The translations under genes and the position numbers were made by a program. Shown here one piece after another: positions 1 to 64,000 of a DNA stretch of 64,000 bases. This DNA comes from Escherichia coli (GTDB lineage Bacteria; Pseudomonadota; Gammaproteobacteria; Enterobacterales; Enterobacteriaceae). The stretch lies in assembly GCF_029227855.1 (NCBI RefSeq), contig NZ_CP074356.1; one strand, written 5' to 3'. Positions within the stretch are counted from its first letter, which is position 1. Each line of letters starts with the position of its first letter. A model generated the notes under the pieces. It was not told the DNA's origin. It searched no databases and was given only the letters and a program-made list of their open reading frames with translations.

Positions 1-298
1 AGAGCATATTGTCGATTTTCGACATCTGCTCATAGCGGGCAGTCAGGCCGCTACTTTGCGTCTGCGCCGCACGTAACTGGTTGGTAATAAACGCATCATA
101 CTCACGCTGCACACCAGAAACGTAGACGCCATTGCCAACCCAGCCGCCAGCGCCCAACGTGCTATTGGCCTGCGCCATAATAGTGGTTTGGCGGGTATAT
201 CCGGCAACGTTATAGCTGGAGATATTATTACTTGCCGTATTTAACGCCGCCTGGGCCGCGTTCAGTCCGCTCATGGCGTTATTGATCAAGCTGGACAT
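1..298 (-). CDS. flgK: Flagellar hook-associated protein 1 FlgK, N-terminal part only (gene runs off the window start)
   Basis: Reverse-strand ATG at 298..296 translates MSSLINNAMSGLNAAQAALNTASNNISSYNVAG; sits downstream of flgJ in the flg cluster. Confidence 0.85.
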   Translation of the reverse strand, partial: MSSLINNAMSGLNAAQAALNTASNNISSYNVAGYTRQTTIMAQANSTLGAGGWVGNGVYVSGVQREYDAFITNQLRAAQTQSSGLTARYEQMSKIDNML

Positions 299-331
299 GG
301 AGGTTCCTTATAAGCCTTCAATTACAGAGTA

Positions 332-358
332 TTATCGGCAGCGACCCGCCGGACTTGA
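332..358 (-). promoter_or_regulatory. Candidate sigma-28 (FliA) class 3 promoter for flgKL
   Basis: Reverse strand carries GCCGATAA (plus 332..339) with a partial -35 match TCAAGTCC 11 nt upstream, just before the flgK start. Confidence 0.5.
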
Positions 359-363
359 GTTAT

Positions 364-1305
364 TCAGAACAGATTATCAATGTTCATGCTGTAGGTTTTG
401 CTCACCTTGTCGCTTATCGATTTCATCTGCTGAATCATGTTGGTGAGTTTGCGGGCATAGTGAGGATCGGTGGCATAGCCCGCGTCCTGTAGGGCCTGCG
501 CCCCCTGCTCCGCACTCGCGGCGGTCGTCACGGCGGCGTAGCGCGGGTTACGCGTTAACAGCCCAACGTAATCCGACAATGCTTCCAGATACGAGCTGTA
601 GACCCGAAACTTCGCTTTTACTTTCTTCGCTTCGCCATTTTCATATTCAGTCGTGGTGATTTCAGTGACTGGCCCTTTCCAGTTGCCAGAGGCTTTGACG
701 CCAAACAGGTTATAGCTCGGCTCGCCGTTTTCACGGCGGATTTGCCGTTGTCCCCAGCCAGATTCCAGCGCCGCCTGAGCGAGGATCAAATGATGTGGCA
801 CACCACTTTGCTGGCTTGCCAGTTGGGCTGGCAGCGAGAGTTGCGCGAGGAATGCTTTACTGTCACCCGGCAGCGAATCATCGTAGTTACGTGGTACGGC
901 CTTTTGCACCAGCTGCGAAAGCGTCTGATTTTGATAACGCACCACGGTTTCGAGCGGGAATTTCATCGGTGCTGCTGGCGTGGACTCCTCTGGCAATGGT
1001 TGTTCTGGCGTCATCTGTTTAACCATCATCTCTGCCAGCCCCAGACCTTTGCCCGCCGTCATCTGTTGGGCAATCTGCTGGTCATACATACTGGTATACA
1101 GGCGAGTGTGCTCGCTGCTGAACAGGCCATCTTTTGGTAAAGCGTCGCGCATGCTTTTCAACATCATCTGCACGAACATCCCTTCCACCTGGCGGGCCAC
1201 CGGACGGATATTTGCCGCCGGATCTTCGCCCGTTTTCGCCTTAAGTTCGTTGAGCGATTGTGCATCCCAGGCCGCACTTGCCAGTAGTTTGCTGTCGCTG
1301 ATCAT
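364..1305 (-). CDS. flgJ: Flagellar rod-assembly protein and peptidoglycan hydrolase FlgJ
   Basis: ORF 364..1335; start placed at internal Met giving [22 protein letters not shown] (313 aa); ATG overlaps the flgI stop by 1 nt. Confidence 0.92.
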   Translation of the reverse strand: MISDSKLLASAAWDAQSLNELKAKTGEDPAANIRPVARQVEGMFVQMMLKSMRDALPKDGLFSSEHTRLYTSMYDQQIAQQMTAGKGLGLAEMMVKQMTPEQPLPEESTPAAPMKFPLETVVRYQNQTLSQLVQKAVPRNYDDSLPGDSKAFLAQLSLPAQLASQQSGVPHHLILAQAALESGWGQRQIRRENGEPSYNLFGVKASGNWKGPVTEITTTEYENGEAKKVKAKFRVYSSYLEALSDYVGLLTRNPRYAAVTTAASAEQGAQALQDAGYATDPHYARKLTNMIQQMKSISDKVSKTYSMNIDNLF

Positions 1306-2402
1306 CAGATGATTTCCAGTTTTGCCCGCAGACATCCCGCACTTTGCATTGATTGCAGTATGGACATCAGATCCATCGGCGTAGCGCCCAGCGCATTGAG
1401 CGCACGCACCACGTTATTGAGGCTGGCGCTGGAACGTACGCTTTGCAGCGAACCGCCGCTCTGGCGTAAATCGATCTGCGTTTGTGGAGTAACCACAGTC
1501 TGCCCACCACCAAACGGTGTATCTGGCTGGCTGACATTGGCCTGACGATTAACTGTTACTGAGAGATTCCCCTGCGCTACCGCGCAGCTGTCGAGGGTCA
1601 CTTCGCGATTCATCACCACCGAACCAGTGCGCGAGTTAATCACTACTTTAGCGTCCTGCGGGGTGACATTAACCTGCATATTCTGGATATCGGCAAGGAA
1701 ACGGACCTGGGAACTGTTGCCACTCGGTACGCGCACCTGAATAGTCCGCGCATCTAACGCGGTGGCGCTGCCATATCCACGCACACGGTTGATGGTGTCA
1801 GCGATTTGCTGCGCCATACTGAAATCTTCGTCGTTAAGTTGCAAATTAAGGGTATTCCCGACGCCAAACTGGCTGGGCAATTCACGTTCAATAACCGCAC
1901 CATTGGTGATCCGTCCACCGTTCAGTTGGTTCACCTGAACACTGCTACCGCCAGCGGAGGCCCCTGCGCCGCCAACCAGAATATTGCCCTGCGCCAGCGC
2001 ATACACCTGACTGTCAACGCCCTTAAGCGGTGTCATCAATAACGTACCGCCACGCAGACTTTTGGCATTTCCCATGGAAGAAACCACCACGTCAATGGTT
2101 TGCCCCTGACGTCCAAACGGTGGAAGTGACGCTGTCACCATAACCGCAGCGACGTTTTTTAGCTGCATATTAGTGCCCGTCGGAACGGTAATTCCCAGCT
2201 GTGAGAGCATGTTATTAAGCGTTTGTGTGGTAAACGGCGTCTGAGTTGTCTGGTCACCTGTACCATCAAGCCCCACCACCAGGCCATAGCCAATCAGTGA
2301 GTTTTGCCTTACCCCCTGAACACTGGTGAGATCGCGAATACGCTCAGCCTGAGCCGCCGTGGTAACCAGTAAAAGAATTAATGCAGAGAGAAATTTAATC
2401 AC
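1305..2402 (-). CDS. flgI: Flagellar P-ring protein FlgI
   Basis: ORF 1305..2405; signal peptide [18 protein letters not shown]; likely GTG start at 2402 (alternative GTG at 2405); 365 aa. Confidence 0.92.
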
Positions 2403-2413
2403 CACAGCCTCAC

Positions 2414-3112
2414 TTACATTGGTGACAGGTTGAGGAAGAAACGCTGCAACCAGCCCATATTTTGCGCTTCGTTAATGTAGCCATTGCCTACGTATTCAAT
2501 GCGCGCATCCGCCACCTGAGTAGACGGTACGGTATTGCTGCCGCTGATAGTGCGTGGATTAACTACACCAGAGAAGCGAATAAATTCGGTACCCTGATTA
2601 ATGGCGATCTGTTTTTCACCCACCACATGCAGGTTGCCGTTGACCAGTACCTGGTCAACCGTCACCGTCAACGTGCCGCTAAAGGTATTGCTGGCATTGG
2701 CCCCGCCTTTTCCGTTGAACGTGTTACCACCGGAGGCTTCGACATCGGCACGAGCGTTACCAAACAGCCCCTGCAAATAGCGCGGCACAGTATCAAAGCC
2801 AAAATTAGATTTACCGTCACGGCTGGCATTCGCAGAGGAGCTTTTGCTGGCGCTGACGTTCTCCTGCAACACGATGGTCAGCGTATCGCCAATATTGCGT
2901 GGTCGACGATCTTCAAACAGCGGTTGATAGCCATAGTTAATCGGCTGAGCAGACTGGAAAATAGAACCGTTGGCGACGGGCGTCGGACCGGGAACCGGTT
3001 GTGCACTGGTCGCCCCCTGTACCAGCGGCGTGGAGGGTATCCAGGCGCAGCCGGTTAGTGAAAGCACCAACAAGCTGGAAATGGCATAAGTATGCGCAGC
3101 GTTTTTTTGCAT
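2414..3112 (-). CDS. flgH: Flagellar L-ring lipoprotein FlgH
   Basis: ORF 2414..3127; start placed at [24 protein letters not shown] (lipobox LTGC); 232 aa. Confidence 0.92.
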
Positions 3113-3164
3113 GGCTATCATCTTCAAAAATCAGTAAACCGGTGAATCTGCCACCGGTTATGCC

Positions 3165-3965
<801 letters not shown>

Positions 3966-4083
3966 TTAGTGACAAGCAGAGCAGAAGCACGCGACGGTGC
4001 GAATTTCCCCTCACCCTAACCTCTCCCAAAATGGGCGAGAGAATAGTCCGCGCGCTTTTATTGCAATGTCATCAATCGTTTAA

Positions 4084-4839
4084 TTAACTCATCGACAACA
4101 GTTGGTTGGCACGGCCTGCGTTATCATCGACGCTGCTGATCACCTTCATCTGCATTTCAAAACGCCGCGCGCTGGCAATCATGTCGCTCATTGCCGCAAC
4201 GGCATTGACATTACTGCCTTCCAGAACTCCCGACATCACACGCAAGGTTGGATCTGCCTGCAGTACCGGCCCACGCGTGGCCTGGCTTTCCGCGCTTAAA
4301 CGAAAAATGCCGTCGTCACCGCGCTGCACTTCGCTGCCCGTGGCTTTCACCAGTTTCAGACGCCCCACTGGCGCAACCGTATTTGCCGGATCGCCCGGAT
4401 TCAGCGCCGAGATTGTGCCATCGGCAGCAATAGTGATTTCCGCCCCTTCCGGCACAGCAATTGGCCCCGCCTCGCCTATCACCGGATGCCCCTGAATTGT
4501 CAGTTGCCCGGTGGGATCAACCTGAATGCTGCCATTACGCGTATACCCTTCGCTGCCGTCAGCGGTCTGCACGGCCAGCCAGCCATCCTGCTGCAACGCA
4601 ACGTCCAGCGGGCGCGAGGTGTAATCCATCTTGCCGGGCGTCATGTCTGCACCCGGCGTTGACGCCGTTACCAGCGTGCGCGTGGGCAGTGAAAGCCCTT
4701 CCACCGGCACTGCGCGCAAGGCGTTTAACTGCGCGCGAAAACCGGGCGTAGAGGCATTGGCCAGATTACTGGCGGTTACCGCCTGTTGATTCAACGTCTG
4801 GCTGGCTGCTCCCATCGCGGTATAAATTGCGTGATCCAT
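4084..4839 (-). CDS. flgF: Flagellar proximal rod protein FlgF
   Basis: 251 aa ORF, MDHAIYTAMGAASQTLNQQAVTASNLANASTPGFRAQ; operon position. Confidence 0.95.
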   Translation of the reverse strand: MDHAIYTAMGAASQTLNQQAVTASNLANASTPGFRAQLNALRAVPVEGLSLPTRTLVTASTPGADMTPGKMDYTSRPLDVALQQDGWLAVQTADGSEGYTRNGSIQVDPTGQLTIQGHPVIGEAGPIAVPEGAEITIAADGTISALNPGDPANTVAPVGRLKLVKATGSEVQRGDDGIFRLSAESQATRGPVLQADPTLRVMSGVLEGSNVNAVAAMSDMIASARRFEMQMKVISSVDDNAGRANQLLSMS

Positions 4840-4858
4840 TGAGCTATCCCGTCAGCGA

Positions 4859-6064
4859 TTAGCGTAAGTTAACCAGCGTGTTGAGGATCTGGTCCTGGGT
4901 TTTGATGGTCTGGGCGTTAGACTGATAGTTACGCTGGGCAACGATCATATTGACCAGTTCTTTACTGAGATCGACGTTGGACGCTTCCAGCGCACCGTTG
5001 GTCAGGGTGCCAAAGTTGCCCGTCCCTGCTGTCCCCAACAGCGCCACGCCAGAAGATTGCGTCGCAGACCAGACGTTGTCGCCTTCGGATGCCAGACCTT
5101 CGTTGTTGGCAAAGTTCGCCAGTACAATCTGCCCCAGCAGTTGGGTTTGTTCGTTGGAATAGTTGCCGACAACCGTACCGTCATCATTGATTTGATAACT
5201 CACCAGATCGCCCGGTTTGTAGCCGTTCTGGGTGGTTGCCACAATGTTGTTAGCACCGGTATTTTGCTGCATGGAGTTGAGGAAACTCAGGCTAAACGTG
5301 GCGGGATCTGCGCCGTTAATTGCGCCAGTGGAAATATTCGCTGTTGGATCTGAGGTCAGAACGCCATTGGCATTAAACACCAGTGTTGTCGCTGTCTTCG
5401 CAATGCTGTTTGGATCACTACTATCCTGGGTGTAGACCTGCCAGTTATTATCCCCGGTCTTCACAAAGTAGACGCTCATGTCATGAGCATTACCCTGACT
5501 ATCGAAAACAGTCACCGAACCTTTTTTGTTATAGCTATCCGCATTGCTGGCATCAAATGCGTTAACAGAGGGAAGCGGATCACTGGAATTCAGGTTGATC
5601 TGCATCGACGCCGTGGTGGTAGTTTTCGCTGCCATCAGGGTATTCGGGATCGAAATATTGGTCGGATTCGCCCCTTGCTGAATAGTCGGCGGCGTACCGG
5701 TTGCCGGGTAACCCGTCAGCTGTAAACCTTGCATATTCACCAGGTTACGGTTTTCATCCAGCTTAAATTGTCCGTTACGGCTGTAGAACACCGAACCGTT
5801 GCTGTCTACCAGACGGAAAAAACCGTTCTGGCTGATAGCAACGTCCAGACCACGCCCGGTGTTGGTGGTCGTGCCATCGGTAAAGTCCTGAGTGATACCG
5901 GCAACTTTTACCCCCAGTCCCACTTTCGAACCGGCAAACATATCGGCAAAAGAGGCCGTGCCTGATTTAAAGCCGTAGGTGGCGGAGTTGGCGATATTGT
6001 TGCCAATAACATCGAGGTTGGTGGCGGCAGCGTTTAATCCGCTAACCGCTTGAGAAAAGGCCAT
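4859..6064 (-). CDS. flgE: Flagellar hook protein FlgE
   Basis: 401 aa ORF, MAFSQAVSGLNAAATNLDVIGNNIANSATYGFKSG with conserved C-terminus ...VNLR. Confidence 0.95.
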   Translation of the reverse strand: MAFSQAVSGLNAAATNLDVIGNNIANSATYGFKSGTASFADMFAGSKVGLGVKVAGITQDFTDGTTTNTGRGLDVAISQNGFFRLVDSNGSVFYSRNGQFKLDENRNLVNMQGLQLTGYPATGTPPTIQQGANPTNISIPNTLMAAKTTTTASMQINLNSSDPLPSVNAFDASNADSYNKKGSVTVFDSQGNAHDMSVYFVKTGDNNWQVYTQDSSDPNSIAKTATTLVFNANGVLTSDPTANISTGAINGADPATFSLSFLNSMQQNTGANNIVATTQNGYKPGDLVSYQINDDGTVVGNYSNEQTQLLGQIVLANFANNEGLASEGDNVWSATQSSGVALLGTAGTGNFGTLTNGALEASNVDLSKELVNMIVAQRNYQSNAQTIKTQDQILNTLVNLR

Positions 6065-6088
6065 GACTGACTCCTGAAATGTGAAGGC

Positions 6089-6784
6089 TTAAATTATCTG
6101 CCGTACTTCGTCGAGGGTGGTGGTGCCGTAAGTGCCGAGATCCAGCGTATTACCGTTGTTGCCGCGGATCACACCCTGCACCAAAGCAAACTGCAGCGGC
6201 TGGGCAACCAGTTGTGTACCACCGTTACTGGCGCTAATCGCTACGTTGTAAGAACCGTTCGGCGCAGTGCTGCCGTCAGTCAACGTACCGTCCCAGGTGA
6301 AACTGTGGACTCCGGCGGTCAGTTCACCAATATCAATGGTGCGCACAACCGCGCCATTTTTATCGGTGATGGTGGCCGTAACTTTGTCTGCCGCCTGTTG
6401 CAGCTCAACACCAAACGGCGTGGTCGTGGTCACAGCCCCTTCTTCACTGCCGGTTCCCGCAAGAACAGTGGTGCCGGGGATCATCACGCCGTGACCGATC
6501 AGGTTACTGGCCTGTAACGACTGGCTGTTATCAATCTGTCCGGAAATAGATCCGAGCGTGGTATTGAGTTTTTCAATCCCGCTGACCGTGCTGATTTGAG
6601 CCAATTGCGACGTCAGCTCGTTGTTTTCCATTGGATTGGTCGGGTCCTGGTTTTTCAGCTGCGCCACCAGCAAAGTCAGAAAACTGCTTTGTAAATCTGC
6701 GGCGTTGCTGCCCGTGAGCGAACTACTACTGGTGGTGCTGACGCCGGTATTTGTCGGATCGGTGGTGGTTACCGCAATGGACAT
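6089..6784 (-). CDS. flgD: Flagellar hook capping/assembly protein FlgD
   Basis: 231 aa ORF, MSIAV...NAADLQSSFLTLLVAQLKNQDPTNP; operon position. Confidence 0.93.
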   Translation of the reverse strand: MSIAVTTTDPTNTGVSTTSSSSLTGSNAADLQSSFLTLLVAQLKNQDPTNPMENNELTSQLAQISTVSGIEKLNTTLGSISGQIDNSQSLQASNLIGHGVMIPGTTVLAGTGSEEGAVTTTTPFGVELQQAADKVTATITDKNGAVVRTIDIGELTAGVHSFTWDGTLTDGSTAPNGSYNVAISASNGGTQLVAQPLQFALVQGVIRGNNGNTLDLGTYGTTTLDEVRQII

Positions 6785-6795
6785 AGTTTTCTCCT

Positions 6796-7200
6796 TTATT
6801 GACCGAGCGTAAGGGTTTTCAGCATCATGCTTTTCACCGTGTTGAGCACTTCAACATTGGCCTGATAGCTGCGTGACGCCGACATGGTGTTAACCATCTC
6901 TCCGACGACATCAACGTTTGGCATTTTCACGTAGCCCTTTGCATCCGCCAGCGGATTACCCGGTTCATAAACCAGTTTGTCCGGGGCCTGACTTTCTATA
7001 ACATCGGCAACCTTTACGCCGCCTGTCGCAGCACCTGGTGCAGCGTTAACCTGGAATACCACCTGTTTTGCCCGATATGGCTGTCCATCGGGACCGGTCA
7101 CGCTATCAGCATTCGCCAGATTACTGGCCGCCACGTTCAGGCGCTGGGACTGGGCAGTTAACGCCGACCCGGCGATATCAAAAATATTCAGCAGTGCCAT
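6796..7200 (-). CDS. flgC: Flagellar basal-body rod protein FlgC
   Basis: 134 aa [37 protein letters not shown]. Confidence 0.95.
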
Positions 7201-7203
7201 CCG

Positions 7204-7620
7204 TTAATTTCCGCTCTGTAAAACGTTCATCATGCCTTTGATTTGCCCGCTCAACGCGCTAAGGCTCATCTGGTATTGCAGGCTGTTATCGGCAAACTGG
7301 GTGCGTTCGCGATCCATATCGACGGTATTACCGTCAAGCGAAGGCTGGTCCGGAATACGGTATTGCAGTTCTGCGGTAGGAGGCGTCAGCGCCTGCGCCG
7401 GAATGTGTTGCGTTGAGGTCATCGTCAGTGCAACCACACTGGTTGCATCCCGTCCACGTTGCATGACTTTTTTAAGTTCACTGGCAAAATCGATATCGCG
7501 CGCCTGATAACCAGGGGTATCGGCATTGGCGATGTTTGCTGCCAGCACTTCCTGACGCTGGGCGCGCAGATTGAGCGCCTCTTGTTGAAAACGTAAGGCG
7601 GCGTCGAGCTTATCGAGCAT
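7204..7620 (-). CDS. flgB: Flagellar basal-body rod protein FlgB
   Basis: 138 aa [48 protein letters not shown]. Confidence 0.95.
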
Positions 7621-7774
7621 ATCTCCTCCGCAGGTATCAAAATTCTGCCATCAGCTTAAATGCCTTTACGCGCGCGTTATCGGCGGAATAAACGCAAAAT
7701 GGGTCGCTATTTATGCCGTTGATGGTCATTGCGGACAGGTACAATTCACGTTGTAGAAATGGCAGGGGGCGAAA
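7621..7774. promoter_or_regulatory. Divergent flgB / flgA control region (class 2 FlhDC-dependent promoters expected)
   Basis: 154-bp spacer between divergently oriented flgB and flgA starts; the class 2 assignment is from established flagellar regulon knowledge, no site was mapped base by base. Confidence 0.5.
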
Positions 7775-8434
7775 ATGCTGGCAATAAAACGTAGCGTGGC
7801 GATCATCGCGATACTGTTCAGTCCGTTAAGTGCGGCGAGCAATCTCACATCGCAATTGCACACCTTTTTTAGCGCCCAGCTCGCGGGGGTAAGTGATGAG
7901 GTTCGTGTTTCTATTCGTACAGCGCCCAATCTACTACCGCCGTGCGAGCAGCCATTGCTTTCGATGAGCAATAATTCCCGCCTGTGGGGCAATGTGAATG
8001 TGTTGGCACGCTGCGGTAACGACAAACGATATTTACAGGTTAATGTGCAGGCCACAGGAAATTATGTGGTTGCCGCAATGCCCATTGTGCGGGGAGGAAA
8101 GCTGGAAGCTGGCAATGTCAAACTGAAACGCGGACGGCTGGATACCCTGCCACCGCGTACGGTGCTGGATATCAATCAACTTGTTGATGCCGTTAGCCTG
8201 CGCGATCTATCACCCGATCAACCTATCCAGTTAACCCAGTTTCGCCAGGCATGGCGGGTAAAAGCGGGACAACGCGTCAACGTGATCGCCAGCGGTGATG
8301 GGTTTAGCGCCAACGCAGAAGGTCAGGCGCTGAACAATGCTGCCGTCGCACAGAATGCGCGGGTGCGCATGGTATCGGGACAGGTGGTCAGCGGCGTTGT
8401 TGATGCAGATGGGAATATTCTTATAAACCTGTAA
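7775..8434 (+). CDS. flgA: Flagellar P-ring assembly chaperone FlgA
   Basis: 219 aa ORF, MLAIKRSVAIIAILFSPLSAASNLTSQLH; divergent from flgB. Confidence 0.93.
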   Translation: MLAIKRSVAIIAILFSPLSAASNLTSQLHTFFSAQLAGVSDEVRVSIRTAPNLLPPCEQPLLSMSNNSRLWGNVNVLARCGNDKRYLQVNVQATGNYVVAAMPIVRGGKLEAGNVKLKRGRLDTLPPRTVLDINQLVDAVSLRDLSPDQPIQLTQFRQAWRVKAGQRVNVIASGDGFSANAEGQALNNAAVAQNARVRMVSGQVVSGVVDADGNILINL

Positions 8435-8439
8435 GCTGT

Positions 8440-8466
8440 TAAAGATTACCCGTCCCTTGCCGATAA
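8440..8466 (+). promoter_or_regulatory. Sigma-28 (FliA) class 3 promoter for flgMN
   Basis: TAAAGATT-N11-GCCGATAA matches the sigma-28 consensus TAAAGTTT-N11-GCCGATAA, about 45 nt upstream of the flgM ATG. Confidence 0.75.
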
Positions 8467-8509
8467 ATAAGCAACACATGATAAAAGCGCCCTCAATGAG
8501 GAATAAACC

Positions 8510-8803
8510 ATGAGTATTGATCGCACTTCGCCTCTGAAGCCCGTAAGCACCGTTCAACCGCGCGAAAACACTGACGCGCCGGTAACGAACACCCGGGCGG
8601 CAAAAACAACCGCCTCCACCAGCACCAGTGTGACGTTAAGCGACGCGCAAGCAAAACTGATGCAACCCGGCAGCAGTGATATCAATCTTGAACGTGTCGA
8701 AGCGTTAAAACTGGCGATTCGTAACGGTGAACTAAAAATGGACACCGGCAAAATTGCCGATGCGCTGATCAACGAAGCGCAGCAAGACTTGCAGAGTAAC
8801 TGA
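8510..8803 (+). CDS. flgM: Anti-sigma-28 factor FlgM
   Basis: 97 aa [22 protein letters not shown]...; preceded by the sigma-28 promoter. Confidence 0.95.
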
Positions 8804-8807
8804 TCGT

Positions 8808-9224
8808 ATGACGCGTCTTGCAGAGATCCTCGACCAGATGTCCGCTGTGCTTAACGATCTCAAAACGGTAATGGATCAAGAGCAGCAACATCTCTCTATG
8901 GGGCAGATCAACGGCAGCCAGTTGCAATGGATTACAGAACAAAAAAGCTCTCTGCTGGCGACGCTGGATTACCTCGAACAGTTACGCAGGAAAGAACCCA
9001 ATGCAGCAAATAGCGTTGATATTAGTCAACGCTGGCAGGAAATTACTGTGAAAACGCAGCAACTACGCCAAATGAATCAACATAACGGCTGGTTACTGGA
9101 AGGACAGATTGAGCGCAATCAACAGGCGCTGGAAATGTTGAAACCGCATCAGGAACCGACGCTATATGGAGCGAACGGTCAGACCTCAACAACCCATCGC
9201 GGCAGTAAAAAGATTTCGATCTGA
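8808..9224 (+). CDS. flgN: Flagellar export chaperone FlgN (for FlgK/FlgL)
   Basis: 138 aa ORF, MTRLAEILDQMSAVLNDLKTVMDQEQQHL; immediately downstream of flgM. Confidence 0.93.
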   Translation: MTRLAEILDQMSAVLNDLKTVMDQEQQHLSMGQINGSQLQWITEQKSSLLATLDYLEQLRRKEPNAANSVDISQRWQEITVKTQQLRQMNQHNGWLLEGQIERNQQALEMLKPHQEPTLYGANGQTSTTHRGSKKISI

Positions 9225-9233
9225 AGATTATCT

Positions 9234-9254
9234 CCGGCCTGCACTGCAGGCCGG
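9234..9254. terminator. Bidirectional hairpin between convergent flgN and murJ
   Basis: Near-perfect palindrome CCGGCCTGC-ACT-GCAGGCCGG in the 39-bp convergent gap. Confidence 0.6.
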
Positions 9255-9263
9255 AATACATTG

Positions 9264-10886
<1,623 letters not shown>

Positions 10887-10908
10887 CTACCGCCAGATGT
10901 TACAGGGT

Positions 10909-11832
10909 TTATTCACTCATCGCATCGCGCCAGATCTTGTCAACGATACGTTGCGCCAGCACTGCCTGTTCGCCGGCGGTTTGCGGAACTGTCTGATTTT
11001 GCACGCATTCAATGAAGTGCCGCGCACAGCCGACAAATCCACGTTGCTCAAGCGTACTCTGCCAACCAGGAATCGGTTTATGCACTACGCCCTGCCCGCG
11101 CTCCTCACGCCATTCGCGCATATCCATAATGTCGATGAGCGCACCGTCAGTCACGGCCTGCACGGTTTCACGCTGACTTCCGGCACGGCGATGCATACAG
11201 GTGGTGATCTGCAAAGGACCGGCCGAAAAATGGTGCTCGGCAAACAGCATTTCGCCAGCGTCGTTAGTCAGTAGCGTACCGCCATCCAGAGAGGCTTTGC
11301 CACCCGACAACCACAGCGCGGTATCCACCACATGCAGATAATCATCCAGCAACGTGAAATAAAGATCGTGTGGCCCGACGCTATTGCTACGATGTTTATC
11401 CATTCTTAGCGAGGCTGCGGTGGCGAGTTGCGTTTTTAACTCACCGTAGAGTGGTGCGAAACGACGGTTAAAACCGACCATCAACGTCAGTTTTTTCCGC
11501 GCCGCAAGTTCCACCAGCCGTTCAGCATCGCGCAGATTTTCTGCCAGCGGTTTATCGACACAGACATGTACCCCCGCATTGAGTAACGTACTGACCACGT
11601 CAAAGTGGCTGGCGGTGCTGGAATGCACAAAAACCGCATCGCAACTGGCGGCAAGGCTGGATAACGAATCGGCATAAGGAATGCGCCAGCTGTCACAAAT
11701 TGGCAGGGCTTTCGCGCGCGTAGGCGACCACGCACCTTGTAACGTCCAGTCAGACGCTGCCGCCAGCACCGGTAACCACGCCTTTTGCGCGATGCCGCCT
11801 AACCCCACTACGCCGATACGTAATTTTTTCAC
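10909..11832 (-). CDS. yceM: Predicted oxidoreductase YceM (MviM), Gfo/Idh/MocA family
   Basis: ORF 10909..11865; probable GTG start giving KKLRIGVVGLGGIAQKAWLPVL (Rossmann motif), 307 aa. Confidence 0.85.
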   Translation of the reverse strand: MKKLRIGVVGLGGIAQKAWLPVLAAASDWTLQGAWSPTRAKALPICDSWRIPYADSLSSLAASCDAVFVHSSTASHFDVVSTLLNAGVHVCVDKPLAENLRDAERLVELAARKKLTLMVGFNRRFAPLYGELKTQLATAASLRMDKHRSNSVGPHDLYFTLLDDYLHVVDTALWLSGGKASLDGGTLLTNDAGEMLFAEHHFSAGPLQITTCMHRRAGSQRETVQAVTDGALIDIMDMREWREERGQGVVHKPIPGWQSTLEQRGFVGCARHFIECVQNQTVPQTAGEQAVLAQRIVDKIWRDAMSE

Positions 11833-11833
11833 T

Positions 11834-13076
<1,243 letters not shown>

Positions 13077-13311
13077 TCTATACCTACTCCTTCCCGTAAC
13101 GTCTTTAATACGCTGTAAGTATTACTATACCTGCGCAACCAGACCCTGTGAAAAGTCCAGAATGCCATTTTCTGCATTATTCACATATTTGATAAAAACT
13201 CTCTATCAAAGCGACGTTTTGATAAAAAAATATTGTCCCCGAAGTGATGGGAAAAGTCTTAGCGGCAATGCAGAATAGAAAGTGCTCATCTTTTATTTCC
13301 CGGGAGGGGAA

Positions 13312-14520
13312 ATGTCCCGCGTGTCGCAGGCGAGGAACCTGGGTAAATATTTCCTGCTCATCGATAATATGCTGGTCGTGCTGGGGTTCTTTGTTGTCTT
13401 CCCGCTGATCTCTATCCGCTTCGTTGATCAAATGGGCTGGGCCGCCGTCATGGTCGGTATTGCCCTCGGCCTACGCCAGTTTATTCAGCAAGGTCTGGGT
13501 ATTTTCGGCGGAGCAATTGCCGACCGCTTTGGTGCCAAACCGATGATTGTTACCGGTATGCTGATGCGTGCCGCCGGATTCGCCACAATGGGTATCGCCC
13601 ACGAACCGTGGCTACTGTGGTTTTCATGCCTGCTTTCGGGACTCGGCGGCACGTTGTTTGATCCTCCGCGTTCGGCGCTGGTGGTGAAACTAATCCGTCC
13701 ACAACAGCGTGGTCGTTTTTTCTCGCTGTTGATGATGCAGGACAGTGCCGGTGCGGTCATTGGCGCATTGTTGGGGAGCTGGCTGTTGCAATACGACTTT
13801 CGCCTGGTCTGCGCCACAGGGGCAGTTTTGTTTGTGCTGTGTGCAGCGTTCAATGCGTGGTTGTTACCGGCATGGAAACTCTCCACCGTACGCACGCCCG
13901 TTCGCGAAGGCATGACCCGCGTGATGCGCGACAAGCGTTTTGTCACCTATGTCCTGACGCTGGCGGGTTACTACATGCTGGCTGTACAAGTGATGCTGAT
14001 GCTGCCAATTATGGTCAACGACGTGGCGGGCGCGCCCTCTGCCGTTAAATGGATGTATGCCATTGAAGCGTGTCTGTCGTTAACGTTGCTCTATCCTATC
14101 GCCCGCTGGAGTGAAAAGCATTTTCGTCTGGAACACCGGTTGATGGCTGGGCTGTTGATAATGTCATTAAGCATGATGCCGGTGGGCATGGTCAGCGGCC
14201 TGCAACAACTTTTCACCCTGATTTGTCTGTTTTATATCGGGTCGATCATTGCCGAGCCTGCGCGTGAAACCTTAAGTGCTTCGCTGGCGGACGCAAGAGC
14301 TCGCGGCAGTTATATGGGGTTTAGCCGTCTGGGTCTGGCGATTGGCGGCGCTATTGGTTATATCGGTGGCGGCTGGCTGTTTGACCTGGGCAAATCGGCG
14401 CACCAGCCAGAGCTTCCGTGGATGATGCTGGGAATTATTGGCATCTTCACTTTCCTTGCGCTGGGTTGGCAGTTTAGTCAGAAACGCGCCGCGCGTCGTT
14501 TGCTGGAACGCGACGCCTGA
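13312..14520 (+). CDS. mdtH: MFS multidrug efflux transporter MdtH
   Basis: ORF 13282..14520; start placed at [27 protein letters not shown] (402 aa); 12-TM MFS profile. Confidence 0.92.
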
Positions 14521-14583
14521 TTTGATACTCCCCCTTGACTCCTCCATACTGAAAGTGAACTGACAGCCAAATGGAGGAGTCAC

Positions 14584-15231
14584 GTGAAGCTATACATTTA
14601 CGATCACTGCCCTTACTGCCTCAAAGCCCGCATGATTTTCGGCCTGAAAAATATCCCCGTCGAATTACATGTTCTGCTCAACGACGACGCAGAAACACCC
14701 ACCCGGATGGTCGGTCAAAAACAGGTTCCCATTCTGCAAAAAGATGACAGCCGCTATATGCCAGAAAGCATGGACATCGTTCACTATGTCGATAAACTCG
14801 ACGGCAAACCGTTACTGACCGGCAAACGTTCCCCTGCCATTGAAGAGTGGCTGCGCAAGGTCAATGGCTACGCCAACAAACTGCTGTTGCCGCGTTTTGC
14901 CAAATCGGCATTTGATGAGTTTTCTACTCCCGCCGCGCGCAAATATTTCGTCGACAAGAAAGAGGCCAGCGCGGGTAATTTTGCCGACCTGCTGGCCCAC
15001 TCTGACGGTCTGATTAAGAATATCAGCGATGATTTACGTGCGCTGGACAAACTGATCGTCAAACCGAACGCCGTGAATGGCGAACTTTCGGAAGATGATA
15101 TTCAGCTATTTCCGCTACTGCGTAATCTGACGCTGGTAGCCGGAATCAACTGGCCAAGCCGCGTTGCTGATTACCGCGATAATATGGCGAAACAGACACA
15201 AATCAATTTGTTATCATCAATGGCGATTTAA
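14584..15231 (+). CDS. grxB: Glutaredoxin 2 (GrxB)
   Basis: 215 aa ORF, MKLYIYDHCPYCLKARMIFGLKNIPVE with CPYC active site; apparent GTG start. Confidence 0.93.
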   Translation: MKLYIYDHCPYCLKARMIFGLKNIPVELHVLLNDDAETPTRMVGQKQVPILQKDDSRYMPESMDIVHYVDKLDGKPLLTGKRSPAIEEWLRKVNGYANKLLLPRFAKSAFDEFSTPAARKYFVDKKEASAGNFADLLAHSDGLIKNISDDLRALDKLIVKPNAVNGELSEDDIQLFPLLRNLTLVAGINWPSRVADYRDNMAKQTQINLLSSMAI

Positions 15232-15364
15232 TCCTGACCCGCCGCGGCAGCCTGTATTCGCGGGTTGCCGCCGTTTTCAGTTTTTTCTGCTGGCGCGTTT
15301 ATCGCTGGTGACACATGCTGCGTTGTGTCAGGATATTGACGCAGATTTCATGTCGAGGACTACC

Positions 15365-15925
15365 ATGAACAAGTTTTTATTTGCTGCTGCATTGATCGTC
15401 AGTGGCCTGCTCGTTGGCTGTAATCAACTCACCCAATACACCATCACCGAACAAGAAATTAACCAGTCGCTTGCGAAACATAATAATTTCTCAAAAGATA
15501 TCGGTTTACCCGGCGTGGCTGATGCCCATATTGTTCTGACAAACCTGACCAGCCAAATTGGTCGCGAAGAGCCGAATAAGGTTACCCTAACCGGAGACGC
15601 CAATCTGGACATGAACTCCCTGTTCGGTAGCCAGAAAGCGACCATGAAACTGAAGCTGAAAGCGCTGCCCGTGTTTGATAAAGAAAAAGGCGCGATCTTC
15701 CTGAAAGAGATGGAAGTGGTCGATGCGACGGTACAACCGGAAAAAATGCAAACGGTGATGCAAACGTTGCTTCCCTATCTGAACCAGGCATTACGCAATT
15801 ACTTTAACCAGCAACCTGCTTACGTCCTGCGCGAAGATGGCAGCCAGGGCGAAGCAATGGCGAAGAAACTGGCGAAAGGCATTGAAGTGAAGCCAGGCGA
15901 AATTGTCATTCCGTTTACTGATTAA
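15365..15925 (+). CDS. yceB: DUF1439 family lipoprotein YceB
   Basis: In-frame ATG inside ORF 15164..15925 gives MNKFLFAAALIVSGLLVGC (lipobox), 186 aa. Confidence 0.88.
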   Translation: MNKFLFAAALIVSGLLVGCNQLTQYTITEQEINQSLAKHNNFSKDIGLPGVADAHIVLTNLTSQIGREEPNKVTLTGDANLDMNSLFGSQKATMKLKLKALPVFDKEKGAIFLKEMEVVDATVQPEKMQTVMQTLLPYLNQALRNYFNQQPAYVLREDGSQGEAMAKKLAKGIEVKPGEIVIPFTD

Positions 15926-15929
15926 TCAC

Positions 15930-15956
15930 GAGGGCGCATTCGCGCCCTTTATTTTT
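15930..15956 (+). terminator. Rho-independent terminator after yceB
   Basis: GAGGGCGC-ATTC-GCGCCCTT hairpin followed by a T-run. Confidence 0.7.
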
Positions 15957-15962
15957 CGTGCA

Positions 15963-15980
15963 AAGGAAAACGTTTCCGCT
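15963..15980. promoter_or_regulatory. Candidate PurR operator in the pyrC promoter
   Basis: Palindrome GGAAAACGTTTCC resembling the PurR box core AAACGTTT, about 55 nt upstream of pyrC. Confidence 0.55.
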
Positions 15981-16030
15981 TATCCTTTGTGTCCGGCAAA
16001 AACATCCCTTCAGCCGGAGCATAGAGATTA

Positions 16031-17077
16031 ATGACTGCACCATCCCAGGTATTAAAGATCCGCCGCCCAGACGACTGGCACCTTCACCTCCGCGATGGCG
16101 ACATGTTAAAAACTGTCGTGCCGTATACCAGCGAAATTTATGGACGGGCTATCGTAATGCCCAATCTGGCTCCGCCCGTGACCACCGTTGAGGCTGCCGT
16201 GGCGTATCGCCAGCGTATTCTTGACGCCGTACCTGCCGGGCACGATTTCAGCCCGCTGATGACCTGTTATTTGACAGATTCACTAGACCCTAATGAGCTT
16301 GAGCGTGGATTTAACGAAGGCGTGTTCACCGCTGCCAAACTTTACCCGGCAAACGCAACCACTAACTCCAGTCACGGCGTGACGTCAGTTGACGCAATCA
16401 TGCCGGTACTTGAGCGCATGGAAAAAATCGGTATGCCGTTACTGGTGCATGGTGAAGTGACACATGCAGATATCGACATTTTTGATCGTGAAGCGCGCTT
16501 TATTGAAAGCGTGATGGAACCGCTGCGCCAGCGCCTGACTGCGCTGAAAGTCGTTTTTGAGCACATCACCACCAAAGATGCTGCCGACTATGTCCGTAAC
16601 GGAAATGAACGGCTGGCTGCCACCATCACTCCGCAGCATCTGATGTTTAACCGCAACCATATGCTGGTTGGTGGCGTGCGTCCACATCTGTATTGTCTAC
16701 CCATCCTCAAACGCAATATTCACCAACAGGCATTGCGTGAACTGGTCGCCAGCGGTTTTAATCGCGTATTCCTCGGTACGGATTCTGCGCCGCATGCACG
16801 TCATCGCAAAGAGAGTAGCTGCGGCTGCGCGGGCTGCTTCAATGCCCCAACCGCGCTGGGCAGTTACGCTACCGTCTTTGAAGAGATGAATGCTCTGCAG
16901 CACTTTGAAGCATTCTGTTCTGTAAACGGCCCGCAGTTCTATGGCTTGCCTGTCAACGACACATTCATCGAACTGGTCCGCGAAGAACAACAGGTTGCTG
17001 CAAGCATCGCACTGACTGATGACACACTGGTGCCATTCCTCGCCGGGGAAACGGTACGCTGGTCCGTTAAACAATAA
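16031..17077 (+). CDS. pyrC: Dihydroorotase PyrC
   Basis: 348 aa [49 protein letters not shown] (metal-binding HxH). Confidence 0.96.
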
Positions 17078-17113
17078 AAATCGTAGCTTCCTGTTGTCAT
17101 TAGGTTATTTTAC

Positions 17114-17129
17114 CTGTATAAATAACCAG
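17114..17129. promoter_or_regulatory. LexA (SOS) box of dinI
   Basis: CTGTATAAATAACCAG fits CTGT-N8-ACAG, 22 nt upstream of the dinI ATG. Confidence 0.8.
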
Positions 17130-17150
17130 TATATTCAACAGGGGGCTATT

Positions 17151-17396
17151 ATGCGAATTGAAGTCACCATAGCGAAAACTTCTCCATTGCCAGCTGGGGC
17201 TATTGACGCCCTGGCTGGCGAACTTTCCCGCCGTATTCAGTATGCGTTTCCTGATAATGAAGGCCACGTATCGGTACGTTATGCCGCAGCGAATAATTTA
17301 TCGGTTATTGGCGCGACAAAAGAAGATAAACAGCGCATTAGCGAAATTCTCCAGGAAACGTGGGAAAGCGCCGATGACTGGTTTGTCAGCGAATAA
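17151..17396 (+). CDS. dinI: DNA damage-inducible protein DinI
   Basis: In-frame ATG inside ORF 17019..17396 gives MRIEVTIAKTSPLPAGAIDALAGELSRRIQYAFPD, 81 aa; LexA box upstream. Confidence 0.93.
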   Translation: MRIEVTIAKTSPLPAGAIDALAGELSRRIQYAFPDNEGHVSVRYAAANNLSVIGATKEDKQRISEILQETWESADDWFVSE

Positions 17397-17417
17397 TATG
17401 CAGTGATTTTTGTTTTT

Positions 17418-17440
17418 GCCGGGTCGCCCCGGCTTTTTTA
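17418..17440 (+). terminator. Rho-independent terminator after dinI
   Basis: GCCGGG-TCG-CCCGGC hairpin followed by TTTTTT. Confidence 0.7.
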
Positions 17441-17685
17441 TTTTACTTACAAATTTCGAGTACAAAATTTCTACACTTCCTCAAAATAATTGCACAATAT
17501 GCTAAAAAAATATGAATGACATGCTGTTTTATTGTTCATATAAATCTTAAAAGCAAAAATTTATCTGTTCCCCCCTTTAAAAATTCGGTGAATACCCTTA
17601 CTTATTGGTATACTGAAGTTGCTTCAGATAAAAACGCATTGAACCTCGAATAACGTTGTCTAGTAACACGAATTAGGGGGCCATG

Positions 17686-17940
17686 ATGGAAAAAAATAAT
17701 GAAGTCATTCAGACTCATCCGCTCGTAGGGTGGGACATCAGCACCGTTGATAGCTATGATGCGCTGATGTTGCGTTTGCACTACCAGACCCCAAATAAGT
17801 CCGAGCAGGAAGGGACTGAAGTTGGTCAGACGCTCTGGTTAACCACTGATGTTGCCAGACAATTTATTTCGATATTAGAAGCAGGAATCGCCAAAATTGA
17901 ATCCGGTGATTTCCCGGTAAACGAGTATCGGCGTCATTAA
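17686..17940 (+). CDS. bssS: Biofilm regulator BssS (YceP)
   Basis: MEKNNEVIQTHPLVGWDISTVDSYDALMLRLHYQ, 84 aa (second ATG of ORF 17683..17940). Confidence 0.9.
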   Translation: MEKNNEVIQTHPLVGWDISTVDSYDALMLRLHYQTPNKSEQEGTEVGQTLWLTTDVARQFISILEAGIAKIESGDFPVNEYRRH

Positions 17941-18054
17941 CATGACATGACCATCCACCCAAAAGGCACCTCACCGGTGCCTTTACCATTTCTGGGTTGT
18001 ATATCTGCATTCAGTTAATTACTCTGCTTAAACCATGAGAGCAGAGAGAAAAAA

Positions 18055-19173
18055 ATGAAATACGATCTCATCATTATTGGCAGCGGTTCCGTAGGCGCTG
18101 CCGCCGGGTATTATGCAACCCGTGCCGGTTTAAACGTGCTAATGACCGACGCCCATATGCCACCACATCAACACGGCAGCCACCACGGCGATACGCGATT
18201 AATTCGCCATGCTTATGGTGAAGGCGAAAAGTATGTCCCGCTGGTTCTCCGCGCGCAAACGCTGTGGGATGAACTCTCCCGCCACAACGAAGAAGATCCC
18301 ATTTTTGTACGCTCTGGCGTCATTAACCTTGGCCCGGCTGATTCCACATTTCTCGCCAACGTCGCCCACAGCGCCGAACAATGGCAACTCAACGTTGAAA
18401 AGCTCGATGCGCAAGGGATTATGGCCCGCTGGCCAGAAATACGCGTCCCGGACAACTACATCGGCTTATTTGAGACTGATTCCGGTTTTTTGCGCAGCGA
18501 ACTGGCGATTAAAACCTGGATCCAACTGGCGAAGGAAGCGGGCTGTGCGCAGCTGTTCAACTGCCCGGTCACCGCAATTCGTCATGACGATGATGGCGTA
18601 ACTATTGAAACGGCTGACGGTGATTATCAGGCGAAAAAAGCGATTGTCTGCGCGGGAACATGGGTAAAAGACCTGCTCCCGGAGCTGCCTGTCCAGCCCG
18701 TACGCAAAGTATTTGCCTGGTATCAGGCCGATGGTCGCTATAGCGTGAAGAATAAATTCCCGGCGTTTACCGGTGAACTGCCCAATGGCGATCAATATTA
18801 TGGTTTTCCGGCAGAAAACGACGCGTTGAAGATTGGCAAACATAACGGAGGCCAGGTTATCCATTCAGCGGATGAACGTGTTCCGTTTGCGGAAGTGGTC
18901 AGCGATGGTTCGGAAGCCTTCCCGTTCTTGCGCAATGTATTGCCGGGTACCGGTTGCTGCCTGTACGGCGCTGCCTGCACCTATGATAATTCGCCTGACG
19001 AAGATTTTATTATCGATACCCTACCCGACCACGATAATACACTGCTCATTACCGGCCTGAGTGGGCACGGTTTTAAATTTGCGTCAGTTTTAGGGGAAAT
19101 AGCTGCCGATTTTGCGCAAGACAAAAAAAGCGATTTTGATTTGACGCCATTCAGGCTTTCCCGCTTCCAATAA
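18055..19173 (+). CDS. solA: N-methyl-L-tryptophan oxidase SolA (FAD-dependent)
   Basis: 372 aa [37 protein letters not shown] (GxGxxG FAD motif). Confidence 0.95.
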
Positions 19174-19220
19174 TCATCATTACGGCCTCCAGAATGAGGC
19201 CGTTTTTACAGGAGTATTTA

Positions 19221-19334
19221 ATGCGTCGGCTGTTGCACTATCTCATCAATAATATTCGCGAGCATCTGATGCTTTATCTTTTTCTCTGGGGATTGTTGGC
19301 AATTATGGATCTGATCTATGTGTTTTATTTTTAG
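19221..19334 (+). CDS. yceO: Small hydrophobic protein YceO (not in the supplied ORF track)
   Basis: ATG preceded by AGGAG; reads [37 protein letters not shown] then stop; position between solA and yceJ. Confidence 0.5.
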
Positions 19335-19594
19335 TTTTCCGCACTGACATAAACTGACAAATATTTAATCTCCCTTTCATTTAGCGTGAAAAATTGAATG
19401 AGATTATTCCTGCTTCTACAGCACTCACCAGACATCTCTGATGCTGAACCCACTAAACTTATGAAGATTCTTTCATTATTAATTCAAAATTATTGAAATA
19501 AAAATAAATATCATTCAATTTGTTATTTTTGTGTTGCAATTCATTCTCCGACACGCCATTTTCTTTCTCTCGCAAATTCGTTTTGGATGCACTT

Positions 19595-20161
19595 ATGTCA
19601 TTCACAAATACCCCTGAACGCTATGGTGTTATATCTGCGGCCTTCCATTGGCTAAGCGCAATTATTGTCTACGGCATGTTTGCTTTAGGTCTGTGGATGG
19701 TCACGCTCAGTTATTACGATGGCTGGTATCACAAAGCACCCGAACTGCATAAAAGCATCGGTATTTTGTTAATGATGGGGCTGGTTATTCGCGTTCTGTG
19801 GCGCGTCATATCTCCACCGCCGGGTCCGCTGCAGAGTTATTCGCCCATGACTCGTCTTGGCGCAAAGGCTGGACATCTCGCATTGTACTTATTGCTGTTC
19901 GCCATCGGCATCAGCGGCTATCTGATCTCAACTGCCGATGGTAAACCGATCAGCGTTTTTGGCTGGTTTGACGTCCCCGCGACCCTCGCCGACGCTGGCG
20001 CACAGGCTGACTTCGCCGGTGCCCTGCATTTTTGGCTCGCGTGGAGCGTCGTAGTACTGTCCGTTATGCATGGATTTATGGCCCTGAAGCATCATTTCAT
20101 CGATAAAGACGACACTCTGAAGCGCATGCTGGGAAAGTCGTCATCTGACTATGGAGTATAA
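19595..20161 (+). CDS. yceJ: Cytochrome b561 family protein YceJ
   Basis: ORF 19520..20161; start placed at MSFTNTPERYGVISAAFHWLSAIIVYGMF (188 aa); membrane protein. Confidence 0.88.
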   Translation: MSFTNTPERYGVISAAFHWLSAIIVYGMFALGLWMVTLSYYDGWYHKAPELHKSIGILLMMGLVIRVLWRVISPPPGPLQSYSPMTRLGAKAGHLALYLLLFAIGISGYLISTADGKPISVFGWFDVPATLADAGAQADFAGALHFWLAWSVVVLSVMHGFMALKHHFIDKDDTLKRMLGKSSSDYGV

Positions 20162-20164
20162 AAA

Positions 20165-20740
20165 ATGAAAAAAAGCCTGCTTGGTTTAACCTTCGCTTCC
20201 CTGATGTTCTCTGCCGGTTCAGCGGTTGCCGCCGATTACAAAATTGACAAAGAAGGTCAGCACGCCTTTGTTAACTTCCGCATACAGCACCTTGGCTATA
20301 GCTGGTTATACGGCACCTTTAAAGATTTCGACGGTACTTTTACCTTTGATGAAAAAAATCCAGCTGCCGATAAAGTGAATGTGACAATTAACACCACCAG
20401 CGTCGATACTAACCACGCCGAACGCGATAAACATCTTCGCAGTGCGGATTTTCTCAATACCGCAAAATATCCACAGGCAACATTCACCTCCACCAGCGTG
20501 AAGAAAGACGGTGACGACCTGGATATTACCGGCGATCTGACGCTGAATGGCGTAACCAAGCCCGTCACACTGGAAGCGAAATTAATTGGTCAGGGCGACG
20601 ACCCATGGGGTGGTAAACGTGCAGGCTTCGAGGCCGAAGGCAAAATTAAGCTCAAGGACTTCAATATCAAGACAGATTTAGGTCCAGCTTCTCAGGAAGT
20701 GGATCTGATTATTTCAGTGGAAGGCGTACAGCAGAAGTAA
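20165..20740 (+). CDS. yceI: Periplasmic YceI-family protein
   Basis: 191 aa ORF with signal peptide [22 protein letters not shown]; co-oriented with yceJ. Confidence 0.92.
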
Positions 20741-20750
20741 GAGTGAAATG

Positions 20751-20775
20751 TTGCCGGATGGCACGCATCCGGCAA
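20751..20775. terminator. Bidirectional hairpin between convergent yceI and trhO
   Basis: TTGCCGGATG-GCAC-GCATCCGGCAA perfect inverted repeat. Confidence 0.7.
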
Positions 20776-20781
20776 TGATAT

Positions 20782-21834
20782 TTATTCCGTTGGATCAGGA
20801 ATGCCCAGTGTTGTATTCAGACGCCCACGAGACTTATTAAAGATCTTATTGCCATTTTCACGTCCTGCCCGACGGCGTCGCTGTTCTTCAGGCGGTAACG
20901 CGCTTTCTTCGCAGCAAATCTCACTACAACAACCTTTGTATTTTTCCGCACATACTGGACACTGAATAAAAAGCAGGTGGCAGCCATCATTTTTACAGTT
21001 GGTATGGCTGTCGCACGGCGCACCGCACTGGTGGCAATGCGCGATAATCTCATCAGATATACGTTCGCCCATCCGCTCGTCAAAAACAAAATTTTTGCCA
21101 ATAAAACGTACCGGTAAACCCTGCTCGCGCGCCTTGCGGGCGTATTCAATAATTCCGCCCTCGATATGCCAGACTTTATTGAATCCGTTATGTTTCATCC
21201 AGGCACTGGCCTTTTCACAACGAATGCCGCCGGTGCAGTACATAACGATTTTTTTATCTTTATGTGCCTGCATCATCTCGACTGCTTTTGGCAGCTGCTC
21301 ACGGAAGGTATCTGCCGGAATTTCCAGCGCGTTTTCAAAGTGCCCCACTTCATACTCATAGTGGTTACGCATGTCGATAAACAATGCATCGGGATCGTCA
21401 AGCATGGCGTTCACTTCCGCCGCTTGCAGATACTCACCCACATTGCTGGCATCAAAGTGAGGATCGTCAATACCGTCGGCAACGATACGATCGCGGACCT
21501 TCATGCGCAGTACCCAGAAGGATTTCCCGTCATCTTCCAACGCGATATTCAGGCGTAAGCCCTCTAAAGCCGGGTCGAAGGCATAAAGCTGCGCGCGAAA
21601 TGTTTCAACATTGCTCGCAGGTACGCTGATTTGCGCGTTAATGCCCTCATGCGCCAGATACACTCGCCCAAAAACATCCAGCGCGGTAAACAGCTGATAT
21701 AAAGCGTCACGGGTCGCCTTAGGATCGGCGATGTGGAAGTACTTATAAAACGAAATGGTGGTTCGCGGTTCGCTCTCAGCCAACATTTTGGCTTTTAACG
21801 CGTCGTTGGAAATGCGGTTGTGTAACACTGGCAT
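20782..21834 (-). CDS. trhO: tRNA uridine(34) hydroxylase TrhO (YceA), rhodanese domain
   Basis: ORF 20782..21888; start placed at [21 protein letters not shown] (350 aa); Cys-rich C-terminus. Confidence 0.9.
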
Positions 21835-22058
21835 GGTGTACGGTTCCTGCGAGATGGGAAAGTAAAAATCCGCGGCATGATATAGCAATTATCGATAATT
21901 AACATCCACACATTTTACGCTACATTTGCGCATTAAAAATTATTTGTTATTTACAAGCGCGGCAATTTCGCCCAGTCTTCAGCCACAAATTTTGGTTGCG
22001 GGCGAAAAAATGCGACAATACATACAATTGCCCGAATAGGTTGAAAAACAGGATTGAT

Positions 22059-22979
22059 ATGACGAATCTACCCAAGTTCTCCACCGCACTGCTTCATCCG
22101 CGTTATTGGTTAACCTGGTTGGGTATTGGCGTACTTTGGTTAGTCGTGCAATTGCCCTACCCGGTTATCTACCGCCTCGGTTGTGGATTAGGAAAACTTG
22201 CGTTACGTTTTATGAAACGACGCGCAAAAATTGTGCATCGCAACCTGGAACTGTGCTTCCCGGAAATGAGCGAACAAGAACGCCGTAAAATGGTGGTGAA
22301 GAATTTCGAATCCGTTGGCATGGGACTGATGGAAACTGGCATGGCGTGGTTCTGGCCGGACCGCAGAATCGCCCGCTGGACGGAAGTGATCGGCATGGAA
22401 CACATTCGTGACGTGCAGGCGCAAAAACGCGGCATCCTGTTAGTTGGCATCCATTTTCTGACACTGGAGCTGGGTGCGCGGCAGTTTGGTATGCAGGAAC
22501 CGGGGATTGGCGTTTACCGCCCGAACGATAATCCACTGATTGACTGGCTACAAACCTGGGGCCGTTTGCGCTCAAATAAATCGATGCTCGACCGCAAAGA
22601 TTTAAAAGGCATGATTAAAGCCCTGAAAAAAGGCGAAGTGGTCTGGTACGCACCGGATCATGATTACGGCCCGCGCTCAAGCGTTTTCGTCCCGTTGTTT
22701 GCCGTTGAGCAGGCTGCGACCACGACCGGAACCTGGATGCTGGCACGGATGTCCGGCGCATGTCTGGTGCCCTTCGTTCCACGCCGTAAGCCAGATGGCA
22801 AAGGGTATCAGTTGATTATGCTGCCGCCAGAGTGTTCTCCGCCGCTGGATGATGCCGAAACTACCGCCGCGTGGATGAACAAAGTGGTCGAAAAATGCAT
22901 CATGATGGCACCAGAGCAGTATATGTGGTTACACCGTCGCTTTAAAACACGTCCGGAAGGCGTTCCTTCACGCTATTAA
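22059..22979 (+). CDS. lpxL: Lipid A lauroyl acyltransferase LpxL (HtrB)
   Basis: ORF 21996..22979; start placed at [30 protein letters not shown] (306 aa). Confidence 0.93.
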
Positions 22980-23150
22980 ATCTCCCAAGCCGGATGCTTC
23001 AGAAGGGTATCCGGCATTACCACAGCAAATCCCCCTGATTTAGCGATAAAAGCTCTCTGGATTGCGCCCCCTGGAAGTCGGGCGCATAATTAGTGTGCTT
23101 ATCTTTTCTTCTTATGTTCACCGCGCCTGGCGCACCAACAGCGGATTGCT

Positions 23151-24377
23151 ATGTCACCCTGTGAAAATGACACCCCTATAAACTGGAAACGAAACCTGAT
23201 CGTCGCCTGGCTAGGCTGTTTTCTTACCGGTGCCGCCTTCAGTCTGGTAATGCCCTTCTTACCCCTCTACGTTGAGCAGCTTGGCGTTACCGGTCACTCC
23301 GCCCTGAATATGTGGTCCGGTATTGTCTTCAGCATTACATTTTTATTTTCGGCCATCGCCTCACCGTTTTGGGGTGGACTAGCCGATCGTAAAGGCCGAA
23401 AACTCATGCTATTACGCTCTGCCCTCGGCATGGGCATCGTGATGGTGTTGATGGGGCTGGCACAAAATATCTGGCAGTTTTTGATCCTGCGGGCGCTTCT
23501 TGGGTTACTTGGCGGATTTGTCCCCAACGCTAATGCTCTTATCGCCACACAAGTACCGCGTAATAAAAGCGGCTGGGCGCTGGGGACGCTTTCCACAGGC
23601 GGCGTTAGCGGTGCGTTGCTCGGCCCAATGGCTGGCGGCCTGCTCGCTGATAGCTACGGCTTACGTCCGGTATTCTTTATTACCGCCAGTGTGCTCATAC
23701 TCTGCTTTTTCGTCACCCTGTTTTGCATCAGAGAAAAATTCCAGCCGGTCAGCAAAAAAGAGATGCTGCACATGCGGGAAGTGGTGACATCACTTAAAAA
23801 CCCGAAACTGGTACTCAGCCTGTTTGTCACTACGTTAATCATCCAGGTGGCGACGGGCTCAATTGCCCCCATTCTGACGCTGTATGTCCGCGAACTGGCG
23901 GGTAACGTCAGTAACGTCGCCTTTATCAGTGGCATGATCGCCTCGGTGCCAGGCGTGGCGGCTCTGCTGAGTGCACCACGACTCGGCAAACTTGGCGATC
24001 GAATCGGACCCGAAAAGATCCTGATTACGGCGCTGATCTTTTCTGTACTGCTATTGATCCCAATGTCTTACGTTCAGACGCCATTACAACTTGGGATTTT
24101 ACGTTTTTTGCTCGGTGCCGCCGATGGTGCACTACTCCCCGCCGTACAAACACTGTTGGTTTACAACTCGAGCAACCAAATCGCCGGGCGTATCTTCAGC
24201 TATAACCAGTCGTTTCGTGATATTGGAAACGTTACCGGACCATTGATGGGAGCCGCGATTTCAGCGAACTACGGTTTCAGAGCGGTATTTCTCGTCACCG
24301 CTGGCGTAGTGTTATTCAACGCAGTCTATTCATGGAACAGTCTACGTCGTCGTCGAATACCCCAGGTATCGAACTGA
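23151..24377 (+). CDS. mdtG: MFS multidrug efflux transporter MdtG
   Basis: 408 aa [39 protein letters not shown]. Confidence 0.93.
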
Positions 24378-24459
24378 TTTTTCGCCTTTCATACTTGCAA
24401 AAGCGGAGAATCAGCTATCCTTTTCCCTGAAACCTCATCAACTCAAAGGGAGAATCGTG

Positions 24460-24834
24460 ATGACCATGTACGCAACGCTTGAAGAAGCCATTGACGCTGC
24501 ACGCGAAGAATTTCTTGCAGACAACCCCGGCATCGACGCCGAAGATGCGAATGTGCAACAGTTCAATGCCCAAAAATACGTTTTGCAGGACGGCGACATC
24601 ATGTGGCAAGTTGAGTTTTTTGCCGACGAAGGGGAAGAAGGTGAATGTTTACCTATGCTTAGCGGTGAAGCCGCGCAAAGTGTTTTTGATGGCGACTATG
24701 ATGAGATAGAGATCCGCCAGGAGTGGCAGGAAGAGAATACATTACATGAATGGGACGAGGGGGAATTTCAGCTTGAGCCACCGCTGGATACCGAGGAAGG
24801 ACGCGCAGCAGCTGATGAGTGGGATGAACGTTAA
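24460..24834 (+). CDS. msyB: Acidic protein MsyB
   Basis: MTMYATLEEAIDAAREEFLADNPGID, 124 aa, highly acidic; ATG 3 nt inside ORF 24457..24834. Confidence 0.9.
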   Translation: MTMYATLEEAIDAAREEFLADNPGIDAEDANVQQFNAQKYVLQDGDIMWQVEFFADEGEEGECLPMLSGEAAQSVFDGDYDEIEIRQEWQEENTLHEWDEGEFQLEPPLDTEEGRAAADEWDER

Positions 24835-25062
24835 TCACTCATACGGGCCATGATGAATGTCGATCGGCAGCAGTAAAGTATCAAAAACCAGGGAGATTGG
24901 CAGATCAAGGATCGTGACATAACGCCAGGCGGAGTCACGCACATCCCATTGCACACCGGGATAATATTGGTTGCCATGCCCCTGCCCCGGTATAGTGCGA
25001 CTAATAATGCTGCCACAGCCACTCAGCAAGGTCACCATGATGCTCACCACAATTAAACGCAT
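24835..25062 (-). CDS. yceK: Lipoprotein YceK
   Basis: 75 aa ORF, MRLIVVSIMVTLLSGCGSI (lipobox LSGC). Confidence 0.85.
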   Translation of the reverse strand: MRLIVVSIMVTLLSGCGSIISRTIPGQGHGNQYYPGVQWDVRDSAWRYVTILDLPISLVFDTLLLPIDIHHGPYE

Positions 25063-25084
25063 TTGATACCTCTTCCGTAAAAAA

Positions 25085-25109
25085 ATACCGGCATAACGCC
25101 GGTATTTTT
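25085..25109. terminator. Hairpin terminator downstream of opgGH
   Basis: ATACCGGC-ATAAC-GCCGGTAT flanked by A-run and T-run. Confidence 0.65.
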
Positions 25110-25126
25110 ATTGGCTCGTTGTTTTT

Positions 25127-25224
25127 GCCAGATGTGGCGTGAACGCCTTATCCGACCTACAAAATCTTGCAAAATCAACACATTGCAGGAGCGATGTAGG
25201 CCTGATAAGCGTAGCGCATCAGGC
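25127..25224. repeat. REP (repetitive extragenic palindromic) elements
   Basis: REP-like units GCCAGATGTGGCGTGAACGCCTTATCCGACCTAC and GATGTAGGCCTGATAAGCGTAGCGCATCAGGC. Confidence 0.75.
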
Positions 25225-25234
25225 AACTACGTTT

Positions 25235-29417
<4,183 letters not shown>

Positions 29418-29699
29418 TCAGCACGCTGGCTCATGGATTAAGCACCTGATTGCAACCGTTTTCACTTTCCGTGCTTCTCCTAAAGACAGAAGCATCGACT
29501 TCGTGTAGGGTTTGCCAGCAAATTTATTTATCAACCGTCTTACAGACGCTTCCATTCTGGTTAGTGGTAGCGATGATGCTATGCATAAAAACCTTGAAGC
29601 CTGCGCCTGGCGCGGTCAGGTCGGTGTCGCTATGGCAACAAGCCTAAAGGCATAACCCGACAGGGATAAGACGAAAAATCCGAGATTAGTTAACCATAT

Positions 29700-30857
29700 A
29701 TGAATCCAGTACCCGCGCAACGTGAATATTTCCTCGACTCCATCCGCGCCTGGCTGATGTTGTTAGGGATCCCTTTTCATATTTCTTTAATCTATTCGAG
29801 CCATACATGGCATGTGAATAGCGCCGAACCGTCATTATGGCTGACCCTTTTTAATGACTTCATCCACTCGTTCCGCATGCAGGTATTTTTCGTTATATCC
29901 GGGTACTTTTCCTACATGCTTTTTTTACGCTATCCCTTGAAAAAATGGTGGAAAGTACGTGTCGAACGTGTAGGTATCCCGATGTTAACAGCCATCCCCC
30001 TACTGACATTACCGCAATTTATTATGCTGCAATACGTCAAAGGGAAAGCGGAAAGTTGGCCTGGCCTGTCATTGTATGACAAATATAATACGTTGGCCTG
30101 GGAATTAATATCACACCTGTGGTTTTTACTGGTGTTAGTAGTCATGACGACGCTGTGCGTATGGATATTTAAACGCATCAGAAATAATTTAGAAAATTCT
30201 GATAAAACGAATAAAAAATTCTCGATGGTAAAACTATCGGTGATTTTTTTGTGCCTCGGCATCGGCTATGCGGTAATAAGAAGAACGATTTTTATTGTGT
30301 ATCCGCCCATTCTGAGTAACGGCATGTTCAATTTTATTGTCATGCAAACGCTATTTTATTTGCCGTTTTTTATCCTCGGCGCACTGGCTTTCATTTTCCC
30401 TCATCTTAAAACCTTGTTTACCACGCCGTCTCGTGGCTGTACCCTTGCAGCAGCATTGACATTTGTCGCTTACTTACTCAACCAGCGCTATGGCAGTGGC
30501 GATGCCTGGATGTACGAAACCGAGTCGGTGATCACCATGGTCCTCGGTCTGTGGATGGTGAATGTGGTCTTCTCCTTCGGCCACCGTTTGCTTAACTTCC
30601 AGTCAGCGCGGGTGACTTACTTTGTTAATGCATCGCTGTTTATCTATCTGGTTCACCACCCGTTAACGCTGTTTTTCGGCGCGTACATTACACCGCACAT
30701 CACATCCAACTGGCTTGGTTTTCTCTGTGGCCTGATATTCGTAGTAGGGATTGCGATAATTCTGTATGAAATTCATTTACGCATCCCGTTACTGAAGTTT
30801 TTGTTCTCTGGTAAACCGGTTGTTAAGCGTGAGAACGATAAAGCACCAGCCCGTTAA
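29700..30857 (+). CDS. opgC: Periplasmic glucan succinyltransferase OpgC (MdoC)
   Basis: 385 aa [38 protein letters not shown]; divergent from opgGH. Confidence 0.92.
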
Positions 30858-30864
30858 GCCGCGT

Positions 30865-32295
30865 TTACAATAACCATTCCACGGGCAATATCGATGCCAG
30901 TCTGACCATAACCCGCTTCCAGAAACTGGTGGCGGGTTCTTTTTTGAGAACAATTTCTTTCTTTGCATGACGATCAACCCAGTTGATCCGTCCCCACCTG
31001 TCCAGACGGAGCTGCCAGGCCGCATCATACTGGCTCTGAATAAAGCGTTTATCAATTAACTGTGCCAGCGTTTCGCTCTCTATCACGAACCCCATTTCAG
31101 TATTGAGCAATGTCGAACGCGGATCGAAATTGAAAGAGCCGATAAACACCGTTTTACCATCGATGCTAAAGGTTTTAGCATGCAGGCTGGCACCGGAATT
31201 ACCGGTTATGCCGCGATCGTGTAACGTACTACTTTGTTCACGCGTCGGCTTGAGTTCATATAATTCCACGCCGTAGCGGAGCAATTTTTTGCGCCAGCGT
31301 GCGTATCCGGCATGGACGACAGCAACATCGTTAGCGGCAAGAGAATTGGTTAGGATCGCAATCTTTACCCCTTTTCTCACCATCCGTAAGAGTTGCGCCA
31401 CACCTGCGCGTGTCGGTACAAAATAGGAAGAGATAATATCGATGCGTTCACTGGGTGAGCCCATGATATCGAACAGGCGCTGCGGTAACAGTGAATGCCG
31501 TTTTGCCTTGCCTTCCCCTTTCGCCGGATCATCACTTAATAAACGTGTTTTCGCCCAGATAAGCGGCAACGTTCCATCAACCAGATGATTTATAAACGGG
31601 CTGGATTCCATTTTGCGTAAATAACGATGCGTCATGGCATCGTCATGCCAGGAGGCGGGTAACTCGATGCGATCCGCCATTTCACCTTCCGGGACATCCA
31701 GCACCTGCTGTAGGGGTGAAACCGATTTGCAATACCAGTAGCGGGCGAAATCATCGGCAACGTCCTCTACAACTGGTCCTATTGCCATGACATCTAAATC
31801 CGAAAAAAGTGGCTCTTCCCCTGCACCAAAATAGGCATCACCAATATTTCGCCCCCCTACCAGCGTCACCACGCCATCAACAGTGAAACTTTTATTGTGC
31901 ATACGGCGATTGAGACGGGAAAAGTCGGTGATATAACCAAGCGGACGTAGCAAGCGAAACGAGAAAGGATTAAAAAGCCGGACTTCAATGCGGGGATGAC
32001 TGTCAAGCAAGCGTAAAATGTCGTCAAGTCCGGGTGTATTGTTGTCGTCCAGCAACAAACGGACGCGAACGCCACGCTTTGCTGCGGCTAACAGGGCGGA
32101 AAACAGTAACCGACCCGACATATCGTCCTGCCAGATGTAATACTGAACATCCAGCGTATGCTCTGCCATTTCGGCCAGACGATACCGGGCGGCAAACGCA
32201 TCCAGACTTTTCTCCAGAGGGAAAAGGCCACACTGACCGGGATGTTGCGAACACAGTGGCAGCACCGCGCTCGCCAGCCGGGGCAAATCATTCAT
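30865..32295 (-). CDS. clsC: Cardiolipin synthase C (ClsC/YmdC), phospholipase D family
   Basis: ORF 30865..32355; start tentatively at [14 protein letters not shown] (32295, overlapping ymdB stop); upstream in-frame ATGs reach 32355. Confidence 0.85.
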
Positions 32296-32821
32296 CTCCT
32301 TGTTGGGTAAGGAGTCTTTCGTAGAGGTGGGTGTTTTCTTCATCATAACAGACAAAGTATACCTGTTCGGGTAAAGCGTGACGGGTAATAAATTCTGAAA
32401 CGGTTTTTACTGCGATTTCAGCCGCTGCCGCACGAGGGTAACCATAAACCCCAGTACTGATTGCAGGAAATGCCACTGACGTATAGCTGTTTGCCGCCAC
32501 CAGTCGCAGACTATTGAGATAGGCATCCTGCAAAAGCTGGTCTTCGTTTTGTTCACCACCACGCCAGACTGGCCCGACGGTGTGCACTACGGCTTTAGCG
32601 GGAAGATCGCCTGCAAGCGTAATAACGGCATGCCCCGTAGGGCAATCGCCCTGCTGTTGCCTGACTTTTAAACAGGCATCCAGCAGAGCCGGACCCGCTG
32701 CGCGATGAATGGCCCCATCGACGCCGCCGCCTCCCATTAATGACGGATTAGCCGCATTCACAATCACATCAACGGCCAGTTTGGTAATATCACCCTGCAC
32801 AACATGAATACGCGTTTTCAT
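32288..32821 (-). CDS. ymdB: O-acetyl-ADP-ribose deacetylase YmdB (macrodomain)
   Basis: 177 aa [46 protein letters not shown]. Confidence 0.93.
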
Positions 32822-32915
32822 AACGCCTCCTTACACCTTCTTGTTTCTTAAGTGTACAGCAGGCTTTTTGGTTAAATCGCATTTTTCTGCTCAGCAAGGT
32901 GAGTTGTTCAGAAAC

Positions 32916-33295
<380 letters not shown>

Positions 33296-33296
33296 C

Positions 33297-33680
<384 letters not shown>

Positions 33681-33692
33681 ATTCTTCTCCCG

Positions 33693-34403
33693 AATAAATA
33701 TCCTCCGGCATAGCCGGAGGTTTTTCAAATGCGCCTATAAGGCTCTCTTACCAGCCGCGCCCTAACAGGCGCACACGATCTGACATTTGCATCCAACTTC
33801 GTTACTTACGGCCCGTAAACGGGCTGCCCGGATAGGGAATCGATAACTGCTCTCCCATTTTATCCTCTTCAAGCTGGTGCTTTATGTAATCCTGTATCTT
33901 CGCCGTGTTCTTACCCACCGTATCGACGTAGTACCCTCTGCACCAGAACTCCCTGTTCCTGTATTTGAATTTCAAATCACCAAACTGCTCGTAAAGCATC
34001 AGACTGCTTTTCCCTTTCAGATATCCCATAAAGCCGGATACGCTCATTTTGGGCGGGATCTCCACAAGCATATGGATATGATCTGCACAGCATTCAGCTT
34101 CCAGAATCCGTACACTTTTCCACTCACACAGCTTTCTCAAAATACTGCCTATTGCTCTACGCTTCTCTCTGTAGAACACCTGTCTTCGGTATTTTGGCGC
34201 AAAAACTATGTGATATTTACAGTTCCATCGGGTGTGCGCTAAGCTCTTTTCGTTCCCCATTGGGACCCCCTTTTGATTTCTTGTTTGACACTTGCAGTTG
34301 CCAGACCGCAAGGTGTTTTAACAAATCAAAAGGGGTTTTAATAACTGGCTTAAAGCTGAAAGCTTTCCGGAACCCCCAGCCTAGCTGGGGGTTTTCTGTG
34401 CAC
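33693..34403 (-). mobile_element. IS200-type insertion sequence (IS200/IS605 family), about 0.7 kb, between the csgA terminator and the csgC RBS
   Basis: Y1/HUH transposase ORF flanked by subterminal hairpins (CCCCCAGC-TA-GCTGGGGG at 34372..34391; CCTCCGGC-ATA-GCCGGAGG at 33702..33720); the csgA-csgC spacer is about 770 bp here against a few tens of bp remembered for K-12. Boundaries are approximate. Confidence 0.8.
33802..34260 (-). CDS. tnpA: IS200 transposase TnpA (Y1 HUH single-strand transposase)
   Basis: ORF 33802..34311; start placed at MGNEKSLAHTRWNCKYHIVFAPKYRR (152 aa); HIHMLV HUH motif. Confidence 0.9.
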   Translation of the reverse strand: MGNEKSLAHTRWNCKYHIVFAPKYRRQVFYREKRRAIGSILRKLCEWKSVRILEAECCADHIHMLVEIPPKMSVSGFMGYLKGKSSLMLYEQFGDLKFKYRNREFWCRGYYVDTVGKNTAKIQDYIKHQLEEDKMGEQLSIPYPGSPFTGRK

Positions 34404-34429
34404 AAAAAAAACAGGGCTTGCGCCCTGTT
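34404..34429 (-). terminator. Rho-independent terminator of csgBA
   Basis: Reverse strand AACAGGGC-GCAA-GCCCTGTT followed by TTTTTTTT, 20 nt after the csgA stop. Confidence 0.85.
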
Positions 34430-34448
34430 TCTTTAATACAGATGTGAA

Positions 34449-34904
34449 TTAGTACTGATGAGCGGTCGCGTTGTTACCAAAGCCAACCTGAGTGACGTTA
34501 ACGCTGGAGTTAGATGCAGTCTGGTCAACAGCAGCACCGTTACCGCCACCGAACTGTTTAACAGTCATAGTAGAATCTTTACCATTCCACTGATCAAGAG
34601 TAGCGCTGTTGCCGAAACCACGCTGAGTCAGATCGATTGAGCTGTCATCAGAACCTTGGCCAACATCTGCGCCGTTACCGCCGCCGTGCTGGGTAATGGT
34701 CAGATCAGAGTTACGGGCGTCAGCTTGCAGAGCAAGTGCAGAGTTACCGCCACCGTACTGGTAAATGTTCAGCTCTGAATTTGGGCCGCTATTATTACCG
34801 CCACCACCGTGGTTACCGCCGCCGCCGTACTGAGGAACAACACCTGCCAGAGCGCTACCGGAGAATACGATTGCTGCAATTGCTGCTACTTTTAAAAGTT
34901 TCAT
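34449..34904 (-). CDS. csgA: Major curlin subunit CsgA
   Basis: 151 aa ORF, MKLLKVAAIAAIVFSGSALAGVVPQYGGGGNHGGGGNNSGPNSEL with imperfect S-x5-Q-x-G-x-G-N-x-A repeats. Confidence 0.96.
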   Translation of the reverse strand: MKLLKVAAIAAIVFSGSALAGVVPQYGGGGNHGGGGNNSGPNSELNIYQYGGGNSALALQADARNSDLTITQHGGGNGADVGQGSDDSSIDLTQRGFGNSATLDQWNGKDSTMTVKQFGGGNGAAVDQTASNSSVNVTQVGFGNNATAHQY

Positions 34905-34944
34905 GTAAAACCCCCATCGGATTGATTTAAAAGTCGAATAGTAA

Positions 34945-35400
34945 TTAACGTTGTGTCACGCGAATTGCCATTTGCGACTGTCTCTGCACTACAATTGCCG
35001 TTTTTTGAGTACCATACTGTGTAATATTTGCTTTATTACCAGAACCTTTCTGGATAATCATCGCAGTATTACCATAAGCACCTTGCGAAATACTGGCATC
35101 GTTGGCACTGCCCGCCTGATCAATATATGCAAGGTTATAATCTCCTGTCTGATCAATCTTTGCCCGGTTGCTACTACCTTCTTGCGCAACAACCGCCAAA
35201 AGTTTTGAGCCTCCCTGCCGTAACTGAGCACTATTATTAGTCCCAGCTTGACCAATTATGGCTGCCTGATTAAATGAAGACTTACTCAATTCATTTACCG
35301 CGAAGTTATATTCTGAATTAGCTAAATCATAACCTGCTGCGGCTGCAATCCCAGGCGCACCCAGTATTGTTAACATCATAAATAACAATTTGTTTTTCAT
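34945..35400 (-). CDS. csgB: Minor curlin nucleator subunit CsgB
   Basis: ORF 34945..35427; start placed at MKNKLLFMMLTILGAPGIAAA (151 aa). Confidence 0.94.
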   Translation of the reverse strand: MKNKLLFMMLTILGAPGIAAAAGYDLANSEYNFAVNELSKSSFNQAAIIGQAGTNNSAQLRQGGSKLLAVVAQEGSSNRAKIDQTGDYNLAYIDQAGSANDASISQGAYGNTAMIIQKGSGNKANITQYGTQKTAIVVQRQSQMAIRVTQR

Positions 35401-36155
35401 GTTGTCACCCTGGACCTGGTCGTACATTTAAGAAATTAAATCATTTCAACTTGGTTGTTAACGCAACATGTATTTTGTTAACGCTGCGTTACGATGGAAA
35501 GTATGTCTGCGGAAATATTTTTAATAACTCACCCGCGCGTTGTATTTTTCTTTTTTTGTTCATACCAAAGTATTAAAACCCACGTAAATACGCTGTTATC
35601 TACGCAAAAAAAAATATTTTGTTTTCTTTTAAATCTCCGTTTTCCGCAATCAAAAATCACCAGACAGCCATTCTTCTTGCCCGTCGCTGATTGCTGCGAT
35701 ATGTCTTGCGCACAAGCCGTGACAAACCTCGTCTTTTTGCAGTAAAAAATTGTCCACGGAGGTGTGAAGAAAAAACAACAACGTTTTACATGACGAAAGG
35801 ACTACACCGAAATATTTTTTATATGCATTATTAGTAAGTTAGCACCATTTGTATGATTTTTTAAAATTGTGCAATAAAAACCAAATGTACAACTTTTCTA
35901 TCATTTCTAACTTAACAAAACCTTAAGATTAACATTTTAATATAACGAGTTACATTTAGTTACATGTTTAACACTTGATTTAAGATTTGTAATGGCTAGA
36001 TTGAAATCAGATGTAATCCATTAGTTTTATATTTTACCCATTTAGGGCTGATTTATTACTACACACAGCAGTGCAACATCTGTCAGTACTTCTGGTGCTT
36101 CTATTTTAGAGGCAGCTGTCAGGTGTGCGATCAATAAAAAAAGCGGGGTTTCATC
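35401..36155. promoter_or_regulatory. Divergent csgBAC / csgDEFG regulatory region
   Basis: 755-bp AT-rich spacer between csgB and csgD starts, the known multi-factor curli control region. Confidence 0.8.
35960..35985. promoter_or_regulatory. OmpR binding site upstream of csgD
   Basis: GTTACATTTAGTTACATGTTTAACAC, direct GTTACAT repeats matching the known csgD OmpR site. Confidence 0.7.
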
Positions 36156-36806
<651 letters not shown>

Positions 36807-36810
36807 AGCC

Positions 36811-37200
36811 ATGAAACGTTATTTACGCTGGATTGTGGCGGCAGAATTTCTGTTCGCCGCAGGGAATCTTCACGCCGTTGAGGTAGAAGTCCCGGGATTG
36901 TTAACTGACCATACTGTTTCATCTATTGGCCATGATTTTTACCGAGCCTTTAGTGATAAATGGGAAAGTGACTATACGGGTAACTTAACGATTAATGAAA
37001 GGCCCAGTGCACGATGGGGAAGCTGGATCACTATAACGGTCAATCAGGACGTTATTTTCCAGACTTTTTTATTCCCGTTGAAAAGAGACTTCGAAAAAAC
37101 TGTCGTCTTTGCACTGATTCAAACTGAAGAAGCACTAAATCGTCGCCAGATAAATCAGGCGTTATTAAGTACGGGCGATTTGGCGCATGATGAATTTTAA
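36811..37200 (+). CDS. csgE: Curli secretion specificity factor CsgE
   Basis: 129 aa [39 protein letters not shown]. Confidence 0.95.
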
Positions 37201-37224
37201 ATAAAAAATTGTTCGGAGGCTGCA

Positions 37225-37641
37225 ATGCGTGTCAAACATGCAGTAGTTCTACTCATGCTTATTTCGCCTTTAAGTTGGGCTGGAACCATGACTTTCCAGT
37301 TCCGTAATCCAAACTTTGGTGGCAACCCAAATAATGGCGCTTTTTTATTAAATAGCGCCCAGGCACAAAACTCGTATAAAGATCCGAGCTATAACGATGA
37401 CTTTGGTATTGAAACGCCCTCAGCGTTAGATAACTTTACTCAGGCCATCCAGTCACAAATTTTAGGTGGGCTACTGTCGAATATTAATACCGGTAAACCG
37501 GGCCGCATGGTGACCAACGATTATATTGTTGATATTGCTAACCGCGATGGTCAATTGCAGTTGAACGTGACAGATCGTAAAACCGGACAAACCTCGACCA
37601 TCCAGGTTTCGGGTTTACAAAATAACTCAACCGATTTTTAA
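37225..37641 (+). CDS. csgF: Curli assembly component CsgF
   Basis: 138 aa [43 protein letters not shown]. Confidence 0.95.
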
Positions 37642-37667
37642 GCCCCAGCTTCATAAGGAAAATAATC

Positions 37668-38501
37668 ATGCAGCGCTTATTTCTTTTGGTTGCCGTCATG
37701 TTACTGAGCGGATGCTTAACCGCCCCGCCTAAAGAAGCCGCCAGACCGACATTAATGCCTCGTGCTCAGAGCTACAAAGATTTGACCCATCTGCCAGCGC
37801 CGACGGGTAAGATCTTTGTTTCGGTATACAACATTCAGGACGAAACCGGGCAATTTAAACCTTACCCGGCAAGTAACTTCTCCACTGCTGTTCCGCAAAG
37901 CGCCACGGCAATGCTGGTCACGGCATTGAAAGATTCTCGCTGGTTTATACCGCTGGAGCGCCAGGGCTTACAAAACCTGCTTAACGAGCGCAAGATTATT
38001 CGTGCGGCACAAGAAAACGGCACGGTTGCCATTAATAACCGAATCCCGCTGCAATCTTTAACGGCGGCAAATATCATGGTTGAAGGTTCGATTATCGGTT
38101 ATGAAAGCAACGTTAAATCGGGCGGTGTTGGGGCAAGATATTTTGGGATCGGTGCAGACACGCAATACCAGCTTGATCAGATTGCCGTGAACCTGCGTGT
38201 CGTCAATGTGAGTACCGGTGAGATCCTCTCCTCGGTGAACACCAGTAAGACGATACTTTCCTATGAAGTTCAGGCGGGGGTCTTCCGCTTTATTGACTAC
38301 CAGCGCTTGCTGGAAGGGGAAGTGGGTTACACCTCGAACGAACCCGTGATGCTGTGCCTGATGTCGGCTATCGAAACAGGCGTCATTTTCCTGATTAATG
38401 ATGGTATCGACCGCGGTCTTTGGGATTTGCAAAATAAAGCAGAACGGCAGAATGACATTCTGGTGAAATACCGCCATATGTCGGTTCCACCGGAATCCTG
38501 A
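37668..38501 (+). CDS. csgG: Curli secretion channel lipoprotein CsgG
   Basis: 277 aa ORF, MQRLFLLVAVMLLSGCLTAPPKEAARPTLMPRAQSYKDL (lipobox LSGC). Confidence 0.96.
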   Translation: MQRLFLLVAVMLLSGCLTAPPKEAARPTLMPRAQSYKDLTHLPAPTGKIFVSVYNIQDETGQFKPYPASNFSTAVPQSATAMLVTALKDSRWFIPLERQGLQNLLNERKIIRAAQENGTVAINNRIPLQSLTAANIMVEGSIIGYESNVKSGGVGARYFGIGADTQYQLDQIAVNLRVVNVSTGEILSSVNTSKTILSYEVQAGVFRFIDYQRLLEGEVGYTSNEPVMLCLMSAIETGVIFLINDGIDRGLWDLQNKAERQNDILVKYRHMSVPPES

Positions 38502-38509
38502 TAGATAAA

Positions 38510-38539
38510 AATGCCGGAATTAATAATCCGGCATTTTAC
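38510..38539. terminator. Hairpin between convergent csgG and ycdZ
   Basis: ATGCCGGA-ATTAATAA-TCCGGCAT inverted repeat with flanking A/T runs. Confidence 0.65.
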
Positions 38540-38565
38540 TGTTTAAGCGAAAGCGTGAGTGCCCC

Positions 38566-39057
38566 TCACGCTTTATTTTTGATTTGCTGCTCACGGTGAG
38601 CGGTCTTCGTACTACGCGCCGCCAGCCACAGGCCGCTGTTTTTCATTGCGTAACCAAATATCAACCCGAGCGCCAGCGAAGGTAACACCAGTTTCCAGTC
38701 ACCCTGCCCGGCAAACGTCGCGCATGCGCCTATAAACGTCCCCGGAACAAATGAAAGCAGCAGCTGTTTGGCCTGAATACACATCAGAAACGCGACAATA
38801 CCGGTTATGACATAACCGAGAATTTCCAGATGTGGTGCCAGTGCACTACCGTAAATAATGACCATCGCCCACACCACGCCACTAAGCAGGGTTGCAGCGG
38901 AGATCGCCAGCCCTTTCAGCCCACCTTGCGGGCAGGCAAAGTAGGCCGTACAGCCCAGGAAGCCCGCCCAGCTTAGTAAGCCCAGGGAAACAGCCACCCA
39001 TCCCCAGATACCGGAGAGAATGCCTGTTGTGATTGCAATAGAGAGAAGTATGTTCAT
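38566..39057 (-). CDS. ycdZ: DUF1097 inner-membrane protein YcdZ
   Basis: ORF 38566..39105; start placed at MNILLSIAITTGILSGIWGWVAV (163 aa). Confidence 0.85.
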   Translation of the reverse strand: MNILLSIAITTGILSGIWGWVAVSLGLLSWAGFLGCTAYFACPQGGLKGLAISAATLLSGVVWAMVIIYGSALAPHLEILGYVITGIVAFLMCIQAKQLLLSFVPGTFIGACATFAGQGDWKLVLPSLALGLIFGYAMKNSGLWLAARSTKTAHREQQIKNKA

Positions 39058-39158
39058 GCCGCGCATGATAGCAGAAAACGCGGCCATGAATGAGATCGAG
39101 CACACATTTTATGCAACAACAAATTATCTGTTGCAGTTATGAGTGATGCAGATCACAT

Positions 39159-39713
39159 TTACTCTTCAGAATCTTCTTCCAGCTCGTCCCACATTGCACT
39201 AATAGCATCGCGGGTTAGCGGTGCCATGGTGCGCCAAAAAGGCGTAGTTGCATGGGCCTCCACTTTACCAAGGAACGCACCACACCAGGGTAACAGATAC
39301 TCACTGAACAGTGTTTCCAGTGCTTCGCTCTCATCTTCCGTTGACTGATCTTCCAGCCAGGAAGCCGCGAGCAGCAATGTGCCGATGTGATCGGCTGGCG
39401 TATCCGCTAATGGCATCCCCCGTTCGGAAAGAAAAGCGCGCACTTCCGCTTCCGTCGCGCCCTCAACCCATGCGCTACGATATGGCGGCACAGCACATTC
39501 ATTGCCGATAAACAACGCATTGTAATCGGCAGAGACTTGCGTCATATCACAGCTTTTCTGCAAACGTGTCAGCAACTCATCCTGCTCCAGTGGCCAGTTC
39601 GCAGCCAGTTTCCCCTCACGAATCAGGGTAAACAGCGGCACCAGTAAAGGATCTTGTGGTTGGCGGTAATAGAGCGAACCCAGCACACGACAGAGGATAG
39701 AAAACTCGTTCAT
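39159..39713 (-). CDS. ycdY: TorD-family redox enzyme maturation chaperone YcdY
   Basis: 184 aa ORF, MNEFSILCRVLGSLYYRQPQDPLLVPLFTLIREGKL. Confidence 0.92.
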   Translation of the reverse strand: MNEFSILCRVLGSLYYRQPQDPLLVPLFTLIREGKLAANWPLEQDELLTRLQKSCDMTQVSADYNALFIGNECAVPPYRSAWVEGATEAEVRAFLSERGMPLADTPADHIGTLLLAASWLEDQSTEDESEALETLFSEYLLPWCGAFLGKVEAHATTPFWRTMAPLTRDAISAMWDELEEDSEE

Positions 39714-39736
39714 TAATATATTTCCATTACTAGTAA

Positions 39737-40474
39737 TTAAAGGTCTGCAAATTCCGCAATCGGTGCCATACCGCGAGATTCAAGGAAGTTCAGTAAGCGG
39801 CGCGGAGAAACATTCAAAATGCGCTCTGGCGGAAAATCTACCGCGTCGAGGATTTTAAGACACTCTTCAAATTCACCCATGGTAAACGCGGTGTGAGAAT
39901 CCGAGCCTAATGCCACCCAACCTCCAGCGTCACGTACTGCTGCGGCTACCGCACGACAATTGTCTTCACTTCCCTTACGTGAGTGTAAAAAAGAGGAATT
40001 ATTGATTTCCAGCGCCACCTGATGTTTCGCGGCTGCTTCAGCAACGGCTTTAACATCTATTTCATATTTCGGATTTCCGGGATGGCTTATTATATGCACA
40101 TTGCCGCTGGCGATAGTGGCGATCATCGCTTGCGTATTGGTCGCTTTGTCATGCGGCGCAAACACCGGCTCATGAAAACCGGCAATAATCAGATCCAGCG
40201 AATCAAACATTTTGCCACTGCAGTCAATTTCACCGTCAACATTTTTAATGTTAGCTTCGATGCCGCGCAGGATCCCAACCCCATCAACCACTCGCGGCCA
40301 GATACGCATGTTAATGAAGTGCCAGTGATGCGGCGCATCTTCCATATCCGGGCCATGATCGGTGATCGCAAAAAGTTTAATGCCCTTTTGTTTGGCCTGG
40401 GCAATGTAATCACTCAATGTGCTATATGCATGCGTGCTGGCAACGGTATGCATATGAAGGTCGACGGGATACAT
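39737..40474 (-). CDS. ycdX: PHP-family zinc-dependent phosphatase YcdX
   Basis: 245 aa [47 protein letters not shown] (PHP HxH motifs). Confidence 0.93.
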
Positions 40475-40528
40475 AACTCTCTCCTGTATTCAATTCCCGC
40501 CAAGGATAGCAGGAATCCTGATGCTTTA

Positions 40529-41506
<978 letters not shown>

Positions 41507-41700
41507 TTATCGTTATGATCTACAAAAGCCACCAGCATAACAAATCCGTGGTCGGTGGCAAAAAAAGCAGATTTCGCTTATTAAAACTGCATATTGATTG
41601 AAGTTTGAATAAACGCGCGATTTTTTAAAAAAGTTTGTTGACCTCAGGTCATGATTTCCCTAAATTAGCGCCCGTTCCAGCAAGACAGGAACAACAATTT

Positions 41701-41788
41701 GGTGAGGTGTCCGAGTGGCTGAAGGAGCACGCCTGGAAAGTGTGTATACGGCAACGTATCGGGGGTTCGAATCCCCCCCTCACCGCCA
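41701..41788 (+). tRNA. serX: tRNA-Ser (anticodon GGA), serX-type
   Basis: 88-nt GGTGAGGTGTCCGAGTGGCTGAAGGAGCACGCCTGGAAAGTG...GGTTCGAATCCCCCCCTCACCGCCA; long variable arm, encoded CCA; terminator follows. Confidence 0.93.
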
Positions 41789-41799
41789 TATTTAAAGAA

Positions 41800-41830
41800 G
41801 AGCTCGTACGAAAGTACGAGCTTTTTTTTT
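41800..41830 (+). terminator. Rho-independent terminator after serX
   Basis: GAGCTCGTAC-GAAA-GTACGAGCT followed by TTTTTTTTT. Confidence 0.85.
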
Positions 41831-41893
41831 CGTATATTGCATAGACCGGGGGGATGAGAAGCCCCAGGCGGAGGTCGACAACTAGCGACAGAC

Positions 41894-43261
41894 TCATTCA
41901 TCATCCTTGCGGTTGATAAGAATTTCTGCCTCTTTTACTACCACCTTATTACGCCCGGTCTCTTTCGCCTCGTAAAGTGCGTTATCAGCCAGTTGATAGA
42001 TCTCCTTAGGGTTTAACTCATTTTTCTGCGTTACAACAGCGCCAATACTAATCGTCACTTTTTGTGGTATGGCGTATTCAGGATTATCACCAGTTAAACG
42101 CTCAACATTTTCCCGAATCCTTTCCGCTAAAGCTTTCGCACGTTCAGTATCGATGTCCGTCAGCAAGACGCCAAACTCTTCGCCGCCGACGCGCGCAAAA
42201 AGGTCATCTGGCCGTATGCTTTTCCCAATGATACTCACCACTGTTTTTATCACCTGATCGCCAACCGGATGCCCCCAGGTGTCGTTGACTTTTTTGAAGT
42301 GGTCGATATCCATAATCATGACGCAATAAGGCGTTTTTTTGGCCGATGCTGATTGAACTGTCAGTTCATTAAAAAAATAATTTCTGTTAAATATATTGGT
42401 TAAGGAATCGCGATGTGCAATGTCCTTTGTTACTCGTAGCGCACTGAATATATGGCACATAAATATTACCATAACGGTTAACTTACTGACTACTTCAATA
42501 GTGCGACTAATATACCAAATGGACACGCTATACCTGCTCATAAATAAAAGAGAGACATTGTACAGTACGGCACAAAAAGCAATCACCGTCACTCCATTCC
42601 AGATATCACAGCGTAAACCATTAAAGTATAGATTAACTGAAAGCAAGGTTAACCACATGAAAATCATTATGGTAACATATGATGTTTTCCAAACCACCTG
42701 ATCATTTTCATTGGTTAACTCGGCAATGTGTAAATTGTAGCTCTCATAATGACTAGAAAGTATGTGAGCAACTATCGGCCCCCCAACAACAAAAAACAAA
42801 CTTATGCACAAAGTCATTTTTTTAGAAAATAAATTGCGCTGTTTTGTGTTTTCACTAACTTTATTCACCAATGCCAGAAATATTAATATGCACAAACTCA
42901 TCTGACGAAACAAATAATAGATTGCAATGTCATTTTGAACAACACTGCTTGTCAAACGCCCCTCAATAATTTGCTGAATGATAATGACGGTTTTAACAAA
43001 GTAAATCAAACAACTCAGAAAAGCCAAACTAAGTATACAGTTTGAAAATTGCCTACGGTCATAAATGAAATACAACTGCATAAAAATAAATGCAACAGTA
43101 TCGATAAAAAATAAAGCAATCATTACCATCAGATAGGTTGATCGTGGAACAACTTCCTCAACGCCTGGCTGATTAAACCAACTATTCACCAAAACCAAAG
43201 CAAGCCCAAACAATAAGCTCACTAATACAGTACTACTAATTCTCAAATAGTCTTTTTCCAT
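41894..43261 (-). CDS. dgcT: Diguanylate cyclase DgcT (YcdT), membrane sensor with GGDEF domain
   Basis: ORF 41894..43384; start placed at MEKDYLRISSTVLVSLLFGLALVL; GGEEF active-site motif (RVGGEEFGVLL). Confidence 0.9.
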   Translation of the reverse strand: MEKDYLRISSTVLVSLLFGLALVLVNSWFNQPGVEEVVPRSTYLMVMIALFFIDTVAFIFMQLYFIYDRRQFSNCILSLAFLSCLIYFVKTVIIIQQIIEGRLTSSVVQNDIAIYYLFRQMSLCILIFLALVNKVSENTKQRNLFSKKMTLCISLFFVVGGPIVAHILSSHYESYNLHIAELTNENDQVVWKTSYVTIMIFMWLTLLSVNLYFNGLRCDIWNGVTVIAFCAVLYNVSLLFMSRYSVSIWYISRTIEVVSKLTVMVIFMCHIFSALRVTKDIAHRDSLTNIFNRNYFFNELTVQSASAKKTPYCVMIMDIDHFKKVNDTWGHPVGDQVIKTVVSIIGKSIRPDDLFARVGGEEFGVLLTDIDTERAKALAERIRENVERLTGDNPEYAIPQKVTISIGAVVTQKNELNPKEIYQLADNALYEAKETGRNKVVVKEAEILINRKDDE

Positions 43262-43616
43262 AAAGCTACACCAATCTGTAGGTTGTAGATCCCTTTCTAT
43301 TATTAATAGATATAAGAACTGTACTGTTGTCAATATGAAATTCCGCCCACAAACAATACCAATGATGATAGTTGCATACCGCAATTATTATTGCCTTAGT
43401 GCTTTATACATTCTTCGCGACAAGACAGGCTTGCAAATACATATAAATGGTTATAAGGAAATCCTTATAAAACATTAATTCATAGATATATTAGGAATAA
43501 CAATTGAATCCGTGAGTACAGTAACGCTGCACTTCATCAGGACTTTCGAAAAATCGATATCATGCATCGGAATTTACTGATTTAATTATTTTAATCCTAA
43601 TTTATTTTGAAAAAGG

Positions 43617-43850
43617 CATTGGGATTTATGCCGTATTCCTGAAGTTCCTCATCATTGGAATGGATTTTCAGGCGAGAAAAGGATTTTATATGGATACTCT
43701 ACTCATCATTTCTTCTTCTCATCATCAACAATTCACGTCTCTCTTCCGCGTTTAATAACGGATTATGATGTGCAAAAAAAATATCTTTCGTTTCAGTTAC
43801 CTGTAATTAGATACAGAGAGAGATTTTGGCAATACATGGAGTAATACAGG
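43617..43850 (+). promoter_or_regulatory. pgaA promoter and long 5' leader with multiple GGA motifs (candidate CsrA sites)
   Basis: Repeated GGA-containing motifs (GGGATT, AGGATT, ACAGGATG at the RBS) upstream of the pgaA ATG; CsrA control of pgaA is established knowledge. Confidence 0.5.
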
Positions 43851-46274
43851 ATGTATTCAAGTAGCAGAAAAAGGTGCCCGAAAACCAAATGGGCTTTGAA
43901 AATTCTTACTGCCGCATTTTTAGCAGCGAGTCCCGCGGCGAAGAGTGCTGCTAATAATGCCTATGATGCATTGATTATCGAAGCTCGCAAGGGAAATACT
44001 CAGCCAGCTTTGTTATGGTTTGCACAAAAATCAGCACTCAGTAATAACCAAATTGCTGACTGGTTACAGATTGCCTTATGGGCCGGGCAAGATAAACAGG
44101 TTATTACCGTTTACAACCGCTACCGTCATCAGCAATTACCAGCGCGTGGTTATGCAGCTGTCGCCGTCGCTTATCGTAACCTGCAACAATGGCAAAACTC
44201 GCTTACACTGTGGCAAAAGGCACTCTCTCTGGAGTCGCAAAATAAGGATTATCAACGGGGACAAATTTTAACCCTGGCAGATGCGGGTCACTATGATTCT
44301 GCGCTGGTTAAACTTAAGCAGCTTAACTCTGGAGCACCGGACAAAGCTAATTTACTCGCAGAAGCCTATATCTATAAACTGGCGGGGCGGCATGAGGATG
44401 AATTACGGGCGATGACAGGGTCATTACCTGAAAATGCCTTAACGCAACAATATCCCACAGAATACGTGCAGGCATTACGGAATAATCAACTTGCTGCCGC
44501 GATTGACGATGCCAATTTAACGCCAGATATTCGCGCTGATATTCATGCCGAACTGGTCAGACTGTCGTTTATGCCTACGCGCAGTGAAAGTGAACGTTAT
44601 GCCATTGCCGATCGCGCCCTCGCCCAATACGCTGCATTAGAAATTCTGTGGCATGATAACCCTGACCGCACTGCCCAGTACCAGCGTATTCAGGTTGATC
44701 ATCTTGGCGCGTTATTAACTCGCGATCGTTATAAAGACGTTATTTCTCACTATCAGCGTTTAAAAAAGACGGGGCAAATTATTCCGCCCTGGGCGCAATA
44801 TTGGGTTGCGTCGGCTTATCTCAAAGAACATCAGCCAAAAAAAGCACAGTCAATAATGACAGAGCTCTTTTATCACAAGGAGACCATTGCCCCGGATTTA
44901 TCCGATGAAGAACTTGCGGATCTCTTTTACAGCCACCTGGAGAGTGAAAATTATCCCGGCGCGCTAACTGTCACCCAACATACCATTAATACTTCGCCGC
45001 CTTTCCTTCGGTTAATGGGCACGCCTACGAGCATCCCGAATGATACCTGGTTACAGGGGCATTCGTTTCTCTCAACCGTAGCTAAATATAGTAATGATCT
45101 TCCTCAGGCTGAAATGACAGCCAGAGAGCTTGCTTATAACGCACCAGGAAATCAGGGACTGCGCATTGATTACGCGAGTGTGTTACAAGCCCGCGGTTGG
45201 CCTCGTGCGGCAGAAAATGAATTAAAAAAAGCAGAAGTGATCGAGCCACGTAATATTAATCTGGAGGTTGAACAAGCCTGGACAGCATTAACGTTACAAG
45301 AATGGCAGCAGGCAGCGGTCTTAACGCACGATGTTGTCGAACGTGAACCGCAAGATCCCGGCGTTGTACGTTTAAAACGTGCGGTTGATGTACATAATCT
45401 TGCAGAGCTTCGTATCGCTGGCTCAACAGGAATTGATGCCGAAGGTCCGGATAGTGGCAAACATGATGTCGACTTAACCACCATCGTTTATTCACCACCG
45501 CTGAATGATAACTGGCGCGGTTTTGCTGGATTCGGTTATGCCGATGGACAATTTAGCGAAGGAAAAGGGATTATTCGCGACTGGCTTGCGGGTGTTGAGT
45601 GGCGGTCACGTAATATCTGGCTTGAGGCGGAGTACACCGAACGCTTTTTCAATCATGAGCATAAACCCGGCGCGCGCCTGTCTGGCTGGTATGATTTTAA
45701 TGATAACTGGCGTATTGGTTCGCAACTGGAACGCCTCTCTCACCGCGTTCCATTACGGGCAATGAAAAATGGTGTTACAGGCAACAGTGCACAGGCTTAT
45801 GTTCGCTGGTATCAAAATGAGCGGCGTAAGTACGGTGTCTCCTGGGCTTTCACTGATTTTTCTGACAGTAATCAGCGTCATGAAGTCTCACTTGAGGGTC
45901 AGGAACGCATCTGGTCTTCACCATATTTGATTGTCGATTTCCTACCCAATCTGTATTACGAACAAAATACAGAACACGACACTCCATACTACAACCCTAT
46001 AAAAACGTTCGATATTGTTCCGGCATTTGAGGCAAGTCATTTGTTATGGCGTAGCTATGAAAATAGCTGGGAGCAAATCTTCAGCGCAGGTGTTGGTGCC
46101 TCCTGGCAAAAACATTATGGCACGGATGTCGTCACCCAACTCGGCTACGGGCAACGCATTAGCTGGAATGACGTGATTGATGCTGGCGCAACGCTACGCT
46201 GGGAAAAACGACCTTATGACGGTGACAGAGAACACAACTTATACGTTGAATTCGATATGACATTCAGATTTTAA
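43851..46274 (+). CDS. pgaA: Poly-beta-1,6-N-acetylglucosamine export porin PgaA
   Basis: 807 aa ORF, MYSSSRKRCPKTKWALKILTAAFLAASPAA; TPR-like N-half and beta-barrel C-half. Confidence 0.95.
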   Translation: MYSSSRKRCPKTKWALKILTAAFLAASPAAKSAANNAYDALIIEARKGNTQPALLWFAQKSALSNNQIADWLQIALWAGQDKQVITVYNRYRHQQLPARGYAAVAVAYRNLQQWQNSLTLWQKALSLESQNKDYQRGQILTLADAGHYDSALVKLKQLNSGAPDKANLLAEAYIYKLAGRHEDELRAMTGSLPENALTQQYPTEYVQALRNNQLAAAIDDANLTPDIRADIHAELVRLSFMPTRSESERYAIADRALAQYAALEILWHDNPDRTAQYQRIQVDHLGALLTRDRYKDVISHYQRLKKTGQIIPPWAQYWVASAYLKEHQPKKAQSIMTELFYHKETIAPDLSDEELADLFYSHLESENYPGALTVTQHTINTSPPFLRLMGTPTSIPNDTWLQGHSFLSTVAKYSNDLPQAEMTARELAYNAPGNQGLRIDYASVLQARGWPRAAENELKKAEVIEPRNINLEVEQAWTALTLQEWQQAAVLTHDVVEREPQDPGVVRLKRAVDVHNLAELRIAGSTGIDAEGPDSGKHDVDLTTIVYSPPLNDNWRGFAGFGYADGQFSEGKGIIRDWLAGVEWRSRNIWLEAEYTERFFNHEHKPGARLSGWYDFNDNWRIGSQLERLSHRVPLRAMKNGVTGNSAQAYVRWYQNERRKYGVSWAFTDFSDSNQRHEVSLEGQERIWSSPYLIVDFLPNLYYEQNTEHDTPYYNPIKTFDIVPAFEASHLLWRSYENSWEQIFSAGVGASWQKHYGTDVVTQLGYGQRISWNDVIDAGATLRWEKRPYDGDREHNLYVEFDMTFRF

Positions 46275-46282
46275 GGATAAAT

Positions 46283-48301
46283 ATGTTACGTAATGGAAAT
46301 AAATATCTCCTGATGCTGGTGAGTATAATTATGCTCACTGCGTGCATTAGCCAGTCAAGAACATCATTTATACCGCCACAGGATCGCGAATCTTTACTCG
46401 CCGAGCAACCGTGGCCGCATAATGGTTTTGTGGCGATTTCATGGCATAACGTTGAAGACGAAGCTGCCGGCCAGCGTTTTATGTCAGTGCGGACATCAGC
46501 ACTGCGTGAACAATTTGCCTGGCTGCGCGAGAACGGTTATCAACCGGTCAGTATTGCTCAAATTCGTGAAGCACATCAAGGAGGAAAGCCGCTACCGGAA
46601 AAAGCAGTAGTGCTAACTTTTGATGACGGCTACCAGAGTTTTTATACCCGCGTCTTCCCAATTCTTCAGGCCTTCCAGTGGCCTGCTGTATGGGCCCCCG
46701 TCGGCAGTTGGGTCGATACGCCAGCGGATGAACAAGTAAAATTTGGCGATGAGATGGTCGATCGAGAATATTTTGCCACGTGGCAACAAGTGCGAGAAGT
46801 TGCGCGTTCCCGGCTCGTTGAGGTCGCTTCTCATACATGGAATTCTCACTACGGTATTCAGGCTAATGCCACCGGCAGCTTATTGCCTGTATATGTAAAT
46901 CGTGCATATTTTACTGACCACGCACGGTATGAAACCGCAGCAGAATACCGGGAAAGAATTCGTCTGGATGCTGTAAAAATGACGGAATACCTGCGTACAA
47001 AGGCTAAGGTAAATCCACACGTTTTTGTTTGGCCTTATGGCGAAGCGAATGGCATAGCGATAGAGGAATTAAAAAAACTCGGTTATGACATGTTCTTCAC
47101 CCTTGAATCAGGTTTGGCAAATGCGTCACAATTGGATTCCATTCCGCGAGTATTAATCGCCAATAATCCCTCATTAAAAGAGTTTGCCCAGCAAATTATT
47201 ACCGTACAGGAAAAATCACCACAACGGATAATGCATATCGATCTTGATTACGTTTATGACGAAAACCGCCAGCAAATGGATCGCAATATTGATGTGCTAA
47301 TTCAGCGGGTGAAAGATATGCAAATATCAACCGTGTATTTGCAGGCATTTGCTGATCCCGATGGTGATGGGCTGGTCAAAGAGGTCTGGTTTCCAAATCG
47401 TTTGCTACCAATGAAAGCAGATATTTTTAGTCGGGTTGCCTGGCAATTACGTACCCGCTCAGGTGTAAACATCTATGCGTGGATGCCGGTATTAAGCTGG
47501 GATTTAGATCCCACATTAACGCGAGTAAAATACTTACCGACTGGGGAGAAAAAAGCACAAATTCATCCTGAACAATATCGCCGTCTCTCTCCTTTCGATG
47601 ACAGAGTCAGAGCACAAGTTGGCATGTTATATGAAGATCTTGCCGGACATGCTGCTTTTGATGGCATATTGTTCCACGATGATGCTTTGCTTTCAGATTA
47701 TGAAGATGCCAGTGCACCGGCTATCACGGCTTATCAGCAAGCAGGCTTTAGCGGGAGTCTGAGCGAAATTCGACAAAACCCGGAGCAATTTAAACAGTGG
47801 ACCCGCTTTAAAAGTCGTGCGTTAACTGACTTCACTTTAGAACTTAGTGCGCGCGTAAAAGCCATTCGCGGTCCACATGTTAAAACTGCACGAAATATTT
47901 TTGCACTTCCGGTAATACAACCTGAAAGTGAAGCCTGGTTTGCACAGAATTATGCTGATTTCCTAAAAAGCTATGACTGGACCGCTATTATGGCTATGCC
48001 TTATATGGAAGGTGTAGCAGAAAAATCGGCTGACCAATGGTTAATACAATTGACCAATCAAATTAAAAACATCCCTCAGGCTAAAGACAAATCTATTTTA
48101 GAATTACAGGCACAAAACTGGCAGAAAAATGGTCAGCATCAGGCTATTTCTTCGCAACAACTCGCTCACTGGATGAGCCTATTACAACTGAATGGAGTGA
48201 AAAACTATGGTTATTATCCCGACAATTTTCTGCATAACCAACCTGAAATAGACGTTATTCGTCCTGAGTTTTCAACAGCCTGGTATCCGAAAAATGATTA
48301 A
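46283..48301 (+). CDS. pgaB: Poly-beta-1,6-N-acetylglucosamine N-deacetylase lipoprotein PgaB
   Basis: 672 aa [27 protein letters not shown] (lipobox LTAC). Confidence 0.95.
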
Positions 48302-49619
48302 TCGCATCGTATCGTTTTTTATATTATGTCTGGTGTTATGCATACCCCTATGCGTAGCGTACTTTCACTCTGGTGAACTGATGATGAGGTTCGTTTTCTT
48401 CTGGCCGTTTTTTATGTCCATCATGTGGATTGTTGGCGGCGTCTATTTCTGGGTCTATCGTGAACGCCACTGGCCGTGGGGAGAAAACGCACCAGCTCCC
48501 CAGTTGAAAGATAATCCGTCTATCTCCATTATCATTCCCTGTTTTAATGAGGAGAAAAACGTTGAGGAAACCATACACGCCGCTTTAGCACAGCGTTATG
48601 AGAACATTGAAGTTATTGCCGTAAATGACGGTTCAACAGACAAAACCCGTGCCATCCTGGATCGCATGGCTGCACAAATTCCCCACCTGCGGGTCATTCA
48701 TCTGGCGCAAAACCAGGGGAAAGCCATTGCGCTTAAAACCGGAGCTGCCGCGGCGAAAAGTGAATATCTGGTGTGCATTGATGGCGATGCGTTATTAGAC
48801 CGCGATGCGGCGGCATATATTGTGGAACCGATGTTGTACAACCCGCGTGTGGGTGCCGTAACCGGTAATCCTCGTATTCGAACACGTTCTACCCTGGTGG
48901 GTAAAATTCAGGTTGGCGAGTATTCCTCAATTATTGGTTTGATCAAGCGAACCCAGCGTATCTATGGAAACGTATTTACCGTTTCCGGTGTTATTGCCGC
49001 ATTTCGTCGCAGCGCCCTGGCAGAAGTGGGTTACTGGAGTGACGATATGATCACCGAAGATATTGATATTAGCTGGAAGCTGCAGTTGAATCAGTGGGCG
49101 ATTTTTTACGAGCCACGGGCGCTGTGCTGGATATTAATGCCTGAAACGTTAAAAGGGCTGTGGAAACAGCGCCTGCGCTGGGCTCAGGGCGGTGCAGAAG
49201 TATTCCTCAAAAATATGACAAGGTTGTGGCGCAAAGAAAACTTTCGAATGTGGCCGCTGTTTTTTGAATACTGCCTGACGACAATATGGGCCTTCACTTG
49301 CCTGGTCGGTTTCATTATTTACGCAGTCCAACTTGCCGGTGTACCGTTAAATATTGAATTGACACATATCGCTGCGACACATACTGCCGGAATATTATTG
49401 TGTACGTTATGTTTACTGCAATTTATTGTCAGCCTGATGATCGAGAATCGCTATGAGCATAATCTGACTTCATCGCTTTTCTGGATTATTTGGTTCCCGG
49501 TTATTTTCTGGATGCTGAGTCTGGCAACGACATTGGTATCATTTACACGAGTCATGTTGATGCCTAAAAAGCAACGCGCCCGTTGGGTAAGTCCCGATCG
49601 CGGGATTCTGAGAGGTTAA
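48294..49619 (+). CDS. pgaC: Poly-beta-1,6-N-acetylglucosamine synthase PgaC (GT2 family)
   Basis: 441 aa [27 protein letters not shown]; GT2 D,D,D and QRxRW motifs; overlaps pgaB by 8 nt. Confidence 0.95.
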
Positions 49620-49620
49620 T

Positions 49621-50034
49621 ATGAACAATTTAATTATTACGACCCGACAATCGCCAGTACGTTTAATGGTTGATTATGTTGCCACAACCATCTTATGGAC
49701 ATTATTTGCTTTGTTCATATTCTTATTCGCCATGGATCTGCTGACGGGTTATTACTGGCAAAGCGAGGCCAGAAGCCGACTTCAGTTCTATTTTTTGCTG
49801 GCAGTGGCGAATGCCGTCGTGTTAATTGTCTGGGCGCTGTACAATAAGCTACGTTTTCAAAAACAGCAGCATCATGCAGCCTACCAATATACGCCGCAAG
49901 AATATGCTGAGAGCTTAGCAATACCTGATGAGCTCTATCAGCAACTACAAAAAAGCCACAGGATGAGCGTACACTTCACCAGGCAGGGGCAAATAAAAAT
50001 GGTGGTTTCAGAAAAAGCGCTAGTCCGGGCGTAA
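49621..50034 (+). CDS. pgaD: PGA synthesis accessory protein PgaD
   Basis: 137 aa [37 protein letters not shown]. Confidence 0.93.
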
Positions 50035-50043
50035 ACACCCAAA

Positions 50044-50066
50044 ACAAAGCCCGGTTCGCCCGGGCT
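50044..50066 (-). terminator. Hairpin terminator in the convergent pgaD/phoH gap
   Basis: AGCCCGG-TTCG-CCCGGGCT; the minus-strand reading is followed by a T-rich tract. Confidence 0.65.
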
Positions 50067-50083
50067 CTGCGCCGATAATACAC

Positions 50084-50872
50084 TTAACTGTATGCATGTA
50101 GCGTACGTTGGCAAAGTGCCGAACGTACGCAATCCTCTTTACCGAATCGGACGATCCCGACCATTTCATCTTCTTCGAAACGTTCCAGCGCGTCACTTAA
50201 TCCGGAGCGCACGCCGCGAGGCAAATCGCATTGCGTGATATCACCGTTGACGATAACCGTCACGTTCTCCCCGAGGCGGGTTAAAAACATTTTCATTTGC
50301 GCGGCAGTCACATTCTGCGCCTCGTCAAGAATGACGACTGCATTTTCAAAGGTACGTCCACGCATATAGGCGAACGGCGCAATTTCCACCTTCCCTATTT
50401 CCGGTCGCAGGCAGTACTGCATAAAGGAAGCCCCTAAGCGCCGGACCAGCACGTCGTAGACCGGACGAAAATAGGGAGCAAACTTTTCTGCGATATCTCC
50501 AGGTAAGAAGCCAAGATCTTCATCGGCTTGCAGAACTGGACGGGTGACGATAATCCTGTCGACATCCTTATGTATCAGGGCCTCTGCCGCTTTTGCTGCG
50601 CTGATCCAGGTTTTTCCGCACCCGGCTTCGCCCGTGGCGAATATCAGCTGCTTACTCTCAATAGCCTTCAGATAGTGCAATTGCGCTTCATTTCGCGCGA
50701 GGATGGGCGAGGTATCGCGACTGTCGCGGGCCATACCAATGGCTTCTACGCCGCTCATCTGCACAAGCGAGGTGACCGATTCTTCTTCACGCTGCTTATG
50801 GCTGCGCGAATCCCGTCTCAGCACACGTTTTGCCTCGCGACGAGCTTTGATCACTGCTTTTTGTCTTCCCAT
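50084..50872 (-). CDS. phoH: Phosphate-starvation-inducible ATPase PhoH (conserved core); upstream start unresolved
   Basis: Core MGRQKAVIKARREAKRV...GEAGCGKTW (Walker A) to ...LHAYS. Same frame stays open up to a GTG at 51007; a different-frame ATG at 51147 opens a 98-codon ORF that ends at 50851. Confidence 0.85.
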   Translation of the reverse strand: MGRQKAVIKARREAKRVLRRDSRSHKQREEESVTSLVQMSGVEAIGMARDSRDTSPILARNEAQLHYLKAIESKQLIFATGEAGCGKTWISAAKAAEALIHKDVDRIIVTRPVLQADEDLGFLPGDIAEKFAPYFRPVYDVLVRRLGASFMQYCLRPEIGKVEIAPFAYMRGRTFENAVVILDEAQNVTAAQMKMFLTRLGENVTVIVNGDITQCDLPRGVRSGLSDALERFEEDEMVGIVRFGKEDCVRSALCQRTLHAYS

Positions 50873-51339
50873 GGAGAGCACCTTGAGTTGTTTGTATTCA
50901 TCACACGCGCCGTTGGCAGCGCGATTATGCGCACGAACATCAGAGGGTTGGCTTCCTTGTAAGCCATAGTTTGCTTTTGGATAAAATGCCGAAAAACGGC
51001 TACGCACACCGTTTGCGGCGTCGGTAACACGAGTAAAGAGAGGAAGTGAGAAAAATACAGAGTGACGAAGTTGCTACCGGAGGAGAAATCTCCGCGAGTG
51101 GTGGAGCCTTGCTTAACAAAACATTGTCCAGAACAGGACGTTACCATACGCGATCTCCATAGTGACTGACTATCACTGCCGGGAACTTCCGCTGCTACTT
51201 AATAAGTACAACAGATCTCGCATTCATTGCAACAATATATTCACTTATATTTAACTACAAAACACCATTTCAGTGACATTAGTTTCTACTGGAAAGATGA
51301 CAGAGTGATGACAGTGATGAAAAAAGCTGTGTGCTTTCA

Positions 51340-51490
51340 GCAGGATTCGCATCAGGCATCAGCGCACGAACGCCGGATGCGGCGTGAACGCCTGATCCAG
51401 CCTACCAAACCCGCACCGATTGTAGGCATGATAAGACGCGCAAGCGTCGCATCAGGCATCTGCGCACGAACGCCTTATCCGCCTAAACAC
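51340..51490. repeat. Cluster of REP elements between efeB and phoH
   Basis: Tandem REP-like units GCCGGATGCGGCGTGAACGCCTGATCC, TGTAGGCATGATAAGACGCGCAAGCGTCGCATCAGGCA and CGCACGAACGCCTTATCCGCC. Confidence 0.75.
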
Positions 51491-51491
51491 A

Positions 51492-52763
51492 TTAAACCCG
51501 CAATAACGCGCTTCCGAGATAATCGTTCGCGTCCTTCACTCCCGGCAGCGAAAAAAAATAACCACCGCCGATAGGTTTAACGTATTCCTCCAGCGCTTCG
51601 CCATTGAGCCTTTTTTGTACTGTCAGGAAGCCTTTTTCCAGATCGTGTTGATAGCAGACAAACAGTAGCCCCATATCCAGTTGTCCGGAGTTGGTGACGC
51701 CCAACGAATAACTGTAGCCACGACGCAGCATCAGGCTGGACTCACTCTCTGGCGTGCGGGGATTCGCCAGCCGGATATGGCTGTCCAGCGCAATCACCTT
51801 CCCCTCCGGATCGCTGGCGTAATCGGGAACATCATGCTCATGCTGCATTCCCAGCGGCGCACCGGTTTGTTTGTCGCGACCAAAAATCGTCTGCTGTTCT
51901 TTCAGTGGCGTTCTGTCCCAAAACTCCACCCGAAACTGAATCAACCGCACCGCCTGATAGCTGCCACCGATTGTCCACTCAGGCTCCTGCTGATCTGCCG
52001 TTACCCACACCACTTTTTGCATCAACTTATCATTCTGGCTATCGGGATTGGCAGTGCCGTCTTTGAAACCCAGCAAATTTATCGGCGTCTCTTTGCCTTT
52101 ACTACGCGCCGCGTGATCGGAAATAAACCCTTCCCGCTTCCAGCGCACACTGAGCAAATCCGGCGTGTGTTTGATGATATCGCGCAGCGCATGGATCACC
52201 GTATCCTGGGTGTTGGCGCAAATTTGTAGCAACACATCACCATGACATAACGCCGCATCAAGCGAGTCATTGGGGAAACGCGTCATCTTCTGCAGCTTTT
52301 TCGGCATCTGCGACGCAAGGCCAAAGCGCTCATCAAACAATGAGTGGCCCACCGATAATGTGATGGTGAGATTATCGGGCGCAATGTAGCCGCCAAGAAT
52401 GCCGGAATCGAGTGGTGGCAGGCGCGGATTTGGCGTTTCTGGTGCCGCTCCGCCCTGAGTCAGAAAAGAAAAACGCTGAGTCAACAAGCGAAACAACCGT
52501 TCAAGATCGGCTTTATCGCTGGCAAGCACATCAAACGCCACCAGCATCATTGCGGCCTGTTGTGGCGTCAGGATCCCTGCCTGATGCTCACCATAAAACG
52601 GCTGCTTCTCATTGCGTGCATCCGGTGAAAGCGTCCCCGGTGCACTTTGCGTTTTTTGTGCATGAGCGACCGGACAACTTCCTGCCAGCGCCAGTGCACC
52701 AATCCCTTTCAGTAAACGTCGGCGTGACGGTTCATTCACGCCGTTTTCATCTTCATACTGCAT
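51492..52763 (-). CDS. efeB: Dyp-type haem peroxidase / deferrochelatase EfeB (Tat-secreted)
   Basis: 423 aa ORF with twin-arginine signal [29 protein letters not shown]. Confidence 0.95.
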
Positions 52764-52768
52764 AACGC

Positions 52769-53896
52769 TTAATCCAGCCCCAGCACACCGCGAAGTTGCG
52801 CCAGATCTTCCGCCAGCGCAGTAATCGGCCCTTTCAGCGCATTACGGTCAGCATCGGTCAATTTGTCGTAGGTTTCAAAACCGTCTTTAGTACGGTATTT
52901 CGCCAGAATGGTATCGACCTTTTTGAAGTTGGCATCGACTTTTGCCAGCAGTTCCGGGTTGGCTTTTTGTAGTTGTGGACGCAGCAGATCGACAATTTTC
53001 TGCGAGCCTTCAACGTTAGCCTGGAAATCCCACAGATCGGTGTGGCTGTAGCGATCTTCTTCACCGCTGATTTTGCTGGCTGCCACTTCCTCAATCAGTC
53101 CGGCTGCGCCGCCGACCACTTTTGACGGAGGGAAAGCCAGTTCACTGATGCGTTTTTGCAAATCGACCACATCGGTATAAAGCTGGTCGGCATACTTATC
53201 CATCCCTTTAGTGGTGTTATCGCCAAACAATGCTTTTTCCAGACGGTGGAAACCGGTGAATTTTGGATCGGCGGCTTTTTGCTCGTAATCATCTTCACGG
53301 GCGTCAATGCTACCATCCAGATCGGAGAACAGTTCAGCAATCGGTTCAATGCGCTCATAGTGCTGGCGCGTCGGCGCATACAGTGCTTTCGCTTTTTCGA
53401 TATCGCCTGCTTTAATAGCGTCGGTAAAGGCTTTGGTGTCGGTCACCAGCTGCGTGGTTTCCGCCATGACATACGCTTTATATGCAGTAATTGCACCACC
53501 GAGACTTAACAGCGCATCACTTTGCGCCGCATCCGCCGTTGCTTCACCTTTGACGATCAACTTCCCTTTCGGGTTAGTCAGCAGACCGCAGGTCATATCG
53601 TATTCGCCAGGCTGTAAATTCGCCGTCATTTTCTGGCTAAAGCCAGGGGCGATATTTTCTCGCTCTTCCACCACCATCACGCCTTTGAGGATCTCCCACT
53701 CCAGCGCCTTCTGGCTGTGGTTCTGAATAATGAACTGTGTTTTCCCGGCGTTAACCGTAATGGTCATCGGTTCGCACTGCTTATCCGTCACGGTGACTTT
53801 GACTTGCGGAATATCGGCGGCGTTAGCCATAAAAGCAGAAGAGAACAGCGCAGCCACGCTCAACTGCAATGCGTTACGGCGGAAGTTAATGGTCAT
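52769..53896 (-). CDS. efeO: Periplasmic iron uptake protein EfeO
   Basis: 375 aa [39 protein letters not shown]. Confidence 0.95.
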
Positions 53897-53953
53897 GACG
53901 AGACTATCCCTTTAAAGTATGTTGTAACTAAGCAAGAGTTTGCGTCGTATTTG

Positions 53954-54784
53954 TTACGCGGAGCGAGACGCTGTCGCCCCTGCGCGTGGTGGCAGAGCAA
54001 ATGCCACCAGCGCCGGGATGAGATAAATAAACCAGACGGCGACTTCGCTGACACTTGGCGCTTCCTGATAGCCAAAAATCCCTTCCATCAGCGTGCCAAA
54101 CAGCGAGTGAGTTGAGAGCACCGCACTCATATCGAAGGCGATTTCCTGAAAGTGGTTCCACAATCCGGCTTCATGAAATGCGCGAATGGCACCAGCTGCC
54201 AGCCCAGCGGCGACGAAGAGAATAAACAGGCTGGTCCATTTAAAAAATGCACCAAGATTGAGGCGAATACCGCCCCAGTAGAGCAGGAAGCCGAGCACCA
54301 CGGCTGTAGCAAGACCGAGCATTGCACCCAGCGGCGGCCAGATCCCGACATCTTGTTGAAATGCCGCCAGCAGGAAAAAGACCGACTCCAGCCCTTCCCT
54401 TGCAACGGCAAAAAAGACCATCATCACCAGCGCCCAGCCATGATGATTTCCACGCTGCAATGCGCTATCGACTGCCTGCTCCAGTTGTACTTTGACGTTG
54501 CGCGACACTTTGCGCATCCAGAAAACCATCCAGGTAAGGATCACCACGGCGATCACCGCCACGATACCTTCAAACAGTTCCTGTTCTTTTTGCGGAAATT
54601 CGCCGGTGGTTTCGTTAATGAAGATACCCAAGCCCAGGCACAACGCAGCGGCAAGCAACACGCCAATCCACATCACACCAATCCATCGGCCTCGCTGGGT
54701 ACGCTTAAGATAGCTGGCAATCAAACTGACAATCAGCGCGGCTTCAAGTCCTTCGCGCAACATAATGAGAAATGGAACAAACAT
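53954..54784 (-). CDS. efeU: Ferrous iron permease EfeU (FTR1 family), apparently intact
   Basis: ORF 53954..54793; start placed at MFVPFLIMLREGLEAALIVSLIASYL (276 aa), uninterrupted, with REGLE and RExxE motifs. Confidence 0.9.
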   Translation of the reverse strand: MFVPFLIMLREGLEAALIVSLIASYLKRTQRGRWIGVMWIGVLLAAALCLGLGIFINETTGEFPQKEQELFEGIVAVIAVVILTWMVFWMRKVSRNVKVQLEQAVDSALQRGNHHGWALVMMVFFAVAREGLESVFFLLAAFQQDVGIWPPLGAMLGLATAVVLGFLLYWGGIRLNLGAFFKWTSLFILFVAAGLAAGAIRAFHEAGLWNHFQEIAFDMSAVLSTHSLFGTLMEGIFGYQEAPSVSEVAVWFIYLIPALVAFALPPRAGATASRSA

Positions 54785-54841
54785 GCCACCCACCCTTAAA
54801 CGTTTTTCTGAGTCAATCTATGCAAAGAAAAGTAAATCGCA

Positions 54842-54860
54842 GTGATAGCGATTATCATTA
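54842..54860. promoter_or_regulatory. Candidate Fur box upstream of efeUOB
   Basis: TGATAGCGATTATCATTAC resembles the Fur consensus GATAATGATAATCATTATC, about 60 nt upstream of the efeU start. Confidence 0.5.
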
Positions 54861-54993
54861 CGGCAAAGAAAAATACAAGCGGAATGTTTATAAAATGATG
54901 TTGGAATGTAAACAAAGAGAGGTAATGCCAGGGGATATAAACGATTATTCCAGGTACAAAGATGGGATTGTTTACAACGAGCCATGTGTTCTT

Positions 54994-55027
54994 GCCAGAT
55001 GCCGCGTAAACGCCTTATCCAGCCGAC
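54994..55027. repeat. REP-like element in the putP-efeU spacer
   Basis: GCCAGATGCCGCGTAAACGCCTTATCCAGCCGAC matches the REP family seen elsewhere in the window. Confidence 0.6.
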
Positions 55028-55437
55028 AAAACTGTCCAGACTCAATGCATCAGAGCTTCCATGTAAAACTGATAAGCGGGTGTATCAAGCAATTTCGTCC
55101 ATCCGCGATTATCAAATCTAACTTTTTGCCCGGAACATAATAACAGCTCGGGTGTTGGTGGCGTCAAAGTCGCTGAAGCGTTCCCCGAAGGCCGGGGCAG
55201 CCCACATGGATGTGGGCTGAGGGCGCGTCTTACAGGACATTACCTCGCGCCCGACCCGGTAGCCGAAGGGGATAAGCTGAAGGTACCGCGCAGCGGCGAT
55301 TTTGTTCGCCAGAGCCCGGGGTGCAGGGGGTGGCGGCGATTGGCCGCCCCCTGCACCATTCAATTTATATGGCGAGGCACATTAAGGGAGCGCAACCCGC
55401 TGCTGAAGCCAAACAAAACCGCCGCAGGCTAAGTCCC

Positions 55438-56946
<1,509 letters not shown>

Positions 56947-57368
56947 CTAAAGTCTCCAAAAAATTATTATCGGCAATGTCGAAACTTGCCGTTATATCTG
57001 CCACCGGAACGGGGTAGCAGAGTTTATGTTTTACCAGGGCGACCGTATCCTGCCGGAAGCGCTGGTTATTCACAATCGATTTAACACACCATTTACATTA
57101 AATTTTAGTGCTCAGCGACACTATTTTTCATCAGGTTGCACTCTCTCACATTTTTTGCGGTTGCACCTTTCAAAAATGTTAACTGCCGCAGAGAAAAAGT
57201 CTGAGTTATTTTTTTAATCCCTGTCATATCGATTTCTTTTATTAACATTTCATTCATTTTTAAGCTTGCTACGCAGGTCACATTTAACATGGTTGCACAA
57301 AGTTGCAACATCATGGATATTTCACGATAACGTTAAGTTGCACCTTTCAGAACAACAGGAGTAATGGC
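56947..57368. promoter_or_regulatory. put control region with PutA operator motifs
   Basis: Five GTTGCA motifs at 57135, 57160, 57292, 57302 and 57337 in the 422-bp divergent putP-putA spacer; GTTGCA is the known PutA operator core. Confidence 0.75.
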
Positions 57369-60300
57369 ATGGGAACCACCACCATGGGGGTTAAGCTGGA
57401 CGACGCGACGCGTGAGCGTATTAAGTCTGCCGCGACACGTATCGATCGCACGCCACACTGGTTAATTAAGCAGGCGATTTTTTCTTATCTTGAACAACTG
57501 GAAAACAGCGATACTCTTCCGGAGCTACCTGCGCTGCTTTCTGGCGCTGCCAATGAGAGCGATGAAGCACCCACTCCGGCAGAGGAACCACACCAGCCAT
57601 TCCTCGACTTTGCCGAGCAAATTTTGCCCCAGTCGGTTTCCCGCGCAGCTATCACCGCTGCCTATCGCCGCCCGGAAACCGAAGCGGTTTCTATGCTGCT
57701 GGAACAAGCCCGCCTGCCGCAGCCAGTTGCTGAACAGGCGCATAAACTGGCATATCAACTGGCCGATAAACTGCGTAATCAAAAAAATGCCAGTGGTCGC
57801 GCAGGTATGGTCCAGGGGTTATTGCAGGAGTTTTCGCTGTCATCGCAGGAAGGCGTGGCGCTGATGTGTCTGGCGGAAGCGTTGTTGCGTATTCCCGACA
57901 AAGCCACCCGTGATGCATTAATTCGCGACAAAATCAGCAACGGTAACTGGCAGTCACACATTGGTCGTAGCCCGTCCCTGTTTGTTAATGCCGCTACCTG
58001 GGGGCTGCTGTTTACCGGCAAACTGGTTTCCACCCATAACGAAGCCAGCCTCTCCCGCTCGCTGAACCGCATTATCGGTAAGAGCGGTGAACCGCTGATC
58101 CGCAAAGGTGTGGATATGGCGATGCGCCTGATGGGCGAGCAGTTCGTCACTGGCGAAACCATCGCGGAAGCGTTAGCCAATGCCCGCAAGCTGGAAGAGA
58201 AAGGTTTCCGTTACTCTTACGATATGCTGGGCGAAGCCGCGCTGACTGCCGCAGATGCACAGGCGTATATGGTTTCCTATCAGCAGGCGATTCACGCCAT
58301 TGGTAAAGCGTCCAATGGTCGTGGTATCTATGAAGGTCCGGGCATTTCAATCAAGCTGTCGGCGTTGCATCCGCGTTACAGTCGCGCCCAGTATGACCGG
58401 GTAATGGAAGAGCTTTACCCACGTCTGAAATCACTCACCCTGCTGGCGCGTCAGTACGATATTGGTATTAACATCGATGCCGAAGAGGCCGATCGTCTGG
58501 AGATCTCCCTCGATCTGCTGGAAAAACTCTGTTTCGAGCCGGAACTGGCAGGCTGGAACGGCATCGGTTTTGTTATTCAGGCTTATCAAAAACGCTGTCC
58601 GTTGGTGATTGATTACCTGATTGATCTCGCCACCCGCAGCCGTCGCCGTCTGATGATTCGCCTGGTGAAAGGCGCGTACTGGGATAGTGAAATCAAGCGC
58701 GCGCAGATGGACGGCCTTGAAGGTTATCCGGTTTATACCCGCAAGGTGTATACCGACGTTTCATATCTCGCCTGTGCGAAAAAGCTGCTGGCGGTGCCGA
58801 ATTTAATCTACCCGCAGTTCGCAACGCATAACGCCCATACGCTGGCGGCAATTTATCAACTGGCGGGTCAAAACTACTACCCGGGTCAGTACGAGTTCCA
58901 GTGCCTGCATGGTATGGGCGAGCCACTGTATGAGCAGGTCACCGGGAAAGTTGCCGACGGCAAACTTAACCGTCCATGTCGTATTTATGCTCCGGTCGGT
59001 ACCCATGAAACGCTGCTGGCGTATCTGGTGCGTCGCCTGCTGGAAAACGGTGCTAACACCTCGTTTGTTAACCGTATTGCTGACACCTCTTTGCCACTGG
59101 ATGAACTGGTTGCCGATCCGGTCACTGCTGTAGAAAAACTGGCGCAACAGGAAGGTCAAACTGGATTACCACATCCGAAAATTCCCCTGCCACGCGATCT
59201 TTACGGTCACGGGCGCGACAACTCGGCAGGGCTGGATCTCGCTAACGAACACCGTCTGGCCTCGCTCTCTTCTGCCCTGCTCAATAGTGCACTGCAAAAA
59301 TGGCAGGCCTTGCCAATGCTGGAACAACCGGTCACGGCTGGTGAGATGTCGCCCGTTATTAACCCGGCAGAGCCGAAAGATATTGTGGGCTATGTGCGCG
59401 AAGCCACGCCGAGTGAAGTAGAACAGGCGCTGGAAAGTGCGGTTAATAACGCGCCAATCTGGTTTGCCACGCCTCCGGCTGAACGCGCGGCGATTTTGCA
59501 TCGCGCTGCCGTGCTGATGGAAAGCCAGATGCAGCAACTGATTGGTATTCTGGTGCGTGAAGCCGGAAAAACCTTCAGTAACGCCATTGCCGAAGTGCGC
59601 GAAGCGGTCGATTTTCTCCACTACTACGCCGGACAGGTGCGGGATGATTTCGCTAACGAAACCCACCGTCCATTAGGGCCTGTGGTGTGTATCAGTCCGT
59701 GGAACTTCCCGCTGGCTATTTTCACCGGGCAGATCGCCGCCGCACTGGCGGCAGGTAACAGCGTGCTGGCAAAACCGGCAGAACAAACGCCGCTGATTGC
59801 CGCGCAAGGGATCGCCATTTTGCTGGAAGCGGGTGTACCGCCAGGCGTGGTGCAATTGCTGCCAGGTCGGGGGGAAACCGTGGGCGCGCAACTGACGGGT
59901 GATGATCGCGTGCACGGGGTGATGTTTACCGGATCAACCGAAGTCGCTACGTTACTGCAACGCAATATCGCCAGCCGCCTGGACGCTCAGGGTCGCCCTA
60001 TTCCGCTCATCGCTGAAACCGGCGGCATGAACGCGATGATTGTCGATTCTTCAGCACTGACCGAACAAGTCGTAATAGATGTGCTGGCCTCGGCGTTCGA
60101 CAGTGCAGGTCAGCGTTGTTCGGCACTGCGCGTGCTGTGCCTGCAAGATGAGATTGCCGACCACACGTTGAAAATGCTGCGCGGCGCAATGGCCGAATGC
60201 CGGATGGGTAATCCGGGTCGCCTGACCACCGATATCGGTCCGGTGATTGATAGCGAAGCGAAAGCCAATATCGAGCGTCATATTCAGACCATGCGTAGCA

Positions 60301-61331
60301 AAGGCCGTCCGGTGTTCCAGGCGGTGCGGGAAAACAGCGAAGATGCCCGTGAATGGCAAAGCGGCACCTTTGTCGCCCCGACGCTGATCGAACTGGATGA
60401 CTTTGCCGAATTGCAAAAAGAGGTCTTTGGTCCGGTGCTGCATGTGGTGCGTTACAACCGTAACCAGCTGCCGGAGCTGATCGAGCAGATTAACGCTTCC
60501 GGCTATGGTCTGACGCTTGGCGTTCATACGCGTATTGATGAAACCATCGCCCAGGTCACTGGCTCGGCCCATGTCGGTAACCTGTACGTTAACCGTAATA
60601 TGGTGGGCGCAGTGGTCGGGGTGCAGCCGTTCGGCGGCGAAGGGTTGTCCGGTACCGGGCCGAAAGCAGGCGGTCCGCTCTATCTCTACCGTCTGCTGGC
60701 GAATCGCCCGGAAAGTGCGCTGGCAGTGACGCTCGCGCGTCAGGATGCAGAGTATCCGGTCGATGCGCAGTTGAAAGCCGCATTGACTCAGCCGCTAAAT
60801 GCACTGCGGGAATGGGCGGCAAACCGTCCAGAATTGCAGGCGTTATGTACGCAATATGGCGAGCTGGCGCAGGCAGGAACACAGCGATTGCTGCCAGGGC
60901 CGACGGGTGAACGCAACACCTGGACGCTGCTGCCGCGCGAGCGCGTGTTGTGTATTGCGGATGATGAGCAGGATGCGCTGACTCAGCTCGCCGCCGTGCT
61001 GGCGGTGGGCAGCCAGGTGCTGTGGCCGGATGACGCGCTGCATCGTCAGTTAGTGAAGGCATTGCCATCGGCAGTCAGCGAACGTATTCAACTGGCGAAA
61101 GCGGAAAATATAACCGCTCAACCGTTTGATGCGGTGATCTTCCACGGTGATTCGGATCAGCTTCGCGCATTGTGTGAAGCCGTTGCCGCGCGGGATGGCG
61201 CAATTGTTTCGGTGCAAGGTTTTGCCCGTGGCGAAAACAATATCCTTCTGGAACGGCTGTATATCGAACGCTCGCTGAGTGTGAATACCGCTGCCGCTGG
61301 CGGTAACGCCAGTTTAATGACGATCGGTTAA
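57369..61331 (+). CDS. putA: Bifunctional proline dehydrogenase / P5C dehydrogenase and repressor PutA
   Basis: ORF 57303..61331; start placed at MGTTTMGVKLDDATRERIKSAATRIDRTPHWLIKQAIFSYL (1320 aa). Confidence 0.96.
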   Translation: MGTTTMGVKLDDATRERIKSAATRIDRTPHWLIKQAIFSYLEQLENSDTLPELPALLSGAANESDEAPTPAEEPHQPFLDFAEQILPQSVSRAAITAAYRRPETEAVSMLLEQARLPQPVAEQAHKLAYQLADKLRNQKNASGRAGMVQGLLQEFSLSSQEGVALMCLAEALLRIPDKATRDALIRDKISNGNWQSHIGRSPSLFVNAATWGLLFTGKLVSTHNEASLSRSLNRIIGKSGEPLIRKGVDMAMRLMGEQFVTGETIAEALANARKLEEKGFRYSYDMLGEAALTAADAQAYMVSYQQAIHAIGKASNGRGIYEGPGISIKLSALHPRYSRAQYDRVMEELYPRLKSLTLLARQYDIGINIDAEEADRLEISLDLLEKLCFEPELAGWNGIGFVIQAYQKRCPLVIDYLIDLATRSRRRLMIRLVKGAYWDSEIKRAQMDGLEGYPVYTRKVYTDVSYLACAKKLLAVPNLIYPQFATHNAHTLAAIYQLAGQNYYPGQYEFQCLHGMGEPLYEQVTGKVADGKLNRPCRIYAPVGTHETLLAYLVRRLLENGANTSFVNRIADTSLPLDELVADPVTAVEKLAQQEGQTGLPHPKIPLPRDLYGHGRDNSAGLDLANEHRLASLSSALLNSALQKWQALPMLEQPVTAGEMSPVINPAEPKDIVGYVREATPSEVEQALESAVNNAPIWFATPPAERAAILHRAAVLMESQMQQLIGILVREAGKTFSNAIAEVREAVDFLHYYAGQVRDDFANETHRPLGPVVCISPWNFPLAIFTGQIAAALAAGNSVLAKPAEQTPLIAAQGIAILLEAGVPPGVVQLLPGRGETVGAQLTGDDRVHGVMFTGSTEVATLLQRNIASRLDAQGRPIPLIAETGGMNAMIVDSSALTEQVVIDVLASAFDSAGQRCSALRVLCLQDEIADHTLKMLRGAMAECRMGNPGRLTTDIGPVIDSEAKANIERHIQTMRSKGRPVFQAVRENSEDAREWQSGTFVAPTLIELDDFAELQKEVFGPVLHVVRYNRNQLPELIEQINASGYGLTLGVHTRIDETIAQVTGSAHVGNLYVNRNMVGAVVGVQPFGGEGLSGTGPKAGGPLYLYRLLANRPESALAVTLARQDAEYPVDAQLKAALTQPLNALREWAANRPELQALCTQYGELAQAGTQRLLPGPTGERNTWTLLPRERVLCIADDEQDALTQLAAVLAVGSQVLWPDDALHRQLVKALPSAVSERIQLAKAENITAQPFDAVIFHGDSDQLRALCEAVAARDGAIVSVQGFARGENNILLERLYIERSLSVNTAAAGGNASLMTIG

Positions 61332-61370
61332 ACAGGTAGCCGGAGGATGTTACAACCTCCTCCGGCATCT

Positions 61371-62009
61371 TTAACGTGGTCGAATCCCCTCAATAATAAT
61401 CCGCTGCACGTTTTCAACCGTTTGATTGAAAAATACCTCATCGCGCAACGTCGCGCCTGTCACCGCCTCCACCTGAGGGGCGAAATCGGCGTAATGTTGA
61501 GTGGAAGCCCAAATCATAAAAATCAAATGCTGCGGGTCAATCGGCGCGAGTTTGCCGCTTTTTACCCAACCGGCAATCAGCGCCGATTTTTCATCAATTA
61601 ATGCCTTCAAATCGCCCGTCAGTTCATCCATTAACAGCGGCGCGCCTGCCAGCATCTCCATACAGAACAGGCGCGAAGCCTGCGGATAATCGCGTGAGAC
61701 TTCCAGCTTCAGACGGATGTACTCTTTGATCGCCGCCAGCGGGGCGAAATCTTCACGAAACGCTTTTAACGGTGCCAGCCAGATATCGAGAATCTGCCGC
61801 AGCACGGCAATATACAGCGCCTCTTTTGACGGAAAGTAATACAGCAGATTGGTTTTTGAAACACCCGCCAACTCTGCGATCTGCTCCAGCCTTGTGCCGT
61901 GAAAACCGAATTGTGAAAAAGTGTCCAGTGCTGCGCTAAGAATCGCTTTTTTCTTCGCGCTCACTGCGCGCGAACGTTTACCCGTTGTTTTCACTGCGCC
62001 TTGCGTCAT
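61371..62009 (-). CDS. rutR: TetR-family regulator RutR
   Basis: ORF 61371..62036; start placed at MTQGAVKTTGKRSRAVSAKKKAILSAALDTFSQFGFHGTRLEQIAELAGVSKTNLLYYF (212 aa). Confidence 0.93.
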   Translation of the reverse strand: MTQGAVKTTGKRSRAVSAKKKAILSAALDTFSQFGFHGTRLEQIAELAGVSKTNLLYYFPSKEALYIAVLRQILDIWLAPLKAFREDFAPLAAIKEYIRLKLEVSRDYPQASRLFCMEMLAGAPLLMDELTGDLKALIDEKSALIAGWVKSGKLAPIDPQHLIFMIWASTQHYADFAPQVEAVTGATLRDEVFFNQTVENVQRIIIEGIRPR

Positions 62010-62239
62010 GCGCTCTCCCCTCTTGTAGATTGGCAACAGGATAGCAAAACCCCTGCCCGGCCTCGACCTTCTGCACTTTCATCGCGCACGGATGCATGTT
62101 TTATGTGCAACTGTTTTGACCGTTTAGTCCACTTTTTTCCAGATATTTTAGATAACTTAACATTAACACATTAATAACATTCACTTTTTAAAAACTGGCA
62201 TCCGCTTTGCAAACAAACCATTACGCGGCTGAAAAGGAT

Positions 62240-64000
<1,761 letters not shown>

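Follow-up and report, generated by a model that had tools for sequence, protein, structure and literature searches.

The GC-rich element downstream of putP in Escherichia coli is a TRIP1 repeat copy with a conserved plus-strand fold and TwoAYGGAY-like architecture

What occupies the spacer between putP and efeU in this Escherichia coli genome? The window, i.e., the whole 64,000-nucleotide stretch of contig NZ_CP074356.1 (assembly GCF_029227855.1) that was analyzed, held both genes on the minus strand, separated by a 644-bp spacer. GC content reached 0.62–0.70 over positions 55150–55400, as against 0.32–0.49 elsewhere in the spacer. A reading made from the sequence alone had pointed out this high-GC block in an AT-rich spacer and left its nature among a structured RNA, a repeat-family member, and a gene remnant. 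The element is the putP-efeU (TRIP1b) copy of the TRIP1 repeat, a name that the sequence-only reading did not give.

Using nhmmer and a 283-position unit profile, the unit was delimited on the plus strand, antisense to putP and efeU (profile positions 3–279, 239.6 bits, E 7.5e-72; Table 1), and the profile found one copy in the 64-kb window. The interval first proposed, 55150–55437, was GC-rich and hairpin-dense as claimed; its extent did not hold, the last ~32 nt being spacer. Both inverted repeats first proposed were also present, each one base upstream of where it had been placed: a perfect palindrome of 10 + 10 nt (CAGCCCACAT/ATGTGGGCTG) at hairpin 1, and a second of 15 + 15 nt with 93% agreement (GGTGCAGGGGGTGGC/GCCGCCCCCTGCACC) at the GC-rich hairpin. 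The 22-mer palindrome had 0 matches in 100 window shuffles, so that chance would not be expected to produce it. Compared with dinucleotide shuffles, folding of the plus strand gave −132.4 kcal/mol (z −4.8) and folding of the minus strand −119.1 kcal/mol (z −3.7), a difference of 13 kcal/mol in favor of the plus strand.

Table 1. Coordinates of putP, efeU, the TRIP1 unit between them and the parts of the unit, in window positions.
Feature	Position	Strand	Detail
efeU	53954–54793	−	intact, 279 aa
TRIP1 repeat unit (TRIP1b locus, near full-length)	55142–55405	+	antisense to putP and efeU
5′ domain, TwoAYGGAY-like, long closing helices	55159–55311	+	55159–55179 pairs with 55276–55311; RNAalifold helices 1–3
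Hairpin 1	55198–55219	+	9-bp stem, loop UGGA, GGA at 55208–55210; sequence ACAUGGAUGU
Hairpin 2	55221–55252	+	GGGCGCG...CGCGCCC; degenerate loop ACAGGACAU; GGA at 55235–55237
Small hairpin CCGC-GCA-GCGG, then invariant GCGAUUUU	55286–55296	+	helix 10
GC-rich hairpin (second palindrome)	55320–55357	+	helices 11–12; then ATTCAATTTA in the window copy
Site of 11-nt deletion, lost CTGCGCGCTCC	55351–55352	+	between CCCTGC direct repeats; removes 5′ half of terminal helix
Variable segment, counterpart of hypervariable hairpin	55358–55385	+	from comparison between copies
3′ half of terminal helix and conserved end GGGAGCGCAAC	55386–55397	+	orphaned in the window copy; helix 13
Locus-specific spacer, unit to putP stop codon	55406–55437		not common to aqpZ/dusC copies; conserved with K-12 at putP locus
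putP	55438–56946	−	

TRIP1 was first described by Rudd 1999 (Res Microbiol) and has been treated by Li et al. 2024 (Genes 15:236; PMC10888264), so the element itself is not new. In that account TRIP1 has 62–65% G+C and RNA folds of “double-Y” shape that are predicted to be very stable, and its copies vary in number and in orientation (PMC10888264). TRIP1a lies after aqpZ in the aqpZ-ybjE(lysO) interval, TRIP1c after yohI (dusC) in the yohI-yohG(mdtQ) interval, and TRIP1d and TRIP1e at alx-sstT and copA-ybaP; TRIP1b, which is in reverse orientation, is placed tens of bp past the stop codon of putP, with ~355 bp between it and ycdN/efeU (PMC10888264). The window unit agreed with TRIP1b in composition, in fold stability, and in position: it lay directly past putP and in antisense to both genes, ending 32–33 nt from the putP stop codon (33 nt for the comparison with TRIP1b) and beginning 349 nt from the start codon of efeU. 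It was 91–96% identical to the aqpZ and dusC copies over ~215–260 nt and, indels aside, aligned collinearly with the putP copy of K-12.

When positions 55140–55440 were searched by megablast, 5425 of the 5426 complete E. coli genomes had a match, at 1–10 places per genome (median 3); K-12 had three places of the TRIP1 family, with TRIP1a at 915.0–915.3 kb and TRIP1c at 2,229.1–2,229.4 kb. Of the options left by the sequence-only reading, the repeat-family member was borne out by these matches at several places per genome. Copies sat at aqpZ-lysO, dusC(yohI)-yohP, and putP-efeU, in agreement with the TRIP1a, TRIP1c, and TRIP1b descriptions, and a further copy was seen at asmA-yegH (absent from PMC10888264). 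RefSeq annotated nothing at the aqpZ, dusC, and putP copies. In some RefSeq genomes a “hypothetical protein” is annotated at the putP locus.

The sequence-only reading had considered that the segment might both match a described repeat family and be universally conserved at this locus; the family match was found and the universal conservation was not, as putP-efeU had at least four alleles. A near full-length unit, as in the window, occurred in ~956 of the 5426 genomes, and in 351 of these its identity to the window was ≥99%. The K-12 type (~2600 genomes) lacked 125 bp from inside the unit, between short direct repeats of CTGC type, and corresponds to the 146-bp TRIP1b form of K-12 (PMC10888264), whereas the near full-length window copy had its own 11-nt deletion. 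In ~1860 genomes there was no spacer match beyond putP; these included ST95-type strains and an O157:H7 genome. ST95-type strains had a 219-bp spacer with no unit and with a hairpin that, by eye in the alignment, resembled a canonical putP terminator. In one O157:H7 genome the putP-efeU spacer was 2.67 kb and held an unrelated 447-aa ORF.

By covariation, TRIP1-type units share a single conserved fold of one strand, the plus strand of the window. In it, a long closing helix and two adjacent GGA-loop hairpins are accompanied by one small and one GC-rich hairpin and by a terminal helix, which encloses a variable hairpin. The RNAalifold consensus of 56 distinct units comprised 64 pairs in 13 helices, and 25 of the 64 pairs had compensatory changes, which are not independent events because the units share ancestry. 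In all, 97.9% of alignment cells at these pairs were paired, compared with 37–44% when the 3′ partners were slid by 1–3 columns. The same control gave 5–50 cells changed on both sides (303 observed) and 5–11 pairs carrying such changes (25 observed). On four of five measures 0 of 500 shuffles came up to the observed values, and on the fifth, “further standard pair types,” 13 did; these shuffles overstate significance because the sequences are related by descent, and the slid-partner control, which is unaffected, is the fairer one. The covariation upheld the idea of a structured element put forward from the sequence alone.

Helices 1–3 of the 5′ domain had compensatory changes at 11 of 17 pairs and helices 11–12 at 6 of 10. 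At one pair of hairpin 1, alignment columns 72–81 (window 55204/55213), 29 units had A-U and the other 27 had G-C. Pairing in helix 10 was complete (100%), and seven units had changed there from G-C to A-U. The terminal helix (helix 13) showed a wholesale compensatory switch, GCGCUCC/GGAGCGC in A-type units and CGUUCAC/GUGAACG in B-type units. Many unpaired nucleotides were invariant across units. Identity between copies of one genome was 93–98% for the scaffold and 53–81% at columns 240–275 of alignment A5, the hypervariable hairpin. Within consensus pairs G.U was found 53 times and A.C 14 times, and each unit had on average 6.6 GGA and 2.0 TCC; both biases indicate that the selected fold is that of the window plus strand, antisense to putP.

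The window copy kept 53 of the 64 consensus pairs, including all pairs of helices 1–6, the external stem with compensatory changes. Across the family the hairpin 1 position read CANGGANG in 56 of 56 units and the hairpin 2 position read CAGGGAYG or similar in 54 of 56. In the window copy, hairpin 2 had lost 1 nt and one of its pairs was broken (C-A), leaving a single CANGGANG site. The 11-nt deletion stood out when the window copy was aligned with those of K-12 and 2017.10.01CC and with copies from other loci. The window copy is probably decaying, since this slippage deletion took half of its terminal helix and the second of its GGA loops is degenerate. By placing ATTCAATTTA after the GC-rich hairpin, the deletion also gave that hairpin a terminator-like score, on the plus strand only.

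TRIP1 is part of a wider Enterobacteriaceae family of ~280-nt units. Homologous units occurred in Klebsiella, Kluyvera, Enterobacter, Pseudescherichia, Pluralibacter, Pseudocitrobacter, and Raoultella. A single scan with a conserved 34-nt pattern, run over species-representative genomes, gave 61 loci, which belonged to Escherichia species, Pseudescherichia vulneris, Pluralibacter gergoviae, Kluyvera, Pseudocitrobacter, Enterobacter sp. ENT03, Klebsiella pneumoniae, and Raoultella. By this pattern seven loci were present in K. cryocrescens, seven in Enterobacter sp. ENT03, and five in Klebsiella pneumoniae, and no locus matched it in the species-representative genomes of Salmonella. One mislabelled K. 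pneumoniae chromosome had 12 places. Head-to-head pairs of units were found in Kluyvera, ENT03, P. vulneris, and Pseudocitrobacter; they spanned ~630–700 nt (estimated from alignment profiles), were separated by an AT-rich spacer of ~100 nt, and ended in inverted termini. A search for the remnant of such a partner in the window spacer gave no match at E ≤ 10.

Model comparisons gave the 5′ domain of the unit the architecture of the Rfam motif TwoAYGGAY (RF01731), a motif said to go back to Weinberg and colleagues in 2010. Like the unit, the motif has an external stem around two adjacent hairpins; the loops of the motif carry AYGGAY, and it occurs in gamma-proteobacteria. Divergent Pseudocitrobacter partner units scored 49.2 bits to the model, above its gathering score of 43 (two-hairpin core), and the ENT03 partner unit scored 33 bits. 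The partner units that passed the Rfam threshold were homologous to the unit profile over positions 25–281 (E 1e-12). Global alignment of the intact K-12 aqpZ copy covered model positions 1–168 on the plus strand (30.6 bits, E 0.004, gathering 43). The window copy had no TwoAYGGAY match at E ≤ 10 in the Rfam scans, and the window region had just chance-level Rfam matches at this cutoff (Pxr, Chloroflexi-1, BjrC80, FinP, and others), far below threshold. Its first loop was AUGGAU and its second a degenerate CAGGAC. Unlike TwoAYGGAY, TRIP1 has an extra ~110-nt 3′ module (GC hairpin and terminal helix with variable hairpin) and occurs as dispersed repeats. TRIP1, an E. coli repeat on record for 25 years, and TwoAYGGAY, an orphan Rfam motif, thus seem to be objects of one kind.

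CsrB contains about 20 repeated GGA hairpin elements. The unit resembles CsrB, CsrC, and RsmZ in having GGA in hairpin loops within a ACANGGAUGU context, at a site spacing within reach of a CsrA dimer. Exactly two CANGGANG sites 28–29 nt apart occurred in 54 of 56 units, compared with 0.14 expected in shuffles; the two family sites read ACAUGGAUGU and ACAGGGAUGU, and the window copy had one intact CANGGANG site and a degenerate site 27 nt away. The CsrA consensus from SELEX, RUACARGGAUGU, has its GGA in the loop of a hairpin, and sites 10–63 nt apart are bridged by a CsrA dimer (PMC7652899). TwoAYGGAY has been predicted independently to bind CsrA (PMC4333381) and is still called unexplored in the literature. 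In contrast to the CsrB, CsrC, and RsmZ sRNAs, a TRIP1 unit has only two such sites, very stable stems, and a large conserved scaffold; it is multicopy, lies in either orientation, and had no dedicated promoter or terminator that was found.

Once transcribed from the plus strand, the two ACANGGAUGU hairpins, 28–29 nt apart, would together offer a CsrA dimer a module with two binding sites, and the units would act as dispersed protein-binding RNA modules instead of cis-regulators of one neighbor gene. The explanation that fits best overall, and that we consider somewhat probable, is a TRIP1 copy with a conserved plus-strand fold that constitutes a putative CsrA-binding RNA module. The selected form would, on balance, be RNA rather than single-stranded DNA. 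Binding itself is a more tentative proposal: the folded plus-strand RNA could, at less than even probability, bind a CsrA dimer through its two loops. Counting against this model, the GGA hairpin stems, with nine GC-rich pairs, are much stabler than the short stems favored in CsrA SELEX (PMC7652899). The invariant unpaired nucleotides suggest more than a simple CsrA decoy. Speculatively, TRIP1 may be the enterobacterial branch of the TwoAYGGAY family, a spreading, structure-constrained RNA module with a dual high-affinity site for CsrA (or another protein) and a hypervariable hairpin specific to each copy; this broader proposal is rather improbable.

Units were located at gene 3′ ends, between convergent or tandem genes and in either orientation; none was found between divergent genes. 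At aqpZ-lysO, K-12 and EC361 had different unit subtypes in opposite orientation with different spacers. At dusC-yohP, the K-12/BL21 type (~3300 genomes) and the LY180 type (~2100 genomes) likewise differed in subtype, orientation, and spacers. Since these alleles differ in their spacers and in unit subtype, simple in situ inversion was rejected at aqpZ and dusC in favor of replacement. In Kluyvera intermedia a head-to-head pair lay 34 nt past putP. Neighbor-protein clustering alone suggested that units also adjoin putP in P. vulneris and in strain RIT691, and that one adjoins efeU/efeO in K. cryocrescens. Two further candidate features of the unit were rejected: an outer helix between the 5′ leader and the 3′ tail (duplex −17.0, versus −16.3 with swapped tails, p 0.49), and a guide role for the variable hairpin, with its sequence taken from flanking DNA or complementary to it (the longest common substring was 6.6, and 6.5 in controls).

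A rival account takes the unit for a mobile DNA element that is non-autonomous (MITE-like or HUH-mobilised), with the fold as that of a single-stranded DNA transposition intermediate and the loops as sites read by a transposase and not by CsrA. This account, which we rate as rather unlikely, is compatible with the RNA-module explanation, and the two are not mutually exclusive. It would accommodate the varying copy number (1–10 places in E. coli, 12 in the K. pneumoniae chromosome), genus-specific signatures in the copies, the presence/absence alleles at putP-efeU, the opposite-orientation units of different subtype at aqpZ-lysO and dusC-yohP, the occupation of the putP 3′ region in at least two genera (Escherichia and Kluyvera), the restriction to gene 3′ ends, and the inverted-repeat termini formed by head-to-head pairs; the G.U bias, as G.T, fits single-stranded DNA too. 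Against it, no recurrent transposase or reverse transcriptase neighbor was found among 437 flanking ORFs, whose clusters were the repeat's own translations or orthologous housekeeping genes, and single units had neither target-site duplications nor conserved terminal inverted repeats visible by eye. There was no copy in 50,697 phage records and one match in 2.9 million viral contigs, and the plasmid matches were all typed non-mobilizable, several of them on chromosome-sized records. Each TRIP1 type is also fixed to one locus (Li et al., PMC10888264).

A cis-acting putP 3′ element, such as an unusual terminator or a REP-like mRNA-stabilising structure, is improbable. The unit does adjoin the putP stop codon, its putP-sense strand is also very stable, and the unit-bearing allele lacks the ST95-type hairpin that reads by eye as the canonical putP terminator. 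The minus strand of the element, however, had no hairpin followed by a U-tract, which supports the view taken from the sequence alone that the element is too long and structured for a simple putP terminator; the sole terminator-like site within it was the GC-rich hairpin, on the plus strand. The conserved fold and the G.U bias are on the strand opposite to putP, and TRIP1 units follow unrelated genes too, in both orientations, so that strand and variety of contexts make a putP cis role unlikely. More generally, the either-orientation placement of units relative to their neighbors makes a cis role for the RNA unlikely and means that its transcription is not guaranteed. No sigma-70-like promoter was found upstream of units at four loci, and no general terminator downstream. 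Sigma-54-like and other leader motifs, seen by eye, were inconsistent across copies. A coding gene remnant or a small Gly/Pro/Ala-rich protein is extremely improbable. ORFs of 81, 45, and 43 aa overlap the element, and the occasional “hypothetical protein” annotation would suit this account, but none of the ORFs matched Pfam or NCBIfam. The 1-nt and 11-nt indels between copies, together with substitutions that are paired across stems and not at third codon positions, do not form a coding pattern. The earlier judgment that coding potential was unconvincing thus stood, and its gene-remnant option found no support.

TRIP1 was also compared with other extragenic repeats. RSA is reportedly a repeat of 150/151 bp with six copies in K-12 in the Blattner list of 1997; identity with it is unlikely, judged on copy number alone (three TRIP1-family places in K-12, against six RSA copies). 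For REP/BIME, the only REP-like match lay outside the element, at 54988–55024 (partial naRNA4, 27 bits). The BoxC/TMECO consensus, CCCTCNCCC N3-6 GGGNGAGGG (N3 GGGNGAGGG) (PMC4666352), had 0 matches in the window, and this family was rejected. TRIP1 is like REP/BIME, ERIC(IRU), and BoxC(TMECO) in being a GC-rich or palindromic extragenic repeat at gene 3′ ends whose presence varies between strains and which can promote rearrangements. It is unlike them in having no sequence relation to them, in being much longer with far fewer copies, and in forming a multi-helix fold where they have a single palindrome. A literature search for the hairpin sequence itself returned no paper containing the hairpin letters.

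Relatives outside E. coli, covariation, likeness to TwoAYGGAY or Rfam, CsrA-type loops, and head-to-head pairs do not feature in PMC10888264 and, together with the asmA-yegH copy, are new relative to it. The covariation-backed fold and the CsrA-consensus loops make the function of TRIP1 testable. If the RNA-module reading is true, dispersed copies would be strain-variable post-transcriptional control or CsrA titration, not inert repeats.

At the putP locus, comparison of the alleles suggests that the unit likely replaces the canonical putP terminator of unit-less strains, and its local effect is likely to be the placing of a very stable predicted structure between putP and the efeU promoter region. 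Allele switching at putP-efeU, aqpZ-lysO, and dusC-yohP bears on efeUOB, lysO, and yohP transcription differences between E. coli lineages. TRIP1 copies are known substrates for megabase inversions: homologous recombination between them inverts large chromosome segments, and 156 chromosomal rearrangements between copies have been counted (PMC10888264). The window copy is likely a target for recombination with the other TRIP1 copies.

The spacer between putP and efeU existed in several states among E. coli strains. ST95-type strains had a spacer of just 219 bp, with no TRIP1 unit (the ~280-nt repeat) and with a canonical-looking putP terminator, read by eye as a hairpin followed by a U-tract. 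This short spacer is likely the 'empty' state of the locus. The spacer of E. coli O157:H7 ECP17-1298 was 2.67 kb, and the TRIP1 unit was replaced by a gene for a 447-aa hypothetical protein, to which no Pfam family was matched. The neighboring efeU was an intact ORF of 279 aa in the window, whereas in K-12 MG1655 it is annotated as a pseudogene. The spacer in the window also held, ~120 nt from the TRIP1 unit, a single REP-like palindrome, which matched naRNA4/REP in part and with a subthreshold score of 27 bits. By eye, units in Klebsiella were followed by apparent REP-type sequence.

Within the repeat, variation between copies of one genome was concentrated in a ~36-nt hairpin. Identity between such copies was 53% in Enterobacter sp. 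ENT03, 64% in K. cryocrescens and 72-81% elsewhere for this hairpin, and 93-98% for the remainder of the unit. Copies differed by wholesale changes of the stem, and the loop was loosely GTTC/TTCC. When the variable hairpin was compared with flanking DNA, no relation was found.

Coordinates of features in the window, in the repeat alignment (A5) and at the compared loci (L-numbers)
Feature	Location	Remarks
efeU	window 53954-54793 (-)	
REP-like palindrome	window 54988-55024 (-)	
Helix 4 and flanks	window 55178-55186 and 55268-55279	GCGUUCCCC...GGGGAUAAGCUG
Hypervariable hairpin	A5 columns 240-275; window 55358-55385; e.g., L030-L036	inside terminal helix
447-aa protein gene	L073:1510-2853	E. coli O157:H7 ECP17-1298, putP-efeU spacer
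219-bp putP-efeU spacer	L074:2786-3004	E. coli ST95-32
B-type unit	L077:1501-1851	E. coli 17MR471, asmA-yegH interval; B-type also in L026, L052, L062
Tandem units	L008:1991-2271 and 2428-2708	K. pneumoniae, downstream of mechanosensitive channel gene
Spacer tandem repeats	L046:1-240; L047:2630-2760; L048:990-1120; L060	Kluyvera

Two K. pneumoniae units lay in direct tandem, 157 nt apart, which shows that the repeat has been duplicated locally. Where Kluyvera units stood head to head, the AT-rich spacer separating them contained a ~37-nt sequence (ATTGGCGTTKGCTTTTAGCTGAAAACTTGCAGCGA) repeated two to four times in tandem, and at the unit ends the terminal motif was itself duplicated in short tandem arrays.

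Among the 5426 E. coli genomes, 1458 carried a B-type unit, with the terminal helix CGTTCAC/GTGAACG, at a coverage of at least 80%; the placement of such units between asmA and yegH comes from one copy, that of strain 17MR471, among these 1458 genomes. The asmA-yegH interval is absent from the five TRIP1 loci given by Li et al. (2024; PMC10888264).

Pattern matches were also recovered from metagenome-assembled genomes labelled Desulfacinum, 'Proteobacteria bacterium' and Sporobacter termitidis. In the alignment, all three copies looked hardly different from those of E. coli or Klebsiella. Two of the three matches were on short contigs (2.8-2.9 kb), and the Desulfacinum match was on a 110-kb contig. 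These matches may stem from enterobacterial DNA that contaminated the bins.

Together with its flanking bases, helix 4 (GCGUUCCCC...GGGGAUAAGCUG) resembles the two halves of the type I-E CRISPR repeat of E. coli, GAGUUCCCCGCGCCAGCGGGGAUAAACCG. This likeness may be due to chance. In it, the two GGA hairpins (CsrA-type) of the unit occupy the place of the repeat's loop. The sequence GGGAUAAG was almost invariant across all 56 aligned units.
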